Shown here: positions 1 through 64,000 of the stretch, one piece after another
Layout of the letters: each line of letters begins with the position of its first letter
How positions within the stretch are numbered: position 1 is the first letter of the stretch
DNA from: Candidatus Poribacteria bacterium
GTDB lineage: Bacteria > Poribacteria > WGA-4E > WGA-3G
DNA length: 64,000 nucleotides
Direction of reading: 5' to 3'
Assembly (NCBI GenBank): GCA_965214095.1
Contig: OZ243938.1
Span: 1,184,001 to 1,248,000, forward strand
Translations under genes and position numbers: made by a program
Notes under the pieces: generated by a model
Told to the model about the DNA's origin: nothing
Seen by the model: only the letters and a program-made list of their open reading frames with translations
The model's database searches: none

Positions 1-827
1 GATTCAGCACTTGGAAACGTATCTTGTAGGATTGGTTTTTCAGCTTCTTGGTGAAATTTGACAATACCTACATCGGGTGCTAACCACACCGTTGTAATCG
101 TCTCACCTGCTCCAGGTCCTCCTCCTCCACCTATTTTCGGCATCACCGTTTCAGTTCTGTACTCTATTTTCAAACAATTCTCAAATTCTCCAGCTGCTGT
201 TTCAACGGTTTCTTTCGCTAAAATATTTCCTGTTTCCAATATTGTAAAATAAATAGTGGATCCTGATGAAGCACCTGCTAATTCTGGATCGTTTTCAGAT
301 GTTTCAAAGTTTAATGTAATCTTTATCAACGGCTTAATTCTATATGAATCCCATTCTTCATTCAAGGTTATTGGATAAGGAAGTAAATAAAAATCTTCTT
401 GGTTTTCTATTTCTATATCAAATTTAGGTTGAAATTGAGCATCAGGCGGCATATTTTCTCGTGAATTTTCAAAAGAACCTTCTAATTCTTTAGTAAGTCG
501 ATTCTTATATGCTTTCTTCACCGCATCTCCGATATGGAACTTTATACCTGTTTCGTCTACCTTTAGAAGAATTGGATGGACATGATAATCATAATTCTCC
601 CAATTTTCAAATGACGGTTCATATTCAAAAGCATGATACTTTTCACCTGCAATCTCTTCTCCATCAACTGCGCGTCGTGTCAATTCGTTACCATCCTGAT
701 CTTCGTAGACCCAAAAACTGCCAATAGTTGTAGGAAAATAATTCTCTGCTGAATCATCTCCCATCAATGTTCCACTAAGACAGAAAATAAAAAGTAACAG
801 TATTATAGCATGCATTGTTCTTAACAT
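1..827 (-). CDS. Secreted acidic protein, array paralog 5 (3'-truncated by window edge); DUF3108-like/LolA-fold-like (tentative)
   Basis: Read manually: MLRTMHAIILLLLFSVLSGTLMGDDSAENYFPTTIGSFWVYEDQDGNELTRRAV...AGEFENCLKIEYRTET...GETITTVWLAPDVGIVKFHQE; GGAG RBS upstream of ATG at 827; frame open to the window edge. Confidence 0.85.
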   Translation of the reverse strand, partial: MLRTMHAIILLLFIFCLSGTLMGDDSAENYFPTTIGSFWVYEDQDGNELTRRAVDGEEIAGEKYHAFEYEPSFENWENYDYHVHPILLKVDETGIKFHIGDAVKKAYKNRLTKELEGSFENSRENMPPDAQFQPKFDIEIENQEDFYLLPYPITLNEEWDSYRIKPLIKITLNFETSENDPELAGASSGSTIYFTILETGNILAKETVETAAGEFENCLKIEYRTETVMPKIGGGGGPGAGETITTVWLAPDVGIVKFHQEAEKPILQDTFPSAE

Positions 828-861
828 TTTATCTTACTCCAATTTGTCGAATCTGAAACGA

Positions 862-1785
862 TTATTCGCTTTTCTCACTATCAGTATCGTCTGTTTTTAT
901 TTCATATTCTTTCAATTCAAAGGTGATCGGTTCAGGATTCTCGGGTTTTGGGATACCTGCGTCTTCAGGAATTATTTCTAAAAAAATGTGTTGCCTTTCC
1001 TGATGATATTTCACTATTCCAACATTGGGTGCATACCATACTGTAGTTACAGTTTCTCCAGCAGGTTCTATATTATCGTCATCGGGATCAAACTCATTTG
1101 GAAAAAGTGATAATGTCGTTTCTGTGCGGTACTCAATCTTTAGACAATCCTCAAAAGTTCCTGCTGGTACAATTACAGTTTCTGAACCAGTAACGATTCC
1201 CGTTTCACTTATATCAAAAATAAAAGACATTGTCTCAGACCCAACAGGTATACCTGACTCGCTGACTGTCATTTTTATCTCACCTTTTTTCTCAGTTACA
1301 TCCCATTCTTCATTTTCAACAACTGTATCAGGCAGTAAGAGAAAATCGTCTTGTGCTTCAGTTATAATGTCAATGTCAATGTCAATGTCAACAGGTCCTC
1401 CTTGAGGGGCCTCTTTCATCATAGCTTCAGAAAAAGAATCTGCCTCGTATTTTAATCGTGCTTTTAATGCCTTTTCTACTTCATCACCAACAACGAGCAC
1501 TATTCCATCATCATTGACTTTATATAAAGATGGACTGAGAAAACAACTATATTCCTGCCAATTTTCTAATTCAGGTTCATAACTGAAAGCAGATAGGACT
1601 TCATCACCAATTTCTTCTCCTTCAACAGCGCGCCGTGTAAACTCGTTTTCATCCTGATCTTCGTAAATCCAATAACTGTCTAACGCATCGGGGAAATACT
1701 TGGTAGACGATTCGTCACCTAACAAGATCACACTAAAAGATAAAACAAACAGCAAAATCATTGCTGTACAAACTCTCTTGATCAT
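862..1785 (-). CDS. Secreted acidic protein, array paralog 4
   Basis: Start moved to MIKRVCTAM (GGAG RBS, signal peptide); motifs YFP..SYWIYEDQDENEFTRRAV, AGTFEDCLKIEYRTET, GETVTTVWYAPNVGIVKYH. Confidence 0.85.
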   Translation of the reverse strand: MIKRVCTAMILLFVLSFSVILLGDESSTKYFPDALDSYWIYEDQDENEFTRRAVEGEEIGDEVLSAFSYEPELENWQEYSCFLSPSLYKVNDDGIVLVVGDEVEKALKARLKYEADSFSEAMMKEAPQGGPVDIDIDIDIITEAQDDFLLLPDTVVENEEWDVTEKKGEIKMTVSESGIPVGSETMSFIFDISETGIVTGSETVIVPAGTFEDCLKIEYRTETTLSLFPNEFDPDDDNIEPAGETVTTVWYAPNVGIVKYHQERQHIFLEIIPEDAGIPKPENPEPITFELKEYEIKTDDTDSEKSE

Positions 1786-1804
1786 GGGTTTACTCCATTT
1801 TGAT

Positions 1805-2770
1805 CTATTCTTTCTCACTTTCATCTTCAACTTCTTCAGGAACAATTTCATAACTCTGTAATTCATAAGATATCACTTTAGGTGCAAGAAGGGCATCTAT
1901 ATCTGGTTGTGCCAATGATGCCTCAGAAAAATCAGAATCTGACATAGTATTTAAGAAAATCTTCTCCGATTCTTGATGAAACTTAACAATACCGATGTTA
2001 GGTGCTAACCATATTGTAGTAACAGATTCACCCGGTTGTTCCTGATTTGGATTAGGTTCAGATGCAGTCAGTTCAGTTTCCGTTTGGAATTGAATTTTCA
2101 GACAATCTTCAAATGTGCCAGCAGTTACATCTACGGTCTCTGTGCCGAGGATTATACCAGTTTCTTGAATATCAACATCTAATGTAATTGTTGGGATCTC
2201 AGGAGCACCTTGAAAGTCCGGTAACCCTTGGATATCCATCGTAAAAGATATAGTAGCATTGACATTGAATGAATCCCACTCCTCATTAGGTGTCACGTCC
2301 AATGGAAGTAAAAAACTATTTTCCTCAGCTTCTGCTTCCACATCATAGATGAGGCTAATTGTAATATTCAGTTCAGGTGGTGCAGTGGTGGCAAAAACAT
2401 TCTGGGCAAGTTCAGAAATAATGTCCATCTCTTTACCGAGACGGGCTTTTATTGCATTTTCTACTTCTTCTCCAACAAGACATGAGACCCACTCATCACC
2501 AACATGGAACAGGTATGGCGCAAAATGTCTCTCAAAATCAATCCAATCTTCCAATTCAGGATCATAACTGAATCCGTTATATGTTACACCAGATATCTCT
2601 TCACCATCCACGACTTGCCGAGTTAATTCATTTCCGTTCTGATCTTCATATACCCAATAACTTCCAAGTGTACTTGGAAAATATAATTTTGCAGTTTCAT
2701 TACCCTTTAGTGTAGCACTTAGAAGTAAGACAAGTAGAATTGAAAAAATAAAACTAATTCGCTTTAACAT
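1805..2770 (-). CDS. Secreted acidic protein, array paralog 3
   Basis: Signal peptide; same three conserved motif blocks. Confidence 0.85.
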   Translation of the reverse strand: MLKRISFIFSILLVLLLSATLKGNETAKLYFPSTLGSYWVYEDQNGNELTRQVVDGEEISGVTYNGFSYDPELEDWIDFERHFAPYLFHVGDEWVSCLVGEEVENAIKARLGKEMDIISELAQNVFATTAPPELNITISLIYDVEAEAEENSFLLPLDVTPNEEWDSFNVNATISFTMDIQGLPDFQGAPEIPTITLDVDIQETGIILGTETVDVTAGTFEDCLKIQFQTETELTASEPNPNQEQPGESVTTIWLAPNIGIVKFHQESEKIFLNTMSDSDFSEASLAQPDIDALLAPKVISYELQSYEIVPEEVEDESEKE

Positions 2771-2803
2771 GTGAATTTTCCTTTATCATCTGTGCGAAAA
2801 CAA

Positions 2804-4561
2804 TTAATTCTTGTTATCTTTATTTACATCAACAGTTTTGATTTCATATTCTTTTAATTCAAGTGTTTCTTCTTCAAATGAGTTGAACATTTCAATATCT
2901 GCTTCTGTTATATCTTGTTCATTTTCTGCACTCTTAGATAGAGCCTTCAGCAGTATATTTTCACTTTTTTTATGGAATTTAACAATACCAATATGAGGAG
3001 CAATCCATAGCGTCGAAATCGTTTCTCCAGGTGTACCTATGTTCTCTGACTGCCATCTGTCAGAAACATTCATTGTCGTTTCGGTACGAAATTCAACCTT
3101 TAAACAGTCATTAAACTTTCCTGCTGTAGTTTCAATAGATTCTCTACCAACAATTTTACCTGTTTCAATGATAGTAATGTCCCATATATTTCTACTAAGT
3201 GGTCGGTTGATCGGTCTATTTTGTGTGTTCGTACTAAAATATTGTATATCAATCTTTGCTTCAAATTTCGTGACATCCCATTCTTCATTTGTTTGAATAA
3301 TGTCTGGCAAAAATTGTAATGATTCTTCTGACTTGACATCTACTTCATATTTTAATTCAAAACCTCTTTGCTCTTGGGTTGTAGTGTCATTTTTCATCGA
3401 TTCTTGTAATCTGTTTGTAATTCCTTCAATTACATCTAATTCTTTTTTCAGCCGTGCTTTAAGTCCTTTTGCCGCCGAATCACCTACATGCAATACTATT
3501 CCATCATCCGCAACTTCATACAATTCTGGATTCATATAGACATTGTACTCTTCCCAATTTTCTATTGCAGGTTTATAATTGAATGCCTTCAACCGCTTTT
3601 CTGGTATCACTTCATTCTCCAAAGCGCGACGAGTCAATTCATTTCCATCTTGGTCTACATAAACCCAATAACTGCCGGGACTAACAGGAAAGTAGTTGGT
3701 ATTAGCCTCTGTTTCAGTTAACTTGATTTCATATTTCTTGAGTTCAAGGGTGTTTTCAGTTGTTGTGAATGGAATTTCATCAATCGGAGCTGTCTTGAGG
3801 AACATATCTTCCATTTCTCTGTGACACTTTACAATACCAACATTCGGAGCTAACCACAAAGTTGTCACCGTTTCTCCAGGCGGATTACCATCTCTTTCGA
3901 ATGCCATACTCATTTCTGTTTCGGTCCTGAATTCTATTTTTATACATTCTTCAAACGTTCCTGCTGGTGTCTCAACTGTTTCTCTATCTACCACCGTCCC
4001 CGATTCAATCACAGAAAAATTAATGTCCATCCGTTCAATATTATTATCCGAATGGTCATTTACACTTATTTGAAGTGTAGTTTTGAGTTTGCTCGTATCC
4101 CATTCTTCGTTCAATGAAATTGGTAGTGGAAGAAAAAGGTATTGTTCAGAAGAATCAGTGATTACTTCATAACTAATTTCTGCATCGTCGGGAGGCTCCA
4201 TAAGAATAAGTGTCTCAATTTCTCTTGTTAATCGTGCCTTGATAAGCTCTGCTATTTCATTACTATTGTAGAATGTGATACCATCGTCATCTACATAAAA
4301 ACGGTTAGGTTGCAAATGTGGTATATAGTCAAACCATTCTTCTATTGCAGGTTCATAACTGATTGCATGAAAGGTTTGGACAGGTATTACTTCATCTTCA
4401 ACAGATTCTCGGGATATTTCGTTACCATCTTGGTCTTCGTAAACCCAATAACTTCCGACATCACTCGGAAAATATACACTTGAGGATTCATTTCCAAATA
4501 TTGTAATACAAAAACACAGCAATAGTATTGATACGAAAGTCAGACATAGTTTATTCAACAT
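2804..4561 (-). CDS. Secreted acidic protein, array paralog 2, with two tandem copies of the domain
   Basis: Signal peptide; the YFP..GSYWVY.DQDGNE and W.AP..GIVK motifs each occur twice. Confidence 0.85.
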   Translation of the reverse strand: MLNKLCLTFVSILLLCFCITIFGNESSSVYFPSDVGSYWVYEDQDGNEISRESVEDEVIPVQTFHAISYEPAIEEWFDYIPHLQPNRFYVDDDGITFYNSNEIAELIKARLTREIETLILMEPPDDAEISYEVITDSSEQYLFLPLPISLNEEWDTSKLKTTLQISVNDHSDNNIERMDINFSVIESGTVVDRETVETPAGTFEECIKIEFRTETEMSMAFERDGNPPGETVTTLWLAPNVGIVKCHREMEDMFLKTAPIDEIPFTTTENTLELKKYEIKLTETEANTNYFPVSPGSYWVYVDQDGNELTRRALENEVIPEKRLKAFNYKPAIENWEEYNVYMNPELYEVADDGIVLHVGDSAAKGLKARLKKELDVIEGITNRLQESMKNDTTTQEQRGFELKYEVDVKSEESLQFLPDIIQTNEEWDVTKFEAKIDIQYFSTNTQNRPINRPLSRNIWDITIIETGKIVGRESIETTAGKFNDCLKVEFRTETTMNVSDRWQSENIGTPGETISTLWIAPHIGIVKFHKKSENILLKALSKSAENEQDITEADIEMFNSFEEETLELKEYEIKTVDVNKDNKN

Positions 4562-4609
4562 GTTGCATTTCCTTTTTATCTCCCCTCAATTACTGGACTA
4601 ACAAAAACA

Positions 4610-4693
4610 ATAGTAAATTCTAAAATTAACAATACACGCTACATTAAGAAAAAACGCGCTTGTAGTCGCGGAATTCATTACGCCTCTTACATT
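4610..4693. repeat. REP-like element, family E (GTAGTCGCG-GAATTCATT-ACGC); second copy at ~52121-52204
   Basis: ~85-bp similarity between the two intergenic sites, including the flank AAATTAACAATACAC and the tail GCCTCTTACATTA. Confidence 0.75.
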
Positions 4694-5585
4694 ACTCGGT
4701 TACTCCGATTTCCGGTGAGTCTGTTTTTATCTCATAACTTTTCAATTCAAAATTGGTAACTTCATCAGAATTCTCACCGTTGCTCATGTATTTTACAATA
4801 CCAATATTTGGAGCTAACCATAGTGTGGAAACTGATTCTTGTAGCTGCTGAGTCGGTATTAACTGCTTTATTTGTGGTGGAAGAGTCGTATCTGTAGATG
4901 TCAATGTCCTGTATTCAATTTTTAAACAATCATCAAACTTTCCTGCTTCAGTCTCAACTGTTTCTTTCCCTACTACTTTGCCTCTCTCTTCAAAACTGGT
5001 CGTAGATACAATGGATTTAAGTTCTTCTGGAGGATCAACTGCCGCACCATTTATATCCATATACATATTTACCTTTACTTCTAATTCCATGGCAATCCAT
5101 TCTTCATTATAGGTAATCGGTATGGGAAAAAGATAGAAATAATCTTGGGCAGTAGGATCAACTGTGTAGTCAAATTCAATCGTAACATCAGGAGGGAGTT
5201 GTTCGGCGATCAGAAGACGCATAGATGCAATCGTTTCATCAAGTTTCTTGCTGAGGATAGATTTGGTTGTAGTTTCTATATCATCGCCAACATATAATGC
5301 GACCCACTTCTCTCCAATATTATATAGAAATGGATGCATCAGATACTGATATTTTTCCAGATCCTCAATTTCTGGTTGATATGAAAATGCATGATAAGTC
5401 ATACCTTCTATATTCTTATCTTCAACAGCAGATCGGGTTAATTCGTTACCATCTTGATCAACATACACCCAAGTGCTACCAACTGTATTAGGAAAATATA
5501 GTTCTGCCGACTCCTTACCTATTGACGAAACGCTTAGACCGAAAATGAGTAATAGTGTAAATAATGACCGAGAAACTCTAAACAA
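4692..5585 (-). CDS. Secreted acidic protein, array paralog 1 (first gene of the array)
   Basis: TTG start with AGGAGG RBS; signal peptide; same motifs. Confidence 0.85.
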   Translation of the reverse strand: MFRVSRSLFTLLLIFGLSVSSIGKESAELYFPNTVGSTWVYVDQDGNELTRSAVEDKNIEGMTYHAFSYQPEIEDLEKYQYLMHPFLYNIGEKWVALYVGDDIETTTKSILSKKLDETIASMRLLIAEQLPPDVTIEFDYTVDPTAQDYFYLFPIPITYNEEWIAMELEVKVNMYMDINGAAVDPPEELKSIVSTTSFEERGKVVGKETVETEAGKFDDCLKIEYRTLTSTDTTLPPQIKQLIPTQQLQESVSTLWLAPNIGIVKYMSNGENSDEVTNFELKSYEIKTDSPEIGVTE

Positions 5586-5658
5586 TTATTATTCCTCCTG
5601 AAAATTAACATCACCTATTTAGTATACACGAAGATACTGCCTATATCAAGGAAATTAA

Positions 5659-5811
5659 TGGAATGTAAAATCTTTAGCACTAACTTCCTACCATCCATTG
5701 TAGTGTGAGGTCTCTGTGTCCCGTAGTTGTTGATAGATTGAATGATGGTGGGGCACGGAGACCCTGTACGACAATGAGTAATGTGATATTTTGCCAAAAA
5801 CTTTACACATT
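5659..5811. repeat. Degenerate palindromic REPIN/MITE-like element, family C
   Basis: Inverted arms containing GTGGGGCACGGAGAC and GCCAAAAACTTTACACA; similar to 7041-7107. Confidence 0.65.
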
Positions 5812-5835
5812 CAGCATCACGCCACAAAACCAATA

Positions 5836-6597
5836 TCACTCCAAAACCTTCCTACGACTTGGAGAATCAATAAACAACGAATCCCCTCCATCAATCGTCA
5901 ACTCCAACCCTGTCACCCACGCAGCCTCATCCGAACAGAGCCACAACGCGCCATACGCCACATCAATCGGATTACCAAGACGTTCTAACTGAGGCTCAAC
6001 CGGGGCGATTTCTCCATCCGGCAAAGGATCCCAGATGATCCCAGGACATAACGCATGGACACGGATATTTTTATCGTACAGTTCTTTCGCAAGGTTTTTC
6101 GCAGTTGCTACCATCCCCGCCTTCGCAGCAGCATAAGCAACGTTAGCATCCTGACGAACACGCGCACCCGCCGAAATCGTGACAATACAACCGCCACCCC
6201 GTTTCTCCAATATCGGCACAAGTAGACGAACAGGATTGAAGAGCGTCCGCAAATTATTTTGCAACGCGCCATCCCAATACTCTGGATCCATTGTAGTGAT
6301 ATCGTGTTCCGTTGAGAAAAAACCACCTGCTGCATGGATAAAACAGTCAACACCACCATATTCCGAAACTACAGCATCAATAAGGGTGTCTACTTGATCA
6401 GAATCAGTCAAATCACTCTGATACATATACACATCACCACCGTTATCACGGATACGTCCTGCGGTTTCTTCCATCTTTTCTGTCGTGCGTGCAGCAAGGG
6501 CAATCTTGGCACCTTCTTGTGCAAATAGCAGTGCCGTTGCCCGACTCATATTTGAACCGGCACCACCGATCAATACAACCTTATCTTTCAATCGCAT
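5836..6597 (-). CDS. Short-chain dehydrogenase/reductase (SDR)
   Basis: N-terminal Rossmann segment, YAAAK catalytic motif, C-terminal TG..L.IDGG. Confidence 0.9.
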   Translation of the reverse strand: MRLKDKVVLIGGAGSNMSRATALLFAQEGAKIALAARTTEKMEETAGRIRDNGGDVYMYQSDLTDSDQVDTLIDAVVSEYGGVDCFIHAAGGFFSTEHDITTMDPEYWDGALQNNLRTLFNPVRLLVPILEKRGGGCIVTISAGARVRQDANVAYAAAKAGMVATAKNLAKELYDKNIRVHALCPGIIWDPLPDGEIAPVEPQLERLGNPIDVAYGALWLCSDEAAWVTGLELTIDGGDSLFIDSPSRRKVLE

Positions 6598-6750
6598 TTT
6601 TATTTTCCTTTTTTATTATCACAATGTTCTCGGGGTAAACCAACTGGAGAGTGTAAAACAACAAGGACACAGAAGATCTCCCTTCCATTCCTCCATAGAA
6701 CAGAAATATACCACATTTTGAACAAAATGTCAAAGTCATGCAATAATTAG

Positions 6751-7107
6751 GGGTGTGTAAAGTTTTTGGCAAAATGGACACAGACATCCTGTAGGAGGGA
6801 TCTCCGAATCGCGAACTGTCGGGAATCGGATGCCCGCCTGCAAGTAGGCATTGGTCAGAAAACAGCAATTATTCAACGATTGAATACCTCTGCGTATGTC
6901 ATGAATGTTTGCATTAATTGCATTAATTTCTATTATATTTTGGATTTATTTATGAAAAAACCTTCGCGAAAAAATAGAGTTAGATTCAGTCATAATAAGA
7001 GATTATCAATGAGCTGGGTGTACTTCTGAGACTGAAAGAATGTGGGGCACGGAGACTCCGCAAGACAATGGTTGGTGAGAACTTAGTGCCAAAAACTTTA
7101 CACACCC
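6751..7107. mobile_element. MITE-like element bounded by a 21-bp perfect inverted repeat, containing REP-like hairpins
   Basis: GGGTGTGTAAAGTTTTTGGCA at 6751-6771 and its reverse complement at 7087-7107; no credible ORF inside. Confidence 0.6.
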
Positions 7108-7125
7108 AATAATTAGCAGGGTTAT

Positions 7126-7256
7126 TTAGTTTTCGGTAATTCTGATAGATTTGTTCACATATTAATATAAAGCAATGCATAGTAGTAGGCACACTCGGTG
7201 TACCGTATACCTTAGCGCACAAGATAGACGGCACACTTCGTGTGCCTACTACTATG
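7126..7256. repeat. REP doublet (REPIN-like), family B (GTAGTAGGCACAC..GTGTGCC)
   Basis: Inverted pair CATAGTAGTAGGCACAC ... GTGTGCCTACTACTATG; the ~50-bp left flank is shared with the copy at 29966-30133. Confidence 0.8.
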
Positions 7257-7273
7257 AACATTTTTATTTTTTG

Positions 7274-7303
7274 TTGCCATTTACTACCATGTAACGTTAT
7301 AAT
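7274..7303 (+). promoter_or_regulatory. Putative sigma70 promoter for the slt-like gene
   Basis: TTGCCA-N18-TATAAT. Confidence 0.45.
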
Positions 7304-7426
7304 TACTATTTTAGTGTAATAAAATAAAACTTTATAGCGTTAAAATGATACAGATTACAATAATTGGAATTTGAAGTAAGTTCATTTTAGGAGGAAAGAA
7401 GCGGAGGAAAACCGTTTTTTAGATAG

Positions 7427-9673
7427 ATGTACTCAATTGTCAAGAAACATAACACAAACTATCTACAATATCTGCTTGGCTCATTAGTACTTGCAATTAT
7501 TTGCTTAAGTGTTAGTGTTCCGATTTCTGCAGAAGAAGATTATAATCCAATTCGCGATGCTGCTTTTACCTTGGTAGATAGAGGTGACTACAAACGAGCA
7601 GTACCAAAATTAGAAAGTCTTTTACAAACTGATTTAACAAAGTTAGGAAAACTTGAGATATATCATGCACTCGGTTACTACTATGAAAAATTGAAAAACC
7701 GTCCGAAAGCTGTTGGATACTATGTAAGAGTCGTTACAAACGATTATCCACTTGCTGACAGTGCATCCTATCGCTTGGCAAAGTTGTATGTAGGTATGAG
7801 GAACAATACCAAAGCAATAAAATGGTATACTCAACTTATAAAAGACTACCCAGAGAGTATATATATCAATGATGCAAAATGGAACCTAGCTGAACTTCAT
7901 CTGAAATATAGACAATATAAGGAAGCAAAGTCTGTATTAGTAGATATAACCGATAATCCTACTTTTGCTCGTGAGGCAAGTTACGCATTAGGTCGGTGTG
8001 AAGAAGGTTTAGGTAATTATGCTGAAGCATTTAAAATACATCAACAACTCATCAATGAAAAACAGTCAGATTCTATCGCTGATGACGCTGTAGGCAAGTT
8101 GAAGATGCTTGCCCGTTCACGCAGTTCACTAAAACTGACTATACAAGATAGATTTAATTGCGGTTTAGTTGAATATCACCAAAGAAACTATAGAACTGCT
8201 GTAAATGAGTTTACACAACTCGCAAATAGCACTGATTTGAAACAGAAAGGTCGTGCACTTTACCATCTCGGAATGAGCAATCAGGGAAGAAAGTGGTATA
8301 ATACTGCAGTCAAAAACTATAACGCCGTCGTCGCACTCGGGTCCAAATCAGACCATTTAACGCGGGCACATTACCAAATCGCTCAAGTGTATAGGATTAA
8401 AGGAAGTCTAACAACTGCTGTAGAACGACTTGAAAGTTTTGTAAAGACATATCCATGGAGTGAATTGGTAGATAACGCTCTTTACGATATCGCGTCAATT
8501 CATCAACAAAGAGAAAAATCAGAGTTGATGCTAAAAGCGTTTTCAAGGCTAATTGAAGTTGAACCCAGTAGTGAATATGCCGATTGGGCAGCATGGCGTA
8601 TTGGGTGGCAAAGATTTGACGAAAAAAAATACGAAGAAAGTTACAAGGCGTTTGAAGGACTAAAGAGAAACTTCCCTGGCAATCGATACGCAATGGGCGC
8701 ACATTTTTGGATGGCGAAAATACGGGAACGACAGAATAAACCTGAACTCGCAAAACAGATATATCAAGAAGTCGCCAAAGCACGATATTGGTACTACAGT
8801 GCAAGGGCAAAGGCTATCTTGAATATCACAAAATCTGAATTAGAAACGAAAGCCATACCCGATGCAGAATTGCCTGAAGAAAAAAGATGTCCGGAACAAC
8901 TTGACACGTTGGTGAAACTCAGACTTTACGAAGATACCGTGTATTTATTATCACGTTTTATTCAGCAAACACCAGATGCGGCACAAGAATGCTACTATGC
9001 ATTGATCAAGTCTTATGAGAAAATGTCTTTGTATGATAAGGCACGTGAAATTGCAGATATGGCACTGCTCAGTCCATCGTTCAAATTTCAAGCAAGTGAT
9101 GAACTATCAAGATTCCGTAAGAAACTCTATCCTTTACATTATGAAACATCGGTTGAGAAGTATGCAAAAGCCTATAATGTTGACAAGGCTCTAATCTATG
9201 CTATGATCTTAGAAGAAAGCAGATATCGGGCGGATGCAATCAGTTGGGCAGGTGCAATTGGGTTGATGCAGATTATGCCGGCAACCGGCAGAGAGATCGC
9301 ACAGAAACTTAAAATTAGCCGATTCCGCTCATCTATGCTGAAAATACCTGATATAAACATTCGTTTGGGAACTAAATATATCGGTGAACTCAACGATATG
9401 TTTGATGGAAATGCAATGTTGGTTTCTGGGGCTTACAACGGTGGCCCCGGTAGAATGAAGCGATGGCTGCAAACAAAGAATATCAAAGACCTTGATGAAT
9501 TCGTTGAGAAGATTACCATTAGAGAAACTCGTCTTCACATCAAAAAAGTCATCAATAGTTATGACAATTACGTTGAGATCTACGGTCAACCCGATGTTCC
9601 AGCTGTCAATTCTGCTTTTGACTTAAACAGTAAGAAAAAGGACACTCCTATTCTTGGGCAACTCAACCAATAG
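7427..9673 (+). CDS. slt: Soluble lytic transglycosylase with TPR repeats (Slt70-like)
   Basis: Signal peptide, TPR-like helices, SLT motifs EESRY, GAIGLMQIMPATG, AYNGGPG, ETRLHIKKV. Confidence 0.88.
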   Translation: MYSIVKKHNTNYLQYLLGSLVLAIICLSVSVPISAEEDYNPIRDAAFTLVDRGDYKRAVPKLESLLQTDLTKLGKLEIYHALGYYYEKLKNRPKAVGYYVRVVTNDYPLADSASYRLAKLYVGMRNNTKAIKWYTQLIKDYPESIYINDAKWNLAELHLKYRQYKEAKSVLVDITDNPTFAREASYALGRCEEGLGNYAEAFKIHQQLINEKQSDSIADDAVGKLKMLARSRSSLKLTIQDRFNCGLVEYHQRNYRTAVNEFTQLANSTDLKQKGRALYHLGMSNQGRKWYNTAVKNYNAVVALGSKSDHLTRAHYQIAQVYRIKGSLTTAVERLESFVKTYPWSELVDNALYDIASIHQQREKSELMLKAFSRLIEVEPSSEYADWAAWRIGWQRFDEKKYEESYKAFEGLKRNFPGNRYAMGAHFWMAKIRERQNKPELAKQIYQEVAKARYWYYSARAKAILNITKSELETKAIPDAELPEEKRCPEQLDTLVKLRLYEDTVYLLSRFIQQTPDAAQECYYALIKSYEKMSLYDKAREIADMALLSPSFKFQASDELSRFRKKLYPLHYETSVEKYAKAYNVDKALIYAMILEESRYRADAISWAGAIGLMQIMPATGREIAQKLKISRFRSSMLKIPDINIRLGTKYIGELNDMFDGNAMLVSGAYNGGPGRMKRWLQTKNIKDLDEFVEKITIRETRLHIKKVINSYDNYVEIYGQPDVPAVNSAFDLNSKKKDTPILGQLNQ

Positions 9674-9716
9674 AATAGATTAGCATTTACAGCTCAACAA
9701 TTATTTACACACTACG

Positions 9717-9786
9717 GTAGGTTCGGTTTCCTAACCGAACCGGTGTTTGTTCAGTCTCATAGATGCGGTTAGGAAACCGCATCTAC
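9717..9786. repeat. REP doublet, family A (GTAGGTTCGGTTTCCTAACCGAACC plus inverted GTAGATGCGGTTTCCTAACCGCATCT); IS-free counterpart of the IS4 target
   Basis: Two GTAG-tagged hairpins in inverted orientation between convergent genes. Confidence 0.85.
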
Positions 9787-9814
9787 CGAGGAGTGGCACA
9801 TGTTTTTACATTCA

Positions 9815-11461
9815 CTACAAGATGATACGACGAATCCACTCGTTGTCATCTTGATCGGGGAAATCCGAGCGAAAATGTGCACCACGGCTTTCGGTGCGTA
9901 ACAACGCGGATTGTGCTATTAACCACGCGACATTGAGCATATTGAATGTTTCACACAAACCCACATCTGTAGTGTGAAGTGACGTTGATGAGGATGGAAG
10001 AACCCCTATCTCTACCCCAATCTCATCTAAATCAGAGAGTGTAAGTTCTAATCCCTCACCATCACGTTCAATCGCAACGTTTTCCCAAAGTGTTTCTCTG
10101 ATCGCATCTTTAATAGCGACTATTGTTTCACCGTCTATATCATCTATCAAATCAGTAGATTGGTAGTTTGGTATCGGTAAGGTTGGTGGGGTAATAGATG
10201 TCTGTGCTTTTGCATGTACTGCAGCGTTGATTCCAGCGCGCACGCCAAAGACCAAACACTCCAAAAGAGAATTACTTGCCAAACGATTCGCTCCATGCAC
10301 ACCAGTACAGGCAACTTCACCACACGCAAATAGACCATGAATGTTTGTTTCCGTATCGGCATTAGTACGGACACCACCCATCATAAAGTGTGCTCCCGGT
10401 CTGACAGGGATTAAGTCTATACTAATATCCAAGCCATAACGTTCTGTCGTGGAAGAGATAGTTGGAAATCTCTCAAGAATAAAATCTGCAGGTTTATGTG
10501 TTATATCAAGATATACACATGGAAAATCGGTCAGGAACATCTCATTCTGGATGGCGCGACTGACAACATCACGCGGTGCAAGTTCACCTTTCTCATGGTA
10601 TTTATCCATGAAACGTTCGCCACGGATGTTGATAAGTCGACCACCTTCACCACGCACTGCTTCAGATATGAGAAAATTGGGAGCACCGTCAAGGAAGAGT
10701 GTTGTTGGATGAAACTGGACAAACTCCATATCAATCATCTCACACCCAGCACGCCACGCTGCTGCGAAACCATCACCTGTTGCTACTTCTGGATTTGAGG
10801 TGCACGGATAGAGTCTTCCAAGTCCACCTGTTGCAAGTATCGTTGCTTTGGCATAAAGGTTTGTCAGTTCACCCTCTACGATAGCGGAAACACCATAGCA
10901 GATTACTTTGTCGTTTTCAGAGATTGATGATGTATCAGTAAGAAGATCAACCGCAAAAGCGTCTGATATGACGCGTATTCGGTCTGTGCTTAGCACACGT
11001 TGGACGAGAACATCGGTTGTTTCCCTACCTGTAGCATCACCTTTGTGTACAATTCTTTTACGACTATGCGCTGCTTCCTGCGTAAAACGCGGAAGAGTCC
11101 CTTCCCAATCAAAATTAGCACCCCAATCCAACAATTCCTTTACACGTGGTATTCCTTCAGAAACCATCGTTTCCACAACATCAGCATCGCAAAGACCGCA
11201 CCCCGCACTGCACGTGTCTTCAACATGCAGGTCAACAGTGTCATCAATATTCATTGCGACTGCAATTCCGCCTTGTGCATAAAGAGTATTGCTTTCTTTG
11301 AGGGTAGTTTTCGTGATGAGTGTAACATCAGCACTTTCACTTGCAGCAAGTGCAGCACGTAATCCCGCAGCACCGCTTCCAATGATGAGCACATCAGTAC
11401 ACCACTCAGATGATACTGCTGTATTCAGGACAGGAATATCTGATTCGTTATCCATTTGCAA
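9815..11461 (-). CDS. nadB: L-aspartate oxidase
   Basis: IIGSGAAG, AQGGIA, EAAHS, QFHPT, ISEAVRGEG, ELAPRDVV, GVHGANRLASNSLLE, ESRGAHFR. Confidence 0.95.
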   Translation of the reverse strand: MQMDNESDIPVLNTAVSSEWCTDVLIIGSGAAGLRAALAASESADVTLITKTTLKESNTLYAQGGIAVAMNIDDTVDLHVEDTCSAGCGLCDADVVETMVSEGIPRVKELLDWGANFDWEGTLPRFTQEAAHSRKRIVHKGDATGRETTDVLVQRVLSTDRIRVISDAFAVDLLTDTSSISENDKVICYGVSAIVEGELTNLYAKATILATGGLGRLYPCTSNPEVATGDGFAAAWRAGCEMIDMEFVQFHPTTLFLDGAPNFLISEAVRGEGGRLINIRGERFMDKYHEKGELAPRDVVSRAIQNEMFLTDFPCVYLDITHKPADFILERFPTISSTTERYGLDISIDLIPVRPGAHFMMGGVRTNADTETNIHGLFACGEVACTGVHGANRLASNSLLECLVFGVRAGINAAVHAKAQTSITPPTLPIPNYQSTDLIDDIDGETIVAIKDAIRETLWENVAIERDGEGLELTLSDLDEIGVEIGVLPSSSTSLHTTDVGLCETFNMLNVAWLIAQSALLRTESRGAHFRSDFPDQDDNEWIRRIIL

Positions 11462-11488
11462 GCCTTTCGGTGATCACGACTATAGCGA

Positions 11489-11911
11489 TTATAGTGTAGG
11501 TGCAAAACTATCGTCAACAGGCATTACTTTGCCAATTCCCGTAGCAATAACCGTGTCATCACTCAGTTTTATCTCTGCCTTCGCTTCTATTAGTCGTCGT
11601 GATACTTTAATTCTTTCTGCGGATACATAGAGTTTCACACCTATTGGTGCGGGTTTCCGAAAACGCACCTCAAGTTGGGCAGTAACTGCTGGACCATTGT
11701 ATGTTCCTATGCCGATGTGTGTAATCGCCTCATCTAAGAGAGTACTTATTATACCACCGTGTAGAATGTTTGCCCACCCCTGCAAATGTTCGGGTGGTGT
11801 GCATTCTATGTGAACTGCAGCACCCGAATCTATGACTTGAGGATTAACTTGCAAGCCATACGGATTTTTCATTCCGCATACAAAACATCGGTTGTTATTT
11901 TCAATAGCCAT
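11489..11911 (-). CDS. PaaI-family (hotdog) thioesterase
   Basis: CFVCG..NP.GL and HGGIISTLLDE motifs. Confidence 0.88.
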   Translation of the reverse strand: MAIENNNRCFVCGMKNPYGLQVNPQVIDSGAAVHIECTPPEHLQGWANILHGGIISTLLDEAITHIGIGTYNGPAVTAQLEVRFRKPAPIGVKLYVSAERIKVSRRLIEAKAEIKLSDDTVIATGIGKVMPVDDSFAPTL

Positions 11912-11977
11912 AATATCTATAAATTGAATTGATACACTTAGTGTTCTGTCTACCTTTATTGTAAGGGTAATATGATC

Positions 11978-12001
11978 GTAGGGGCGAGGTCACCTCGCCC
12001 T
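11978..12001 (+). repeat. Single REP hairpin GTAGGGGCGAGGTCACCTCGCCC
   Basis: GTAG tag followed by a palindrome; imperfect inverted flanks span about 11940-12039. Confidence 0.75.
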
Positions 12002-12048
12002 CTTCCAAATCTAATACCCGTAATTTTAGAATGGACACTCCACTTAGT

Positions 12049-14706
12049 TCATGGAGAAGTAAGTAATGACAAACTTCGTTCTAATTTTTCTTGTTCAATC
12101 AACAACCTATCCAAGAGATCACGTTTTTGGACAACGACATTTTCAGGAGCACGTTCAATAAAGTTCGGGTTTTCTAAGGTCTTCTGTGCTGCCGTAACAT
12201 CTTTTGTTGTCTGTTGATGTCGTTTTGTCAAACGTGTTTTTTCTGCCTCCAGATCAATCACTCCTTCCAAAGGTATATAGATTGCCATTTCTCCTATGAC
12301 TGCCTCTGCAGATGCAGGAGGTTTCGGTAAAGATTCCGCAATTGTAATGGATTCCACACGAGTAAATGCAGGTAAGTAGTGTTCAAGATAGGTTTCAAGC
12401 CGTTCACGAATTTCAGCATTTGGTGATTGTATGTGAACTTCCACAGCAGCACCTATCGGCACATTCAGTTCACCACGAATGCTTCTGATATTATCTATAA
12501 CCTTCATAAGCGCATCCATCGTGGCTTCTACTGATGGGTTTTGAGCTGAAGGTTGAGGCCAAGGTGCAACGGTAACAGATCCATTTTCATCAGGAAAATC
12601 TCCCCGACTGCTAAGAGGGAGTTGCTGCCATATTTCTTCTGTGAGAAATGGCATCAATGGGTGGAGTAGACGTATAATCTGTTCTAAGACATCAGCAGCA
12701 ACCCATAATGCCTGAGGCTCATCGTTTGATAGTCGCTGTTTAGCAAATTCCAAATACCAATCACAGAATTCATGCCACAGAAATGCATAAAGTGTTTGTG
12801 CAACTTCATGAAAACGGAAATTCTCCAATGCCTCTGTCGTTGTTCTGATTGTATAATTTAGTCTGCTTTGTATCCATAAGACTTCTAACGGAAGTTGATC
12901 ATCGTCATCAACACCATCTGCAGGCATCGGATGTTTTTCCAAATTCATCAGCAGGAACCTTGCTGCGTTCCATATTTTATTCGCGAACCTTCTTCCTGAT
13001 TCAATCTGGGATTCTGGTAATGCAACATAAGGGATAGGTGTGCTAGCATTTGTAAGAGCAAACCGAAAAGCATCCGTACCATATTTCTCTATAGTCTCTA
13101 TAGGATCAATGCTGTTTCCCTTAGATTTACTCATCTTCTGTCCCTTCTCATCAGCAACAAGTCCGTGAAGGTAGACAGTCCTGAATGGCACTTCATCCAT
13201 ACATCCGAGTCCTAACATGATCATCCGTGCAACCCAAAAGAACAGAATATCCCATCCGCTAACAAGTACTGATGTGGGATAAAAGGTCTTCAACTCTTCG
13301 GTTTCTTCTGGCCACCCCATAGTTGAGAAGGGCCATAATCCTGAACTGAACCAAGTGTCTAACACATCTTCGTCCTGATGAAAATCCGTTGAACCACATT
13401 TGCACTTTTCAGGTGTATCCATTACAGCAGTAACTTCTTCACATGAATTGCAATACCAAATCGGCAGTCTATGTCCCCACCATCTTTGTCGTGAAATCGG
13501 CCACGGTTCGATATTTTCCATCCAGTGATAAAACCGTGAAGTTTCACGTTCAGGAATAAATGTGATGTCACCTTTTTTAGTCGCTTCTATCGCACGATCA
13601 GCAAGTGGACGTACATTCATAAACCATTGTAATGATATGGCAGGTTCAATAATAGTGTTGCACCGATCATGGTGTCCAACTGCATGCCGATGTGGAACTA
13701 TTTTGACGAGATAATCCTCTTTCTTCAAATCCTCAATGACCTGTTTCCGACAATCCCAGCGAGATAAACCGGTGTATCTCTCCCCTGCATCTTCATTCAT
13801 GTGTCCATCAGTGGTGAAGATGTTCAGTTGTTCAAGATCGTGTCTCAGTCCGATTTCATAGTCATTAACATCGTGGGCAGGAGTAACTTTCAACGCACCA
13901 GTACCAAATTCAGTATCAACATATTCATCCGCTATAATTGGAATCTCTCTATCGCAGAGAGGCAGGAGAACCTTTTTACCGATCAAATGTTTGTATCGTT
14001 CATCATCAGGGTGGACTGCGACTGCGGTATCACCTAACATCGTTTCAGGACGAGTCGTCGCAATTTCAAGAACAATTTCTGTGTCTATTACAGGATAGTG
14101 AATGTGGTAAAAGTTGCCGTCAATCTCAACCGGTTCTACCTCAAGATTACTTACTGCAGTATGACATTGTGGACACCAATTCACCATATATGTGTCCCGA
14201 TAGATGAGTCCTTGGTTGAAGAGTTTTACAAATGCAGTGCGAACTGCTTTAGATAAACCTTCATCAAGCGTAAACCTTTCACGTTCCCAATCACAGGAAC
14301 AACCGAGTTGCTGTAGTTGTGATACGATATAACCAGCAGATTCCTCTTTCCATTGCCACATCCGTTCAATAAATTTCTCACGTCCGATTTCGTTTCGACT
14401 CGAACCTTCCTCTGCCAACTTTCGCTCCATGATGAGTTCAGTGACAATCCCCGCATGATCGGTTCCTGGCATCCATAATGTGTTTAGTCCTTGCATACGT
14501 TGCCAACGGATAAGACAATCTTGAAGTGTGTTATCAAGCGCATGTCCAATATGCAAACTACCAGTAATGTTAGGCGGAGGAATGACAATGGCGTAGGAAG
14601 GTTTGTCGGAGGTAGCTTCGGCGTGAAAAAAGTTATTACTTTGCCAATATTTGTACCACTTACCCTCAATGGAATGAGGGTCGTAAATCTTTGGGAGACT
14701 CGTCAT
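12049..14706 (-). CDS. valS: Valine--tRNA ligase
   Basis: PPPNITGSLHIGH, TTRPET, GTGALKVTPAHD, SRQRWWGHR, DTWFSS, KMSKS, C-terminal coiled coil. Confidence 0.97.
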   Translation of the reverse strand: MTSLPKIYDPHSIEGKWYKYWQSNNFFHAEATSDKPSYAIVIPPPNITGSLHIGHALDNTLQDCLIRWQRMQGLNTLWMPGTDHAGIVTELIMERKLAEEGSSRNEIGREKFIERMWQWKEESAGYIVSQLQQLGCSCDWERERFTLDEGLSKAVRTAFVKLFNQGLIYRDTYMVNWCPQCHTAVSNLEVEPVEIDGNFYHIHYPVIDTEIVLEIATTRPETMLGDTAVAVHPDDERYKHLIGKKVLLPLCDREIPIIADEYVDTEFGTGALKVTPAHDVNDYEIGLRHDLEQLNIFTTDGHMNEDAGERYTGLSRWDCRKQVIEDLKKEDYLVKIVPHRHAVGHHDRCNTIIEPAISLQWFMNVRPLADRAIEATKKGDITFIPERETSRFYHWMENIEPWPISRQRWWGHRLPIWYCNSCEEVTAVMDTPEKCKCGSTDFHQDEDVLDTWFSSGLWPFSTMGWPEETEELKTFYPTSVLVSGWDILFFWVARMIMLGLGCMDEVPFRTVYLHGLVADEKGQKMSKSKGNSIDPIETIEKYGTDAFRFALTNASTPIPYVALPESQIESGRRFANKIWNAARFLLMNLEKHPMPADGVDDDDQLPLEVLWIQSRLNYTIRTTTEALENFRFHEVAQTLYAFLWHEFCDWYLEFAKQRLSNDEPQALWVAADVLEQIIRLLHPLMPFLTEEIWQQLPLSSRGDFPDENGSVTVAPWPQPSAQNPSVEATMDALMKVIDNIRSIRGELNVPIGAAVEVHIQSPNAEIRERLETYLEHYLPAFTRVESITIAESLPKPPASAEAVIGEMAIYIPLEGVIDLEAEKTRLTKRHQQTTKDVTAAQKTLENPNFIERAPENVVVQKRDLLDRLLIEQEKLERSLSLLTSP

Positions 14707-14827
14707 TTTATTACCTGTAGAGATTTCTTCTAAACCAAGTTAACCAGATTGTGCTGTTATAGCACACCCACCGAGCACGCTAAACAACAATTATTTCTAT
14801 CTATTTCAATAACGAAATACAATGTGT

Positions 14828-15400
14828 CTACGTAAAGGACGGTTCTACCCAACCATACGCCCCATTATCTGATTGATAGAGTAAGTTGACCTGACGCGTT
14901 TCAGAATTTAAGAACATCAATAACGTATCACCAGAGGTGTGAAGTTCAGTGGCAGCTTCATTCACAGTCAGTGGTTTTGCTGCAAACTTCTCACCAGCAG
15001 GGACAATTATAGGTGAATCAGGAACACCTAAATCTGCAGGAATGTCAGATACATCTTGATTCAACTGTTCAACTACCTCGCGATGGGGTACATTATGACG
15101 CTTATCCTTTACTCTTTCCTTGTATTTACGGATCTGTTTGACGACTTTGTCTGAAGCACCGTCTAATGCAGACATCAAATCATGTGTTTCGTTATTAGCA
15201 AAAAATGAGACTCTTGGTGCAGTCACTTTAACCTCAGCTTCAAAACGATGCTTTTCCGCTTTAAGAATTACATTAAATTCATGTATCTCACTAAAACGAG
15301 ATTCAACTTTCTCTGCACGTTTGATAATATAATCATGCAAGTCGTCAGTAATTTTGAGATTATGTCCGGAATAAGTGATTTTCATAGTAACATCCCCCAT
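14828..15400 (-). CDS. hpf: Ribosome hibernation factor, long HPF/RaiA
   Basis: S30EA domain plus C-terminal KPLTVNEA...VNLLY....YGWVEP; downstream of rpoN; start may be 15385. Confidence 0.9.
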   Translation of the reverse strand: MGDVTMKITYSGHNLKITDDLHDYIIKRAEKVESRFSEIHEFNVILKAEKHRFEAEVKVTAPRVSFFANNETHDLMSALDGASDKVVKQIRKYKERVKDKRHNVPHREVVEQLNQDVSDIPADLGVPDSPIIVPAGEKFAAKPLTVNEAATELHTSGDTLLMFLNSETRQVNLLYQSDNGAYGWVEPSFT

Positions 15401-15467
15401 GATTTATCCTATTAAAATTGTTTTTGAATGTAGAAAATTGCTGAAATCACATAAATCTGTTTGATAA

Positions 15468-17240
15468 TTACTTTTCAATGCTTTTTCTTTGACGGGAAGA
15501 AAGTATACCAAGTTCCTCACGATATTTTTGTACAGTCCGTCTTGCAACCACCATGCCTTGTTTCTTCAACATATTACTTATTGTTTGATCGCTTAATGGT
15601 TTGCCAGTGTCCTCATTACTTATCAAACCCTTTATTGCACCTTTGACATGTTCAGGCGATACGGAACTTCCCTGTGTCGTAGCCAACTGATTTCTAAAAA
15701 AGAACTTCAACGGATAGGTGCCGATTGGCGTTTCAACATATTTATTACTCGTGACACGACTGACAGTTGATTCATGAACACCTGCCATTTCAGCTACAGT
15801 TTTTAATGTCAAAGGTTTTAGGCTCTGTGGCCCCTGAGTCAAGAAATCGGATTGCACCTCAAAAATCGCTGCAGTGACGCGTTCAATTGTGCGTCCTCGT
15901 TGTGATATACTACTCAGAATATCTATTGCGTCATTATATTTTTTTTCTATCCATTTTTTTGCTTCTACGTCTAATGTGTTTTTTTCGTCCCGCATTAAAC
16001 TTACATAATATGGATTCATACGTAGCCGTGGAATGTAATTATCATTCGGTAAAATATAGTACTCTCCCTCTGTTTCCACCAATCTCACATCTGGTGTGAT
16101 GCCTTGCACTGTCTCAGGCGACTTAACCATGTCTTTTACAGATGGATCTGTAAAGTACCTGCCAGGATACGGAGACAGAGTGCCAATCCAATCAGATGCC
16201 GCCATTATGTCTGTTTGATCTACTTTCAGTTCGTCCGATATTGTTGAGATACGATTCTCTATTAGATCTTGTAAGTGATTTTCTACAATCAATTGAGCTA
16301 ACTGAAAGGGAACATTCGTCTCAAAAGGCATAGATCCGTTATGTTTGTGATGCTGCATTTCATAGTGTCGAATCTGAATACTCAACGTTTCTTCAAGGTC
16401 ACGATACGCGATACCGATCGGTTCAAATGTATCTTGAATTGTCCGTAAAATAGACTCAACTTTTGCTACTGGACATCCTACTTCTGTTGCAATATCTTCC
16501 AAAGTAAGTTCATAAAGGTTGAGTTCTTCTCCTTCATAGATAACAGTATATGTCTTTTTACCAAAGGTATCAATTAGATGCCACTTTTTTGACCTGTTTT
16601 CAAGAGTTGTATCAATCAATCTAATTTCATATTGCTTGTTTTCATTGTCCGCTTTTGATATATTATCACTCAGTTTTTTTGATAGTGTACTTTGTAATTC
16701 ATCGGATAAGTAACCATTGTCAAAATTTTCAAGGTGTTCTATAGGAAGAGAAAACAACTTGAGTTGGAGCTGACCATCATCGTTTAGGTTGCCTATGATT
16801 AACTCTCCAATGTTACGTTCTTCCTCCGTAAAAGGTGCTAATTGAAGTTGTTGCAGAAGATAATTATGTAGAGAGACCACTTCAGCAATGTCTGGTTCAG
16901 GAGTACTACTACTCTCATGTTGGACATTTCCATTTGAAACGGGAATCCGCATATCGTCAAAAACGGAATGCCAGTCTATATCAACGGAGGTATCCTCCTT
17001 ATCATTGTTTTCTTCAGGTTTATTCCATTCAAGTGAAGAATCGTATTCCTCCATAGTCAATGCTGTATCGGGTTCTTCCTCAATTTCCAACAACGGGTTT
17101 TGTATCAACTCTTGGTCTATATATTGTTTCAATTCAAGTTGCGGCATCAGCAACACCTTAATTGCTTGCTGCAATTTAGGTGTCATAACTATTTTTTGTT
17201 GTTGAGTCTGACTTGGTGCAAGCTTCTGTTGCATTTTCAT
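15468..17240 (-). CDS. rpoN: RNA polymerase sigma-54 factor with an ~85-aa insertion
   Basis: Gln-rich region I (MTPKLQQAIKVL), HESTVSRVT, RpoN box ARRTVQKYR; start placed at MKMQQK after GGAG. Confidence 0.95.
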   Translation of the reverse strand: MKMQQKLAPSQTQQQKIVMTPKLQQAIKVLLMPQLELKQYIDQELIQNPLLEIEEEPDTALTMEEYDSSLEWNKPEENNDKEDTSVDIDWHSVFDDMRIPVSNGNVQHESSSTPEPDIAEVVSLHNYLLQQLQLAPFTEEERNIGELIIGNLNDDGQLQLKLFSLPIEHLENFDNGYLSDELQSTLSKKLSDNISKADNENKQYEIRLIDTTLENRSKKWHLIDTFGKKTYTVIYEGEELNLYELTLEDIATEVGCPVAKVESILRTIQDTFEPIGIAYRDLEETLSIQIRHYEMQHHKHNGSMPFETNVPFQLAQLIVENHLQDLIENRISTISDELKVDQTDIMAASDWIGTLSPYPGRYFTDPSVKDMVKSPETVQGITPDVRLVETEGEYYILPNDNYIPRLRMNPYYVSLMRDEKNTLDVEAKKWIEKKYNDAIDILSSISQRGRTIERVTAAIFEVQSDFLTQGPQSLKPLTLKTVAEMAGVHESTVSRVTSNKYVETPIGTYPLKFFFRNQLATTQGSSVSPEHVKGAIKGLISNEDTGKPLSDQTISNMLKKQGMVVARRTVQKYREELGILSSRQRKSIEK

Positions 17241-17271
17241 CACACGGCACTCCAAAATTCCATATCAGACA

Positions 17272-17376
17272 TTATAGTGAATTATTAATATAAGTTGACA
17301 CTTTCTTCCCATGGTAGGCGATGTTTCCTAACCTCGCCGATGCAGAGTGTTCAAGTAATTTCAAAATCTACTATAA
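17272..17376. repeat. REP hairpin (GTAGGCGATGTTTCCTAACCTCGCC) inside imperfect TTATAGT...ACTATAA inverted flanks
   Basis: Family A-like loop at 17314-17338. Confidence 0.7.
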
Positions 17377-17438
17377 GTGAATTTTCGTGATTGTGTTTGA
17401 AAATAGTTTAAATGTAAGAAAATCATAATATACATTGA

Positions 17439-18191
17439 CTACGGGTTATTGTCTTGTAGCGTATATTGAAAGTTTTTGCCAAAATAGAGTTCTCTCGCAA
17501 CTTCACTACTTAGAAGTTCATCTGGTGTTCCAGAAAGTGTTATTTTACCGTCGGCTATCAGATATGCACGATCAACAATATTAAGCGTTTCAACTGCATT
17601 GTGATCGGTAATTAGAATTCCAAGGTTGCGGTTACGTAAATGTAATATCAGTTGTTTTATATCCGCAACAGCAATTGGGTCAATCCCAGAAAGTGGTTCA
17701 TCAAGAAGGATAAAGTCAGGTTGTGCTGCCAATGCTCGCGCAATTTCTGCACGACGGCATTCTCCTCCTGAAAGTGTATATGCTTTCCGGTCCAAAAGAT
17801 TCGTTATTCCAAGTTCATCCGTAAATTCTATTATACGTTCTTCACGTTCTGTCTTTGGCATGCCACGCGCCTCTAAAATCGATTCAATATTCTGTTTTAC
17901 CGTTAACTTTCGGAAGATTGATGTCTCTTGAGAAAGATAACCTATGCCGAGGCGGGCACGTTTATACATCGGTAGAAATGTAATATCTCTATCTCCGTAG
18001 GTGATACGACCTGCATTGGGTCGGATTAGACCGACCACCATATAGAATGTAGTTGATTTCCCAGCACCGTTTGGTCCCAATAATCCTACAATTTCACCTT
18101 GTTGAACCGATAGACTAACTTCATTTACGACAATTGGACCCCGACGTGTATACCTTTTTACGAGATTATGTGTTTGTAATTCTATTGACAC
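17439..18191 (-). CDS. lptB: LPS export ABC transporter ATPase
   Basis: GLLGPNGAGKST, LPMYKRARLGIGYL, LSGGE, LLDEP, ITDHN; adjacent to rpoN. Confidence 0.95.
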   Translation of the reverse strand: MSIELQTHNLVKRYTRRGPIVVNEVSLSVQQGEIVGLLGPNGAGKSTTFYMVVGLIRPNAGRITYGDRDITFLPMYKRARLGIGYLSQETSIFRKLTVKQNIESILEARGMPKTEREERIIEFTDELGITNLLDRKAYTLSGGECRRAEIARALAAQPDFILLDEPLSGIDPIAVADIKQLILHLRNRNLGILITDHNAVETLNIVDRAYLIADGKITLSGTPDELLSSEVARELYFGKNFQYTLQDNNP

Positions 18192-18266
18192 GTACTTACT
18201 ACCTATTTTCTCCTATTACTGAATTATTAATCATTCACTTCAAAAACAATATGATTTGTTATGTAA

Positions 18267-19235
18267 TCAATCTTGGGTTTCTTCTTCATCTGTATCTTCA
18301 GTTGCAGTATCGTCAGATTCAGGTTGTTCGTTCTCTTCAGGTTCAGTCTCTTCAGTATCACTATCATCTATAGATTCAACTTCTTCCTTCACACTATCAT
18401 TTTCTTTTTCTGCTGTCTTTACTTTGCTTTCTGTTTTGTCAGAATCGGTTTCAGACTTTTTCTCTGTTTCTGGAGAGCCCACCTTATTCTCACTCACATC
18501 AGGTTCTGTTGAGGGATCTGTTCCATCAGAATCAGAATCAATATCTTCTGATTCCTCAGATGCAGTTGGTGCTGCTTGTGTAACGGTTACCTTGAATTTA
18601 ACGTCACCAACCCCAGTCTGTTTCCCTGTCACTCTGTTGAAAGTAAAGAGTTTTGTTTCAAGTCTATCATTCTTTTGTAAAACAATTACATTATCTTTTA
18701 AAGTAATGATACTTGTAAGATTGTCCATTGTTGCGTGGTCACAGGTTGCAAAGATCTTATCATCTCTGATTTCCACGTTCCCAACAGCAACGATTTCAAC
18801 TGTTTCTCCTGTTTCAGGATCGCTTTTTAATGTGATTGTATCTGCGTTTAGAAAACCAATCTCAACTCCATCCTCAGTATGTCTTTTTGTTTTGGCATTA
18901 CCAATAAGGATTGTAATTCCGACTTTCTCATCTCTTTCCATTCTATCAGAGGTTCCTGTAATTACCTCTTTCGTGATCTCAACTTCTTGCTTCTCTGTCT
19001 CATCTTCTTGTTTATCCAATGTAATAGATGAATTGTCTTCAGTGTTCTCAGGCGACGTATCAGGGGTTTGTTCAGTTTCCTGCACATTTTCAGCTTCTGG
19101 TGCTTCTGCTGCAGTAACATGCAATGATGTCAAACAAAGTAGTATCCCCAAGAATACTAACAATTCTCTCACGAAAATCGGAAGTTTCTGAGATGTATCT
19201 GTTTCTAATTTAGTGTTGTTTCTCTTATTCTTCAT
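18267..19235 (-). CDS. lptA: LptA/OstA-like periplasmic protein with long acidic tails
   Basis: Signal peptide, beta-jellyroll-like segment (IVAVGNVEI...ITLKDNVIVLQ); lies between lptC and lptB. Confidence 0.75.
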   Translation of the reverse strand: MKNKRNNTKLETDTSQKLPIFVRELLVFLGILLCLTSLHVTAAEAPEAENVQETEQTPDTSPENTEDNSSITLDKQEDETEKQEVEITKEVITGTSDRMERDEKVGITILIGNAKTKRHTEDGVEIGFLNADTITLKSDPETGETVEIVAVGNVEIRDDKIFATCDHATMDNLTSIITLKDNVIVLQKNDRLETKLFTFNRVTGKQTGVGDVKFKVTVTQAAPTASEESEDIDSDSDGTDPSTEPDVSENKVGSPETEKKSETDSDKTESKVKTAEKENDSVKEEVESIDDSDTEETEPEENEQPESDDTATEDTDEEETQD

Positions 19236-19779
19236 TTATTTCCTCGTCTTTAGGATAAAGTCTAAACCTGTTATTTTTCATCGTTACGGTTTCAAGGTTT
19301 GGATTAGCAACCATTTCTGTGCCATACCAAGTGGAGTCTCCACGTAGAATCTTTACTTCGTTTGGGGCATAAAGCGTGCCTTCTTTGTTTTGCCATTCAA
19401 GGAGTTCTGTATTTAATGTGCCGTTTTCGTTCACACCGATGACATTACCTTGAAGATATACGTTATTTCTCTTTCTACCTGTGCTGTAAAGTTCACCTGT
19501 CAGACTCGTCAATGTAATGGATACCTTACCTTCTTCATATATCTGCACTTTGGGATTTTGGACAATGATTTTATTTCCACGTGCTTTGTTTTCTTGCATC
19601 TCAGAGGAGTCGCCAACAAGTGTCCACTTCAAAACACCCTCTTCCGTGTGTTGTGTCGTAAATGTTTCAAGTTGTTGAAGCGGTGCCGGTTCTGCTGGTG
19701 GATTTTCCTCCTCACGCTCACAACCTATCACAACTAAAAGAGAGATACAGAAGAATACAATTAAAGATATATTCCTCAA
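19225..19779 (-). CDS. lptC: LPS export protein LptC-like (start uncertain)
   Basis: Hydrophobic N-terminus ending in GC; G.LKWTL, LQGNV, LNTELLEW; operon context. Confidence 0.75.
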   Translation of the reverse strand: MRNISLIVFFCISLLVVIGCEREEENPPAEPAPLQQLETFTTQHTEEGVLKWTLVGDSSEMQENKARGNKIIVQNPKVQIYEEGKVSITLTSLTGELYSTGRKRNNVYLQGNVIGVNENGTLNTELLEWQNKEGTLYAPNEVKILRGDSTWYGTEMVANPNLETVTMKNNRFRLYPKDEEINEE

Positions 19780-19807
19780 TAACTGATGTTCAAGAAGTGT
19801 GTTGACA

Positions 19808-20683
19808 TTATTCAGGACGGGTTTTCCATCGCTGATGCATCCAAATCCACTGTTCAGGATTTTTCCGAATATAGGATTCAATGACTTTTGTATACTTCTG
19901 TGTATTAATAACAAGTTCTTTCTCTTTGTCATCACACCGTTCTAATGTTAACGGTGGTTCAATTATCGCCCGATGAGTCCCATCAGGTTGTCTTATAATA
20001 AAAGACGGCAATATAGCTGCACCAGTTTTGAGAGCAAAAGCAATCGGACTGTAAGGTGTATAAGCAGGTTTCCCAAAAAAGTCAACAAACACACCATTCA
20101 CCGATGTATCCACATCAGCAACTATTCCTAAGAGATTGTTGCTTCTCAGGCATCGCAATGCTTGTCTAACACCAGTATTTCGATCAATGGTAGAATAGCC
20201 TGCCTTCTCTCTATATTTGGATACCAAGGCATTTAAGCGAGGTGAACGCAACTCTCGAACAATTGGAGTCAAAGGTGAAACATTTGTACTGATACTTGCT
20301 GCCAACAGTTCCCAGTTACCAAAATGACCTGTTAAGATTATCGCGCCCTTTCCTAACGCTAACGCATCTTCCACATGCTGAACACCTTCAAAACTAACAT
20401 ATTGTTGAATCTGTTTCGGATTCATGCGGGGAAACAGCATGAACTCCACCACATTTTTCCCTAAATTTGAAAAACATTGCTTTACAATAGTTTTGATAGC
20501 ATCTTCGTTTGAAATATCCAATGCTTGCTGTATGTGTTCACACGCCAACCTTCGCTGTTGAGTTGCTAACCGATACGCGAGCGTCCCCAACCATCCTCCG
20601 ATAACCAACGCAATTGATCTCGGAAGCAGATAGATACTGTATCCGATTAGTTTGGCAGTAAAACCATAACACCAATCTTTCAT
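19808..20683 (-). CDS. Lipid A lauroyl/lysophospholipid acyltransferase (LpxL/HtrB family)
   Basis: TGHFGNWE, VFVDFFGKPA, PEQWIWMHQRWK; start placed at MKDWCY. Confidence 0.9.
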   Translation of the reverse strand: MKDWCYGFTAKLIGYSIYLLPRSIALVIGGWLGTLAYRLATQQRRLACEHIQQALDISNEDAIKTIVKQCFSNLGKNVVEFMLFPRMNPKQIQQYVSFEGVQHVEDALALGKGAIILTGHFGNWELLAASISTNVSPLTPIVRELRSPRLNALVSKYREKAGYSTIDRNTGVRQALRCLRSNNLLGIVADVDTSVNGVFVDFFGKPAYTPYSPIAFALKTGAAILPSFIIRQPDGTHRAIIEPPLTLERCDDKEKELVINTQKYTKVIESYIRKNPEQWIWMHQRWKTRPE

Positions 20684-20846
20684 TAGAAAAATAGTATACC
20701 AAAATTTATGCAAAATTACAAAAGAATTTGCATTGTCCAATAATTCGGATCCATTTTATTTCGCTACATTACTTTGTGGTATGCTTTCATTTATTTCTTT
20801 GTATTATTTGATTTTAAGTGTAGTTATCAGATATACTCTAAATAGA

Positions 20847-22169
20847 ATGGATACCATTATGCAAAAACCTGACCACATCAACAAACAAATATTCCAACTC
20901 GCCATCCCAAATATCATAAGCAACTTCTCCATTCCACTTCTCGGTGCAGTAGATACAGCTTTAATGGGACGTATGGAGACTGATCATTATCTTGGTGCAG
21001 TAGGCATCGGTGGTGTTATTTTTAGTTTCATTTACTGGGGTTTCGGTTTCATCAGAATGGCATCCACAGGTTTGACAGCACAAGCATACGGAGAAAATGA
21101 TAACGAAGAATGTGGTCTTCTCCTGCAACGGTGCTTTTCAATCGGTGTCATCTGCAGCATCCTGTTATTGATGTTTCAGTGGGTGCTGGCAGATGTTAGT
21201 TTTCTTCTCATCGGAACAAGTCCAGAAGTAGAAAAACTTGCCCGAACCTATTTCCATATCCGTATCTATGCAGCACCTGCAACACTTTGTCTTCATGCAT
21301 TCCACGGCATTTTTCTCGGATTACAAAATGCCAAATATCCGATGATATTGACAATTCTCGTCAATATCATCAATATCGTGTTGAACATTGTTTTTGTGAT
21401 GCAGCTTGGCATGAAGGTGGAAGGTGTAGCATTAGCAACCGTCATCGCGCAATATGGTGGTCTGATATTTGCAATTGCGTTCTTTTTCCATCGCTACCGA
21501 AATCTATTCACCACATGGAATTTCAAAACAATCCTCTCCTACTCAAAACTTAGACGTTTCTTAAGCATAAGTGGAGACATTTTTATCCGCACGCTCTGTC
21601 TTGTTTTCAGTTTCTCCTTCTTCACCGCTATGTCAGCTGGAATAAGCGATACAATCTTAGCAATCAATACTATTCTCCTTCAATATATCAACCTAATGTC
21701 TTATGCCATTGATGGTTTCGCATTTGCTGCAGAGAGTATGATAGGCAAGTATATTGGCGCACGAGATATACAAAACCTAAAGAGAACAACCGGTCAGATT
21801 TTTCTATGGTCTTTTCTGTTCGGTGGGATTGTAATGCTAATCTTTCTTCTATTTGCGAACCAGCTCCTACACTTATTCACAGATAAACTCAATCTAATTG
21901 AAAATGCAAAACCGTATCTCGTATGGATCATCATTGCCCCGGTTGTGAACGTAGCTGCATATATTTGGGATGGTATATACCTTGGTGCAACTGCGACAAA
22001 ACCTTTGCGGAACACTATGATTGTTTCTATGCTACTATTTACCAGTGCAGTATATCTATTGCTACCTTATGGCAACCATGGACTTTGGGGAGCGTTAACG
22101 TTCCTATTAGTGATACGAGGCGTGGCATTGACATTCATAGCACCAAGACATCTATTCAGTCGAAATTGA
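20847..22169 (+). CDS. dinF: MATE-family efflux transporter (DinF-like)
   Basis: LAIPNIISN..PLLGAVDTA.MG, GFIRMASTGLTAQA.G; many TM helices; start 20847 or 20859. Confidence 0.88.
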   Translation: MDTIMQKPDHINKQIFQLAIPNIISNFSIPLLGAVDTALMGRMETDHYLGAVGIGGVIFSFIYWGFGFIRMASTGLTAQAYGENDNEECGLLLQRCFSIGVICSILLLMFQWVLADVSFLLIGTSPEVEKLARTYFHIRIYAAPATLCLHAFHGIFLGLQNAKYPMILTILVNIINIVLNIVFVMQLGMKVEGVALATVIAQYGGLIFAIAFFFHRYRNLFTTWNFKTILSYSKLRRFLSISGDIFIRTLCLVFSFSFFTAMSAGISDTILAINTILLQYINLMSYAIDGFAFAAESMIGKYIGARDIQNLKRTTGQIFLWSFLFGGIVMLIFLLFANQLLHLFTDKLNLIENAKPYLVWIIIAPVVNVAAYIWDGIYLGATATKPLRNTMIVSMLLFTSAVYLLLPYGNHGLWGALTFLLVIRGVALTFIAPRHLFSRN

Positions 22170-22197
22170 TTGATGAAACTATGCTGGTAGACACACT

Positions 22198-22255
22198 TTA
22201 TAGCAAAAACCATAATTATTTACACACTACGGTAGGTTCGGTTTCCTAACCGAAC
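22198..22255. repeat. Left part of a family A REP element, ending in the 20-bp duplicated target
   Basis: TTATTTACACACTACGGTAGGTTCGGTTTCCTAACCGAAC is identical to 9701-9740. Confidence 0.85.
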
Positions 22256-23743
22256 CATAGGCGTCAATTTAAGGATGCACCAAGACCGATAAGTGTCAAC
22301 TTTTAATCAGAGGAAGTATAAATTATGAAATAAAACTTCTGTAAAAATGAAAACACCTCATATATAATGTAGATATAGATTTATTATGGTCTACAAAGAG
22401 GTGTTTCCTAATGAATACATTATCACAAGTTCCCAAAGAAATGCAACATATTCTTACAACTATAGCCAATGATGCAGCTCTCAATACAGGTTTTGTCAAA
22501 AGAAGTTGTAAACTCAACGGTAGTCGTTTTGCTCAAATACTCATTTGGACTTGGTTAGAAAACCCAGATGCCACCTATACACAACTTGCGCAAACCGCTG
22601 GTGTGCTGGGGATTTCAATCTCACGACAAGCCATTGAACAACGATTTACATCTGAAGCAGCAGAGACCCTGAAAGTTATCCTTGATGCTACTGCGTCCAA
22701 GGTTATTTCTGCCGACCCGCAAACGCTTCCGCTCCTTGAAAAGTTCACTGGTGTCTATTTACAAGATAGTTCTTGGATTACACTCCCTGATGTGCTCCAC
22801 GAAACTTGGGAAGGTGGAAGCAAAAAGAATAAACCGAACACAGCTGCCGTGAAACTCCACCTGCGTTTTGATAGTGCCACAGGCACTTTTGAACACTTTG
22901 AACTGACCAATGGTATCACCGCTGATAGTGCTATTGAAAAGCAGATTGACATGCTACCCGCCGGCAGTTTGCGCCTCGCAGACCTCGGCTATTATTCACT
23001 TGATACCTTCAAAAGACTTTCCGATGCAAACGTCTTTTGGATATCACGCTACAAAGTCCAGTGTTTTCTCTATGATGAAACAGGTGACCCTTTTTGTTTG
23101 CTAAAATGGCTCAAGAAGGGTTCTAATAACTTCAAGGACAAACAAATCTTTATAGGTAAAAACAAGCGTCTCAAAGCACGATTAGTTGTTCAAAGACTTT
23201 CAGAAACAGAAACCCAACAGCGTATTAAGGAGATAAAACATCGTGCAAAGCGGAAGTATACGAAACCTTCACCCAAACGACTTCAGCTCGCAAGATGGAA
23301 TATCTACATTACTAATATAAAAGTAGACCATCTGACTGCTGAACAGATTTGTGCTGTCGCACGCATCCGATGGCAGGTTGAGTTGATGTTCAAGTGCTTC
23401 AAAAGCATTGGAAAAGTTGATACCTCCCGTAGCGACAAGCCATATAGAATCTTATGTGAGTTATATGCAAAACTCATCGTCGCAATTATGCGGCACTGGA
23501 TCATGTTAAGGGTCGGTTGGCGATGTCTAAAACATAGTCTAACAAAAACAGCAGAACTTATTAGCACCTTCGCACGCACACTTGCAATAGGTTTCCGCAA
23601 GTCTATAATGTCTTTTCGGCAAACTTTTGATGAAATAAAACACGCTTTCCAAAATGGGTGCTACATTGAGAGACGTGCTAATAGAGACACAACATTAGAA
23701 CACCTTGAAAATGCAGCAAAAAATCACTAAATTGACGCCTATG
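22256..23743 (+). mobile_element. IS4-family insertion sequence (CAT...ATG ends) with 16-bp TIR and 20-bp target duplication
   Basis: TIRs CATAGGCGTCAATTTA / TAAATTGACGCCTATG; direct repeat GTTCGGTTTCCTAACCGAAC at 22236-22255 and 23744-23763. Confidence 0.92.
22411..23730 (+). CDS. IS4-family DDE transposase
   Basis: YLQDSS, LADLGYY, ITN, R.RWQVELMFK..KS (YREK-like signature). Confidence 0.93.
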   Translation: MNTLSQVPKEMQHILTTIANDAALNTGFVKRSCKLNGSRFAQILIWTWLENPDATYTQLAQTAGVLGISISRQAIEQRFTSEAAETLKVILDATASKVISADPQTLPLLEKFTGVYLQDSSWITLPDVLHETWEGGSKKNKPNTAAVKLHLRFDSATGTFEHFELTNGITADSAIEKQIDMLPAGSLRLADLGYYSLDTFKRLSDANVFWISRYKVQCFLYDETGDPFCLLKWLKKGSNNFKDKQIFIGKNKRLKARLVVQRLSETETQQRIKEIKHRAKRKYTKPSPKRLQLARWNIYITNIKVDHLTAEQICAVARIRWQVELMFKCFKSIGKVDTSRSDKPYRILCELYAKLIVAIMRHWIMLRVGWRCLKHSLTKTAELISTFARTLAIGFRKSIMSFRQTFDEIKHAFQNGCYIERRANRDTTLEHLENAAKNH

Positions 23744-23843
23744 GTTCGGTTTCCTAACCGAACCGGTGTTTATTCAGTCACATAGATGTGGTTAGGTAAC
23801 CGAACCTACTGGGAGTGTGTACATATTTTTAGATTTCACTATA
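23744..23843. repeat. Right part of the family A REP doublet
   Basis: Continues CGGTGTTTATTCAGTCACATAGATGTGGTTAGG..., matching 9741-9790; ends AGATTTCACTATA. Confidence 0.85.
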
Positions 23844-23875
23844 AAGCGCGCCTACACTTTTTACATGCATCATAC

Positions 23876-26800
23876 TTAGTTGGTCGGATCACAATCATCA
23901 TCTTCAAGATATGAAATTATTGTGGCAATACCAAGTATATCATCCGAAGTATTGTCATCAATTTCAGGATATGTCACGCCTTGTTCACTGGTACTCCAAG
24001 TTCCAGTATTGTGCACGGCATTACAAATTGTCTTGTAGATCGCCTTGCGTACCTCATCAGCTGTTGTATTCTTCAATGATACCTTTGTATTAGCGTGTGT
24101 GAACCCACTTTCCTCAGTATAAACTCCTTTCCAACTGTCTAAGCTATTAGAGACTGACAGTTCTTCTAAGACTGAACTCCATCCAGTCGAAGTCTGCTCA
24201 GAATCACCATCTTCAAATTTATAATAGTTGTCCACATAAATTGGATCCTCTCCATCGTATCCGTACCCACGTATGGCATAGACTTGGACTTGCAAGTGGT
24301 CAGAATCAAGTTTGATGGCATAATAAACTTCAAAGAACTCTTCCTTCTCTACATAGAATTCAAGCACTTCAATTTCTACCGTAATTGTGTCCGTTCCGCC
24401 ATTGTTATCCGTGACAGATACGGTAACGGTATAAGACGACTGAATGTCATAATCAAGAGTGGAATTGGTAGTCAACTGACCATTACTAGTATTAAAACTG
24501 AAGGAACTTGCATCAGTACCACTGATACTATATGCAAGCGTATCTTCGTCTTCATCTGTTGCTGACACAGCATGTCCAACGTTGGAACCTGACGCAGCAG
24601 ACTCAATAATAGCACGTAATGCCTTCTCACCTTCCGTGAACACTGGAGCATCATTAACATCGGTTATACTGACTGTTAGAAATGTTCCATTTTTACCACC
24701 TCTGCCATCAGAGACACTGACTGTAACAGAGTAGGAGGATTTCTCTTCGTGATTAAAAATTTCATTGGTTGTTATCTGTCCCGTGTTCATATCTATACTG
24801 AAGAACTCTACATCCGTCCCGGCAAGACTGTATTCAAGCGTATCATCATCTTCATCTGTCGCCTCTACTGGATCACCGACCAATGTACCAATTGCTAAAT
24901 TCTCTGCTACCGAACGTGATGAGAAAAATCCATCCGTGAAAATAGGTTTATCGTTCTCATCTGACACACTGATTGAGACCGCTATTTCGTCTGTGCCACC
25001 ATTGTTATCGGTGACAGTTACCGATACAGAATAACTATCCTTGACCTCGTAATTAAATTTCGCTTTTGTTGTTATCTGTCCAGATGAGTCATTAATATTA
25101 AAGGAATCCGCATCTGTCCCCATAAGATCGTATTCAAGCGTATCTTCATCTTCATCTGTTGCCTCTACTGGATCGCCTACCACTGTCCCAGGAGACAAAT
25201 TCTCTGCTACTGAACGATTCGTTCCTGTTCCCTCTGTGAATATGGGCTCATCATTCACATCACTAACATTGATTGTAACTGCTATTTCGTCTGTGCCACC
25301 ATTGTTATCAGTAACAGTAACTTCAACCGAATAAGTGCTTTTGACTTCATGATCTAAAATAGCAGTGGTTGTTATCTGTCCAGATGAGGCATTGATATTA
25401 AAGGAAGCAGCATCGGTACCTTCAAGATCGTATTCAGGTGTATCCCCATCTTCATCTGTTGCTAAGACCGGTGTGCCTACGACTGCTCCAGATGGCAAGT
25501 TCTCTGCTACGGAACGGGATGTGGAAGCTCCCTCTGTGAATATCGGAGCATCATTCTCATCAGTGACATTGATAGTAACCGCTATTTCGTCTGTACCACC
25601 TTTGTTGTCAGAAACAACAATCGATACGGAATAAGAGTCTGTGTCTTCATAGTTTAGAGGAGCACTTGTCTTTAACTGACCAGAACTACTATCAATACCG
25701 AAGGAACTTGCATCTGTACCTACAAGTGCATATTCAAGTGTGTCATCGTTTTCATCTGTTGCAGATACAGGATCGCCAATCGAACTATTAGCAAGAGTAT
25801 TCTCTGCTATAGAACGTGTCGTACTCTCTCCTTCTGTAAATTCAGGTGCTTCATTGTCATCAGTGACATTGATCGTAACAGCTATTTCGTCTGTACCATC
25901 TTTGTCATCAGACACGGAGACCAATACAGAATAACTGTTCTTGGTTTCATAGTCTATTGGATCCTTCGTCCTTATCTGCCCCGAACTGCTATCAATACTG
26001 AAGGAACTCGCATCCGTGCCACCGAGAGTGTATTCAAGCGTTTCTCCATCATCATCTGTTGCGGTTACTGGGAGACCAATGGCAACATTAGACGGAGTAT
26101 GCTCTAATACATACCGTATCGTAGATTTACCCTCTGTGAAAACAGGAAGATTATTACATAACGGGATCAACTCAGGAGATAACTTAATTACGGCATCAAC
26201 GACTTCCCCGCCGGTGGATGTAGTTGGGCTAGTTGGAAAGTACTTTGAAACTACTATATCTGAGGTGGTTAAGCCACACCACCGTTTGAAATCGTCGACC
26301 TTAATTGAAATTGTAGTATCGGAGTCATCAAGCTCTGATGGCACTTCACACCACACAGAAAGACCCCACAGGTTCCATTTGTCACCTCTGAAAACTGAAA
26401 AACTGTCCTTTCGTGGATGTACTATATTGCCATCGATATTACATTGAATATCTATGAAAACACCGGGTTGGTTGAGTATCGGTTGGAACGCCATTATTCT
26501 CGGTCCGACCGTCACCTGAAGTTTAACAGTGTTTCCATCAAACACTACGTCATAAATATCCTTATCACCATCTTCAATAATTTTCGGAGGAGTATTTGGA
26601 TCAGTACCATCTTCATTTGGCGTGTTATCACCGTTAGTTGTATCACCGTTAGTTGTATCATCATTTGGCGTGTTATTACCGTCAGTTATTTCACCATTTG
26701 GTGTGTTATTACCGTTAGTTGTATCATCATTCGGCGTGTTATTACCGTCAGTTGTATCACCATTTGGTGTGTTATTACCGTTAGTTGTATCACCATTCGG

Positions 26801-27547
26801 CGTGTTATTTCCGTCAGTTGTATCACCATTTGGTGTGTTATTACCGTTTGGAGTTTCACTTTTTGGTGTGTTATTACCGTCAGTTGTATCACCATTTGGT
26901 GTGTTATTACCGTTTGGAGTTTCACTTTTTGGTGTGTTATTACCGTCAGTTGTATCACCATTTGGTGTGTTATTACCGTTTGGAGTTTCACCATTTAGCG
27001 TATCATCATCCTTGGGTGTAGATACATCATCCGTTTTTGTATCATCTTCAGATTTTATGTCACCTATAGGTGTAGATATAAAAGGCACATCAGTGTCATT
27101 TTCTGGTCGCGGAGCGTCTGAAATAAAGTCAGTCGTTTCATCTACTATATCTTTGATTGGCACATCAATAATGTCGCCAGTTTGTACATATTTCTTGATC
27201 CGTTCAATGATAGAAATAACAATCTCTTCAATATCCACCTCTTTGTTATTATCAATATATCGCGTTTCTATCTGTGTAACTATCTTTTCTACTGGTACTT
27301 CCGTGATGACTTTCTGGGTGACGATACGTTCTATAATCCTTGTGACAACATCCTCAATACGCACCGTTCTTGTTGTTTCATCAACATAGGCACACATAGA
27401 AGGCACGCCTAAGACTTTGTAACAACGAACCGTAACTGTACTAACTTCATCAGAATTGACAACTATAACCCGTTGATTTTCAAACTGTTCACAACCAAAT
27501 ATGATAATTAGACTTAGCAGAATGATACTAATATATCTTTTGAGCAT
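23876..27547 (-). CDS. Large lipoprotein adhesin: V/I/E-rich N-domain, Asn/Thr/Gly repeats, six cadherin-like domains
   Basis: Lipobox-like IFGC; six 100-aa repeats with N.APxFTEG, ATD.D.D.LEY, LDYE, VTD; AGGAG RBS. Confidence 0.88.
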   Translation of the reverse strand: MLKRYISIILLSLIIIFGCEQFENQRVIVVNSDEVSTVTVRCYKVLGVPSMCAYVDETTRTVRIEDVVTRIIERIVTQKVITEVPVEKIVTQIETRYIDNNKEVDIEEIVISIIERIKKYVQTGDIIDVPIKDIVDETTDFISDAPRPENDTDVPFISTPIGDIKSEDDTKTDDVSTPKDDDTLNGETPNGNNTPNGDTTDGNNTPKSETPNGNNTPNGDTTDGNNTPKSETPNGNNTPNGDTTDGNNTPNGDTTNGNNTPNGDTTDGNNTPNDDTTNGNNTPNGEITDGNNTPNDDTTNGDTTNGDNTPNEDGTDPNTPPKIIEDGDKDIYDVVFDGNTVKLQVTVGPRIMAFQPILNQPGVFIDIQCNIDGNIVHPRKDSFSVFRGDKWNLWGLSVWCEVPSELDDSDTTISIKVDDFKRWCGLTTSDIVVSKYFPTSPTTSTGGEVVDAVIKLSPELIPLCNNLPVFTEGKSTIRYVLEHTPSNVAIGLPVTATDDDGETLEYTLGGTDASSFSIDSSSGQIRTKDPIDYETKNSYSVLVSVSDDKDGTDEIAVTINVTDDNEAPEFTEGESTTRSIAENTLANSSIGDPVSATDENDDTLEYALVGTDASSFGIDSSSGQLKTSAPLNYEDTDSYSVSIVVSDNKGGTDEIAVTINVTDENDAPIFTEGASTSRSVAENLPSGAVVGTPVLATDEDGDTPEYDLEGTDAASFNINASSGQITTTAILDHEVKSTYSVEVTVTDNNGGTDEIAVTINVSDVNDEPIFTEGTGTNRSVAENLSPGTVVGDPVEATDEDEDTLEYDLMGTDADSFNINDSSGQITTKAKFNYEVKDSYSVSVTVTDNNGGTDEIAVSISVSDENDKPIFTDGFFSSRSVAENLAIGTLVGDPVEATDEDDDTLEYSLAGTDVEFFSIDMNTGQITTNEIFNHEEKSSYSVTVSVSDGRGGKNGTFLTVSITDVNDAPVFTEGEKALRAIIESAASGSNVGHAVSATDEDEDTLAYSISGTDASSFSFNTSNGQLTTNSTLDYDIQSSYTVTVSVTDNNGGTDTITVEIEVLEFYVEKEEFFEVYYAIKLDSDHLQVQVYAIRGYGYDGEDPIYVDNYYKFEDGDSEQTSTGWSSVLEELSVSNSLDSWKGVYTEESGFTHANTKVSLKNTTADEVRKAIYKTICNAVHNTGTWSTSEQGVTYPEIDDNTSDDILGIATIISYLEDDDCDPTN
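24358..26157 (-). repeat. Six cadherin-like repeats with a 300-bp period
   Basis: Domain junctions recur at ~24657, 24957, 25257, 25557, 25857, 26157. Confidence 0.85.
26616..26996 (-). repeat. Coding tandem repeat: 33-bp units (DTTxGNNTPNG) with a 66-bp higher-order unit
   Basis: About three near-identical 66-nt units at ~26811-26996 plus degenerate 33-nt units. Confidence 0.9.
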
Positions 27548-27691
27548 ATTTCTCTCCTTACCTTGATGACCTATATCCTATTCATAATAATAGATAGTGT
27601 TGGCCTACTAATAAGATATGCTGCTGAGTTGACAGATAACACTTGTAGATATCGAAGATATTTTCTTCGGTATATTTACATCTCATATAGT

Positions 27692-28129
27692 TCATTCATC
27701 AATCTCTTCAATAAATTCGTTGGCTACTTGCTCTACTATCTCATTGAGTGGTACATCTATAAGTTCATCTTCTGGAACTAACTCCTTGACTCTTTCTATA
27801 ACTTCGTTCACGATTGTAACAATTTCGACTTCTGTATAAATATATACCGTTTCTATTTCTGTTACGATCGTCTCAATAATCACTTCTCTTATGATTTCCT
27901 CCACAACAATTATTTCAACAATCTCAGTGACTACTGTTTCTACCTGGACGTAAATGGTTCTGTTTTCTTCAAATGAGCAGAATACGGGTACCCCTAACAG
28001 CGTTGAACAGAAAACATGTGTAACCACCAACTCGTCAGATGATACAACTTTTGTAAATTGGTTTTCAATTTTGCCACACCCTAAAAGTGTAGCGATTATG
28101 ATGAGGCCCCACATTAGTCTTACTAACAT
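27692..28129 (-). CDS. Small lipoprotein, paralog of the adhesin N-terminal domain
   Basis: LLGC lipobox; GGAGG RBS; shares ENQ...VV.SDE, C...LGVP..C and IDVP...IV with 23876-27547. Confidence 0.8.
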   Translation of the reverse strand: MLVRLMWGLIIIATLLGCGKIENQFTKVVSSDELVVTHVFCSTLLGVPVFCSFEENRTIYVQVETVVTEIVEIIVVEEIIREVIIETIVTEIETVYIYTEVEIVTIVNEVIERVKELVPEDELIDVPLNEIVEQVANEFIEEIDE

Positions 28130-29149
28130 GGTTTACTCCTCCAATGTCAGTTTGATTGAACTAAAAAGATGATTGTATGACTAAGGTGATGATAGTATGT
28201 GGCAATAATACACCGTAGATATAATAGATACATATATGCAAAGAACGTATCGTATTATTCTTAGGATGTCTGTCAGATAGATATGCTATCATCAATAGTA
28301 AACCCAAATTATATGCAAGTATAAACTGGTTAACTACTTCCGCAAAAACGGAAATTTGGGTTTACCAAATAGTACATCACAGATGTATTGCATTCAGAAA
28401 ATAATTACTTCTGAAACAATAATGGTATAAAGATGGTTGTATGGCATTCATTCTGACATGTGTGAAATCATCAACCTGAATGCCTTAACTAACTGAAGTT
28501 GTTAAACTTAGCTGAAGGTAGGTATATTTTTCTCATGGTCCGTTCTCCCCGGATTTAACACGTCATTAGACGTGGATTTAAAGCATCTGCAGCTATTGTG
28601 TGAATTAGTAAATGTACACGACTCTAATTCTATTGATAACTCGCAGTGATGAACTTTAATAATCTACTGGACACAAAAAATATATATATGATAGGTATAT
28701 AAATAAGTATAAATAAAATATTATAAAGTATGAATTCTGTTGAAAATACTAATGTAGTTGAAAAAATCCTTCTTCTTATGTGAAATCTGAATCATCTTTC
28801 AAATATCATAATGACAGATTAACTGCGATATATATAGTAGCAATTGTGATTATCTTATACTGTAATTTCATATAATGACATTAATATTTTCAAAAATGAC
28901 TAAAAGTTTAATACTATTTATGATTTTATCAAATTTGACTTTTTAAGTCAACTACTTTAAAAAAGAAAAATGCATAATTTGTTAGAATTATAACAAGATT
29001 CGTTATTTTTTTCTAAATATAACCAAAATTGCCACCAATTTCATTGCAGGAATGGTTTCCAACCCCGATTTCATGAGACTTAACATTAGAATCTGAGATC
29101 CAACTACGACAGATACCATAAAATAAACCTAATACCACCTATAATTCAG

Positions 29150-29178
29150 TTGACATTCTGAAGACTAATCCTTATACT
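29150..29178 (+). promoter_or_regulatory. Near-consensus sigma70 promoter
   Basis: TTGACA-N17-TATACT, 46 bp upstream of the ATG at 29225. Confidence 0.7.
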
Positions 29179-29224
29179 ATTTTAGAAATAAACAATCCAT
29201 ACTAACGTCGTACAATATCTGAAA

Positions 29225-29956
29225 ATGAAACATATAATTCTCTCAGTCCTCCTCATAATTAACCTGCCGGTAGTAGCACTTACTCAGTCAGAATATACGA
29301 TACCCAAAAAACATCGTGTCATTCAAGAAAAAACGATACAATCACAAAATTCATCAATAGGAACAAAGTTCTCAGATATTAGATTCACATCATTGAATGG
29401 TAACATACATTCCATATTATCACTCACACAACAAGGACCAGTCATTTTTGTGTTCCTTTCTGCCGAATGTCCAGTCGCACAAAGATATGCAATGCGACTA
29501 AAGCGAATGCACAAAGAATTTAAAGACAAACACGTAACTATCGTAGGGGTCTATTCAAACGAAAACGACTCTGCAGAAGATGTTCAAGCATATTTGAAAA
29601 AAGCAGAATATCTGTTTCCAATTGTAAAAGACAGAGATGGTAGTTTAGCCCGTCATCTCGGCGCAACAATGACACCTCAAGCACATCTTATTGATACAGA
29701 AAAGGTCTTACGTTTCCGCGGTCCGATTGACGATAATCGCTACGTAACCCGAGTGAAACACAATTATTTAAAAGATGCATTAGTCGCTGTCCTAAGTGGT
29801 AAAAAAATTAAGATCAAAGAAACCCCCGCCTTCGGATGCACAATCCACCTACCTGATCTACCCGTTCAAAAACCGGTTATATACAACAAACATATTACAC
29901 ACATTGTTGAAAACTTGAGAATTATCTTTAGTTTTCTGATAGATACATTGAAATAG
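29225..29956 (+). CDS. Secreted AhpC/TSA-family redoxin-domain protein, possibly C-terminally truncated
   Basis: FLSAECPVA, YSNEND, GATMTPQA, RFRGPIDD, TPAFGCTI. Confidence 0.8.
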   Translation: MKHIILSVLLIINLPVVALTQSEYTIPKKHRVIQEKTIQSQNSSIGTKFSDIRFTSLNGNIHSILSLTQQGPVIFVFLSAECPVAQRYAMRLKRMHKEFKDKHVTIVGVYSNENDSAEDVQAYLKKAEYLFPIVKDRDGSLARHLGATMTPQAHLIDTEKVLRFRGPIDDNRYVTRVKHNYLKDALVAVLSGKKIKIKETPAFGCTIHLPDLPVQKPVIYNKHITHIVENLRIIFSFLIDTLK

Positions 29957-29965
29957 CATTTATCA

Positions 29966-30133
29966 TAGTTTTCGATAATTCTGATACATTTGTTCACATA
30001 TCAATATAAAGCAATGCATAGTAGTAGGCACACTCCGTGTGCCGTATACCCTAGAGTACAGGATAGATGGCACACGGACTATGCCGTATACCTTAGAGCA
30101 CTGAATAGACGGCACACGGAGTGTGCCTACTAC
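29966..30133. repeat. Family B REPIN-like element with an internal ~42-bp duplication (three hairpins)
   Basis: Homologous to 7126-7256; the unit GCCGTATACC.TAGAG..C.G.ATAGA.GGCACACGGA occurs twice. Confidence 0.8.
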
Positions 30134-30254
30134 CATTAACATTTATGAAGATTAGAACTAAATAACCCTACCCAAATATCACAAATATCTTGAAATCAAG
30201 ACACAATTGTGCTAAATTAAAAAAACAAACAGAACATAAGGAGAACAACAGATT

Positions 30255-31106
30255 ATGCCAAAATTTGGTGTGAATTTATTATTATGGGCAGATAAGTTTG
30301 ACAAAGAAACCGCAGACCTAATACCGAAGGTCGCTGAAATGGGATTTGATGGTGTTGAAATACCTGTCTTTGACCCTGAAACCGTGGACATTCCATACAC
30401 ACAAGCACTACTCAAAGATACAGGAATTGAGACAATCGGTTGCAACATCATGGCAGGGGATAGGAATCCTATTGACGAAGATCCTGCTATTCGTAAAAAC
30501 GGAAGAGAATATCTCAAACGCACAATTGAGGTCATCGCAGAATTAGGAGCAGATACACTCGTAGGACCGATGTACAGTGCCGTTGGCAATCTCGTTGGAC
30601 GCGGAAGAAACGATCAAGAATGGGGTTGGTGTGTTGAAGGACTACAGGAAGTGTCAGAATTCGGTGAAAAACACGGAGTCACACTCGCAAGTGAACCTCT
30701 CAACCGGTTTGAAACTTATTTCGTCAACATCGCAGAAGATGCAGTCAAACTCTGTAAAGCTGTGGATAGTCCATACTTCAAGGTGCATCTGGATACATTC
30801 CACATGAACATTGAAGAAAAGAACCAAGCTGACGCTATTGTTAATACTGGAGATTACCTACACCACATGCACTGTTGTGAAAATGATAGGGGAACACCCG
30901 GCACAGGACTTGTTGATTGGGAAGGTGTTTTCGGTGCATTGGCAAAGGTCAATTATGATAGATGGCTCGTAATTGAGTCCTTTACGCCTGCAGTGAAGGA
31001 GATTGCCGCAGCAACATGTATCTGGCGCGATATCGCACCAAGTGCTGAAAGTCTCGCTACAGATGGACTCGCATTCCTTAAACAGAAAGCAGCCGAATAT
31101 CTGTAG
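30255..31106 (+). CDS. D-psicose/D-tagatose 3-epimerase-family sugar epimerase
   Basis: GFDGVEIP, EPLNRFET, LDTFHMNIEE, H..ENDRG.PG.G, IESF. Confidence 0.9.
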   Translation: MPKFGVNLLLWADKFDKETADLIPKVAEMGFDGVEIPVFDPETVDIPYTQALLKDTGIETIGCNIMAGDRNPIDEDPAIRKNGREYLKRTIEVIAELGADTLVGPMYSAVGNLVGRGRNDQEWGWCVEGLQEVSEFGEKHGVTLASEPLNRFETYFVNIAEDAVKLCKAVDSPYFKVHLDTFHMNIEEKNQADAIVNTGDYLHHMHCCENDRGTPGTGLVDWEGVFGALAKVNYDRWLVIESFTPAVKEIAAATCIWRDIAPSAESLATDGLAFLKQKAAEYL

Positions 31107-31168
31107 AATCACCAACATCAAACGCAAATTACATGCCACAAGGCGAATCGCACAATGGAGGGAATAAA

Positions 31169-34147
31169 ATGCACCGTCTCAACTGGATCTGTCTGTTCTG
31201 CTTGATCCTATTTGCTGCATCTCTAACAATTTACGCAGAAAATCCAAACGCTACTGCCGAGGAAACAGAGAAGAATACTGTTGATGAGGCACGATTTCTC
31301 ACAAATGTCCGACAACTCACTTATGATGGAAAACGTGCAGGTGAAGGATACTTCTCTGAAGATGGTAATGCATTGATTTTCCAAAGTGAGCGGGAACCTG
31401 ACAATCCTTTCTATCAAATATATCTTCTGAATTTACTAACGGGAGATACGCACCGGGTTTCTCCTGGTATAGGCAAAACCACCTGTGCATTCTTTCGTAC
31501 CGGAACAGATGAAGTCTTATACGCATCTACACATCACGATATCTATGCAAAGGTAAAGCAAGAAGAAGAAATCAAATTCAGAGAGTCGGGTAAGGAACGC
31601 CGCTATAGTTGGGATTACGATGAGATGATGGACATCTTCTCTGCAAATCAGGATGGAAGTAACCTTAAGCAGCTAACAGACTCACACGGCTACGATGCCG
31701 AAGGTTCATATTCTCCTGATGGCAAATATATCGTCTTTTGCTCTTTACGCCATGCATATCCAAAGAGTGAACTATCTCCTAAAGACCTGAAACAACTTGA
31801 AGTGGATCCCTCCTATTTCGGTGAAATCTATATCATGAATGCCGATGGCTCTAATCAAAGACGATTGACAGATTGGGATGGCTATGATGGTGGTCCATTC
31901 TTTACCCCAGATGGACAACGCATAGTATGGCGGCATTTCTCAAAAGACGGTGCAACTGCGGATATCTACACAATGCAGTTGGATGGCACTGATGTTCAGA
32001 GACTCACTAATTTCAATAGTATGTCATGGGCACCATATTTCCATCCAAGTGGTGAGTATGTCATCTTTGCATCTAACAAACTCGGTTTTTCTAATTTTGA
32101 GTTATTCCTTGTGGATACAAAGGGAAGACACGAACCCGTTCAAATTACATCAACCGATGGTTTTGATGGTCTTCCCGTTTTTTCACCAGATGGAAACAGA
32201 CTATGCTGGACATCTAATCGCAACAACCAAAAGGTCTCACAACTCTACATCGCAATGTGGAATCACAAGGCAGCCTTGGAAGCGATTTCCCTCTCACCAA
32301 GAAGTAGGTTCTTGAGTAATCCGGATCAAACGGAAAATGATCAACAAGAAGATATTTCCTTCGCTGATTTTGATACAGAAATAAAGACGAGAATCCAGCA
32401 ACACGTTGAATTCCTCGCAGATGACTCATTAGAAGGACGAATGAGTGGTTCCAAAGGTTCAAAACTCGCTGCTGATTACATCGTAGAGCAATTTACGCAA
32501 CTCAATCTACAACCTGCAGGTGAAGAAGATGGATTCTTTCAGACCTTTGAGTTTAGCGGCGGAAGTAAAGTTGTTTTAGAAGAGAATAAGTTCCATCTCA
32601 CACGCAAGTTTGATGGAAATCAGGAACTTATGGAATTCAAGGTTGAAGAAGATTTCTTGCCTTTCTCTTTCTCAAATAACGGTATCGTTGAGGGTGAAGT
32701 TGCCTTTGTCGGTTATGGATTGTCTGAAACAGGTGACTCAGGTTATAATTCTTATGCAGGAATTGATGTGAAGGATAAGATTGTTATTGCACTTCGCTAT
32801 GTTCCCGAAGGTGTTTCAAAGGAACGAAGACAGCAATTAATTCGCTTTGCAGGTATACGTTACAAAGCTATTCAAGCACGAGAAAACGGTGCTAAAGCAT
32901 TCCTCACCGTTGCCGGTCCCAATTCACCTAACACTGGCAAAGTTATTCCTATCACTTTTGACAATAGAAGTGCAGATTGTGGTATAGTCGCCGCTTCAAT
33001 TACCGACACAGTCGCAAATACACTCTTAGCCACTGTTGGAAAAAACTTGAAGGACGTGCAATCTGGACTTGATATTGAAAACCCACACCATGTTGGTGAA
33101 TTTCTACTACCTGATGTTAAAATCAAGATTGTTGCCTCATTAGAAAAAATTAGAAAATCTGACAACAATGTCCTTGCAATGCTTCCACCCACCGAACAGA
33201 GTGATGAAAACGAATACATTATAGTCGGCGCACACTACGATCATATCGGTTTCGGAGAAGTCGGATCAATGGCAAAAGGTGAAGAAAAAACCAAAATCCA
33301 TAACGGTGCTGATGATAACGCATCTGGTACTGCTGTTGTCCTAAAATTAGCCGAGATGTTCACTGCTGATCGACAAAATCATCCTGAAATGTTCAAACGT
33401 GGGATTGTTTTTGCACTCTGGTCAGGTGAAGAACTTGGTCTGATTGGGTCAACACATTATGTCAACAAACCCACTATTCCATTAGAGAATTCAGCAGGTT
33501 ACCTCAATTTTGATATGGTTGGACGACTCCGCAACAATAAACTTATCCTTCAAGGTATTGGATCTTCACCTATATGGACAAAGTATATTGAAAAACGCAA
33601 TGTGTTAGTCGGATTAAATCTAAACTTGATTAATGATCCATACATGCCAACAGATGTAACTGCCTTTTATCCAAAGAAAGTGCCTGTCCTTAGTTTCTTT
33701 ACCGGTCTACACAAGCACTATAACAAACCAACAGATGATCCTGAAACGCTCAACTATGCTGGATTAGAACGGATTTCAAACTTGGCTTATGGCATTATTT
33801 CAGACCTAATCAGTGCTGAGGAACGACCTGAATATCTGGATGTAGCACGGAATCAATCCGAGGAAGGAAGCCGTGACAATCTGAGAGTATATTTGGGCAC
33901 TATTCCAGATTATGCAACCGAAGACGAAGGGGTCAAACTATCAGGCGTTCAAACAGGTGGTCCCGCAGATAAAGCAGGTATAAAGAGTGGGGATATCATC
34001 GTTGGGTTAGGTGGAAAAAAGATTGCTAATATTTACGATTACACATACTCACTTGACGGTGTGAAAATCGGCGAACCCGTAGAAATTGTAGTGATGCGTG
34101 ATGGGAAAGAGTTAAAACTAAAGATTACCCCCGAAGCACGGAAGTGA
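31169..34147 (+). CDS. Secreted M28 peptidase with TolB-like beta-propeller, PA and PDZ domains
   Basis: PD40-like repeats (YDAEGSYSPDG, YDGGPFFTPDG), GAHYDH, NGADDNASG, SGEELGL.GS, NFDMVGR, C-terminal PDZ (YLGTIPDY); start after GGAGG. Confidence 0.9.
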   Translation: MHRLNWICLFCLILFAASLTIYAENPNATAEETEKNTVDEARFLTNVRQLTYDGKRAGEGYFSEDGNALIFQSEREPDNPFYQIYLLNLLTGDTHRVSPGIGKTTCAFFRTGTDEVLYASTHHDIYAKVKQEEEIKFRESGKERRYSWDYDEMMDIFSANQDGSNLKQLTDSHGYDAEGSYSPDGKYIVFCSLRHAYPKSELSPKDLKQLEVDPSYFGEIYIMNADGSNQRRLTDWDGYDGGPFFTPDGQRIVWRHFSKDGATADIYTMQLDGTDVQRLTNFNSMSWAPYFHPSGEYVIFASNKLGFSNFELFLVDTKGRHEPVQITSTDGFDGLPVFSPDGNRLCWTSNRNNQKVSQLYIAMWNHKAALEAISLSPRSRFLSNPDQTENDQQEDISFADFDTEIKTRIQQHVEFLADDSLEGRMSGSKGSKLAADYIVEQFTQLNLQPAGEEDGFFQTFEFSGGSKVVLEENKFHLTRKFDGNQELMEFKVEEDFLPFSFSNNGIVEGEVAFVGYGLSETGDSGYNSYAGIDVKDKIVIALRYVPEGVSKERRQQLIRFAGIRYKAIQARENGAKAFLTVAGPNSPNTGKVIPITFDNRSADCGIVAASITDTVANTLLATVGKNLKDVQSGLDIENPHHVGEFLLPDVKIKIVASLEKIRKSDNNVLAMLPPTEQSDENEYIIVGAHYDHIGFGEVGSMAKGEEKTKIHNGADDNASGTAVVLKLAEMFTADRQNHPEMFKRGIVFALWSGEELGLIGSTHYVNKPTIPLENSAGYLNFDMVGRLRNNKLILQGIGSSPIWTKYIEKRNVLVGLNLNLINDPYMPTDVTAFYPKKVPVLSFFTGLHKHYNKPTDDPETLNYAGLERISNLAYGIISDLISAEERPEYLDVARNQSEEGSRDNLRVYLGTIPDYATEDEGVKLSGVQTGGPADKAGIKSGDIIVGLGGKKIANIYDYTYSLDGVKIGEPVEIVVMRDGKELKLKITPEARK

Positions 34148-34150
34148 ATC

Positions 34151-34195
34151 AAAGAACCGTCATCTGCAGCAATAGCAAATGACGGTTCCTTTTTT
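34151..34195. terminator. Intrinsic terminator between convergent genes
   Basis: GAACCGTCAT...ATGACGGTTC stem followed by a T-run. Confidence 0.75.
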
Positions 34196-34209
34196 AGTTT
34201 AATCCAAAT

Positions 34210-35418
34210 TTAAGGACTACTAGGAACTTGCAAGACCCCATCTTTAACTTCTAAAATGACAATCTGTTCATAGATTGCTTCTCCGTTTGGGTCAAAGGAG
34301 AATGGTCCTAAAACTGTATCAAATTCCATCGTCTGTGCCAAAGCATCGCGAATTGCAGCTGAATCTGCTGATCCTGCTGTATTGATCGCATTTGCAAGTA
34401 TATTCATAGTTGCATAAGCTTGTGCAGCCCAAGGACTGGGAGTTTCTCCATCATGTTTTGCCATATAACTCTGGACAAAAGCTTGGTTTTTTGGACTGTC
34501 ATCAAGTTCTGACCATCCTGCAAAAGCAAATGCACCTTCTGCTGCTCCATCTGCAGCTGCCACTTCAGTAGCGGTCAAATCAGGAACAATTAACCTTGTA
34601 GTTTCTGAAGGAATTTCAAGTTCACTTGCCTTCTTTATAATTTGAACCATCTGTGTTGACAGAGCAGCAACAAAGACTACGTTAGGTGCCTCGCCCTTGA
34701 TGGTCTCTAATTGTGTCGTGAAATCGGTATCAGTTGTTACAAACTTTTGAGTGGACGTGAGCGTAACACCGGCTGTTTCTAATGCTTTTGTCAACTCATC
34801 TTTTAGGCTTGTGGAGTATGCGTCAGCGTCATCATATATAATTGCTGCAGTTGCGTATGACGCTGCTGCATGCGTTTGCATCACACCGCGTGGAATAAGG
34901 ATGTTTGTGGCTAAACCAGCGCGGAAGACATAATCACCGATTTCACCACTCAAACCAGCAGCGGAAGAAATTGGACTAAATGCAACCACTCCAGCCTCTT
35001 GTGCAATCGGAAATGCTTCTTTGAGATGCGTTGAAATCCCAACACCAATGATGGCGGGAACACCTTGATCAACCAATGACTGAACAGCAGCCTTCGCACC
35101 TTCAACGGTACTCAAATTGTCTACAGAAACTAACTCTATATTGGCTCCAAGGGCATTCAGTTGGTCCTGTGCCAATTCAATACCACGTTTCATTGGAATT
35201 CCGTATGGTGCTGCGTTCTCTCCAGTTTCTGCTACTGCAACACCAATAGTAATCCCAGGCATTTCTCCATCAGGCATTTCTCCATCAGGCATTTCTCCAT
35301 CAGGCATTTCTCCATCAGGCATCATTTCCATTGCTTTTTCGCAACCTGTCAGTCCAACAACCAATGCGATGAAAGCAAATGTAATCATAAATATTGAAAA
35401 TTTTCTAATTGTCATCAT
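34210..35418 (-). CDS. ABC transporter substrate-binding lipoprotein (LivJ-like, branched-chain amino acid family)
   Basis: Start placed at MMTIRKF; LTGC lipobox; DFTTQL..IK, G.FSFD.NGE. Confidence 0.85.
   Translation of the reverse strand: MMTIRKFSIFMITFAFIALVVGLTGCEKAMEMMPDGEMPDGEMPDGEMPDGEMPGITIGVAVAETGENAAPYGIPMKRGIELAQDQLNALGANIELVSVDNLSTVEGAKAAVQSLVDQGVPAIIGVGISTHLKEAFPIAQEAGVVAFSPISSAAGLSGEIGDYVFRAGLATNILIPRGVMQTHAAASYATAAIIYDDADAYSTSLKDELTKALETAGVTLTSTQKFVTTDTDFTTQLETIKGEAPNVVFVAALSTQMVQIIKKASELEIPSETTRLIVPDLTATEVAAADGAAEGAFAFAGWSELDDSPKNQAFVQSYMAKHDGETPSPWAAQAYATMNILANAINTAGSADSAAIRDALAQTMEFDTVLGPFSFDPNGEAIYEQIVILEVKDGVLQVPSSP
35256..35322 (-). repeat. Perfect 15-bp tandem repeat x4 encoding (MPDGE)4 after the lipobox
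   Basis: CAGGCATTTCTCCAT x4 on the + strand. Confidence 0.95.
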
Positions 35419-35666
35419 AAATCCCCTTATAAATAAAATAAACATAGGTATGGTGAATACACAGAATACTTCATCCACTACCTCTTTATGTTGTAATACA
35501 CAAATTTTAAAGACTATCTTAATATTCTTACTAACCCTTTGAACTTCTATACTAAGAATTTGTCTATAAACTCTTTTACATATTATTTCATAATTTAAAG
35601 GTATTGTCAAATGAAATTGACAATAATGTTTTTTCATTATACTTGACAATATATAATCTATTTACT

Positions 35667-36708
35667 AGACATTATAATGAATTAAATAGTAGGAGTTTCA
35701 TAACACCAGGGTCTGAAGTTTAGTCGAAAATTGTGTAAACCACAACAGGTTTCCATAACTAAGTCACAAAACCCTTTCTTCCAATTTCTGAGTTTGTCTT
35801 TGACAATGCGGTATCTTTTGACACCACTAATGGCATGTTCAACACGTATGCGTATAGACGCTATCTTTCTATTGATTTCTTTTTCTTTTTCTGTCAGTTC
35901 TCCACCTTTCGGTTTTTTCTTCGGTTGAACGATGTGAACATCAGGAAGAGTGAACCCCTGAAAACCGGTATCTTGATACAAGGTGCTTCCCGGGGGCACA
36001 CAATAGCCCACCTGATCAGCTATGTATTTGTCATGGTGTCTTCCTTCAAAAGAGGGTGTCAATAGGACGACTTTGCAGCTCTCATTGATAATCAGATTAT
36101 TTTTTGCTGTATGACATTTCTTTTTACCGCTATAATATGCCTTTTGAGCTTCTGGGTCTCTTGGACGCCGTATTCGCCGTTCTATACCATCATGAAAAAA
36201 AATACGCTTTATCTTGACTTTGACTTGATACCTCACAAGTATCACACATAGATGTGGGAACTGTTTCCCGAGATGGCAGCTCTTCAAGTTCTGCTAATGC
36301 GGTGTTCAATATCGGTAAAAGCAAGTGAATCCATTTATTCGCAAGAGGTTGAGCCATACCAAAGAGCGTGCCGAATAGAACCTGTTTCGGAGCTTCATGA
36401 AGATAAATTAATATAAATAGCAACATATCTTCATGTGAAGCAAAACAACTATTCTTGTAGGGTTTATATCTCCGTTTTATGCGCGGTTTTCCATCAAGGG
36501 TATGTGTTTCCATATAAGCTAAAAAACATTTAGAAAAATGAGGTAATAGTTTTGTAAACTCTTCTAAAGTATATCCAGTGAGAGATAGAAGCGTATCAGC
36601 TTTGTCCTTAATATCTTCAAAAACGATAATGAGAAAACCTCCATTTATAAGATTGTAATTAGAATAACAGAGGTTAACTAAACTTGCAACTAAATCATTA
36701 TAATGTCT
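35667..36708 (-). mobile_element. IS5-family-like element (DDE_Tnp_4/ISL2-type), 1042 bp, copy 1
   Basis: TIR AGACATTATAATGA at both ends; 3-bp TSD ACT; apparently identical to 50768-51809. Confidence 0.92.
35682..36630 (-). CDS. Transposase split in two frames at a T8 run (orfA HTH, orfB DDE)
   Basis: orfA ends ...AYFFS*; orfB reads FFHDGIER..YYSGKKK.H..K, QDTGFQG, RIRVEHAI.GVKR. Confidence 0.85.
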
Positions 36709-36885
36709 ACTATAATTCTTTTTATTCAATGTGAAAACTAAATTGTCTTGTAGTTTAGATGCTACTTGTCAATTCTTTGCAAACCATTAACCGAGTAGTT
36801 ATTAGTTTCGTTGTAAACGGAGTAAGAAACTAACTCATATATTTGAAATTCACTCTACTTTTCCTATTAGCGAAGGAGGAAAGTC

Positions 36886-37329
36886 ATGGATGGCATTAAG
36901 AAAGTTATAGGTGTTGTTCTCATCATTATTGCGGCATTAGTCGCAATCCACACAGTCATTGAACCCATATATCACACTACTGATCCTAGTAGCGAAAATC
37001 CATATAGTTCTGCTTGGGGTTATATTAATCCGCTCTCGGCTATATCTATAGTATTAGGGTTGATTTTCGGGTACATCCGTATGAGTAACACCGACGAGAA
37101 CTCAAGTGTACAAGAGTTTATTGCAGCGAACACATTATTTTATGGATTCATATTCGCCGCTATATTATTCTTCTGGAATTGGTTTGGTATCCTTGAAGTA
37201 GGAAAGGAGTTTACCGCAGTTGATCCTCAGACAAGATCTATAGTATGGATTATCATTGATGCGATCCTACCGTGTTTGAACGGTGCGTTAGGTGCACACT
37301 TACTACGCTCCGGCGGAACAAACGATTAG
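36886..37329 (+). CDS. Hypothetical 4-TM membrane protein
   Basis: AGGAGG RBS; four hydrophobic segments. Confidence 0.8.
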   Translation: MDGIKKVIGVVLIIIAALVAIHTVIEPIYHTTDPSSENPYSSAWGYINPLSAISIVLGLIFGYIRMSNTDENSSVQEFIAANTLFYGFIFAAILFFWNWFGILEVGKEFTAVDPQTRSIVWIIIDAILPCLNGALGAHLLRSGGTND

Positions 37330-37355
37330 ATTACAAATTCTGCCATTAATCAATA

Positions 37356-37409
37356 TTATAAATTTATATTCTGTGTTCATATTTGGACGTAGAATATAAA
37401 TTTATAATA
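37356..37409. terminator. Long AT-rich hairpin, possible terminator
   Basis: ATTATAAATTTATATTCT...AGAATATAAATTTATAAT. Confidence 0.5.
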
Positions 37410-37457
37410 TTAATATAACAAGAAATGATGTGAATAAGTGTATTTATAGACAAATTA

Positions 37458-37466
37458 TGCTATAAT
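37458..37466 (+). promoter_or_regulatory. Extended -10 promoter candidate
   Basis: TGCTATAAT upstream of 37544. Confidence 0.45.
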
Positions 37467-37543
37467 AAATTTATTATAAGCAATTTTTGTCAGAAGATTG
37501 TTCATTTTTTGTTTATATAATAAGAAAAATAGGGAAAAATTGT

Positions 37544-38686
37544 ATGAAAACAAAAGTTTTTGAGTTTACGCTGTGCGTAATTCTCGTACTCTCTGTCGCT
37601 GTGTTTTCTGGATGTGAAAGAATGAAGGATATGCTTCCACCAATAGATGACGATATGCCGATGCTAAAAGTCGGGCTGATTCATCCAGAACCGAATTATA
37701 CCAGTTTTGGAAAAGGGGCTGAACTCGCACGAGACGAAATCAACGCAGCAGGTGGCGTTCTCGGTATGCAGGTTGAGTTGATATTTAAACAAGAGACGAC
37801 TGATACCGTAGTCCAATCTGCAACGGATTTAGTAGAAGTTGATAATGTTGTTGCAATTTTAGGCCCTCTCTTTTCAAGTCATGCAGTGAAAGTCGGTCCG
37901 GTAGCAACTGTGCCAGTTCTATTGGGAGCAACAAGAGCAGAGGTCACAGCAGATGAAACAGACCCAAACGATCTAATGTTTCTCATAGGCGGTTCAAATG
38001 TCCTGCAAGCACAACTTCTTGCTAAGATGGTTAAAGAAACACTTATGAAAGATACTGCCGGGATGATTTGGCAAAATATGGATGTTTATTCTATAGGCTT
38101 CGTGGAGTCATTCAAATCAAGTTTTGAAGCACTTGGCGGAATGGTAGTCGTTGAACAAACTTATGAGAGCGGTGACACAATGTTTGAAACACCGCTTACC
38201 ACAGTTATGGAAGCAGATCCTGATGTCCTTCTTCTTGCAAGTTTTCCACCCGCAAATCCGTACATTATGAAACAAGCAAGAGACATGGGAATTACATCCG
38301 ACTTTATTGGTAGTGACGGTTGGGACGATCCACTTATGTCTACCACTTTGGAAGATAATGCACCTGTTGATGGCCACTATTGTACAAACTTGGATCCAGA
38401 TGCGGAAACTTTTAATTCCGCTTATATGGAGAAATACGGTTCAGTTGATGGCATTGCTGCAATAGGCTATGATGCTATGCAGATATTAGCAATGGCAATA
38501 GAGATGGTAGGAACTGCGGATGATCCAACTGTAATCCGAGATGCAATCGCTGCCATTACCGATTACGAAGGTGCTACAACCATCCTACGCTTTGATGAGA
38601 ACCGTAATCCTGTAAAAAGCGTCGGTGTAAGAGAATTAAAAGATGGAATACCACAGGATGATATTATTGTGGCAACACCTGAGTAG
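37544..38686 (+). CDS. ABC transporter substrate-binding lipoprotein (LivJ-like)
   Basis: FSGC lipobox; GAELARDEINAAGGVLG, FIGSDGWD, G.TT..RFDENRNP.K. Confidence 0.87.
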   Translation: MKTKVFEFTLCVILVLSVAVFSGCERMKDMLPPIDDDMPMLKVGLIHPEPNYTSFGKGAELARDEINAAGGVLGMQVELIFKQETTDTVVQSATDLVEVDNVVAILGPLFSSHAVKVGPVATVPVLLGATRAEVTADETDPNDLMFLIGGSNVLQAQLLAKMVKETLMKDTAGMIWQNMDVYSIGFVESFKSSFEALGGMVVVEQTYESGDTMFETPLTTVMEADPDVLLLASFPPANPYIMKQARDMGITSDFIGSDGWDDPLMSTTLEDNAPVDGHYCTNLDPDAETFNSAYMEKYGSVDGIAAIGYDAMQILAMAIEMVGTADDPTVIRDAIAAITDYEGATTILRFDENRNPVKSVGVRELKDGIPQDDIIVATPE

Positions 38687-38735
38687 GTAATCACAGTCTA
38701 ATCAGGCTATACAAGAAATAACACGCAACCTTATT

Positions 38736-38884
38736 ATACCATTTCTATGTGATAATATGACATTATTTTGTAGGTCGGGTAGAAGCGATAGCGAAACCCG
38801 ACTTTTAATAGTGCCATGTCGGGTTTCGTAAACTCTACCCGACCTACAATCTATTATGACGATTTTTTAATTAGATATGGTATT
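38736..38884. repeat. REP doublet, family D (GTAGGTCGGGTAGAAGCG...CGAAACCCGAC)
   Basis: Inverted pair at 38770-38802 and 38818-38847 with ATACCAT...ATGGTAT ends. Confidence 0.85.
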
Positions 38885-38923
38885 AGATAGAGGATGCATG
38901 TTATTTTCTTTTACAAAATGTTG

Positions 38924-39994
38924 TTATTCTACACTAATCAAAGCCACAACACCTGCGTGATCTGAGGGCCACAATCCTGAACCTAACCGATCAGTGGATT
39001 TATCACCTACGGTTTGTGTAACAACATTCGTAGGTTGCAGATTGTGGACAAATATCTGATCAATCCGAACTGTGAGATCACTGATCTCATTGAGGATGTC
39101 GCCATCTTGACAGCATGTGTTGCCTATCCCTTCAGAATCCATCTGCCAAAGGTCTTCATAGCCAGCTGATATTAAAACTTGATAGCCAGTACCATGAGTT
39201 GCCCTTGTATTGAAATCACCCAATAGTATAATCGGTAATGTTTCATCAGCAAGGATGTCCACGAGTTCCTGCGTTTGCGCCACTCTTACATCTTCCGTAA
39301 ATGCTTCTAAATGTGTATTTACAAAACGGTATGTAGTACCTGCAACAGTTGCATCCACTGCAGCATACCCACGTTCTATATCAAGTCCGAGCAACTCAAT
39401 CGTGAGTAAAGTGTCATAATTTACACTTGTCGGACGTGATATTTCTACATCACTGCGAGACAAAATAACATCATAATCGGTTAATCGGATATCGTCTAAG
39501 CCAGCTGCTGTTAACAACGGCATTTCAACGTCTAAGTTTTCTACTCGTGCAGCAACTTGATAGTCTAATCCTTCTGCCTGAAGCGCATTCATCAATATTT
39601 GGAGATAGTCCAACTCAATATCTTCAGCAAGGGTAGGGTTGCTAGATAGAAAGTCACCCGGACTTTGACGACGGACTAACGATATTTCTTGAAGTCCTAT
39701 CAGATGAGGCTGATATGTACCTATTGTTTCTGCAATTGCTGCTGCCCTACTTGGAAAATCAGCTGCAATGACGTTATTATACATCTTCTCAACTTCTGCG
39801 GGAGCTTGTAGTAGGTTTTCAACGTTCAATAAAGGTTCAGCACTACTACCCACGTAAACGTTGTATGTCATTACAGTCAGTGGTTGTGAATCCAAAGTCT
39901 GTATAGGTTCCCACACTCGATCAGTTGCATATTCGCAACCCGAAATTATTAATATAAAAATCACAAATAGACCAGATAGTTTGATTTTTGACAA
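38924..39994 (-). CDS. Endonuclease/exonuclease/phosphatase-family lipoprotein
   Basis: TTG start after GGAGG; ISGC; VMTYNV, GLQEI, NTHLE, LGDFN, RIDQI, WPSDHAGV. Confidence 0.88.
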   Translation of the reverse strand: MSKIKLSGLFVIFILIISGCEYATDRVWEPIQTLDSQPLTVMTYNVYVGSSAEPLLNVENLLQAPAEVEKMYNNVIAADFPSRAAAIAETIGTYQPHLIGLQEISLVRRQSPGDFLSSNPTLAEDIELDYLQILMNALQAEGLDYQVAARVENLDVEMPLLTAAGLDDIRLTDYDVILSRSDVEISRPTSVNYDTLLTIELLGLDIERGYAAVDATVAGTTYRFVNTHLEAFTEDVRVAQTQELVDILADETLPIILLGDFNTRATHGTGYQVLISAGYEDLWQMDSEGIGNTCCQDGDILNEISDLTVRIDQIFVHNLQPTNVVTQTVGDKSTDRLGSGLWPSDHAGVVALISVE

Positions 39995-40037
39995 GTTGTT
40001 TCCTCCGATAAAATTGTAGTGAGTAATTATTTTTCTC

Positions 40038-41378
40038 CTAAGATATACCATAAATAAATTCATTATCTGAACTCGTTAACTTAACCTTCATTACTTTGTT
40101 GATAGCAGAATCAGGAACATCCATCAAAACCCTTAGGTAATTATCTGTAAATCCGGCAAGTTGTTTTTTCTCTCCTTCTCTGCTTTCTTCGACTAAAACA
40201 TTCTTATATTTCCCAAGCATACGCTTACGGAACGATTCGCTCATTTCTTTTCCCAATTCTATCATTTCACGACTTCTACTTGCTGAGACTTGAGACGGTA
40301 CTTGATTGGGATATGTGGCAGCTGGTGTGCCTTTGCGTGGAGAGTAACGAAAGACATGCAATTGACTAAATCCTATTTCCTCAACGAACTTAAGTGATTC
40401 CTGAAAATCAGCATCAGTTTCACCTGGAAATCCGACCATAATATCTGTTGTAATGCCTACGTCATCAGTAAAACGAGAACGTAGGTTTTCTACAAGGTAA
40501 GCGAATTGTGAAGTCGAATAACGTCGCCGCATATCACGTAATACTTTGTCAGACCCAGCTTGAATTGGGATATGAAAGTGCGGCATACACTTGGGAAGTA
40601 CAGACATTCTTTCAGAGAGAATGTCGGGAAAATACATCGGTTCTATTGAACTGAAACGAATCCGTTCAATTCCATCAATTCCGTGTATGTGTTCTAATAT
40701 ATCAGCAATGTCCTTGTCTCTTCCTGTGTCTTGTCCATAAGCACCGAGATGTACACCAGTAATAACAATTTCCTTTATACCACTGTCAGCAATTCGTTGT
40801 GCTTCATCAGCAATATCGGCAAGTGGACGACTTGTCATCCTACCCCGCACATACGGAATTATACAGTATGTACAAAAGGCACTACAACCATCTTGCACTT
40901 TGATGAGTGCACGCGTTCGTTTTCCTGCACTGCTAACACCTCCACTAAAACGAGCATGTTCTCGGACAGCATCGTGCTGAACAGGTTGAATCTGTAATTC
41001 TGTTTTGTTATGTAACTTATCAATATAGGTTTGGAAGTCTGCTTTTTCACGATTACCGAAAACTATGGACACACCAGGGATCTGTTCAATCGCCTTTCTG
41101 TCACTTTCCGCGTAGCAACCAGTAACCAGAACTTCAGCATTGGGATTCTGTCGAATTGCTTTCCGCACGGCTTGTCTTGCCTTTTGGTCGGCAGCATTTG
41201 TTACTGTGCATGTGTTTATCAGATATAGGTCTGCAGTTTGAGTTTCATCGACGATCGCGTATCCATTGCGGACAAGTGTCTCCCGCATAGATTGCGTATC
41301 ATATTGATTGACTTTACAACCCATAGTAATGAGTTTCGCCGTTTTCATAGTATTTGAGGTATCAGAGTTTGTATTCAT
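40038..41378 (-). CDS. mtaB: tRNA t6A37 methylthiotransferase
   Basis: TMGCKVNQYD, NTCTVT, KVQDGCSAFCTYC, GFPGET, YSPRKGT; next to rsmE. Confidence 0.93.
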   Translation of the reverse strand: MNTNSDTSNTMKTAKLITMGCKVNQYDTQSMRETLVRNGYAIVDETQTADLYLINTCTVTNAADQKARQAVRKAIRQNPNAEVLVTGCYAESDRKAIEQIPGVSIVFGNREKADFQTYIDKLHNKTELQIQPVQHDAVREHARFSGGVSSAGKRTRALIKVQDGCSAFCTYCIIPYVRGRMTSRPLADIADEAQRIADSGIKEIVITGVHLGAYGQDTGRDKDIADILEHIHGIDGIERIRFSSIEPMYFPDILSERMSVLPKCMPHFHIPIQAGSDKVLRDMRRRYSTSQFAYLVENLRSRFTDDVGITTDIMVGFPGETDADFQESLKFVEEIGFSQLHVFRYSPRKGTPAATYPNQVPSQVSASRSREMIELGKEMSESFRKRMLGKYKNVLVEESREGEKKQLAGFTDNYLRVLMDVPDSAINKVMKVKLTSSDNEFIYGIS

Positions 41379-42111
41379 AAGTTGTCATAGCCACCCCAGC
41401 AATTGCTGCGGTTTCTGTTCTCAATACGGTTGATCCGATTTTCACTGGGATACATCCCTTTTCTATTATGTCTTTCACTTCATTGACAGTAAATCCACCT
41501 TCTGGACCAACTATTAGTGCAATTGAATTGACTTCAGGATATTTTCTCAACACAGATTGAATGTGTCTTTCAGGTTCTTTTTCCCAGAATATAAGTGCAC
41601 AATCATAAGTATGTATTGCATTTATGCAATCTTGTAAGGTCTGAATCTTATTTAGTTCTGGTATCCAAGCGCGTCCACACTGTTTTGTAGCAGAGAGCAT
41701 AATTCGCTGCCAACGTTCTAATTTGTTTTTACTCGGTTTCTGTAAAGACCTTTCTGTTATTGTTGGAACAATCTGAGTCACACCAAGTTCGGTTGTCTTT
41801 TGCAGAATCAATTCCATTTTATCATGTTTGGGTAGTCCTTGAAACAGTGTGATAGACGGTGTAGTTCTCTTTTGGTACTCCCGTTTTTCTATGTTGGTAT
41901 TCGTTAATTCAGTTTCAATCTTGGTTATTGTTGCGGTAATGACGGTTCCTTCTCCATCAATAATCCTGATGGTTTCACTTAAACCCAATCGTACCACATT
42001 CCGCAGATGATGGTGTTCTGAACCCACAACAGTAGCACTATCATCATAGATTCGGGTTCTTGGTACATAGAATGTATGCATCAGTTTTTTGTTCACAATG
42101 TGTGAACTCAT
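41362..42111 (-). CDS. rsmE: 16S rRNA m3U1498 methyltransferase
   Basis: HHLRNVVR, QKTTELGV, A.KQCGR, VGPEGGF, LRTETA; start may be 42081. Confidence 0.94.
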   Translation of the reverse strand: MSSHIVNKKLMHTFYVPRTRIYDDSATVVGSEHHHLRNVVRLGLSETIRIIDGEGTVITATITKIETELTNTNIEKREYQKRTTPSITLFQGLPKHDKMELILQKTTELGVTQIVPTITERSLQKPSKNKLERWQRIMLSATKQCGRAWIPELNKIQTLQDCINAIHTYDCALIFWEKEPERHIQSVLRKYPEVNSIALIVGPEGGFTVNEVKDIIEKGCIPVKIGSTVLRTETAAIAGVAMTTYEYKL

Positions 42112-42113
42112 AT

Positions 42114-42782
42114 CTATTCTAATGTCCGTAATTTTTCGATCACAACATCCGGATGTTCACTTCGAAAAATCGCTGTTCCAGCAACAAGAATAGTCGCGCC
42201 ATGCTGTGCTGCAACCGGGCCTATCTCAGGTGTCACACCTCCATCAACTGAAATGTCAGGTGGAACATCCATATCCTTAATCTCTTGATGTATCCGTTCA
42301 ATCTTCTCTAATGTTTTTGGTATGAATGATTGTCCACCGAATCCCGGTTCAACACTCATCGGTAACACCAAGTCAATATCTGATAGAAAAGGAAAAACTT
42401 CTTCACAACTTGTCCTCGGTGAAAAGGCGATACCTACCTTTAAGTTATGTGCTTTGATTACTGATATTATAGCATAAGGTTCATCCTCACTTTCAATATG
42501 AAATGTGATCATATCAGAACCTGCATCTACTAATGCGTCAATATATCTTAATGGATGTGTGACCATAATATGAACATCAAACGGCACATCAGTTTTTGAG
42601 CGAACTGCCCCAATCATCAATGGACTTATTCCAAAGTTCGGCACAAATTCCCCATCCATCACATCAAAATGGAGTAGGTCCGCTCCCGCAGCAACGACGC
42701 GTTCTACTTCTTCGCCAATACGACTGAAGTCTGCTGCTAATAATGAGGGGGCGATTTTGGGTGTAACTTTATTATGTTTCAT
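42114..42782 (-). CDS. rpe: Ribulose-phosphate 3-epimerase
   Basis: IAPSLLAADF, HFDVMDG.FVPN, MSVEPGFGGQ, VDGG, VAGTAIF. Confidence 0.96.
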   Translation of the reverse strand: MKHNKVTPKIAPSLLAADFSRIGEEVERVVAAGADLLHFDVMDGEFVPNFGISPLMIGAVRSKTDVPFDVHIMVTHPLRYIDALVDAGSDMITFHIESEDEPYAIISVIKAHNLKVGIAFSPRTSCEEVFPFLSDIDLVLPMSVEPGFGGQSFIPKTLEKIERIHQEIKDMDVPPDISVDGGVTPEIGPVAAQHGATILVAGTAIFRSEHPDVVIEKLRTLE

Positions 42783-42836
42783 TTGATTCTACTAATGCCT
42801 TCAGGTAAATAGACATAATCAGAAAGTGAATTTGGT

Positions 42837-43802
42837 TTATTGATATTGACGTTCATAGATTTTCTTGCCATCTTCAAACACAATTACAAACGTTGAACCA
42901 AAAACTCTGATTCTATTTTGTTCCAAATCAATCACTGTTCCAGGGGCATAAGGTGCTTCTAATACCGTCCTTTCTTGATATTCATCCGCTACAATGATTT
43001 TTACATCGCGCGCCTTGTTACCCTCTTGGCTGACGGTGTGCTTATGGGTTAACCATCTCCCTCTGTTTTCAGTAATGTCACGTTTACCGCTGACCTCAAG
43101 CGTTATTAAGTCACCTATTTGCACCAGTTGTTTGTGTCCAATTATACGTCCTTCTTCAATAATAGGATGGGGACTATATTTTGTTTCAACGTTGAGTCCT
43201 ATTGCTTCAAGTGCCGGTAAAACATCGTTGACAAGTTCGTTCTTTAAACTTGGTAGTTTAATAACTTCAGGTTTTCTACCCAAACTAACCAATAAATCTA
43301 CTGGGTGACCACGTTCTTTTGCTGTGCCTTCTGAAGGATTCTGAGCGATTACTGTATTGGTCAAATATCTTGTTGAATGAACACGAGCAATTGAATTGGG
43401 ACGAAAACCTGCCGATTGCAATGTTTCATAAGCTGCATCCTCCGATTTACCAATCACCGAAGGAATTGGCGTTAATACAGCACCAATACTTACCGTTATT
43501 TTGACAGGATGGTGTGGCTTTATACTGGAATTGGCTGGTGGGTCTTGCTCTATAACCTTCCCTTTGGGTTCGCTACTACTCGCTTGTATAATCGGTTTTT
43601 CAATTGTTAACCCGACTTCAGAAAGTGCAGGTGCAGCTTGATAGTAATGTTTACCGATTATATTTGGAACCAGTACTTCAGTTGACTTAACCCATTGAGG
43701 AATAACAATGAATACTGTTAACAATCCGACAATACCCATTACGATCATACAATAGATAGCAATTTTGACCATTGCCCATAATATAGAATTCAGCTTGTTC
43801 AT
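42837..43802 (-). CDS. Membrane-anchored PASTA-domain protein
   Basis: N-terminal TM; three PASTA-like repeats (VPNIIG...VIEQDP...V.ITVS.G). Confidence 0.88.
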   Translation of the reverse strand: MNKLNSILWAMVKIAIYCMIVMGIVGLLTVFIVIPQWVKSTEVLVPNIIGKHYYQAAPALSEVGLTIEKPIIQASSSEPKGKVIEQDPPANSSIKPHHPVKITVSIGAVLTPIPSVIGKSEDAAYETLQSAGFRPNSIARVHSTRYLTNTVIAQNPSEGTAKERGHPVDLLVSLGRKPEVIKLPSLKNELVNDVLPALEAIGLNVETKYSPHPIIEEGRIIGHKQLVQIGDLITLEVSGKRDITENRGRWLTHKHTVSQEGNKARDVKIIVADEYQERTVLEAPYAPGTVIDLEQNRIRVFGSTFVIVFEDGKKIYERQYQ

Positions 43803-43822
43803 CCCATAGCAAGTTCCTGTTT

Positions 43823-44790
43823 CTATTTATCAGTGGTTGATTCTGAGCTTATAAAACATTCACCGGTTTTGAGTTGGTATCCATTTACAAAATCTTTTGC
43901 CGACATAACCTTTTTCGTTGCAGGTTGAACTTGTAGCAGTTGGATTTCTCCTTCTCCAGTCCTAACAAATAAATTTTGTTCTGCATCTATCCTGATTGTA
44001 CCGGGTTGTTCATTCAATTGAGTTTCTTCCGTATTTTCTAATTGAACTTGAATGACCTTGATCAATGTATTTTCAGAAAAAAAAGTGTATGCTCCTGGCC
44101 ATCCTGATGTGCCTCTAATTAGATTATGGATTTTGGTTGAAGATTCAGACCAATTTATACATCCTATCTCTTTAGAAAGTCGTGGTGCATGTGTTGCCTC
44201 TGTGTGATGCTGAGGTGTTGAAGGTGGTGGCTCTCCTGGTTGTAAGTTAGCTAAGACATCTATCAATAACTTCGCACCAATGTCTGCTAATTTCTGATGT
44301 AACGTTAAGGCTGTATCCTCAGGTTCAATCGGTATTCGCTCCATACAGATAATGTCACCGGTATCTTCACCAACATCTAAAAGCATTAGCGTTACACCGT
44401 CTCTTTCTCCCCATTAATTAATGCCCATTGTATCGGGGCAGCCCCTCTGTACTTTGGTAATAGTGATGGGTGTAGGTTAATAACACCGCAAGGCGGGATA
44501 TCTAATACTGATTGTGGCAATAACTGACCAAAAGCAGTAACGACCATGACATCTGGATCAAGTCGTCTCAGATATTCTACAAACTCTTTTTTTCTAACTT
44601 TTTCAGGTTGATACACCTGCAAGTCATGGTTTAATGCGATCTCCTTCACTGGTGAAGGCTTTAATTTTTTCCCTCTACCACTTGGACGATCTGGTTGTGT
44701 AACTACTCCAAGAATTTCATGATTTTCTGCAATTAAAGCGGACAATGCAGGATTTGCAAATTCGCTTGTTCCCATAAACAGAACACGCAT
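43823..44790 (-). pseudogene. fmt: Methionyl-tRNA formyltransferase with a 1-nt frameshift near 44397 (real lesion or sequencing error)
   Basis: 5' part MGTSEFA, VTQPDRP.GRG, NLHPSLLPKYRGAAPIQ; 3' part D.GEDTG, IHNLIRG...WPGA; adding one G restores GEKETGVTLMLLD. Confidence 0.88.
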
Positions 44791-44844
44791 ATTATAGATA
44801 CTACCTTAATATTTCTAAAAGAATATGATCGGCATTACCTGCGA

Positions 44845-45408
44845 TTAAAATCGAATCTCAAGTAGAGGTATGGCTATACCAATTGGCGGATCATTTGTCC
44901 ACATATTCAGTTGGTTTGTTGTCATAGTTTCATGCGGATGGTCAAAATAGGTTGAGATACCATAAAAGTTAACATGTGGACCTAAACTTGGTATACCAGC
45001 AAGCGTTCCTTCGGGTGGAACCTCCTCCTCAGTCGGAGGGGTTGGAGGTTTACGACCTGGAACACTCGGTGCTGACCTATCAACATTTCGGGTATGTAAC
45101 CAATCCCATATTCCTATAAAAAGTGATAACGAAACCGCACTAATACCCATCACACGATAATTCTGTGGAGTCAATATAGGTGCAATTTTGTTTGTCTGTA
45201 TCATCTTTACACCACGAACCCCCAAATAACTATGCACTGCAGTGAATGGAAGAGAACTTAAAGTAACTATTTCAAAACGACGAAGAGCACTTTCACTATA
45301 TTCTTCATGTTGTGTTTCTTGTTCTTGTGCCTGTGCTTGTAAATGTGGAATAATACCAAGAAAACAGACTATAGAGATCGCAAAAATTCTAATGTAATAT
45401 TTGAACAT
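44845..45408 (-). CDS. Hypothetical exported/membrane protein
   Basis: Signal peptide, RRFEIV.L.SLPFT segment, one further hydrophobic helix, C-terminal Phe. Confidence 0.7.
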   Translation of the reverse strand: MFKYYIRIFAISIVCFLGIIPHLQAQAQEQETQHEEYSESALRRFEIVTLSSLPFTAVHSYLGVRGVKMIQTNKIAPILTPQNYRVMGISAVSLSLFIGIWDWLHTRNVDRSAPSVPGRKPPTPPTEEEVPPEGTLAGIPSLGPHVNFYGISTYFDHPHETMTTNQLNMWTNDPPIGIAIPLLEIRF

Positions 45409-45473
45409 AGTGTACCCCTATTTTCTTACAGATATTGTGTGTTTTGGTAATGAATGTCTTTTAGTTCTAACTT

Positions 45474-45962
45474 TCAGTTTGTGGTTTGTTGAACACGAAA
45501 GAGATAAACGATGAGCATGCCAGCACCGATACATACAGATATATCAGCAACATTAAATGTAGGCCAATAAAGCCTTTTGCTTTCAATACCAAACTGAAGA
45601 AAATCAACAACTTCACCCAGATAGATTCTGTCAATAAAGTTTCCTACTGCACCACCAAGAAGAAACCCTAATGAGACCTGCATCCATCGACTGTGTTTGA
45701 ATCTAAACGAATAAACAACTATGAAAATTAAGGCAGCTATTGTAATTATGACCAATAGGGTACGTTGGTCAGATAATATACCGAATGCCGCTCCTGAATT
45801 TCTATCATGTCGTAAGGTAAAAAAACCTTCAATTATTGTGATACCACTCCCTTTAGGAATGTGGTCCTGAACCAGACGTTTGGTGATGATGTCAAGCACT
45901 AATGACGGAATTGCTACGATGATTAATGGAAATATATTCTTAAAATATTGAATTGGTGACAT
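45474..45962 (-). CDS. lspA: Lipoprotein signal peptidase II
   Basis: NSGAAFG, GGAVGNFIDR, VVDF, PTFNVAD. Confidence 0.96.
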   Translation of the reverse strand: MSPIQYFKNIFPLIIVAIPSLVLDIITKRLVQDHIPKGSGITIIEGFFTLRHDRNSGAAFGILSDQRTLLVIITIAALIFIVVYSFRFKHSRWMQVSLGFLLGGAVGNFIDRIYLGEVVDFLQFGIESKRLYWPTFNVADISVCIGAGMLIVYLFRVQQTTN

Positions 45963-45986
45963 AACTACCTGAATATCTTATCACTA

Positions 45987-48557
45987 TTAGGTTTTTGATT
46001 TATCAGATTGTTTCAGTGATTTCCACTCATCATTTGTATTCATTTCGTCATCTATGTGTGGTAAGTGGTACCACTTTTCTTCAAAAATACTCTTCTTAGT
46101 TGAGAACACTTCTGTGTAAAACTCTTCAGCTAAGTAAGGGAGAATGGGAGCAATCCGTTGAAGAAGTATTTTGAAGATAGAAGTTAGTGCAGTATTAGCA
46201 GAATCTGATTTATCAGTTTTACATAAACTGAGATAAAAGGCTAATTCTGACTGGCAAAATTCAAACAGCAATACCCACATCTTGTAAAAATCATACTTCT
46301 CATATACATCTTGAAGGTGTGTTTGAAATTGATGTGTTATCAATATAACAAGTTTATCTTGTTTCTGAAGTTTGTCATAGTCCTTCACATTACTTTCACT
46401 TAGTAATGATGGCTGTTTTTTCTTTTTAGTTTTCTTAAAGTCGGATATTATCTCAGCAACCTGACAAAACGTCTCCTTTAGACTTTCATAGTTTTGATAG
46501 TATTTTTCTATCAAGGTTTCAAGTTGTTCGGTTTCCGCGCTTTCCTGAGGAACTTGATGTACATCAGGAGTAATTGAGAATAACCTGATAATGTCTGCTG
46601 GATATTTTTCCAAGATATCGTCATGAATCTCAGTTTCCCATACTACTTCGTCAATTTCATTTAATTCCAAGTGCTTAAATGGATGACTCTCTTTTGAAGG
46701 TCTACTGAGTTGAAGCGACACAGCTAACACGCTCAATTCACCTAACCATTTTACAAATGGTGTTCTTGGTACAAATGCAACATTGGTGGGTGCCTCAAGG
46801 GCAGATTTCTTAAAATCTGATATGTCAAGTGTTTGGAGTAAATTCGCAAAGTAACTCTCTATATTAGTTGACTCTTTCCGAAAATCCTTAGAATGACAGT
46901 TCATACAAGCCGCATCTGTAGGTAATAACTCTTCAACGCTAAGTCGGAACCAATGTTCTGAACCACGCCTAATTGAACTACGAACTGTACGAAGTATTTT
47001 CTTATCAATTATAAGTTGATTGCAGTTATCGCATCTTAACACAGGTAGCGGAATGCCCCACTGTCTCTGCGATGATATTTTCATATCAGATACACTCATC
47101 ATTTGGTTTTTTATGTCATCGCGAATTGCCTCATCATAATGTTCCCAATACTCAGGAGATGTCGTAATTTCATCAGATGTACCTACTGAGGATGTGCTAA
47201 AGGTCCAATGCCGGAAAGGACGTAAGACCGATGTACCGTTGCAGTGTTGACATTCAAGATGTTCAATCTTCCGTTTTCGGGTATTAATCAAGCAATCACG
47301 ACTTTCCAACTCATCTGTAATAAACTGAATCGCATTTTTTAAGTATAAACCACAAAGCATATCAGCATCTTCCGTAAAACGACCAGTTTCATCAAATATA
47401 GGTGTTGTTGTTGATGATAAAAACTTGGAATTAATGGTGTTACGAAGATGAGGTAACGCACTAAATATGTTGTGGCTAAGTGTGTGATGTGCTGGATTAA
47501 GTGGAATAATTCCATCCATCAATTCTTTTTTCTCTGAAGGATCCGACACATTTTGTAAAATCTTTTCTGGTATGGTAAAAAAGGGAAGGTCGGTGAGCGA
47601 AAATAGTGGGTGTGAAAGCGTGCAATTATTCAGATGTTTTGTATTAAATTTCGTGAGAACTTTGGGAACACTCTTATCTTCGGTGTTTGGATTAGTGAAT
47701 TGTTTCAATTGTGGTTCAGCAAAGATCAGATATTGATCATCAAATTCAGTCAAGCAAAAGTGAGTCTTTTCAAATATGCCAATACCGATAGTGCCAGCGA
47801 TCTCCCACAATTGATTCAATGGAAATCGCACGGCAAAATATATATCTTTTCCAAGCTCTTCAAAACCAATGTTGAATGGAAATTTGACAAAAGTGTATAA
47901 GGTATTTCTGGATACTGGTGTAACAGTCTTACCTGGTTCCAATGGAGTAACACAATTAGGACACCAATGGCTGAGTTTCAGTTCATCTTGAAGATAATTT
48001 GAGTCTCTTAGTCTATCAAAGAAACTGAAGAGTTTTGTATCGTAACGTGCCTCTAAAGTCTTATCGGCTGAACTCCAATCTGCAAATACACCGAGAGCTG
48101 CTAACTTTTGCTGTTGTGATTTCAGACATTCACTATATAATTGCCGGCACTGTTTTCTGAAATTAATAATATTTCCCGACGTTTTTGCATTATTCTCTCT
48201 TATCACACTCGCTTCAATGCTAAATGGAAACGTTTCCCACAGTGGTGAATATGCAACGGAGTGTCCATGCATCATTTCATACTTTAGGAATATATCTTGA
48301 TATATCTTTCTCCGTAACGTGTCTGCATTCAGTCTATGAACCGGTGTCGGCATTTCACGTATTACATAAGTTGGCAATTCAGTCGTTTTTTCATCAACTT
48401 TATACACCTTGCGTTTGTTCCACAGATTGAGGATATCAGTTTCAAGTGATTTGTGTTTCACCTTGTCTGTGGGAACAGAAACAATGTCTTTTTGTGTTGA
48501 TTTACGACCAGACCGTGATGTAGTAGATTTTTTTGTCGAAGGATTTTTCTCTTTCAT
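45987..48557 (-). CDS. Degenerate isoleucyl-tRNA synthetase-like protein lacking HIGH/KMSKS (putative pseudo-enzyme)
   Basis: Collinear with IleRS1 (LGVFADW, WCPNCVTPLE, FVKFP, ISSQRQWGIPLP, WF.LS.EELLP...C..C...FRKE, KYPADIIRL, IAPILPYLAEE) but catalytic motifs replaced; directly upstream of lspA. Confidence 0.85.
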   Translation of the reverse strand: MKEKNPSTKKSTTSRSGRKSTQKDIVSVPTDKVKHKSLETDILNLWNKRKVYKVDEKTTELPTYVIREMPTPVHRLNADTLRRKIYQDIFLKYEMMHGHSVAYSPLWETFPFSIEASVIRENNAKTSGNIINFRKQCRQLYSECLKSQQQKLAALGVFADWSSADKTLEARYDTKLFSFFDRLRDSNYLQDELKLSHWCPNCVTPLEPGKTVTPVSRNTLYTFVKFPFNIGFEELGKDIYFAVRFPLNQLWEIAGTIGIGIFEKTHFCLTEFDDQYLIFAEPQLKQFTNPNTEDKSVPKVLTKFNTKHLNNCTLSHPLFSLTDLPFFTIPEKILQNVSDPSEKKELMDGIIPLNPAHHTLSHNIFSALPHLRNTINSKFLSSTTTPIFDETGRFTEDADMLCGLYLKNAIQFITDELESRDCLINTRKRKIEHLECQHCNGTSVLRPFRHWTFSTSSVGTSDEITTSPEYWEHYDEAIRDDIKNQMMSVSDMKISSQRQWGIPLPVLRCDNCNQLIIDKKILRTVRSSIRRGSEHWFRLSVEELLPTDAACMNCHSKDFRKESTNIESYFANLLQTLDISDFKKSALEAPTNVAFVPRTPFVKWLGELSVLAVSLQLSRPSKESHPFKHLELNEIDEVVWETEIHDDILEKYPADIIRLFSITPDVHQVPQESAETEQLETLIEKYYQNYESLKETFCQVAEIISDFKKTKKKKQPSLLSESNVKDYDKLQKQDKLVILITHQFQTHLQDVYEKYDFYKMWVLLFEFCQSELAFYLSLCKTDKSDSANTALTSIFKILLQRIAPILPYLAEEFYTEVFSTKKSIFEEKWYHLPHIDDEMNTNDEWKSLKQSDKSKT

Positions 48558-48640
48558 ATAAATTCTGTCACTTTTAATTCTATAGTGTCAATGCCACTCT
48601 ATTTCAATTCACCTTTGTATTCTATGTAACGTTCTAAAAA

Positions 48641-48907
48641 CTACATAATCAACAATTGCTGTAGAAAGTACAATAAAAATAATAACACCATCGGTGAAAA
48701 ATCTATACCGATATTTCTACTCACTGGTTGCATTGCGTTTCGCAGCGGCTGCAGAATAGGATCAACAAGTTGACCCGTGAACGAATAGACTCGTTGTAAA
48801 GTGTCATTTCGTGTGCTTAATACAATCCATGAGAGTATTACGTTTATGAATACGATAAATATGTAAACTTTAAGCACACGACTAAGAACGTAGATAAGAA
48901 TTGTCAT
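48641..48907 (-). CDS. yggT: YggT-family membrane protein
   Basis: ILSW, LVDP.L.PLR, GIDFSP; follows proC; start placed at MTILIY. Confidence 0.88.
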   Translation of the reverse strand: MTILIYVLSRVLKVYIFIVFINVILSWIVLSTRNDTLQRVYSFTGQLVDPILQPLRNAMQPVSRNIGIDFSPMVLLFLLYFLQQLLIM

Positions 48908-48914
48908 TACCAGT

Positions 48915-49742
48915 TTATCCTCTTCTATTTGTCGTACCAAGTTGTTCTGCTCGATCTGTAGCGGCAATTATTGCTTCTGCAAGCGTTGCACGGAATCCAC
49001 CTTTCTCAAGTTCATGCAGTCCGGCTGCTGTTGTTCCTCCAGGTGTCGTAACCCGATTTTTTAATGTAGCTGGATGTTCTTTGGTTTCTGCTAACATCTT
49101 AGCTGCTCCTAATACCGTATGGGTCGCAAGAATCTGTGCATCCTGTCGTGGTAACCCTACATGAACGCCTGCATCCGCTAACGCTTCAATGAATAGGGCA
49201 ACGTAAGCTGGACCGCTACCACTAACGCCTGTTACCGCATTCAGGTGTCGTTCATCCATAACTAATGTCGTTCCACATGTATTAAAGACCTTTTCTGTAA
49301 TACGGAGATGCTTATCTTCTGCTGCAGTACCAGGTGTCAAGACTGAAATAGCAGCTTGGACAGAAGCTGCTATATTTGGCATTACCCGGATAATCGGTGG
49401 AAGGGTATCAAAGAATGATTCAAGTGATTCTGTTGTGACTCCCGCTGCAATGCTTATTAACAATTGCGATGATGAAAGAGTTGAGGCAACTTGAGGAAGA
49501 ATGTGAGGTATCGCTACCGGTGGTACCGCACAGACAATAACATCTATCTTTGGTATAAGTTTGTCTATACTTGCTGCGTCGTTAATACCCGTTTCTTCAC
49601 ATAGGTGTTTTACAAGTTTCTGGTCCAAATCGGTTACCCAAATCTGTTCTGCTGGTAACAGATTGTCAACAACACTTCGGACGATGATGCCTCCCATTTT
49701 TCCAACGCCGATAAACCCTATTTTTATGTTCTCATCCACCAT
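48915..49742 (-). CDS. proC: Pyrroline-5-carboxylate reductase
   Basis: GFIGVGKMG, SIAAG, RVMPN, SGSGPAYV, VTTPGGTT. Confidence 0.95.
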   Translation of the reverse strand: MVDENIKIGFIGVGKMGGIIVRSVVDNLLPAEQIWVTDLDQKLVKHLCEETGINDAASIDKLIPKIDVIVCAVPPVAIPHILPQVASTLSSSQLLISIAAGVTTESLESFFDTLPPIIRVMPNIAASVQAAISVLTPGTAAEDKHLRITEKVFNTCGTTLVMDERHLNAVTGVSGSGPAYVALFIEALADAGVHVGLPRQDAQILATHTVLGAAKMLAETKEHPATLKNRVTTPGGTTAAGLHELEKGGFRATLAEAIIAATDRAEQLGTTNRRG

Positions 49743-49768
49743 TAAACTCCTAACTGGAATATGAAAAG

Positions 49769-49794
49769 TACCTACCTACCTACCTACCTACCTA
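49769..49794. repeat. Tetranucleotide microsatellite (TACC)6
   Basis: Directly visible between yggS and proC. Confidence 0.9.
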
Positions 49795-49799
49795 TCTCG

Positions 49800-50519
49800 T
49801 TATTCAAAAATAGCTCGTCCAATTCTGACAATATTTGCCCCTTCTTCAATTGCAATTTCAAAATCGTTCGTCATTCCCATTGACAAGTATTGCATTGATA
49901 CACCTGGGAATTCCTGAGCCTGTATCTTTTCAGCTATAGTTCGTAATAAGGCAAATGCAGGACGGTTCTCCTCAGGAGAATCACCCAACATTCCCATAGT
50001 CATCAGACCTTTGATATTTGCTCCAGAATATGTCAATGATTCTTCAATAAATTGAGGCACATCAGCAGCATCCAACCCGAATTTACTTACTTCTTCGGTC
50101 GTGTTTATCTGTATCAAAACGTCAACTTGTTGATCATTCATTTCTGCGCGTCGGGATATCTCCTCTAACAAGCGCAAACTATCCACAGAATGAATCATAT
50201 CAAACATATCTAATGCGGACTTAACTTTATTCCTCTGAAGATGACCAATAAGGTGCCATTCACAAGCAGAATCGGATGATGTGTAAGTGTTTGTTCTATT
50301 TATTGTCCGATTTATATTATTAAATTTTTGTTGTGTTTCCTGCACTCGGTTTTCACCGATAACGGTATGTCCAGTTTCAAGGACTTTATTTATTTCCTCT
50401 ACTGTACGCCCCTTTGTTACAACAACCAACTTTATGTCTTGCGGCGTGCGATCACTACGCACTGCAGCGAAGACAATTCTTTCCTTTACTTTCGTAAGGT
50501 TATCAGCAATTATGTTCAA
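49800..50519 (-). CDS. yggS: PLP homeostasis protein
   Basis: VVVTK, GENRVQE, WHLIGHLQRNK, HSVDS, GLMTM, LSMGMTNDFE.AIEEGA..VRIG. Confidence 0.95.
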   Translation of the reverse strand: MNIIADNLTKVKERIVFAAVRSDRTPQDIKLVVVTKGRTVEEINKVLETGHTVIGENRVQETQQKFNNINRTINRTNTYTSSDSACEWHLIGHLQRNKVKSALDMFDMIHSVDSLRLLEEISRRAEMNDQQVDVLIQINTTEEVSKFGLDAADVPQFIEESLTYSGANIKGLMTMGMLGDSPEENRPAFALLRTIAEKIQAQEFPGVSMQYLSMGMTNDFEIAIEEGANIVRIGRAIFE

Positions 50520-50767
50520 TTGCTAGCTCCTCACACTCAAAAGATTATTCTTCCTGTGAATCTTCAGGATGATTCTTGTTTCTACCAAATATCCCTTCAA
50601 AAATCTGTATCACTTCTTTGTCGTCAATCAGTCTTCCCATTGAGGCAAACAATATACCTAAACTTACAAAACCGATTCCTACAACAACTGAATGTGTAGC
50701 TTCGGAATAAACTTGAGTTACTCTCACTGCGGTAGTTGTTTCCTTTGACAATTCCTTTGTATATTTT

Positions 50768-51809
50768 AGACATTATAATGAATTAAATAGTAGGAGTTTC
50801 ATAACACCAGGGTCTGAAGTTTAGTCGAAAATTGTGTAAACCACAACAGGTTTCCATAACTAAGTCACAAAACCCTTTCTTCCAATTTCTGAGTTTGTCT
50901 TTGACAATGCGGTATCTTTTGACACCACTAATGGCATGTTCAACACGTATGCGTATAGACGCTATCTTTCTATTGATTTCTTTTTCTTTTTCTGTCAGTT
51001 CTCCACCTTTCGGTTTTTTCTTCGGTTGAACGATGTGAACATCAGGAAGAGTGAACCCCTGAAAACCGGTATCTTGATACAAGGTGCTTCCCGGGGGCAC
51101 ACAATAGCCCACCTGATCAGCTATGTATTTGTCATGGTGTCTTCCTTCAAAAGAGGGTGTCAATAGGACGACTTTGCAGCTCTCATTGATAATCAGATTA
51201 TTTTTTGCTGTATGACATTTCTTTTTACCGCTATAATATGCCTTTTGAGCTTCTGGGTCTCTTGGACGCCGTATTCGCCGTTCTATACCATCATGAAAAA
51301 AAATACGCTTTATCTTGACTTTGACTTGATACCTCACAAGTATCACACATAGATGTGGGAACTGTTTCCCGAGATGGCAGCTCTTCAAGTTCTGCTAATG
51401 CGGTGTTCAATATCGGTAAAAGCAAGTGAATCCATTTATTCGCAAGAGGTTGAGCCATACCAAAGAGCGTGCCGAATAGAACCTGTTTCGGAGCTTCATG
51501 AAGATAAATTAATATAAATAGCAACATATCTTCATGTGAAGCAAAACAACTATTCTTGTAGGGTTTATATCTCCGTTTTATGCGCGGTTTTCCATCAAGG
51601 GTATGTGTTTCCATATAAGCTAAAAAACATTTAGAAAAATGAGGTAATAGTTTTGTAAACTCTTCTAAAGTATATCCAGTGAGAGATAGAAGCGTATCAG
51701 CTTTGTCCTTAATATCTTCAAAAACGATAATGAGAAAACCTCCATTTATAAGATTGTAATTAGAATAACAGAGGTTAACTAAACTTGCAACTAAATCATT
51801 ATAATGTCT
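50768..51809 (-). mobile_element. IS5-family-like element, 1042 bp, copy 2
   Basis: Same TIRs and internal sequence as copy 1; TSD TTT. Confidence 0.92.
50783..51731 (-). CDS. Frameshifted transposase, copy 2
   Basis: Same translated ORFs and same T8 frameshift site as copy 1. Confidence 0.85.
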
Positions 51810-52120
51810 TTTGAAGGATGGTTATAGCCTTTCATGATGAAAAAAAAGCCGAGTACACACGATAAGACTGATAGCGATATAAAAAAAGCACGCATAATCA
51901 ATCCTCATTTAGGGTGCAGACCGCTGGCAAATTCTGTCATTTAATGATACCATTTTTTGAAGACCTTTGCAAATTTGTTTCAACGGTGTCTATCATTACT
52001 TTACAGGGTAATCTATATTCACTGAATTCTCACCTATGACCTATGAATGCATGACAAAAAGGATAAGACGTATGTAAATATACCAACACTGTTCCCACGA
52101 AACAATAAACCGTGATAACT

Positions 52121-52204
52121 ATAGTGAAATTTGAAATTAACAATACACTTTACATTTAGATAAACGCGTTTGTAGTCGCGCAATTCATTGCGCCTCTTAC
52201 ATTA
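52121..52204. repeat. REP-like element, family E, copy 2
   Basis: GTAGTCGCGCAATTCATTGCGC plus flanks shared with 4610-4693. Confidence 0.75.
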
Positions 52205-52235
52205 TATAAATAAGTAATTGGGACAATATGTCTCA

Positions 52236-53024
52236 TTAATTGTAAGTTTTACCATAAATGAGTTGAATATATGATAGCATCCGACCAGTTTGTCCACCCT
52301 CAGCACGATAAGAATAAAACAGATCTGTGCAACATGCGGTACAATAGGGTGACATAGATATAGAATCAAACGGCACACCAGCATCGACCAATTGAATCAC
52401 ATTTGCAGTATGTAAGGATAGTGAATGTCCATTGTGAACATTTTGTCCAAAAAGTTCTTCAAAACGGACTAACAATTCTGGACTGACTTCATAGCAACAC
52501 TGCTGTATAGAAGGACCTAAGTGTATCAGGCAATTTACTGCATGTGTGTCATAGCATTTCATCATTTGTACCAAGACTTTTGTCACGATACGAGCAACGG
52601 TGCCACGCCAACCTGCATGCACAATAGCAATGGCAGGTTTTGCAATGTCCAATATGAAAATAGGCACACAATCCGCCGTAAAAACACCTAACGCATCACC
52701 TTGCCTTGCAGAAATCAACGCATCTCCAGGCTGAGCTGCAATGTCAGGATTTACACTATCAAAGAATGTAATTGGCAATGTATCGGCATTGATTATGATG
52801 TCACTATGAATTTGATCACAAAATTTGAAATGGGTAATACCTGATTGTTTGGAAAAACATTGCCGATTTTGAATTACTGCTTCAGGTCTGTCCCCAACGT
52901 GAGTCGCTAAGTTAAGAGAGGTATAAGGGGCATCACTTACACCCCCAGAACGAAAACTTATTCCTGCCTTGACTAAACCTGTTTCTGTTAACTCTTGGAT
53001 TGTAAGATACAAATTTTCAGTCAA
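52236..53024 (-). CDS. pgeF: PgeF/YfiH-family protein
   Basis: GGVS..PY.SLN, QIHS, TADCVPI, HAGWRG, GPSI..CCYEV, FYSYR....TGRM. Confidence 0.92.
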   Translation of the reverse strand: MTENLYLTIQELTETGLVKAGISFRSGGVSDAPYTSLNLATHVGDRPEAVIQNRQCFSKQSGITHFKFCDQIHSDIIINADTLPITFFDSVNPDIAAQPGDALISARQGDALGVFTADCVPIFILDIAKPAIAIVHAGWRGTVARIVTKVLVQMMKCYDTHAVNCLIHLGPSIQQCCYEVSPELLVRFEELFGQNVHNGHSLSLHTANVIQLVDAGVPFDSISMSPYCTACCTDLFYSYRAEGGQTGRMLSYIQLIYGKTYN

Positions 53025-53347
53025 GATATGTAATCTTCCCGAGGTGGACTAAAAATGTCCAGGGCAATTGCAGGTTTATCATTTGCTTTTGCGCTATGTT
53101 TCACATGAGAGGGTATCAGGTAGGTATCACCTTTATTTAATGTGCGTGATTCTCCGTCAATGGTTAATTCAAATGAACCTTCCAATACCATTCCCATTTG
53201 TTCATGGTGATGACTATGTTCCGCAACTATACTGTGTGGTTGCAAATGAACATAAGACATCATCAGATTCTCACCATGGATTGTCCGAATTGATACGCCA
53301 TCAAAAACCTGTTGTTGCGGTTGAGCATTGATATCTATAAATGGCAT
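53021..53347 (-). CDS. Cupin-domain protein
   Basis: HSHHHEQ.G.VLEG, IPS...HSA, DIFSPPREDY. Confidence 0.9.
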   Translation of the reverse strand: MPFIDINAQPQQQVFDGVSIRTIHGENLMMSYVHLQPHSIVAEHSHHHEQMGMVLEGSFELTIDGESRTLNKGDTYLIPSHVKHSAKANDKPAIALDIFSPPREDYIS

Positions 53348-53383
53348 ATAGATGACTCCGTCTAAGCATAGAATGGTAACGTA

Positions 53384-54127
53384 TTATGGATATGGAATAT
53401 CTGATGAGAGCGGCTCAACATAAAGGAGTCGCTTACAACTTGTACAATATACTAACTTTTCATATTTTTGCGCTTCCTTAAGATTTTGCGGTTGGATTGT
53501 AAGACGACAACTACCACAAGTTCCGTTCTTACCTAAAGATAAAAAATCAGACTTCCGACGGTTTACCCAGTTGTGATATAGTCTAATGAGCTCTTTATTA
53601 ATCTCTGGTAAATATTGTGAACGTTGTTTGGTTTTCTCATCAATAAGCTTTTTTAGGCTGTTCTGTTCCTCCTGATATTCTAATCTTTGCTCTGCAGTTT
53701 TCTCATCTTCACGAGCAACATCGGCTTCAAGATCTGTTAACTCTTCTGTCAACCGATCAGACTTTTCCATCAGTTCTAAGATCTCTTCCTCCGTTTCTGA
53801 ATCCTTTTGATCAAGAAATTCAATCTGATTATCAAGTGCTGTATATTGCTCATTTGTGGTAACTGCGCGTTGTTCAGTTTTGTACTTCTCGCGTTGGACT
53901 TCGTTCATTTCTAATTCAGCATTCTTAGATCGTAACGATTTATCCACTTCTGCGAGTTCATCAGATTTTGCGTTCATCTCTGTTTTGAATTTAGTTACGG
54001 AATCTTCTAACTGTTTTATTTGTTGAGGGATCCCTTGAAAACGTTGGTGCATTGACAACAACTCTCTATCATGCTCTTGCAGTTGGTAGAGCACAGCAAG
54101 TTGTTGTCGTAAAGATCCGATAGCCAT
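53384..54127 (-). CDS. Coiled-coil protein with C4 zinc ribbon (DUF164/CT398-like)
   Basis: Long coiled coil; CGSC...CTSCKRLLY. Confidence 0.88.
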   Translation of the reverse strand: MAIGSLRQQLAVLYQLQEHDRELLSMHQRFQGIPQQIKQLEDSVTKFKTEMNAKSDELAEVDKSLRSKNAELEMNEVQREKYKTEQRAVTTNEQYTALDNQIEFLDQKDSETEEEILELMEKSDRLTEELTDLEADVAREDEKTAEQRLEYQEEQNSLKKLIDEKTKQRSQYLPEINKELIRLYHNWVNRRKSDFLSLGKNGTCGSCRLTIQPQNLKEAQKYEKLVYCTSCKRLLYVEPLSSDIPYP

Positions 54128-54948
54128 TATATTTCTTCCTCCTTTTCAACCAGGAAAGCGAAAAATATTCCCAGTTGATATAATACAAAGAGTGGAACTG
54201 CCATTAGAATCATTGAACCTGGATCTGCTGGAGTTAAGATCGCTGATATGACACAGATACCCATTAAAGCAACGCGCTGCTTGCTACGAAATCCACGAGA
54301 ATTAATGATACCGATTCGGGCAAGAAAAGCCATTACAACAGGTAACTCAAATGCGACACCGAATCCTAATATTAAACCTGTGACAAAACTGAGATACGAT
54401 TTTAAATCCCAAAGGTTTTTATATTCAGGAAAAAGACCTGCCGCAAACTGCAGCACTACGGGAACTACTATTAAATAGGCAAATACTGCGCCAAGCAAAA
54501 AGAAAAATATTATAGTGAAGAAAAGGGGTAAGGCATATCTGCGCTCATTACTGTTTAATGCTGGAAAGATAAACATCCATATCTGATATAGGATAATCGG
54601 GAGTGAAAGAATTATTCCTGCAGCTATACCTATTGTTAGGTATGCCATTATGCCTTCAAAAGCACCCATCAGTATCAATTCTGCTTCAACATTTGATGAA
54701 CTTGTGCGGAGAGTCAAAGACAAAAAACCGAGTGTTGAACCTTCAGAACCTGACCTTAATTCAATCGCATCGGCGACGATGTTAGTTACAGGACTCCGCA
54801 TTGGTAATTCAAGCAGATATCTTAACGGTTGATTAAAAGTCAAACCAAGTAGCGTACAGACACCTAAAGCGATGAGTGAAATAATAATACGACGTCGAAG
54901 TTCCCCAAGATGATCTAAAAAGGTCATTGCCACATCGTTAGATTTCAT
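54127..54948 (-). CDS. tatC: Twin-arginine translocase subunit C
   Basis: MTFLDHL.ELRRR, YQIW.FI.PAL...E, FGVAFELP, A.LTP.DP.SM. Confidence 0.95.
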   Translation of the reverse strand: MKSNDVAMTFLDHLGELRRRIIISLIALGVCTLLGLTFNQPLRYLLELPMRSPVTNIVADAIELRSGSEGSTLGFLSLTLRTSSSNVEAELILMGAFEGIMAYLTIGIAAGIILSLPIILYQIWMFIFPALNSNERRYALPLFFTIIFFFLLGAVFAYLIVVPVVLQFAAGLFPEYKNLWDLKSYLSFVTGLILGFGVAFELPVVMAFLARIGIINSRGFRSKQRVALMGICVISAILTPADPGSMILMAVPLFVLYQLGIFFAFLVEKEEEI

Positions 54949-54968
54949 AATCTTGTCTACTCACGGAG

Positions 54969-55175
54969 TTACGTTGATTTGGGGGGTTTGATTGTTTTTT
55001 CTGGATCTACCTCATCTGTCACCTTTGTAATTTCATCTTGGATCTGGCTCCCAGCACTCTTAAATTCGCGGATTGCTTTACCTAATGAACGACCCATTTC
55101 CGGTAATTTCTGAGGACCGAAAATGATGAGTGCACCTAACAAAAGTAAAAATACCTCCATTCCGCCTAGTCCCAT
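54969..55175 (-). CDS. tatA: Twin-arginine translocase subunit A/B
   Basis: FGPQKLPEMGRSLGKAIREFK; AGGAGG RBS before MGLGG. Confidence 0.93.
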   Translation of the reverse strand: MGLGGMEVFLLLLGALIIFGPQKLPEMGRSLGKAIREFKSAGSQIQDEITKVTDEVDPEKTIKPPKST

Positions 55176-55356
55176 TTTCTTAGTACCTCCTTTGATGAAA
55201 TGAAACAAAGAAAATAATATCTAATAGTATATCATAATTAACCATTGAAAAACAAATAAATTCTTTATCTAAGTTTCTAGTTCTCTATATATTGAATCTG
55301 TGATATGATACATATCATCAACTCAATAATTGCAACATGAAATTAGGAGATTTTAG

Positions 55357-56139
55357 ATGATGAAAAGTATCAACCTTACGCTCTCTATAACAATGATTTT
55401 AATATCGGCATGTATTCTATGTCCTCAAATTGACGCTCAAGATATAAACACGGTACTGCTTTATACTTTTGAAACGGGTGAAGGGGATACCGTCAAAGAC
55501 CTGTCTGGGAATAATAACGATGGTAAACTGATGGGAACCAAGTGGGATGATGGAAAGTTTAAGGGAGGAATCCTATTAGGTGGAAATGGTCCAAGAGATT
55601 TTGTTGAAATTCTTGATAGCGAAAGCCTGGATCTTGAAAATGGACTCACAGTAGAGATGTGGATCTTTCTAAATTCACAATCAACTGCTGGTGGTACAGG
55701 TGCTACAAAAGAGGGGGCATATAAATTTGGTCCACGCAGCGACAGTACTGTTCTACTCCGCATGACAACTACAACAAAGGCTTGGGGGAGTGCTGTAGTG
55801 AACGGAAGTAAAGAATTACCTCTCAAGAAATGGGTGCATATTGCCGGTACTTATGATGCTGCCTCTGGTGAAGGAAAACTCTACTTTGATGGCGAGATTG
55901 ACAATGAAGGCGATATCGGCGGGAAAATCATTACAAATGATGTTGTCCTATGGCTTGGACGCGGGTCAGGTCCCTTCCTTGATGGGTACATAGACGAAGT
56001 ACGTATATCAAATATCGCACGTACACAGAAAGAAATTCAGGATTTGATGAATTTAGGGATAGATGGTGTGTTATCTGTAACTCCGAAGGACAAATTAGCA
56101 ACAACATGGGGAAAAATGAAGACTCGGTCTATTCAGTAA
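55357..56139 (+). CDS. Secreted LamG-like (concanavalin A-like) domain protein with a short C-terminal motif
   Basis: Signal peptide; Y.FE.G.G.TVKDLSG..NDG, TVEMW, WVHIAGTYD, LYFDGE, G.IDEVRISN.AR; tail LSVTPKDKLATTWGKMK. Confidence 0.88.
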   Translation: MMKSINLTLSITMILISACILCPQIDAQDINTVLLYTFETGEGDTVKDLSGNNNDGKLMGTKWDDGKFKGGILLGGNGPRDFVEILDSESLDLENGLTVEMWIFLNSQSTAGGTGATKEGAYKFGPRSDSTVLLRMTTTTKAWGSAVVNGSKELPLKKWVHIAGTYDAASGEGKLYFDGEIDNEGDIGGKIITNDVVLWLGRGSGPFLDGYIDEVRISNIARTQKEIQDLMNLGIDGVLSVTPKDKLATTWGKMKTRSIQ

Positions 56140-56151
56140 ATACTCAGTTGC

Positions 56152-57036
56152 TTAATATGGGAACGTAATGTAAAGGGTTGACAAGAATTCTTCTGCAACA
56201 TGATCATTATACACGCGAGCGGATATTACCGAACCATATATATTTCCCAGATAGAAGATCCCACTAAGGGTACCGAGAGTCCAGCCCTTGACAGATGAGA
56301 GTCCATCTCTACGAAAACCGTCATAAGCCTGCCAACCAGTAATGCCTACAGTGATAAATGAAGTAATGGCATCATTAACACGACCAGTATATAATCTACC
56401 AGAACCTGGAACAATAGTAGACATTATACCGGCTAATAACGGACTTCGTCTCGGAAGTTGCCTGCCTTGTTGAGCATACATGTTATATGTTACAGCTTTT
56501 TCTCTTACTTCAATAACATCAGATTGTAGCAAGTTGTTAAAGGTATTTTCTGCTGCCACCCATTCTCTTTGCATCAGGTAAGACAATCCAATAACTTGTT
56601 GTGCTTCTGTGCTATACCGAATATCCGATATGCGTGGTAACGATGTTTGCAAGAAATCTACTGATTTTCCAAACTGTTCCAAAAGAAAATAGGATACACC
56701 AATCTGATAATAGGCACTACTAACAAATTTACTATCAGAAGAAACTGAAAGTAAATTTTGAAAAGCCTGTATCGACTGTTCTGGTCTACCCCCTAAACGA
56801 TAACACAAAGCAATCTTGTATTGTATCTGCTCATTGTCAACTGGTTTATAGAATAGGTGACGTTGATATTCACCTATAGCACGTAGGTAATCTCCTTGAT
56901 TAAATAGATTGTCAGCAAATTTGAGAACATTTTCTGGACTATAATGGTCTATCGAATCCTCAGAAGATACGTAACTCAAACACGCGAAATTGAAAAATAT
57001 AATGAGCAATATCCGGAAAAATTGTCTACTTTGCAT
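56152..57036 (-). CDS. TPR-containing exported protein with a hydrophobic Gly-rich C-terminal domain
   Basis: Start placed at MQSRQF; FAD.LF..GDY.RAI.EY; C-terminal RSPLLAGIMSTIVPGSGRLYTG. Confidence 0.8.
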   Translation of the reverse strand: MQSRQFFRILLIIFFNFACLSYVSSEDSIDHYSPENVLKFADNLFNQGDYLRAIGEYQRHLFYKPVDNEQIQYKIALCYRLGGRPEQSIQAFQNLLSVSSDSKFVSSAYYQIGVSYFLLEQFGKSVDFLQTSLPRISDIRYSTEAQQVIGLSYLMQREWVAAENTFNNLLQSDVIEVREKAVTYNMYAQQGRQLPRRSPLLAGIMSTIVPGSGRLYTGRVNDAITSFITVGITGWQAYDGFRRDGLSSVKGWTLGTLSGIFYLGNIYGSVISARVYNDHVAEEFLSTLYITFPY

Positions 57037-57466
57037 AATCTGAAATTGGATCGGCATACTTCTCACTATTTGGATCTTTGTGATAGTGTTGTGCTTGTGA
57101 ACCGTTGCATCGAAGTAACCTGTCTGCTGTAAGGAGTACACCTCGCATTATACCATACTCTTTTATTGCAGCCATGCCAAATCGAGAACAACTGGGACTG
57201 AAACCACACGATGGTCCATCTTGACTAGAGACTAATTTCTGATACAGACGAATAAGTGCGGTTGCAGCGAACTTCAACTCAGAACTTACTTGTGGCTCAA
57301 CGCTGATTGATTCTTGTCGTTTTACCTTTAGTATCGGATTAACTTGACGAATGAAGATAAGGTCAGATGCTTCATTCGCATAAGAAGGTGTTGAGAGAAG
57401 TGCGATTAGTAAAGTGATGACACAAAAATTCAAAGATAGAATGCAAAACCATGTCTTATTTACCAT
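57026..57466 (-). CDS. YidD-like (membrane protein insertion efficiency factor) domain with an N-terminal signal
   Basis: LIRLYQKLVS.QDG..C.F.PSCS.F...AI..YG...G.LLTADRLLRC, DP. Confidence 0.85.
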   Translation of the reverse strand: MVNKTWFCILSLNFCVITLLIALLSTPSYANEASDLIFIRQVNPILKVKRQESISVEPQVSSELKFAATALIRLYQKLVSSQDGPSCGFSPSCSRFGMAAIKEYGIMRGVLLTADRLLRCNGSQAQHYHKDPNSEKYADPISDYAK

Positions 57467-58176
57467 TTTACCACCTTAACTTTAACGGATTCAGGGATTG
57501 TGAAATTCAAAATTTCATTTTTGGGTTCCACATTAACCAAAGGATTACTATAGACAATTGTTTCTTGTTGCACAACTTTAGATTTTTCACCGTAAGTATT
57601 GGAAGTAACAGTCATCGGCACATAGAAGTTTCCAAGTTTGTGGTGGTCTTTATAACTTGATCTTGCAATAATCTGTCCTTTCGGGTTCTTAATTTCGGCA
57701 GAGATGAGTTTATCGTCTTGCATACCGAGTATAATAGAACCGAGCTTATCTTTGGCTTTTTCTGGTGGATTCCAATAGGTAAATAGCATCTTATCAACAA
57801 CATCATGCTTGTGCAATGTATATCCAAGTGCCGTCAAGCCATACTCCGCTTGTGTGGTCTGGATGATGGATTCCACAAAAGGGAGTGGGATTCGACCTTC
57901 AGATAGAAAACGGAATGCCTGTTTCTCAACGGGATAATATATCTCTAAAACTTTGTCCTTTGCTATCATTATCTGTTGAAGTGGTTTTATAACTTCAACA
58001 ACAACCCGTGCTGCTTTTACATCATAGTGTAGTGTGCCTATAATCTCTTCAGTTTTATTGTTTTCAGTAAGTTCCCGTTTAAATTCTAACGAAAGAGTTT
58101 TTAATGGAGCTGCGTGAAGTAAATGAGAGAAAGATAGTGTGATCAGAAATAATAAAAAATATAGTTTTTTAGACAT
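57460..58176 (-). CDS. Exported LolA-like protein
   Basis: Signal peptide; LSLEFKR, V.VEV.KP..Q, YYP.EKQA; C-terminal F.IPE.VKV. Confidence 0.6.
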   Translation of the reverse strand: MSKKLYFLLFLITLSFSHLLHAAPLKTLSLEFKRELTENNKTEEIIGTLHYDVKAARVVVEVIKPLQQIMIAKDKVLEIYYPVEKQAFRFLSEGRIPLPFVESIIQTTQAEYGLTALGYTLHKHDVVDKMLFTYWNPPEKAKDKLGSIILGMQDDKLISAEIKNPKGQIIARSSYKDHHKLGNFYVPMTVTSNTYGEKSKVVQQETIVYSNPLVNVEPKNEILNFTIPESVKVKVVKW

Positions 58177-58311
58177 TTAGTATTCTACAAAAGAAAGTTT
58201 GAGATGGGTTTATTTATCACCACCAAAATTGACACCTAAAGTGAGGTGTCCCAACCACACCGATTTCCTAAATTGCTTAGACTGTTCTCGCTTCATCCAT
58301 GAAACTATATT

Positions 58312-59301
58312 TCAAAACAAACTACATCCGCCAGGCATATAGTGTTGTGAGAAAAAGATTCCGAAGGTAATAGGCATTATATCTTGATCTGACAATGAAA
58401 AGAATGGTCTATCCACTCGCATTTCAAATTTTAGACGACTTTTGGTAAGACGCAACATTTCTATTCCACCAACAAAGTAAGCACCCAATCCAGTTTCATC
58501 GTTTGAATGATAATCCTCATAATTATTGTAATTGTAGCTGGAATAGCGAGGATAGTAACTTACACTTAAAATCGCAAACCCACCACCTATATAAGGGGAG
58601 ATATTCATTTTATTGAAGAAATGCCGTGCACCAATTGACCACGAAGCAAACATATAATCTTCAACATTATTCGCTCCACCGCTAAGACGAAACTGAGTCC
58701 CAAGAGCATACCTCAGTGTCTGATATCCCCATCCCATTTCCCAACCAGGTTTAGCAAATATTTCTGTTCCCGGTAAAAAAGTAGAAAATATTCCAACATT
58801 CCATAGGGATTCTCCTGCTAATTTTTCGTACGCTGCTGATTCATGACCTGTAACTTGCTCAATTTCAACTGTGGAGGATAACGGTTTGTTGTTTACTATA
58901 GCATCTACTAATCTTGGAACTACTTTTATCATCTCTTCAATATTGTTAATCCATATCTCTCTTTCAACAGCAATTGTTCCAGACATTTCCTGACTCAGAC
59001 GAACCAAGATCTTTTCTCCTAAGCGGCGAAATGATAGTCTGTAGATATATCCAGTTTTAGGATCTTTGAAGACAGGATCACGCACAGAAATATTGAATTT
59101 TCTGAATTCCTCAATGACCAACATAGCTGCACTTTGTGCATCAACTTCATCTAAGCCAGAATTCTCCACGACCAATAGTTCAGGTGTGGGTGAAACAACT
59201 TCAATCTGAGATTTAGGTTGTGCGAATGTTGAAATAGGAATAACACAGGTCAGAATAAATAGAAAAAAGACCGTTGTGCTTAATCTCAGTATGGTATACA
59301 T
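58312..59301 (-). CDS. Hypothetical exported protein with a beta-strand-rich (outer-membrane-like) C-terminal half
   Basis: Signal peptide; SPYIGGG, GLGAYFVGGIE, alternating hydrophobic strands. Confidence 0.7.
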   Translation of the reverse strand: MYTILRLSTTVFFLFILTCVIPISTFAQPKSQIEVVSPTPELLVVENSGLDEVDAQSAAMLVIEEFRKFNISVRDPVFKDPKTGYIYRLSFRRLGEKILVRLSQEMSGTIAVEREIWINNIEEMIKVVPRLVDAIVNNKPLSSTVEIEQVTGHESAAYEKLAGESLWNVGIFSTFLPGTEIFAKPGWEMGWGYQTLRYALGTQFRLSGGANNVEDYMFASWSIGARHFFNKMNISPYIGGGFAILSVSYYPRYSSYNYNNYEDYHSNDETGLGAYFVGGIEMLRLTKSRLKFEMRVDRPFFSLSDQDIMPITFGIFFSQHYMPGGCSLF

Positions 59302-59536
59302 ATTTATCTCCCAGTAGACGTAATTATTTGTGTATATTCTAAAATCAGACTTGTTAATTGTAAGTAATTAGTGGTATTAGGTCAGAATTTTCTTTGAAAT
59401 TTAGTACTCATTCTACTAATTCGGCAACAGGTCGAATATTCACAAACAATTGAATCAAACCGGTATGCAATTGTCATGTTAGGTTGATTTTGCACAAACA
59501 CCTCAATGAAAGTTTACCTGATACAATAGCATATCG

Positions 59537-60595
59537 TCAACTAAAAATCGCAATTTCAATCGCACGACGTTCCTTTGTTGCACGTCTTGCTGCATCAATA
59601 ATCGCAAGGTTTTGGTATGCCTTATCAGCACTTATTGGCAACGGATTGTTCTCAGCAAGTGCATTAAAGGTTGCAGTAAAATATCCAGCATGTCCACTTG
59701 AATCTTTCAATCCTTCTTCATCAAGGTCGGTAAGTTCAATTTGTTTCCATCCTTCTGCTCTGGTATGTTTTTGTAGTGCCTCTCGAACATTGTACCGATG
59801 TTTAACTCTCAGAGAACTATTTTCGGCATGCACTTCACACCAACCAAAATCGGTCGCAGGAACACTCCAAGCACCAGAAACAGTGGTTACTGCTCCATTT
59901 TCATGTTCAAGTAAAAGCATTGCAAAATCGTCAACATCAATGTCCAGAACCATTGTTCGGACACGCGCCTCAACATAACGAACTGGTGATTGCACTAATG
60001 TACATACAGAATAGATTTCATGATAACTGGTATCACTTATACAACCACCACCTTTTGACTTACTTGCTCGCCATGCAAACGCTGGATTCGGATGATTGGC
60101 GTTGAAATCAGTTGATCTCAATCCCATTCCAGTACTGCGTCCATAATATGTAGTTCCTAATTCAGGTAGCTGCGCTATTGCAGTTTGCATGCCAGCGGTA
60201 TAGAGATAGTTATGTACTATTGTATATGGTACGTTATTCTGATTAACTGCCTCCATAATCTGATTTGCTTCTTCAATTGATGTCGCCATCGGCTTTTCGG
60301 AGATAATCGCTATTCCTGCCTGTGCCGATTCTGCCACCTGTTCTGCATGAAATGAATGTGGTGTTGCAATTGTTACCGCATCAATTCCAGCATTTGCCAA
60401 CATATCACGGTAATCTGAATATCTATGTTTCTCAGGAACATCAAATTCCTCACCAACCTTCTGCAGATTTTCAGAAACTATATCTGCAAGAGCGGATATT
60501 TTGACGGTCTCTGTCAGCGAATGATAGGCACGCGCATGGGTTTTTTGAACTATACCACCACAACCTATCAACCCTAAACGTAACGGTTTATTCAT
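59537..60595 (-). CDS. Gfo/Idh/MocA-family oxidoreductase
   Basis: LGLIGCGGI, IATPH..H, SEKPMA, GGG...D..YH. Confidence 0.92.
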   Translation of the reverse strand: MNKPLRLGLIGCGGIVQKTHARAYHSLTETVKISALADIVSENLQKVGEEFDVPEKHRYSDYRDMLANAGIDAVTIATPHSFHAEQVAESAQAGIAIISEKPMATSIEEANQIMEAVNQNNVPYTIVHNYLYTAGMQTAIAQLPELGTTYYGRSTGMGLRSTDFNANHPNPAFAWRASKSKGGGCISDTSYHEIYSVCTLVQSPVRYVEARVRTMVLDIDVDDFAMLLLEHENGAVTTVSGAWSVPATDFGWCEVHAENSSLRVKHRYNVREALQKHTRAEGWKQIELTDLDEEGLKDSSGHAGYFTATFNALAENNPLPISADKAYQNLAIIDAARRATKERRAIEIAIFS

Positions 60596-60671
60596 GATAC
60601 CCTCCTTTTTTAGAGTGTATCATAATTCACTTATGAATCAAACAAATTTCTAACACCTGATCTGAAGAATC

Positions 60672-60680
60672 TGCTATAAT
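60672..60680 (+). promoter_or_regulatory. Extended -10 promoter candidate
   Basis: TGCTATAAT 35 bp upstream of 60715. Confidence 0.5.
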
Positions 60681-60714
60681 AAAGGGCATATATCTATACA
60701 GAAAGGACTTATTA

Positions 60715-62211
60715 ATGAGCAAAGAAGAAAACAAAAACAGTGATGAAGAAAAATCTGAGGATAAAGACAAATCTGTTCCTGAAGATAATCTATCTGTAAC
60801 ACATCATAGTGTTACAATTGATGGCAAGGAACTCAATTATACTGCGACTGCAGGCACACTTGTTTTGAAGGCTGAAGATGACAAAGAGGGTGAGAAACCG
60901 AAAGCCTCTATTTTCTTTGTCGCATACACGCTTGATGATGTAGAAGACGCTTCGAAACGACCTGTGACATTCTCATTTAACGGTGGTCCGGGTTCGTCAT
61001 CAGTTTGGTTGCATTTAGGTGTTTTGGGACCGCGTCGCGTTCAACCGGATGCTGATGGTAACCCACCACAACCCCCTTATCAACTGACTAACAATGAATT
61101 TTCCATACTTGATAAAACCGATCTTGTTTTTATTGATCCGGTCAGCACAGGTTTCAGTCGCGCAGTTCCAGGTGAGGAAGCAAAGCAATTCCACGGGCTT
61201 CAAAAGGATATTGAATCTGTTGGGAACTTTATACTACTTTACTTAGGACGTTACAAACGTTGGCGTTCACCCAAATTCCTTATCGGTGAAAGTTATGGCA
61301 CAACGCGTGCTTGCGGTCTATCAGGTTACCTACAAGATAGAAACGGTACTTACTTGAACGGTATCATGCTCGTCTCTGTCGTCCTGAACTTTCAAACAAT
61401 TCGGTTTGCAGTGGGTAACGATTTGCCTTACATCTTATTTCTACCGACTTATGCTGCGACTGCTTTCCATCATAACAAACTGACAGAATTGGAAACTTCA
61501 GCAGAAGATAGTTTTGAAAAGATTTTGGATGAAGTGCGAGACTTTGCTTTAGGAGATTATAGCGTCGCAATGATGCAAGGCTCAAACGTCTCTGATCGCA
61601 GAAGGCAAACGATTGTAAAGAAACTTGCGATGTATACAGGGTTGACAACCGAATACATTGAAAAAACCGATTTACGTATCAAGATAAACAGATTCTGTAA
61701 GGAATTGCTCCGAGATGAAGGTAAAACTGTAGGACGTTTTGATAGTCGTTTCACTGGTATTGACCGAGACTCCGCTGGTGAAAATTACGAATATGATCCA
61801 AGCTCAGCGGTGATACAAGGTGCGTATACTGCTACGTTAAACGATTATGTGCGTGGAGACCTTGAATTTGAAAGCGACCTCCCCTATGAAATCCTGAGCG
61901 GACGTGTACATCCGTGGGACTATGGCAGCCATCAAAACGAATATGTGAATGTCGCAGATACGCTCCGTAAAGCAATGACCACTAATCCATCATTGAAAGT
62001 ATATGTCGCAAACGGTTATTTTGATTTAGCTACACCATTCTTAGCAACGGAATACACCTTCTCACATCTTGGGTTGGATAAATCACTGCAGGATAACATC
62101 ACGATGTCCTATTATAAGGCTGGACACATGATGTATATTGATATGGATGAATTGAAAAAAATGAAAGAAGATATGGACGCATATCTTGATGACGTTCTAT
62201 CTGATATTTAG
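60715..62211 (+). CDS. Serine carboxypeptidase, S10 family
   Basis: FNGGPGSSS, DLVFIDPVSTGFS, GESYGTTR, GYFDLATP, AGHMMY. Confidence 0.93.
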   Translation: MSKEENKNSDEEKSEDKDKSVPEDNLSVTHHSVTIDGKELNYTATAGTLVLKAEDDKEGEKPKASIFFVAYTLDDVEDASKRPVTFSFNGGPGSSSVWLHLGVLGPRRVQPDADGNPPQPPYQLTNNEFSILDKTDLVFIDPVSTGFSRAVPGEEAKQFHGLQKDIESVGNFILLYLGRYKRWRSPKFLIGESYGTTRACGLSGYLQDRNGTYLNGIMLVSVVLNFQTIRFAVGNDLPYILFLPTYAATAFHHNKLTELETSAEDSFEKILDEVRDFALGDYSVAMMQGSNVSDRRRQTIVKKLAMYTGLTTEYIEKTDLRIKINRFCKELLRDEGKTVGRFDSRFTGIDRDSAGENYEYDPSSAVIQGAYTATLNDYVRGDLEFESDLPYEILSGRVHPWDYGSHQNEYVNVADTLRKAMTTNPSLKVYVANGYFDLATPFLATEYTFSHLGLDKSLQDNITMSYYKAGHMMYIDMDELKKMKEDMDAYLDDVLSDI

Positions 62212-62266
62212 CTCTCATATTTGAAGATTCAGTTATTAATTGGGTAATTCTCATTTTCTCAAACCT

Positions 62267-62294
62267 GGTAGGTGTGGTTTCCTAACCGCACCGG
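62267..62294 (+). repeat. Single family A REP (GTAGGTGTGGTTTCCTAACCGCACC)
   Basis: Same GGTTTCCTAACC core with different stem bases. Confidence 0.75.
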
Positions 62295-62360
62295 ACATCA
62301 CCACAAAACTTACCTGATTTATTTCTTATCTCCATATCCTATTAGAGTTACAAGGTTGGT

Positions 62361-63407
62361 ATGAGTTACCAAAGAGACTTTGAAAATAGACTTAATGTGG
62401 CAGTCGTTGGTGTTGGTTCTCACGGTTATAGGAATGTCTTACCAACAATGACCTTTCTCCCAGTTCGGTTGAAAGCATTTTGTGATGTTAACATTGATCG
62501 TGCCAAAATAACTGCAGAACAGTATGGTGTGCCACGGTGTTATGCCGACATGTCAGAGATGTTCAGGAATGAGGAATTGGATGCAATTTTCCTGTGTGTT
62601 CCACCACGTCTACATCCTGAACTGACGTGTCAGGCATTAGATGCTGGTCTTCATGTCTGGTTAGAAAAACCACCAGGGATGTTTGCTCGTGAAGTTGAGG
62701 AGATGATACGGCACAGAAAAGACCGTGTCGCCGTTGTGGGATTCAAGAAAGCGTTCATGCCTGCAACTCAGAAAATCATTGAAATCTTTGATTCAGAAGA
62801 CTACGGTCCATTACGAACATTATTCGGTATCTATCCAATGACCATTCCAAATGACGGTGAACGCATTCTTCGCGATGGAGAACATACCAATTGGCTTCAA
62901 AATGGTGTGCATCCGTTGTCACTATTATTAGCAATCGGTGGTAAGGTTTCAGCTGTCACAGTGCATCGTGGTAAACGAGGTGGTGGCGTTTGTGTTTTAC
63001 ATTTTGCTAACGGCGCACTCGGGAATTTTCATCTTGCAGATGGGGCAAGACACGGACAACCCTCCGAACTTTACCAGTTTTTCGGTGATGGTTGTCATGC
63101 TGAAATTCGCAACGGAACACAGATTATTCTCCAACGCGGTATGCGATTCGATTACACCGGAAGTACAAGTTTCGTGGCAGAAGGTTTTGACAGTGGGGCA
63201 ATTGTCTGGGAACCACAGAACAGTCTCGGCACACTTGAAAATAAAGGACTCTTTATCCAAGGTTTCTACCAAGAAATGCGATATTTCTGTGATTGTATAC
63301 TGGAGGGAAAACCCGCAGTGAAAGGATCGCTCGAGTTTGCATTAGAGGTTATGAAGGTGTATGAAGCGGGGCTGCGTTCAGACGGTGATACGGTTATTGT
63401 TACATAA
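62361..63407 (+). CDS. Gfo/Idh/MocA-family oxidoreductase
   Basis: VAVVGVG, H......[13 protein letters not shown]. Confidence 0.9.
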
Positions 63408-63522
63408 TGTGCATTATGTCAATAAAGATCAAATAGACGCAGAAGTTACAGAAGTTCTTGATACAATCTTAGAAGTTGCAAACAAAGCAAAACCCTTGAG
63501 CAGTTTGTAGATCGGAGGAAAA

Positions 63523-64000
63523 GTGGAATACAGAAGATTAGGAAATAGTGGGCTAAAAGTATCTGAAATCTGTTTAGGTACTATGACCTTTGGGCACGGA
63601 GCAGATGAAACGGAATCCATACGTATGGTACATCTGGCTTTGGATGCAGGTGTTAACTTCTTTGATACTGCCAATTCGTACGGAGAAGGCGAATCAGAGA
63701 AAATACTCGGAAAAGCTCTCAAAGGCAGACGACGTGATGCAGTCGTAGCAACCAAGTTCTTTAATCCGATGGGGAAAGGTCCAAATGATTCTGGGATGTC
63801 TCGCGTGCACATCATGCAAGCAATAGACGACAGTCTTAAACGACTTCAGATGGAATATGTAGACATCTATTATATCCACCACGTTGACACACAAACACCA
63901 TTAGAGGAGATGCTCCGTGCATTAGATGACCTTGTTCATCAAGGGAAAGTCCGTTACACAGCATGCAGCAACTACCAAGCATGGCGATTATCCGATGCTT
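63523..64000 (+). CDS. Aldo/keto reductase (partial, runs off the window)
   Basis: GTG after GGAGG; EYRRLGNSGLKVSEICLGTMTFG, FFDTANSY, SE.ILG, ATKF, SLKRL..EY.DIY. Confidence 0.92.
   Translation, partial: MEYRRLGNSGLKVSEICLGTMTFGHGADETESIRMVHLALDAGVNFFDTANSYGEGESEKILGKALKGRRRDAVVATKFFNPMGKGPNDSGMSRVHIMQAIDDSLKRLQMEYVDIYYIHHVDTQTPLEEMLRALDDLVHQGKVRYTACSNYQAWRLSDA

Follow-up and report, generated by a model that had tools for sequence, protein, structure and literature searches.

A fixed 20-bp target-site duplication in an IS231-related insertion sequence that prefers GTAG-tagged REPs

The length of the target duplication is treated as constant for a transposase family, since it depends on how the active sites are placed on the target DNA. 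The locus described here lies in a window of 64,000 nucleotides, the whole stretch of DNA that was analyzed. The host genome is that of a sponge symbiont. At this locus, an insertion sequence (IS) with 16-bp terminal inverted repeats (TIRs) is flanked by two identical 20-mers, and each 20-mer is a complete REP stem-loop (Table 1). The initial annotation had recognized this arrangement and proposed a transposase that is guided by the structure of its target. The locus raises the question of what sets the 20 bp and what brings the element to REPs.

Table 1. Features of the IS locus and its REP doublet, with positions in the window. The slash in GTAG/G marks the edge of the duplication.
Feature	Position	Strand	Description
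Insertion sequence	22256..23743	+	1488 bp; one of 13 genome copies (98.25-100% identical)
Left terminal inverted repeat (IRL)	22256..22271	+	16 bp, perfect; fits the IS231-subgroup end consensus CAT-------AA--TAA
Right terminal inverted repeat (IRR)	23728..23743	-	16 bp; overlaps the transposase stop codon
Transposase gene	22411..23730	+	439 aa, DDE type
GTAG tag	22232..22235	+	abuts the duplicated 20-mer on its 5' side; belongs to the preferred half-site GTAG/G
Left 20-bp target-site duplication (REP stem-loop)	22236..22255	+	from sequence and fold
Right 20-bp target-site duplication	23744..23763	+	identical to left copy
Second REP of the doublet, REPIN-like	23786..23809	-	inverted, slightly degenerate; CTAC follows
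Paralogous REP doublet without the IS	9699..9808	+	fold is a single long hairpin, -43.2 kcal/mol (RNA parameters)

The REP 20-mer has an 8-bp stem and a 4-nt loop, and its fold is -14.4 kcal/mol (RNA parameters). When the IS and one of the repeats are deleted in silico, the doublet that remains matches the IS-free paralogue in 100 of 109 aligned columns, a likeness that the initial annotation had already noted. Two contigs from public runs were considered as the orthologous empty site and rejected. A contig in X6 joins 22234 to 23743 and skips 1508 bp, but its shorter side has only 34 letters, and it may stem from any of the IS-free doublets. In a contig of X3 (~91% alike), 22160-23840 is replaced by 37 other letters, and that relative is without both the doublet and the IS.

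The transposase has the profile of the IS4 family (sensu De Palmenaer et al. 2008), in agreement with the initial annotation. It is encoded by one open reading frame without a frameshift, the only one in the element. DDE_Tnp_1 (PF01609) is the sole Pfam family found (1.9e-22), and NF033592 (transpos_IS4_1) is the best NCBIfam model, with 195.9 bits over a cut-off of 115. By these same results, the element does not belong to the IS1182 family. Residues D119, D191, and E324 are invariant across an alignment of nine clade sequences. Their spacers of 71 and 132 residues fall within the spacing D(60-110)D(100-150)E that PMC2266710 gives for the IS4 family. The Y(2)R(3)E(6)K signature is incomplete in this copy, where R320, E324, and K331 are present and position 317 is Ala. 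This position is variable in the lineage, with Tyr in L015, L031, and L067 and Val, Phe, or Leu elsewhere. The nearest annotated relative is IS231B (27% identity). Among solved structures, a search by sequence gives only a weak match to Tn5 (E=0.12), in the region around the catalytic Glu. Related loci are annotated only as "IS4 family transposase" and carry no ISfinder element name.

The 5.2-Mb genome contains 13 copies of the IS, and all 13 are flanked by an exact 20-bp duplication. In 10 copies, the duplication is the REP hairpin in identical register. The other three are flanked by unrelated, non-palindromic 20-mers inside genes. This tabulation, which the initial annotation had set as a check, gives no short duplications. 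Identity between copies in BLAST ends at the 16-bp termini. Since unrelated 20-mers flank the non-REP copies, the 20-mer is duplicated target DNA and does not belong to the element. When the IS and 20 bp are removed in silico from the three genic sites, frames of 269, 692, and 315 aa run across the junction; with both repeats retained, the frames are 212, 635, and 206 aa. The same length at these three sites makes the 20 bp a property of the enzyme and not of the hairpin. A 22-bp duplication, offered by the initial annotation as an alternative, arises at REP sites only, through the preceding G and following C, and the three non-REP copies fix the length at 20 bp.

REP 20-mers are found 431 times in the genome, and 390 of these have GTAG on the 5' side or CTAC on the 3' side. 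Doublet spacings of 40-69 nt prevail. The short palindrome, tag, high copy number, and inverted doublets are those of GTAG-tagged REPs and REPINs. Chance does not account for the placement of the IS on REPs, as the sites of 10 of the 13 copies coincide exactly with a 20-mer from this set of 431 (binomial P ~4e-39). The use of REPs as targets, proposed in the initial annotation, is upheld as a strong preference, and each REP insertion doubles the REP. Close to half of all REPs (222/431) lie at, or no more than 200 nt from, an element end. Excision footprints in the form of tandem hairpins are not seen, as none of the 430 successive REP 20-mer pairs is <30 nt apart; the closest are 33 nt start to start. 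A PF01797 search finds no cognate RAYT (Y1 transposase) flanked by REPs, in a genome that is 94.5% complete and where one could be missed. Of its five matches, four are IS200/IS605 TnpA proteins accompanied by TnpB, and the other, a partial frame of 108 aa, lies more than 1.5 kb from any REP.

A group of 27 paired MITE-size elements shares the 16-bp ends of the IS. These elements are 169-361 bp long (typically ~171 bp) and are composed of TIR, arm, GTAG-REP, spacer, inverted REP, arm, and TIR. Their duplications are 20 bp (21 elements), 19 bp (5), or 21 bp (1). With the same TIRs, no coding capacity, and the same duplication length, they have the features of MITEs that are presumably moved in trans by the IS transposase. 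The REP stem-loop is duplicated exactly in 10 of the 27 insertions, and at least 12 elements are flanked by unrelated 20-mers. All 20 REP insertions of IS and MITEs have the same single-base register. The MITE at C1:5180447 lies directly after the GTAG of a different REP family, and its position does not keep the register of that hairpin. A MITE insertion would bring in two REPs of its own and duplicate one more.

Targets outside the REPs have a half-site in common. In the 30 half-sites of 15 unique non-REP targets, G is found at -4 in 17, T at -3 in 22, A at -2 in 16, G at -1 in 18, and G at +1 in 25. Enrichment at positions -4 to +1 has binomial P values from 5e-3 to 3e-13. This GTAG/G half-site is the tag of the REP described here, and recognition would be by sequence rather than by shape. 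Several of the "non-REP" MITE targets are members of further palindrome families with a GTAG tag, and REP-like DNA therefore contributes to the GTAG signal. At the three genic IS sites, the match to GTAG is only partial. REPs make up ~6% of the 6514 GTAGG sites, yet receive 10 of 13 IS insertions (P ~1e-10). Because of this over-use, either recognition extends farther into the REP, requires both half-sites, or benefits from the hairpin or cruciform, or else insertions in genes have been lost.

Related elements in other genomes have similar long duplications. Callers anchored on the conserved CAT...TCA ends were applied to 128 loci, and both ends were callable at 101. A flanking repeat was counted if it had at least 10 bp with no more than two mismatches. 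Repeats are present at 82 of the 101 loci, with lengths of 12 (1), 17 (2), 18 (9), 19 (20), 20 (31), 21 (18), and 22 (1) bp; the remaining 19 have no repeat. The 12-bp repeat belongs to L135, a member of the lineage. Relatives of at least 33% identity, from Poribacteria, Chloroflexota, and Planctomycetota, have duplications of 17-22 bp with the form GGG…CCC. Pooled half-sites at related loci have G at +1 in 100 of 108. Of the 11 copies in genome G002, five have a 21-bp duplication and one has a 22-bp duplication. A 17-bp case (L131, identical to L165) was rejected as proof that the cut tracks the hairpin, since it belongs to two tandem copies, of which the other has no repeat, and the site is rearranged.

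IS231-type relatives (26-30% identity) have 11-bp repeats of the form GGG-N5-CCC. Of 14 loci tried, nine had candidate ends, and the 11-bp repeats were exact in four and had one mismatch in one. A FastTree tree of 43 rows, midpoint-rooted and with many rows deviant in composition, splits six short-duplication rows, including the annotated IS231B, from the 37 others with a branch support of 100. Rows >95% identical were collapsed, and L089 and L040 were left out as very long rows that are probably mis-framed ORFs. The ends of the element fit the IS231-subgroup consensus CAT-------AA--TAA given in PMC2266710 (Table 1). The repeat length fits neither the 10-12 bp expected of that subgroup nor the 7-13 bp, about one helical turn, that the same table gives for the IS4 family, and is roughly double the family norm. 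With 20 bp in 13/13 copies and 17-22 bp in 81 of the 82 related loci with a repeat, the element is filed as an IS231-related lineage that departs from IS4-family hallmarks and not as an ordinary member.

The preferred reading, with a probability of roughly 0.75, is an IS231-related lineage with a stagger that is one helical turn longer and a sequence preference that makes GTAG-tagged REPs hot spots. The element would be an active cut-and-paste DDE insertion sequence of the IS4 family. Its transpososome would join the element ends to target phosphates ~20 bp apart (17-22 bp across the lineage; ~11 bp in the IS231 type), and gap repair would leave a 20-bp duplication at any target. We infer both the staggered cut and the extra helical turn. 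The target would be chosen mainly by sequence, with the half-site (G)TAG/G(K)(K) here and G/GGG in relatives, and an ideal target would have the half-site on both strands ~20 bp apart. GTAG-tagged REPs present this motif hundreds of times and would thus act as hot spots. The hairpin after GTAG happens to measure exactly 20 nt here, so that the whole stem-loop would be doubled. The same enzyme presumably moves the ~171-bp MITEs; since these have the same ends and carry the REP doublet, the system may carry and multiply its own preferred target. A broader proposal is tentative and rather doubtful. It holds that the lineage shifted its cut from 11 bp (GGG-N5-CCC) to ~20 bp (GGG-N14-CCC) while keeping the half-site, and that the IS and the REP-carrying MITEs are the main REP multiplier in a genome without a recognizable RAYT.

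Guidance by structure, as put forward in the initial annotation, is unlikely. The transposase would recognize an extruded hairpin or cruciform and cut the stem base on both strands, and the stem-loop would be duplicated. The exact stem-loop duplications of IS and MITEs and the over-use of REPs relative to GTAGG sites agree with this, and a cruciform could bring the cut sites close and ease a 20-bp stagger. Targets of 19-20 bp also include other palindromes, e.g., C1:1881012 and C1:969192. In relatives of 55% identity, a 14-nt REP loop mostly goes with a 20-bp duplication and a 13-nt loop with one of 19 bp. The same 20 bp is nevertheless duplicated at non-palindromic sites, and palindromy at the 15 unique non-REP targets does not exceed that of random genomic G...C 20-mers (mean of 3.33 vs 3.30 complementary pairs out of 10, P=0.48). 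Perfect stems are not enriched in targeted REPs (30/40 and 23/32 vs 357/431 overall), and imperfect stems also serve as targets. L024 yields 19 bp on a REP variant that yields 20 bp elsewhere. The duplication in some relatives begins inside the stem and covers only the inner 3-4 stem pairs and the loop, and in L172 its first bases are the GGG of a 17-nt hairpin, which it overruns by 4 nt. In other genomes, 39 of 54 unique targets have ends that are not palindromic.

Two further explanations have very little probability. Random insertion followed by selection, where only copies in harmless REPs survive, is highly improbable. REPs are presumably neutral sites, and the three copies in open reading frames indicate that insertion is not absolutely REP-specific. 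Selection cannot, however, yield one single-base register in all REP insertions or a common half-site at non-REP sites, and the 98.25-100% identity of the copies means that they are recent. The least probable explanation, with practically no chance of being correct, is that the 20-mer is a constant end of the element or a repeat from site-specific recombination with a REP. The same 20-mer does flank most copies, and MITEs hold the same hairpin internally. This is refuted by the non-REP copies, as unrelated 20-mers are duplicated exactly at the same boundary in three IS copies and the 12 or more MITEs. The end of BLAST identity at the 16-bp termini and a DDE transposase as the only ORF also speak against it.

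A coherent ~20-bp lineage and 11-bp relatives that share its end bases together form a natural experiment in target measurement by a Tn5-like transpososome. Structures or domain swaps could serve to compare them. For annotation, software that looks only for 2-14-bp repeats will place these ends wrongly, and at palindromic targets the inverted repeats seem longer than they are. MITEs that carry REP doublets and insert into REPs are a route of REP spread without a RAYT.

A published prokaryotic IS with fixed ~20-bp repeats was not found in the literature, where the matches listed were CRISPR-related or eukaryotic; ISfinder or the per-subgroup element lists of PMC2266710 could hold a member. A literature search for Poribacteria and IS gave unrelated work only. 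IS1634 and IS1549 are members of the IS4-related IS1634 family and have unusually long direct repeats (PMC2266710). Copies of these elements have repeats of anything between 8 and 514 bp, whereas the length here is fixed within ~1 bp per element. ISCbo5/ISBma2 of the IS1182 family have hairpin-forming inverted repeats at all insertion sites but one (PMC3098183). These hairpins are terminators, the transposase is of another family, and the accessible part of that source describes no fixed 20-bp duplication at non-hairpin sites.

REP targeting was noted in the initial annotation for IS3 and IS110 elements. Both are reported, but the list was incomplete, and IS4 (ISRm22), IS256, and IS5 members also target REPs (PMC1525189). 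IS1397/ISKpn1 and ISPsy8 (IS3) and ISPpu9/ISPpu10, ISPa11, and IS621 (IS110) are selective for a fixed REP position (PMC1525189). Unlike the element here, they use other chemistry, have 0-3-bp repeats, and break the REP in two; IS110 members are RNA-guided. ISRm22 of Sinorhizobium meliloti (IS4Sa) is found inside REPs in 9/9 copies, with a palindromic consensus (PMC1525189, PMC2266710) and 6-bp direct repeats (PMC1525189). It belongs to a different IS4 subgroup and inserts at the palindrome axis, so that the REP is split and not doubled as here.

Di Nocera et al. 2013 described GTAG-tagged REPs and also dimers of REPs that long inverted repeats enclose in Anabaena variabilis (PMC3733652). These dimers have the same build as the MITEs here, and that source links no IS to them. 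In nine of nine paired examples of such palindrome-framed dimers, retrieved from Nostocales with the consensus of that source, long repeats are absent and the best flanking exact repeat is 2-7 bp. Because of these short repeats, the Nostocales dimers are not moved by such an enzyme.

The closest likeness is to the IS231 subgroup (IS231A and others of the Bacillus cereus group), with a single DDE_Tnp_1 transposase and the same end consensus. The target of IS231A is reportedly symmetric in consensus, with G-rich and C-rich ends. The symmetric target with G-rich and C-rich ends is a further likeness, and the 26-30% relatives have it in its GGG-N5-CCC form. Unlike that subgroup, the element here duplicates 20 bp (17-22 bp in the lineage) and not 10-12 bp, and the Tyr of YREK is not conserved. 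It also forms a separate branch, prefers REPs as targets, and is accompanied by REP-carrying MITEs.

The insertion sequence (IS) carries a single transposase ORF that matches Pfam DDE_Tnp_1 (1.9e-22) and NCBIfam transpos_IS4_1 (195.9 bits; cut-off 115). The 20-mer on either side of the IS forms an 8-bp stem with a 4-nt loop, and GGTAG lies directly 5'. The initial annotation, which read these direct repeats as the abundant REP stem-loop, is borne out: the 20-mers are identical and the IS ends perfect. In silico removal of the IS and one 20-mer also regenerates, as claimed, a REP doublet (a REP and a second, inverted REP), matching the IS-free doublet at window 9699-9808 in 100/109 aligned columns. 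In a contig of public run X3, from a relative ~91% alike, 37 other letters replace the doublet and the IS (window 22160-23840), and this intergenic stretch is therefore variable between strains. Directly downstream of the IS (window 23876-27547, - strand) lies a 1223-aa ORF with a long TPNG/DTT(D/N)GNN repeat run, followed by ~6 repeats that look cadherin-like by eye.

Features of the IS, its REP targets and the loci of related transposases
Feature	Position or number	Details
IS, 1488 bp	window 22256-23743	perfect 16-bp terminal inverted repeats
Transposase ORF, 439 aa	window 22411-23730	sole ORF of the IS
Two identical 20-mers bordering the IS	window 22236-22255 and 23744-23763	
REPs adjoining an element end	71 of 431	
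REPs 10-40 nt inside an element end	121 of 431	11 also abut an end
REPs otherwise <=200 nt from an element end	41 of 431	
REPs without an element end within 200 nt	209 of 431	
L006 (Poribacteria)		84% identity to this transposase; 20-bp duplication
Poribacteria 55% group		~55% identity; 11 loci with 19 bp and 4 with 20 bp, largely within another REP
Poribacteria		47-49% identity; 17 bp (2 loci), 18 bp (6 exact)
Herpetosiphon plasmid copy		35% identity; 19-21 bp
Chlorohelix plasmid copy		34% identity; 20 bp, GGG...CCC
Related loci, 12-bp repeat	1 of 82	
Related loci, 17-bp repeat	2 of 82	
Related loci, 18-bp repeat	9 of 82	
Related loci, 19-bp repeat	20 of 82	
Related loci, 20-bp repeat	31 of 82	
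Related loci, 21-bp repeat	18 of 82	
Related loci, 22-bp repeat	1 of 82	

The 5.2-Mb chromosome (C1), where the window occupies positions 1184001-1248000, contains 13 full-length copies of the IS that are 98.25-100% identical by BLAST, with identity ending exactly at the inverted repeats. A perfect 20-bp direct repeat flanks every one of the 13. The duplicated 20-mer is the REP stem-loop in 10 copies, in both loop orientations and in constant register, and is non-palindromic and unrelated to the REP in three (C1:4200153, 4265783, 4400707). The 22-bp duplication that had been offered as an alternative fails at these three sites, so the duplication is 20 bp. Frames across the three junctions span 269, 692, and 315 aa once the IS and 20 bp are removed in silico, and 212, 635, and 206 aa with both repeats retained; these copies therefore interrupt genes. 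Tabulating the flanks, as the initial annotation proposed, thus revealed neither of the patterns it had named as contrary, i.e., short repeats at other copies or a 20-mer that is a constant part of the element. In 9/10 REP insertions (two-sided P=0.02), the GTAG is on the side upstream of the transposase, a bias that hints at an asymmetric complex.

The 16-bp IS end occurs 163 times in the genome at <=2 mismatches, and allowing <=3 mismatches yields 113 left-type and 102 right-type ends. Ends were paired at a spacing of 100-420 bp or 1480-1495 bp with a flanking repeat of <=3 mismatches. The 40 paired elements, which cover only ends meeting these rules, comprise all 13 IS copies plus 27 small non-coding elements (MITEs) of 169-361 bp, mostly 171 bp. 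MITE repeats are 20 bp in 21, 19 bp in five, and 21 bp in one; 10 MITEs lie in the REP and 17 elsewhere. An alignment of 20 MITEs (18 canonical) gives the layout end, ~17-nt arm, GGTAG-REP, ~45-nt spacer, inverted REP-CTACC, ~27-nt arm, end; MITEs therefore carry the REP doublet, the preferred target. Nested and tandem arrangements are present, with pieces outside the window at C1:2057070-2057414, 1562320-1562616, 3668732-3669129, and 4990821-4991128. One array has four consecutive right ends at a 58-bp period (unit: REP, 22-nt arm, end), which suggests recurrent insertion into a REP, whether flanking or carried, or else unequal exchange among REPs.

The genome holds 358 REP 20-mers under a strict definition and 431 under a relaxed one (<=3 substitutions), and 390/431 have GTAG 5' or CTAC 3'. 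None of the five PF01797 hits in the genome is a RAYT with these REPs on its flanks. Four hits are IS200/IS605 TnpA with TnpB, and the fifth, a partial frame of 108 aa, has no REP close by. An IS200/IS605-type element is present in four copies (C1:81623-81976, 2170036-2170389, 2385609-2385962, 4230081-4230434); its Y1 transposase (138 aa) precedes a TnpB-like ORF of 420 aa. A second GTAG-tagged palindrome family has the stem GTAGGTCGGGT and a loop of ~13-14 nt (e.g., C1:5180420-5180470, 3628100-3628160), and in other Poribacteria genomes the relatives at 47-57% identity prefer it as a target. Contig C2 of the assembly (32,066 bp) has a G+C content of 64.1% vs 41.1% for the chromosome and may be foreign or mis-binned.

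Whether the shape or the sequence of the target is recognized was addressed with 15 unique non-REP targets, differing from the REP at >6/20 positions. These have no excess complementarity between halves (mean 3.33/10 pairs vs 3.30 in random genomic 20-mers beginning with G and ending with C, P=0.48). With both strands pooled (n=30), half-site counts are G-4 17, T-3 22, A-2 16, G-1 18, and G+1 25, enriched over base composition at binomial P of 5e-3 to 3e-13. The consensus, GTAG|G, is the REP tag plus the first REP base. An exact GTAG or CTAC adjoins the repeat at 6/15 targets, three of which sit in other GTAG-tagged palindrome families; at one insertion in such a family (C1:5180447), position is set by GTAG and not by the hairpin. 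Nor are perfect stems commoner among targeted REPs (30/40 and 23/32 vs 357/431 overall). REPs make up ~6% of the 6514 GTAGG sites yet receive 10/13 IS insertions (P ~1e-10), which speaks against a pure motif model: something beyond the pentamer matters. The extra preference might come from a deeper reading of the arm, from joint reading of both half-sites, from assistance by hairpin formation, or because insertions in genes are lost. The REP hot spot of the initial annotation thus stands (10/13 copies), but its guidance by structure is not supported, as non-palindromic targets share GTAG|G and perfect stems are not favored. Most probably, a DDE transpososome with a ~20-bp stagger and a GTAG|G-type sequence preference is at work, accompanied by MITEs that carry the target and would multiply it.

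Long duplications extend to related transposases. Pooled related loci number 128 (41 + 79 + 8), with both ends callable at 101. A flanking repeat (>=10 bp, <=2 mismatches) is present at 82 of these and absent at 19. A second scan placed the lineage also in Chloroflexota, Planctomycetota, and a few other phyla. In the Poribacteria 55% group, the duplication is the inner 3 stem pairs and loop of its REP, and the same length is found off-REP at three targets (L010 and L017, non-palindromic; L040, an unrelated palindrome). One and the same REP variant yields 19 bp at locus L024 and 20 bp at L011, so length is not strictly tied to the loop. Many of the relatives' targets are GTAG-GGGC...GCCC-CTAC REPs of their own genome. 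Among the unique targets, 39/54 lack palindromic ends, yet these start with G (70/78), G (65/78), G (47/78). Eleven copies in another genome, G002, have repeats of 21 bp (five), 22 bp (one), and 17 bp (one, in a rearranged tandem), with no exact repeat in four. At L172 in G002, the duplication starts with the GGG of a 17-nt hairpin and ends 4 nt beyond that hairpin. L135, from a Planctomycetaceae MAG, has the sole short repeat of the long-duplication lineage (12 bp, GGG-N6-CCC), which might reflect reversion, rearrangement of the site, or chance. A second IS type in genome G003 (L185-L188), ~68% DNA-alike to L011, has an exact flanking repeat in 0/4 copies. The hairpins flanking L188 are mutually reverse-complementary with the loop inverted, which would fit exchange between copies in oppositely oriented REPs.

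More distant relatives (26-30% identity; Clostridia, Bacteroidota) served as a contrast group, where 14 loci were tried and nine had candidate ends. Repeats are exactly 11 bp in four, 11 bp with one mismatch in one, 7 bp in one, and absent in 3/9; three of the 11-mers have the pattern GGG-N5-CCC. In a FastTree phylogeny of 43 rows (>95% identical rows collapsed; L089 and L040 left out), a branch with support 100 parts the contrast elements and annotated IS231B from 37 long-duplication rows, including L135; the root is midpoint only and composition is deviant in many rows. Duplications of 11 and 20 bp differ by roughly one helical turn, and we infer that the long-duplication lineage retains the half-site and gains one turn. 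The published range over all IS4 subgroups is 7-13 bp, and the end sequence of this IS matches the IS231-subgroup consensus (both from excerpts of PMC2266710). The IS4-family label of the initial annotation agrees with the profile matches, single ORF, ends, and D-D-E spacers of 71 and 132 residues. Against it, the Tyr of YREK is Ala here and variable across the lineage, and the duplication is not the one-turn type of the family. The element is therefore described as an IS231-related lineage departing from IS4 family hallmarks.

Source names of the relatives are generic, with no specific element name, and literature searches, with ISfinder outside their scope, returned nothing relevant on a prokaryotic IS with fixed ~20-bp repeats. 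Section 7 of PMC3733652 reports GTAG-tagged REPs, along with REP dimers that long palindromes frame, and ties neither to an IS. Small elements in Nostocales (L201-L280), with inverted ends TATAGGA...ATTTGATT, carry GTAG-tagged REP dimers; nine paired examples have no long flanking repeats (best exact repeats 2-7 bp), and these elements represent another, distinct instance of REP-carrying MITEs. An IS1182 element is located in hairpin terminators (excerpt of PMC3098183). REP targeting is reported for members of IS3, IS110, IS4, IS256, and IS5; the IS4 member is ISRm22, whose repeats are 6 bp and lie at the palindrome axis (excerpts of PMC1525189). IS1634 and IS1549 make long duplications as well, but theirs vary in length (excerpt of PMC2266710).

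Follow-up and report, generated by a model that had tools for sequence, protein, structure and literature searches.

Proteins that derive from aminoacyl-tRNA synthetases and no longer charge tRNA are a known kind, as exemplified by HisZ and LeuRS-I. HisZ is described as a synthetase-derived, non-aminoacylating protein that is kept as a non-catalytic partner (PMC5388404, PMC10795190, PMC9734150). This HisRS-like regulatory subunit of ATP phosphoribosyltransferase belongs to class II and is truncated, and its partner HisG and its ligand are known. LeuRS-I of Sulfolobaceae and LeuRS2 of Halobacteria are described as class Ia duplicates that charge poorly or not at all; in these full-length copies beside a working enzyme, the editing domain is disrupted and the C-terminus altered, and they are retained for a role not yet assigned (PMC9437257). 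According to the same source, LeuRS-I still forms leucyl-adenylate and binds tRNA-Leu. SbzA derives from IleRS but works outside translation, where it moves Ile from Ile-tRNA onto altemicidin; it is reported to keep HIGH and KMSKS, to charge tRNA weakly, and to belong to an antibiotic gene cluster (PMC6331615). Genomes with both IleRS types are described as rare and as holding two active enzymes (PMC10485003, PMC13752280). Bacilli have both in active form, and fast translation is given as the reason why they keep IleRS1 (10.1101/2022.02.09.479832, PMC13752280). IleRS2 is the mupirocin-resistant type, with its GxHH form linked to hyper-resistance (PMC10485003). That survey gives HXGH for all 158 IleRS1 analysed, knows of no natural IleRS1 whose signature motif departs from the canonical one, and reports that the swap from HxGH to GxHH alone abolishes IleRS1 activity (PMC10485003).

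The window, a stretch of 64,000 nucleotides from a Poribacteria genome, contains a gene, here called psi-ileS, that shares lineage, fold, and genomic place with canonical IleRS1 (P. megaterium 8C9E, S. aureus 1QU2, E. coli IleS). Different from these enzymes, it lacks HIGH, KMSKS, GWDxHG, EGxDQxRGWF, the T-rich and Asp editing residues, and ARD2/ZBD. Its adenylate site, judged by motifs, is gone, unlike that of LeuRS-I, and it is in all probability a displaced ancestral gene, whereas LeuRS-I and LeuRS2 are extra duplicates. The protein is of class Ia and nearly full length, unlike HisZ, and it differs from SbzA in having neither HIGH nor KMSKS and in being encoded outside a biosynthetic cluster. 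One genome with both IleRS types is also found in Bacillaceae such as Priestia megaterium, but the fast-translation explanation from Bacilli cannot apply to an IleRS1 that is catalytically dead. A nearly full-length IleRS1 without any synthetic site appears to be previously undescribed. In the literature on Poribacteria, pseudo-synthetases, and IleRS, whose survey supplements might list such sequences, no published description of a dead Poribacteria IleRS1 was found, and the ESM Atlas features gave generic class I synthetase clusters only.

45987-48557, minus strand: psi-ileS, coding sequence of an IleRS1-derived pseudo-synthetase (ORF, Pfam and NCBIfam matches, AF2 model, tree)
48321-48359, minus strand: residues 67-79, REMPTPVHRLNAD in place of the HIGH region (alignments to 8c9e and to DGPPYANGSIHIGH of E. 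coli IleRS)
48213-48242, minus strand: residues 106-115, former GWDxHGLPIE, now LWETFPFSIE (alignments to 8c9e and E. coli IleRS)
46629-46658, minus strand: residues 634-643, position of the lost KMSKS loop, now EIDEVVWETE (aligned to RKMSKSLGN of 8c9e)

The psi-ileS frame is intact over 856 aa, with an ATG start and zero internal stops. It matches Pfam tRNA-synt_1 (3.2e-25) and Anticodon_1 (1.2e-13) and aligns by HMMER with P. megaterium IleRS1 (8c9e, E 6.5e-34). An earlier note, written from the sequence alone, had described an uninterrupted frame collinear with bacterial IleRS1; the ORF, the 8c9e alignment, and the E. coli alignment bear this out, and all strings quoted there were found in the protein and assigned residue positions. 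With TIGR00392 (Isoleucine--tRNA ligase) the protein scores 177.8 bits, which is below the cut-off of 621.4 for a functional IleRS. The stretch 45987-48557 recurs without any difference in contigs of four public runs, which come from one study with at most two samples and are possibly the source of the assembly.

The motif positions were placed by HMMER alignment to 8c9e and by alignment to E. coli IleRS, and both agree. At the start of helix α1, where HxGH is expected, the protein reads VHRLNAD. H-x-G-H is missing from all 21 Poribacteria rows that cover the HIGH position, and KMSKS is missing from 22 of 22 rows; the segment KYPADIIRL lies at residues 651-659. The position of EGxDQxRGWF is occupied by VPRTPFVKWL (residues 596-605). 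In the adenylate/amino-acid pocket motifs GWDxHG and EGxDQxRGWF, the Trp residues alone survive; W107 and E115 are invariant among 77 sequences. The T-rich WTTTPWT and HxAPxHGxDD residues are catalytic in IleRS editing, and one Asp of the HxAPxHGxDD pair anchors the substrate amino group. The former position aligns to NQLWEIAGT, which overlaps RFPLNQLWEI (residues 244-253), and the latter to IPLNPAHHTLS, with MDGIIPLNPAHHTLS at residues 347-361. Nothing is left of the T-rich motif or of the aligned Asp pair. The losses of HIGH, GWDxHG, EGSDQ, KMSKS, and the T-rich motif that the note had listed reappear in both alignments. No Poribacteria lineage examined retains any of the five motif groups of the synthetic site, and within families, replacement motifs such as REMP and WET[FY]P are conserved in their turn. 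Since neither HIGH nor KMSKS survives in any of these lineages, the inactivation predates the sampled phylum. Deep lineages retain remnants of the editing site, such as GTPWT..SAN in family f10 and PGHNQDD in family f8.

A complete, eukaryote/archaea-like enzyme of IleRS2 type and 1047 aa is encoded elsewhere in the same genome (G000:C1:3563357-3566497). Its TIGR00392 score of 966.6 bits is above the 621.4 cut-off, and it has GVHH, KMSKS, WTTTPWT, GSGLVHIAPAFGQDD, and the editing Asp pair, so that no catalytic or editing motif is lacking. The Poribacteria IleRS2 is of the GxHH form, the one associated with hyper-resistance in PMC10485003. From its motifs and model score, IleRS2 presumably charges tRNA-Ile. 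Of 40 genomes from the genus, 38 contain IleRS2, as do all five deep-branching Poribacteria genomes checked. The other two genus genomes, the drafts G004 (99% complete, 120 contigs) and G013 (81% complete), contain no IleRS above the cut-off and no IleRS2 fragment; if this absence is real, the psi-ileS protein would have to charge tRNA there. With these 2 of 40 drafts as exceptions, catalytic motifs are lost in the presence of an enzyme of the same specificity, as in a pseudo-synthetase. The tRNA set of the genome is ordinary (46 tRNAs, among them one Ile-GAU and three CAU), and an extra tRNA that could be a special client was not found in it.

psi-ileS is widespread in the phylum, with 156 of 176 Poribacteria genomes having a match at E <= 1e-15. 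All 31 orthologous frames that were extracted whole are open, ranging from 734 to 886 aa; the G038 row was left out of every count, as the joined ends of a circular contig gave no clean ORF. In a tree of 56 rows rooted with IleRS2 as the outgroup, the 17 Poribacteria copies form one clade (17/17, SH-aLRT 100) nested inside IleRS1. The row Ile1_Plancto_G180 of this tree is to be ignored, as its frame is wrong and too long (1430 aa) and its end branch measures 4.01. The median path from the IleRS1 root is 2.84 for psi-ileS vs 1.05 for canonical IleRS1, about 2.7 times as long. The deepest Poribacteria lineage, f10, retains the CxxC...CxxC zinc-binding end of IleRS1 type; the presence of this type-1 C-terminus (ARD2 and the treble-clef zinc-binding domain) ties the family to IleRS1. 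On the evidence of phylogeny and gene order, Poribacteria inherited psi-ileS vertically as their ancestral IleRS1, and it has stayed at its original site before lspA. It was cleanly lost in family f2 (0/11 genomes) and genus g3 (0/4 genomes), and is hence dispensable there. In family f11, a partial match in G058 gave no BLASTP match to the psi-ileS protein. Outside Poribacteria, independent degenerate IleRS1 copies occur, for example before lspA in an Armatimonadota MAG that has IleRS2 too; MAG hits were obtained from Bacillota as well.

psi-ileS is under purifying selection. At unsaturated distances its dN/dS is 0.136-0.176, with a median of 0.164 for the 110 of 300 pairs with dS<2. In the same genome pairs the values are 0.045-0.059 for IleRS2, 0.09-0.13 for lspA, and 0.23-0.26 for yggT, and dN of psi-ileS is about five times that of IleRS2. 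The constraint is uneven along the protein. Specifically, omega is 0.13-0.18 in the Rossmann and CP1 body (0.18 in CP1), 0.34 in ARD1, which is the least constrained folded domain, and 0.58 in the N-terminal tail. The gene is kept across the phylum at divergences where synonymous sites saturate. As it has no catalytic signature and has nonetheless stayed intact over a very long time, it probably has a task other than tRNA charging. Of the checks proposed in the earlier note, that for a second ileS with intact HIGH/KMSKS and that of ortholog dN/dS both favour the note's reading. Its idea of a new non-catalytic role after takeover by another IleRS gains from the purifying selection and from an intact, motif-complete IleRS2, while the role itself is still inferred. 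By motifs, phylogeny, and dN/dS taken together, it is very probable that the psi-ileS protein is dead as a synthetase, was displaced by IleRS2, and is kept by selection.

47238-47972, minus strand: residues ~196-440, CP1/editing domain with degenerate T-rich and HxAPxHGxDD motifs (motif table)
46896-47033, minus strand: second zinc knuckle CDNC...CMNC, formed by C509, C512, C551, and C554 (invariant Cys, n=77)
45990-46577, minus strand: residues 661-856, helical anticodon-recognition domain ARD1 (Pfam Anticodon_1, 1.2e-13)
48453-48557, minus strand: residues 1-35, Lys/Arg/Ser/Thr-rich N-terminal tail (AF2 disorder, charge, lineage comparison)

The AF2 model of the psi-ileS protein (pLDDT 83.6, pTM 0.83) has a Rossmann fold split by the CP1/editing and CP2 inserts, followed by ARD1. 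Its top Foldseek matches are the IleRS1 structures 8c9f, 8c9e, and 1qu2, with 8wng also among the top hits. The first zinc knuckle lies within CP1 and consists of C199, C202, C436, and C439 (CPNC at 199, CQHC at 436). The second flanks WFRLSVEELLP (residues 536-546), and its CxxC...CxxC equivalent occurs in the IleRS2 of the same genome. All eight cysteines of the two knuckles are invariant among 77 sequences, and conservation is among the highest in the whole protein in blocks 496-585, which include the second knuckle. SSQRQWGIPLP is retained at residues 495-505. The protein stops short of ARD2 and the zinc-binding C-terminus, as its C-terminal comparison, including that with E. coli IleRS, demonstrates. 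The retained elements that had been pointed out before (four CxxC motifs, S.QR.WG.P.P, and WF.LS.EELLP) were each located, and the missing C-terminal zinc finger and the Lys/Arg/Ser-rich N-terminal extension were also recovered. The anticodon-binding bundle, which the note had stressed, is present, but it is the folded part under the least constraint. The tail has a net charge of +7 and a pI of 10.5, and residues 1-30 have pLDDT below 50 and are modelled as disordered. Similar tails are found in the family-f1 genera g9, g10, g11, and g13 and in none of f3, f4, f5, and f8-f10.

These observations can be arranged into a history. The ATP-binding and isoleucine-binding motifs of IleRS1 were lost before the sampled phylum diversified, and the zinc-binding C-terminus and the editing-site residues later, while purifying selection has maintained the folded body, including the two structural zinc knuckles, in most lineages. 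Deprived of catalysis, the psi-ileS protein may act as a binding module, most likely by gripping tRNA (tRNA-Ile or tRNAs generally) or another RNA via the retained Rossmann/CP1/ARD1 body; in family f1, the newly gained basic disordered tail may help this grip. The modelled retention of the whole tRNA-embracing architecture hints at RNA binding, as do, equally faintly, the K/R/S/T-rich f1 tail with its charge of +7 and the lower acidity of the whole protein compared with IleRS2 (net charge -9 vs -67). Outside the tail the protein is still net acidic, the f3 copies strongly so (-43 to -52), and a consistent basic character was not found across lineages, whose net charges run from -52 to +6. The weak constraint on ARD1 argues against specific recognition of tRNA-Ile. 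We therefore put forward the RNA-binding mechanism only tentatively, and the statement as a whole, that of a dead, displaced IleRS1 kept by selection and now serving as a non-catalytic tRNA/RNA-binding module, falls a little short of an even chance.

45474-45962, minus strand: lspA, lipoprotein signal peptidase II, directly downstream of psi-ileS (PF01252, 2.5e-40)
48641-48967, minus strand: yggT, upstream of psi-ileS (Pfam YGGT)
48915-49742, minus strand: proC, upstream of psi-ileS (Pfam P5CR_dimer)
49800-50519, minus strand: yggS, upstream of psi-ileS (Pfam Ala_racemase_N)
48641-50519, minus strand: yggT, proC, and yggS as a whole, the upstream part of the ancestral ileS neighbourhood

The dead copy sits in the ancestral order yggS-proC-yggT-ileS-lspA, a housekeeping locus whose neighbours are yggS, proC, yggT, lspA, and fmt; a 187-aa protein is also encoded downstream. 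In each of the nine Poribacteria loci examined, lspA follows psi-ileS directly, and upstream there are yggS and/or proC in eight of the nine, yggT in four, and DivIVA in three. The same order is seen in the f3, f4, f5, f8, and f9 loci and, without psi-ileS, in f2 and f3/g3. This invariance, together with start/stop overlaps with neighbours in several loci (L073, with psi-ileS at 2944-5604 and lspA at 5600-6127; L076; L035), would suit a protein-binding scaffold or regulator, in which the dead synthetase body docks onto or allosterically partners another protein in the manner of HisZ and HisG. Possible partners are the products of envelope/division neighbours (LspA, YggT, or DivIVA) and the active IleRS2, and constraint that is highest in the Rossmann/CP body rather than in the anticodon domain fits this idea as well. 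However, the ileS-lspA linkage is ancestral for working ileS and is likewise present in E. coli, so synteny is uninformative on binding, and lspA and yggT persist unchanged where psi-ileS was deleted. By analogy with HisZ such a role is conceivable, but we regard it as unlikely.

A related idea concerns the site itself, which is the end of a division/envelope cluster. Bacterial IleRS1 may have a second, aminoacylation-independent function tied to the position before lspA; with charging handed to IleRS2, the dead IleRS1 of Poribacteria would have kept, and so isolated, that function alone. We consider this quite unlikely. If true, it would account for the ileS-lspA linkage, which has long lacked an explanation, and perhaps also for the retention of IleRS1 beside IleRS2 in some bacteria, and degenerate copies such as that of the Armatimonadota MAG would be further cases of the isolated function.

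psi-ileS could instead be a functionless relic, whose frame persists because it is transcribed and translated in an operon feeding lspA, with selection against misfolding holding dN/dS below 1. Its evolution is much faster than that of IleRS2, domains were lost stepwise (ZBD, ARD2, then editing residues), and the two deletions left no visible change in the remaining locus, all of which a relic would accommodate. Against this stand the open frames across the phylum at saturated synonymous divergences, the low omega of the folded domains, the invariance of all eight zinc ligands, the conservation of REMP and WET[FY]P within families, and the gain of the tail in family f1. The clean deletions also mean that loss is mechanically easy, yet most lineages retain the gene. 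A relic is therefore rather improbable. It is more improbable still that the protein is an enzyme (a trans-editing deacylase, an SbzA-like aminoacyl-tRNA-dependent transferase, or a synthetase whose motifs have changed beyond recognition), for which the complete modelled fold, the editing-site remnants in f10 and f8, and the two drafts without detectable IleRS2 might speak, as five synthetic-site motif groups are replaced in all lineages, the T-rich motif and editing Asp pair are gone, an HxGH-to-GxHH swap is by itself reported to abolish IleRS1 activity (PMC10485003), and SbzA has HIGH/KMSKS and a biosynthetic cluster while psi-ileS sits among housekeeping genes.

This dead, displaced IleRS1 kept by selection is a case in which the ancestral gene, rather than an extra copy, is retained across a whole phylum. 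From the graded domain losses between lineages one can read in what order a class Ia synthetase gives up its functions. psi-ileS is also a natural separation-of-function allele, whose remaining role (candidates are regulation, the holding of tRNA, or a connection with the lspA/division locus) is separate from essential charging and could be studied directly. As to expression signals, an Rfam scan of the window gave no T-box or other leader, since no family reached its gathering score. Between 42500 and 51000 there is no minus-strand terminator-like site, and the 23 promoter-like sites do not exceed chance (28.4 expected). A 10-of-12 match at 48591-48562, likewise not above chance, lies just upstream of the psi-ileS ORF. 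Sources annotate family members as isoleucyl-tRNA synthetase or class I tRNA ligase family protein; annotators should be warned that dead members carry the label of synthetases.

The pseudo-synthetase of the window, psi-ileS, is real, conserved, and derived from the bacterial-type isoleucyl-tRNA synthetase (IleRS1).

45987-48557, minus strand: psi-ileS, an uninterrupted 856-codon ORF

This stretch shows no difference in contigs of four public runs, all from a single study; they cover no more than two samples and may have supplied the assembly itself. The strings quoted from the protein in an earlier note were all found (residues 67-79, 106-115, 244-253, 347-361, 596-605, and 651-659), and so were its four CxxC motifs. 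Pfam detects a class I synthetase core and an anticodon-binding domain, and the score on the curated ileS model TIGR00392 is 177.8 bits versus a cut-off of 621.4. The closest solved structures are IleRS1 entries (8c9e, E 6.5e-34; 1ffy, E 2.1e-25); entries of the eukaryote/archaea-like type (IleRS2) match more weakly, with E of only about 1e-16. In alignments to solved IleRS1, VHRLNAD occupies the position of the HIGH motif, LWETFPFS that of GWDTHGLP, VPRTPFVKWL that of EGSDQYRGWF, and EIDEVVWETE that of RKMSKSLGN. As judged from sequence, the adenylate site is gone, and so is the editing site in family f1, to which the gene belongs. The protein ends where the second anticodon-recognition domain (ARD2) of E. 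coli IleS starts; therefore ARD2 and the zinc-binding domain are absent, in agreement with the earlier claim that the C-terminal zinc finger is gone.

The genome of the window (G000; 5.25 Mb, 4 contigs, 94.5% complete) has one IleRS above the cut-off, with its model match at C1:3563969-3566479 (966.6 bits). The gene lies outside the window.

G000:C1:3563357-3566497 (locus L001:886-4029): IleRS2 gene, 1047-aa product

The product has PPGVHHVLAR, GWDTHGLPVE, WTTTPWTLPSN, GSGLVHIAPAFGQDD, and KMSKS, and is the second ileS with intact motifs that the earlier note had proposed to search for. Its GVHH in place of HxGH is the swapped GxHH signature, which for IleRS2 has been linked to hyper-resistance against mupirocin (PMC10485003). 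With 46 genes, one of them Ile-GAU and three CAU, the tRNA set is ordinary. An 896-aa frame of the window at about 12445-14706 (minus strand) gives a weak three-piece match to the ileS model; it most likely encodes the G000 valine--tRNA ligase. A search with the ileS model cut-off and the IleRS2 protein, IleRS2 fragments included, found no working IleRS in two of 40 genus genomes, G004 (120 contigs, marker completeness 99%) and G013 (completeness 81%), both of which carry psi-ileS. We read the missing IleRS2 as assembly gaps; of all the observations, only this one could overturn the dead status of psi-ileS.

With the window protein as query, an orthologue was found in all 24 other genus genomes drawn (48-82% identity). 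Genus-wide protein identity is 48-88% for psi-ileS versus 84-96% for IleRS2. Orthologues are intact rather than fragmented, a point raised in the earlier note: the frames extracted from 25 genus loci and six loci of other families are all open (734-886 aa). Close homologues carry the source name Candidatus Poribacteria bacterium, under the labels 'class I tRNA ligase family protein', 'hypothetical protein', or 'isoleucyl-tRNA synthetase'. Of 176 Poribacteria genomes, 156 match at E <= 1e-15, with presence in families f1 (111/111), f3 (25/29), f4 (6/7), f5 (3/3), f8 (7/8), f9 (1/1), and f10 (2/2), and absence from f2 (0/11), f6, f7, and f11 (0/1 each). The match table shows stop codons inside the psi-ileS match in some rows; among these, the frames of G021 and G005 were checked and are open, and those of G096, G097, G099, and G101 appear open over 791-804 aa, as in intact relatives. 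All five deep-branching genomes have an IleRS2-type gene above the cut-off, and the IleRS1-like copy is below it in all four where one was identified (G056, 445.5 bits; G066, 301.2; G069, 223.5; G057, a partial match of 244.5 bits over model positions 315-860). The fifth, G058, has a partial match to the ileS model and was left out of the four.

Among 22 Poribacteria copies compared motif by motif, which represent seven families, HxGH is absent from all 21 covering the site and KMSKS from all 22. Editing-site remnants vary by lineage, with GTPWTISAN in f10, GTGLFLAVPGHNQDD in one f8 genus, PGH..(D/R)D in f3, and none in f1. The C-terminus is shortened stepwise: f10 has ARD2 and a CxxC...CxxC zinc domain, f8 an ARD2-like stretch without the zinc domain, and f1 and f3 neither. 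A 56-row tree (IQ-TREE, LG+G4, short search, SH-aLRT only, IleRS2 outgroup; row Ile1_Plancto_G180, in the wrong frame, disregarded) places 17 Poribacteria copies in a single clade within IleRS1 with support of 100. They branch in the order f10, then f9/f5/f8, then f4, f3, and f1, which mirrors the genome kinship labels as vertical descent predicts. Measured from the IleRS1 root, the 17 copies have a median path length of 2.84, versus 1.05 for 24 canonical IleRS1.

The dN/dS check proposed in the earlier note gave values far below 1. Against the window's gene, psi-ileS has 0.136, 0.175, and 0.176 (Nei-Gojobori, three genomes with unsaturated dS), and IleRS2 0.047, 0.045, and 0.059 in the same pairs; in two of them with both genes readable, lspA has 0.128 and 0.092, and yggT 0.230 and 0.259. 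The median omega of psi-ileS is 0.164 (110 of 300 genus pairs, with dS < 2). With 12 non-overlapping pairs pooled, omega is lowest in the second Rossmann half with CP2 (0.13), followed by the first Rossmann half (0.16) and CP1/editing (0.18); it rises to 0.34 in the first anticodon-recognition domain (ARD1) and to 0.58 in the N-terminal tail. In a 77-sequence alignment, the eight cysteines of the CxxC motifs are all invariant, as are further residues including W46, P70, D88, W107, and E115. The most conserved blocks are residues 61-120, 151-200, 226-240, 391-405, and 496-585. The AlphaFold2 model based on this alignment is confident (mean pLDDT 83.6, pTM 0.83), with pLDDT <50 only at residues 1-30, 380-383, and 712-723. 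Its top Foldseek matches in PDB are IleRS1 (8c9f, 8c9e, 8wng, 1qu2; E 3e-34 to 4e-31, about 855 aligned columns, 17-18% identity), followed by IleRS2, ValRS, and LeuRS. Given the confident model and this ranking, the product is predicted to be a folded, nearly full-length IleRS body.

In the window, psi-ileS is preceded by yggS, proC, and yggT, and followed by lspA, a 187-aa protein, fmt, and a PASTA-domain protein.

44845-45408, minus strand: 187-aa protein without Pfam match, between lspA and fmt
43823-44790, minus strand: fmt (methionyl-tRNA formyltransferase), as 132-aa and 187-aa ORFs with a break near 44386-44396
50783-51614, minus strand: two adjacent ORFs of 201 aa (DDE_Tnp_4, 3.2e-30) and 107 aa, just upstream of yggS

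Among nine loci from seven families, lspA directly follows psi-ileS in all nine, yggT precedes it in four and DivIVA in two, and yggS and/or proC lie farther upstream in eight; in L095, a phosphorylase gene separates DivIVA from psi-ileS. Several gene junctions overlap by 1-4 bases, and the ileS-lspA pair of E. coli has the same overlap. The order yggS-proC-yggT-lspA-187aa-fmt-PASTA is intact without psi-ileS in two f2 genomes and one genome of f3 genus g3, and tblastn found no psi-ileS remnant at E <= 1e-3. From the locus comparison, psi-ileS is the ancestral ileS, cleanly deleted at least twice. The 187-aa protein is retained whether psi-ileS is present or absent; of three other-family loci examined, two show 64-67% identity over residues 37-112, and the third shows 51% over residues 37-120. 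In the window, fmt is split by a one-base shift; in relatives it is unbroken, at 321 aa (L084:7152-8114). Contigs of all four public runs have an additional base behind 44396 that restores the frame, so the most likely cause of the split is an assembly error and not a broken gene. The ORF pair upstream of yggS resembles a two-piece IS transposase.

The genome has a complete IleRS2, and selection maintains a folded psi-ileS protein, which would act through binding instead of catalysis. We tentatively favor binding of tRNA or RNA. The whole tRNA-embracing architecture is retained, and family f1 has gained a disordered, basic tail of K/R/S/T residues (net +7); in eukaryotic synthetases, appendages of this type increase the affinity for tRNA. 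Three points argue against this reading: ARD1 is under the weakest constraint among the folded domains, the C-terminus that reads the wobble base has been lost, and the body lacks a basic character. A role as protein scaffold is an unlikely alternative, and a relic held by operon constraints is less likely still. Residual or new catalysis by a protein with neither HIGH nor KMSKS is improbable.

Our literature searches, with supplements of IleRS papers beyond reach, found no description of such a gene. According to published work, the IleRS1 analysed all carry HXGH, and no case of a non-canonical signature was known (PMC10485003); the known IleRS duplicates are IleRS2 and SbzA (PMC9437257); and SbzA, unlike psi-ileS, retains HIGH and KMSKS (PMC6331615). 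Pseudo-synthetases are already a known kind, of which IleRS1-derived psi-ileS is a new variant.

The family profile gave 17030 matches at E <= 1e-3 among 1.84 billion representatives; of the best 150, the 145 that reach 690 aa were aligned, and 85 of them fail a strict test for HxGH or K[MILFV]S[KR]S. About twenty top rows among the 85 are the Poribacteria family, and many of the 85 are plausibly active, for example those with HxGT or AMSKS. Clearly degenerate IleRS1 outside Poribacteria are P0142 (Bacillota MAG) and P0154 and P0191 (Armatimonadota MAGs); further degenerate representatives come from metagenome contigs. In the genome of P0191 (G176; L110:4001-6844, L115), the degenerate IleRS1 scores 497.2 bits, below the cut-off, is without HxGH or KMSKS, and lies about 650 bp upstream of lspA. 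An IleRS2-type gene with KMSKS and WTTTPWT (917.7 bits) is located elsewhere in that genome, and the genomes of four relatives have one canonical IleRS1 only. In the 56-row tree, the ten non-Poribacteria degenerate rows require at least three separate origins; therefore IleRS1 degeneration beside IleRS2 recurs.
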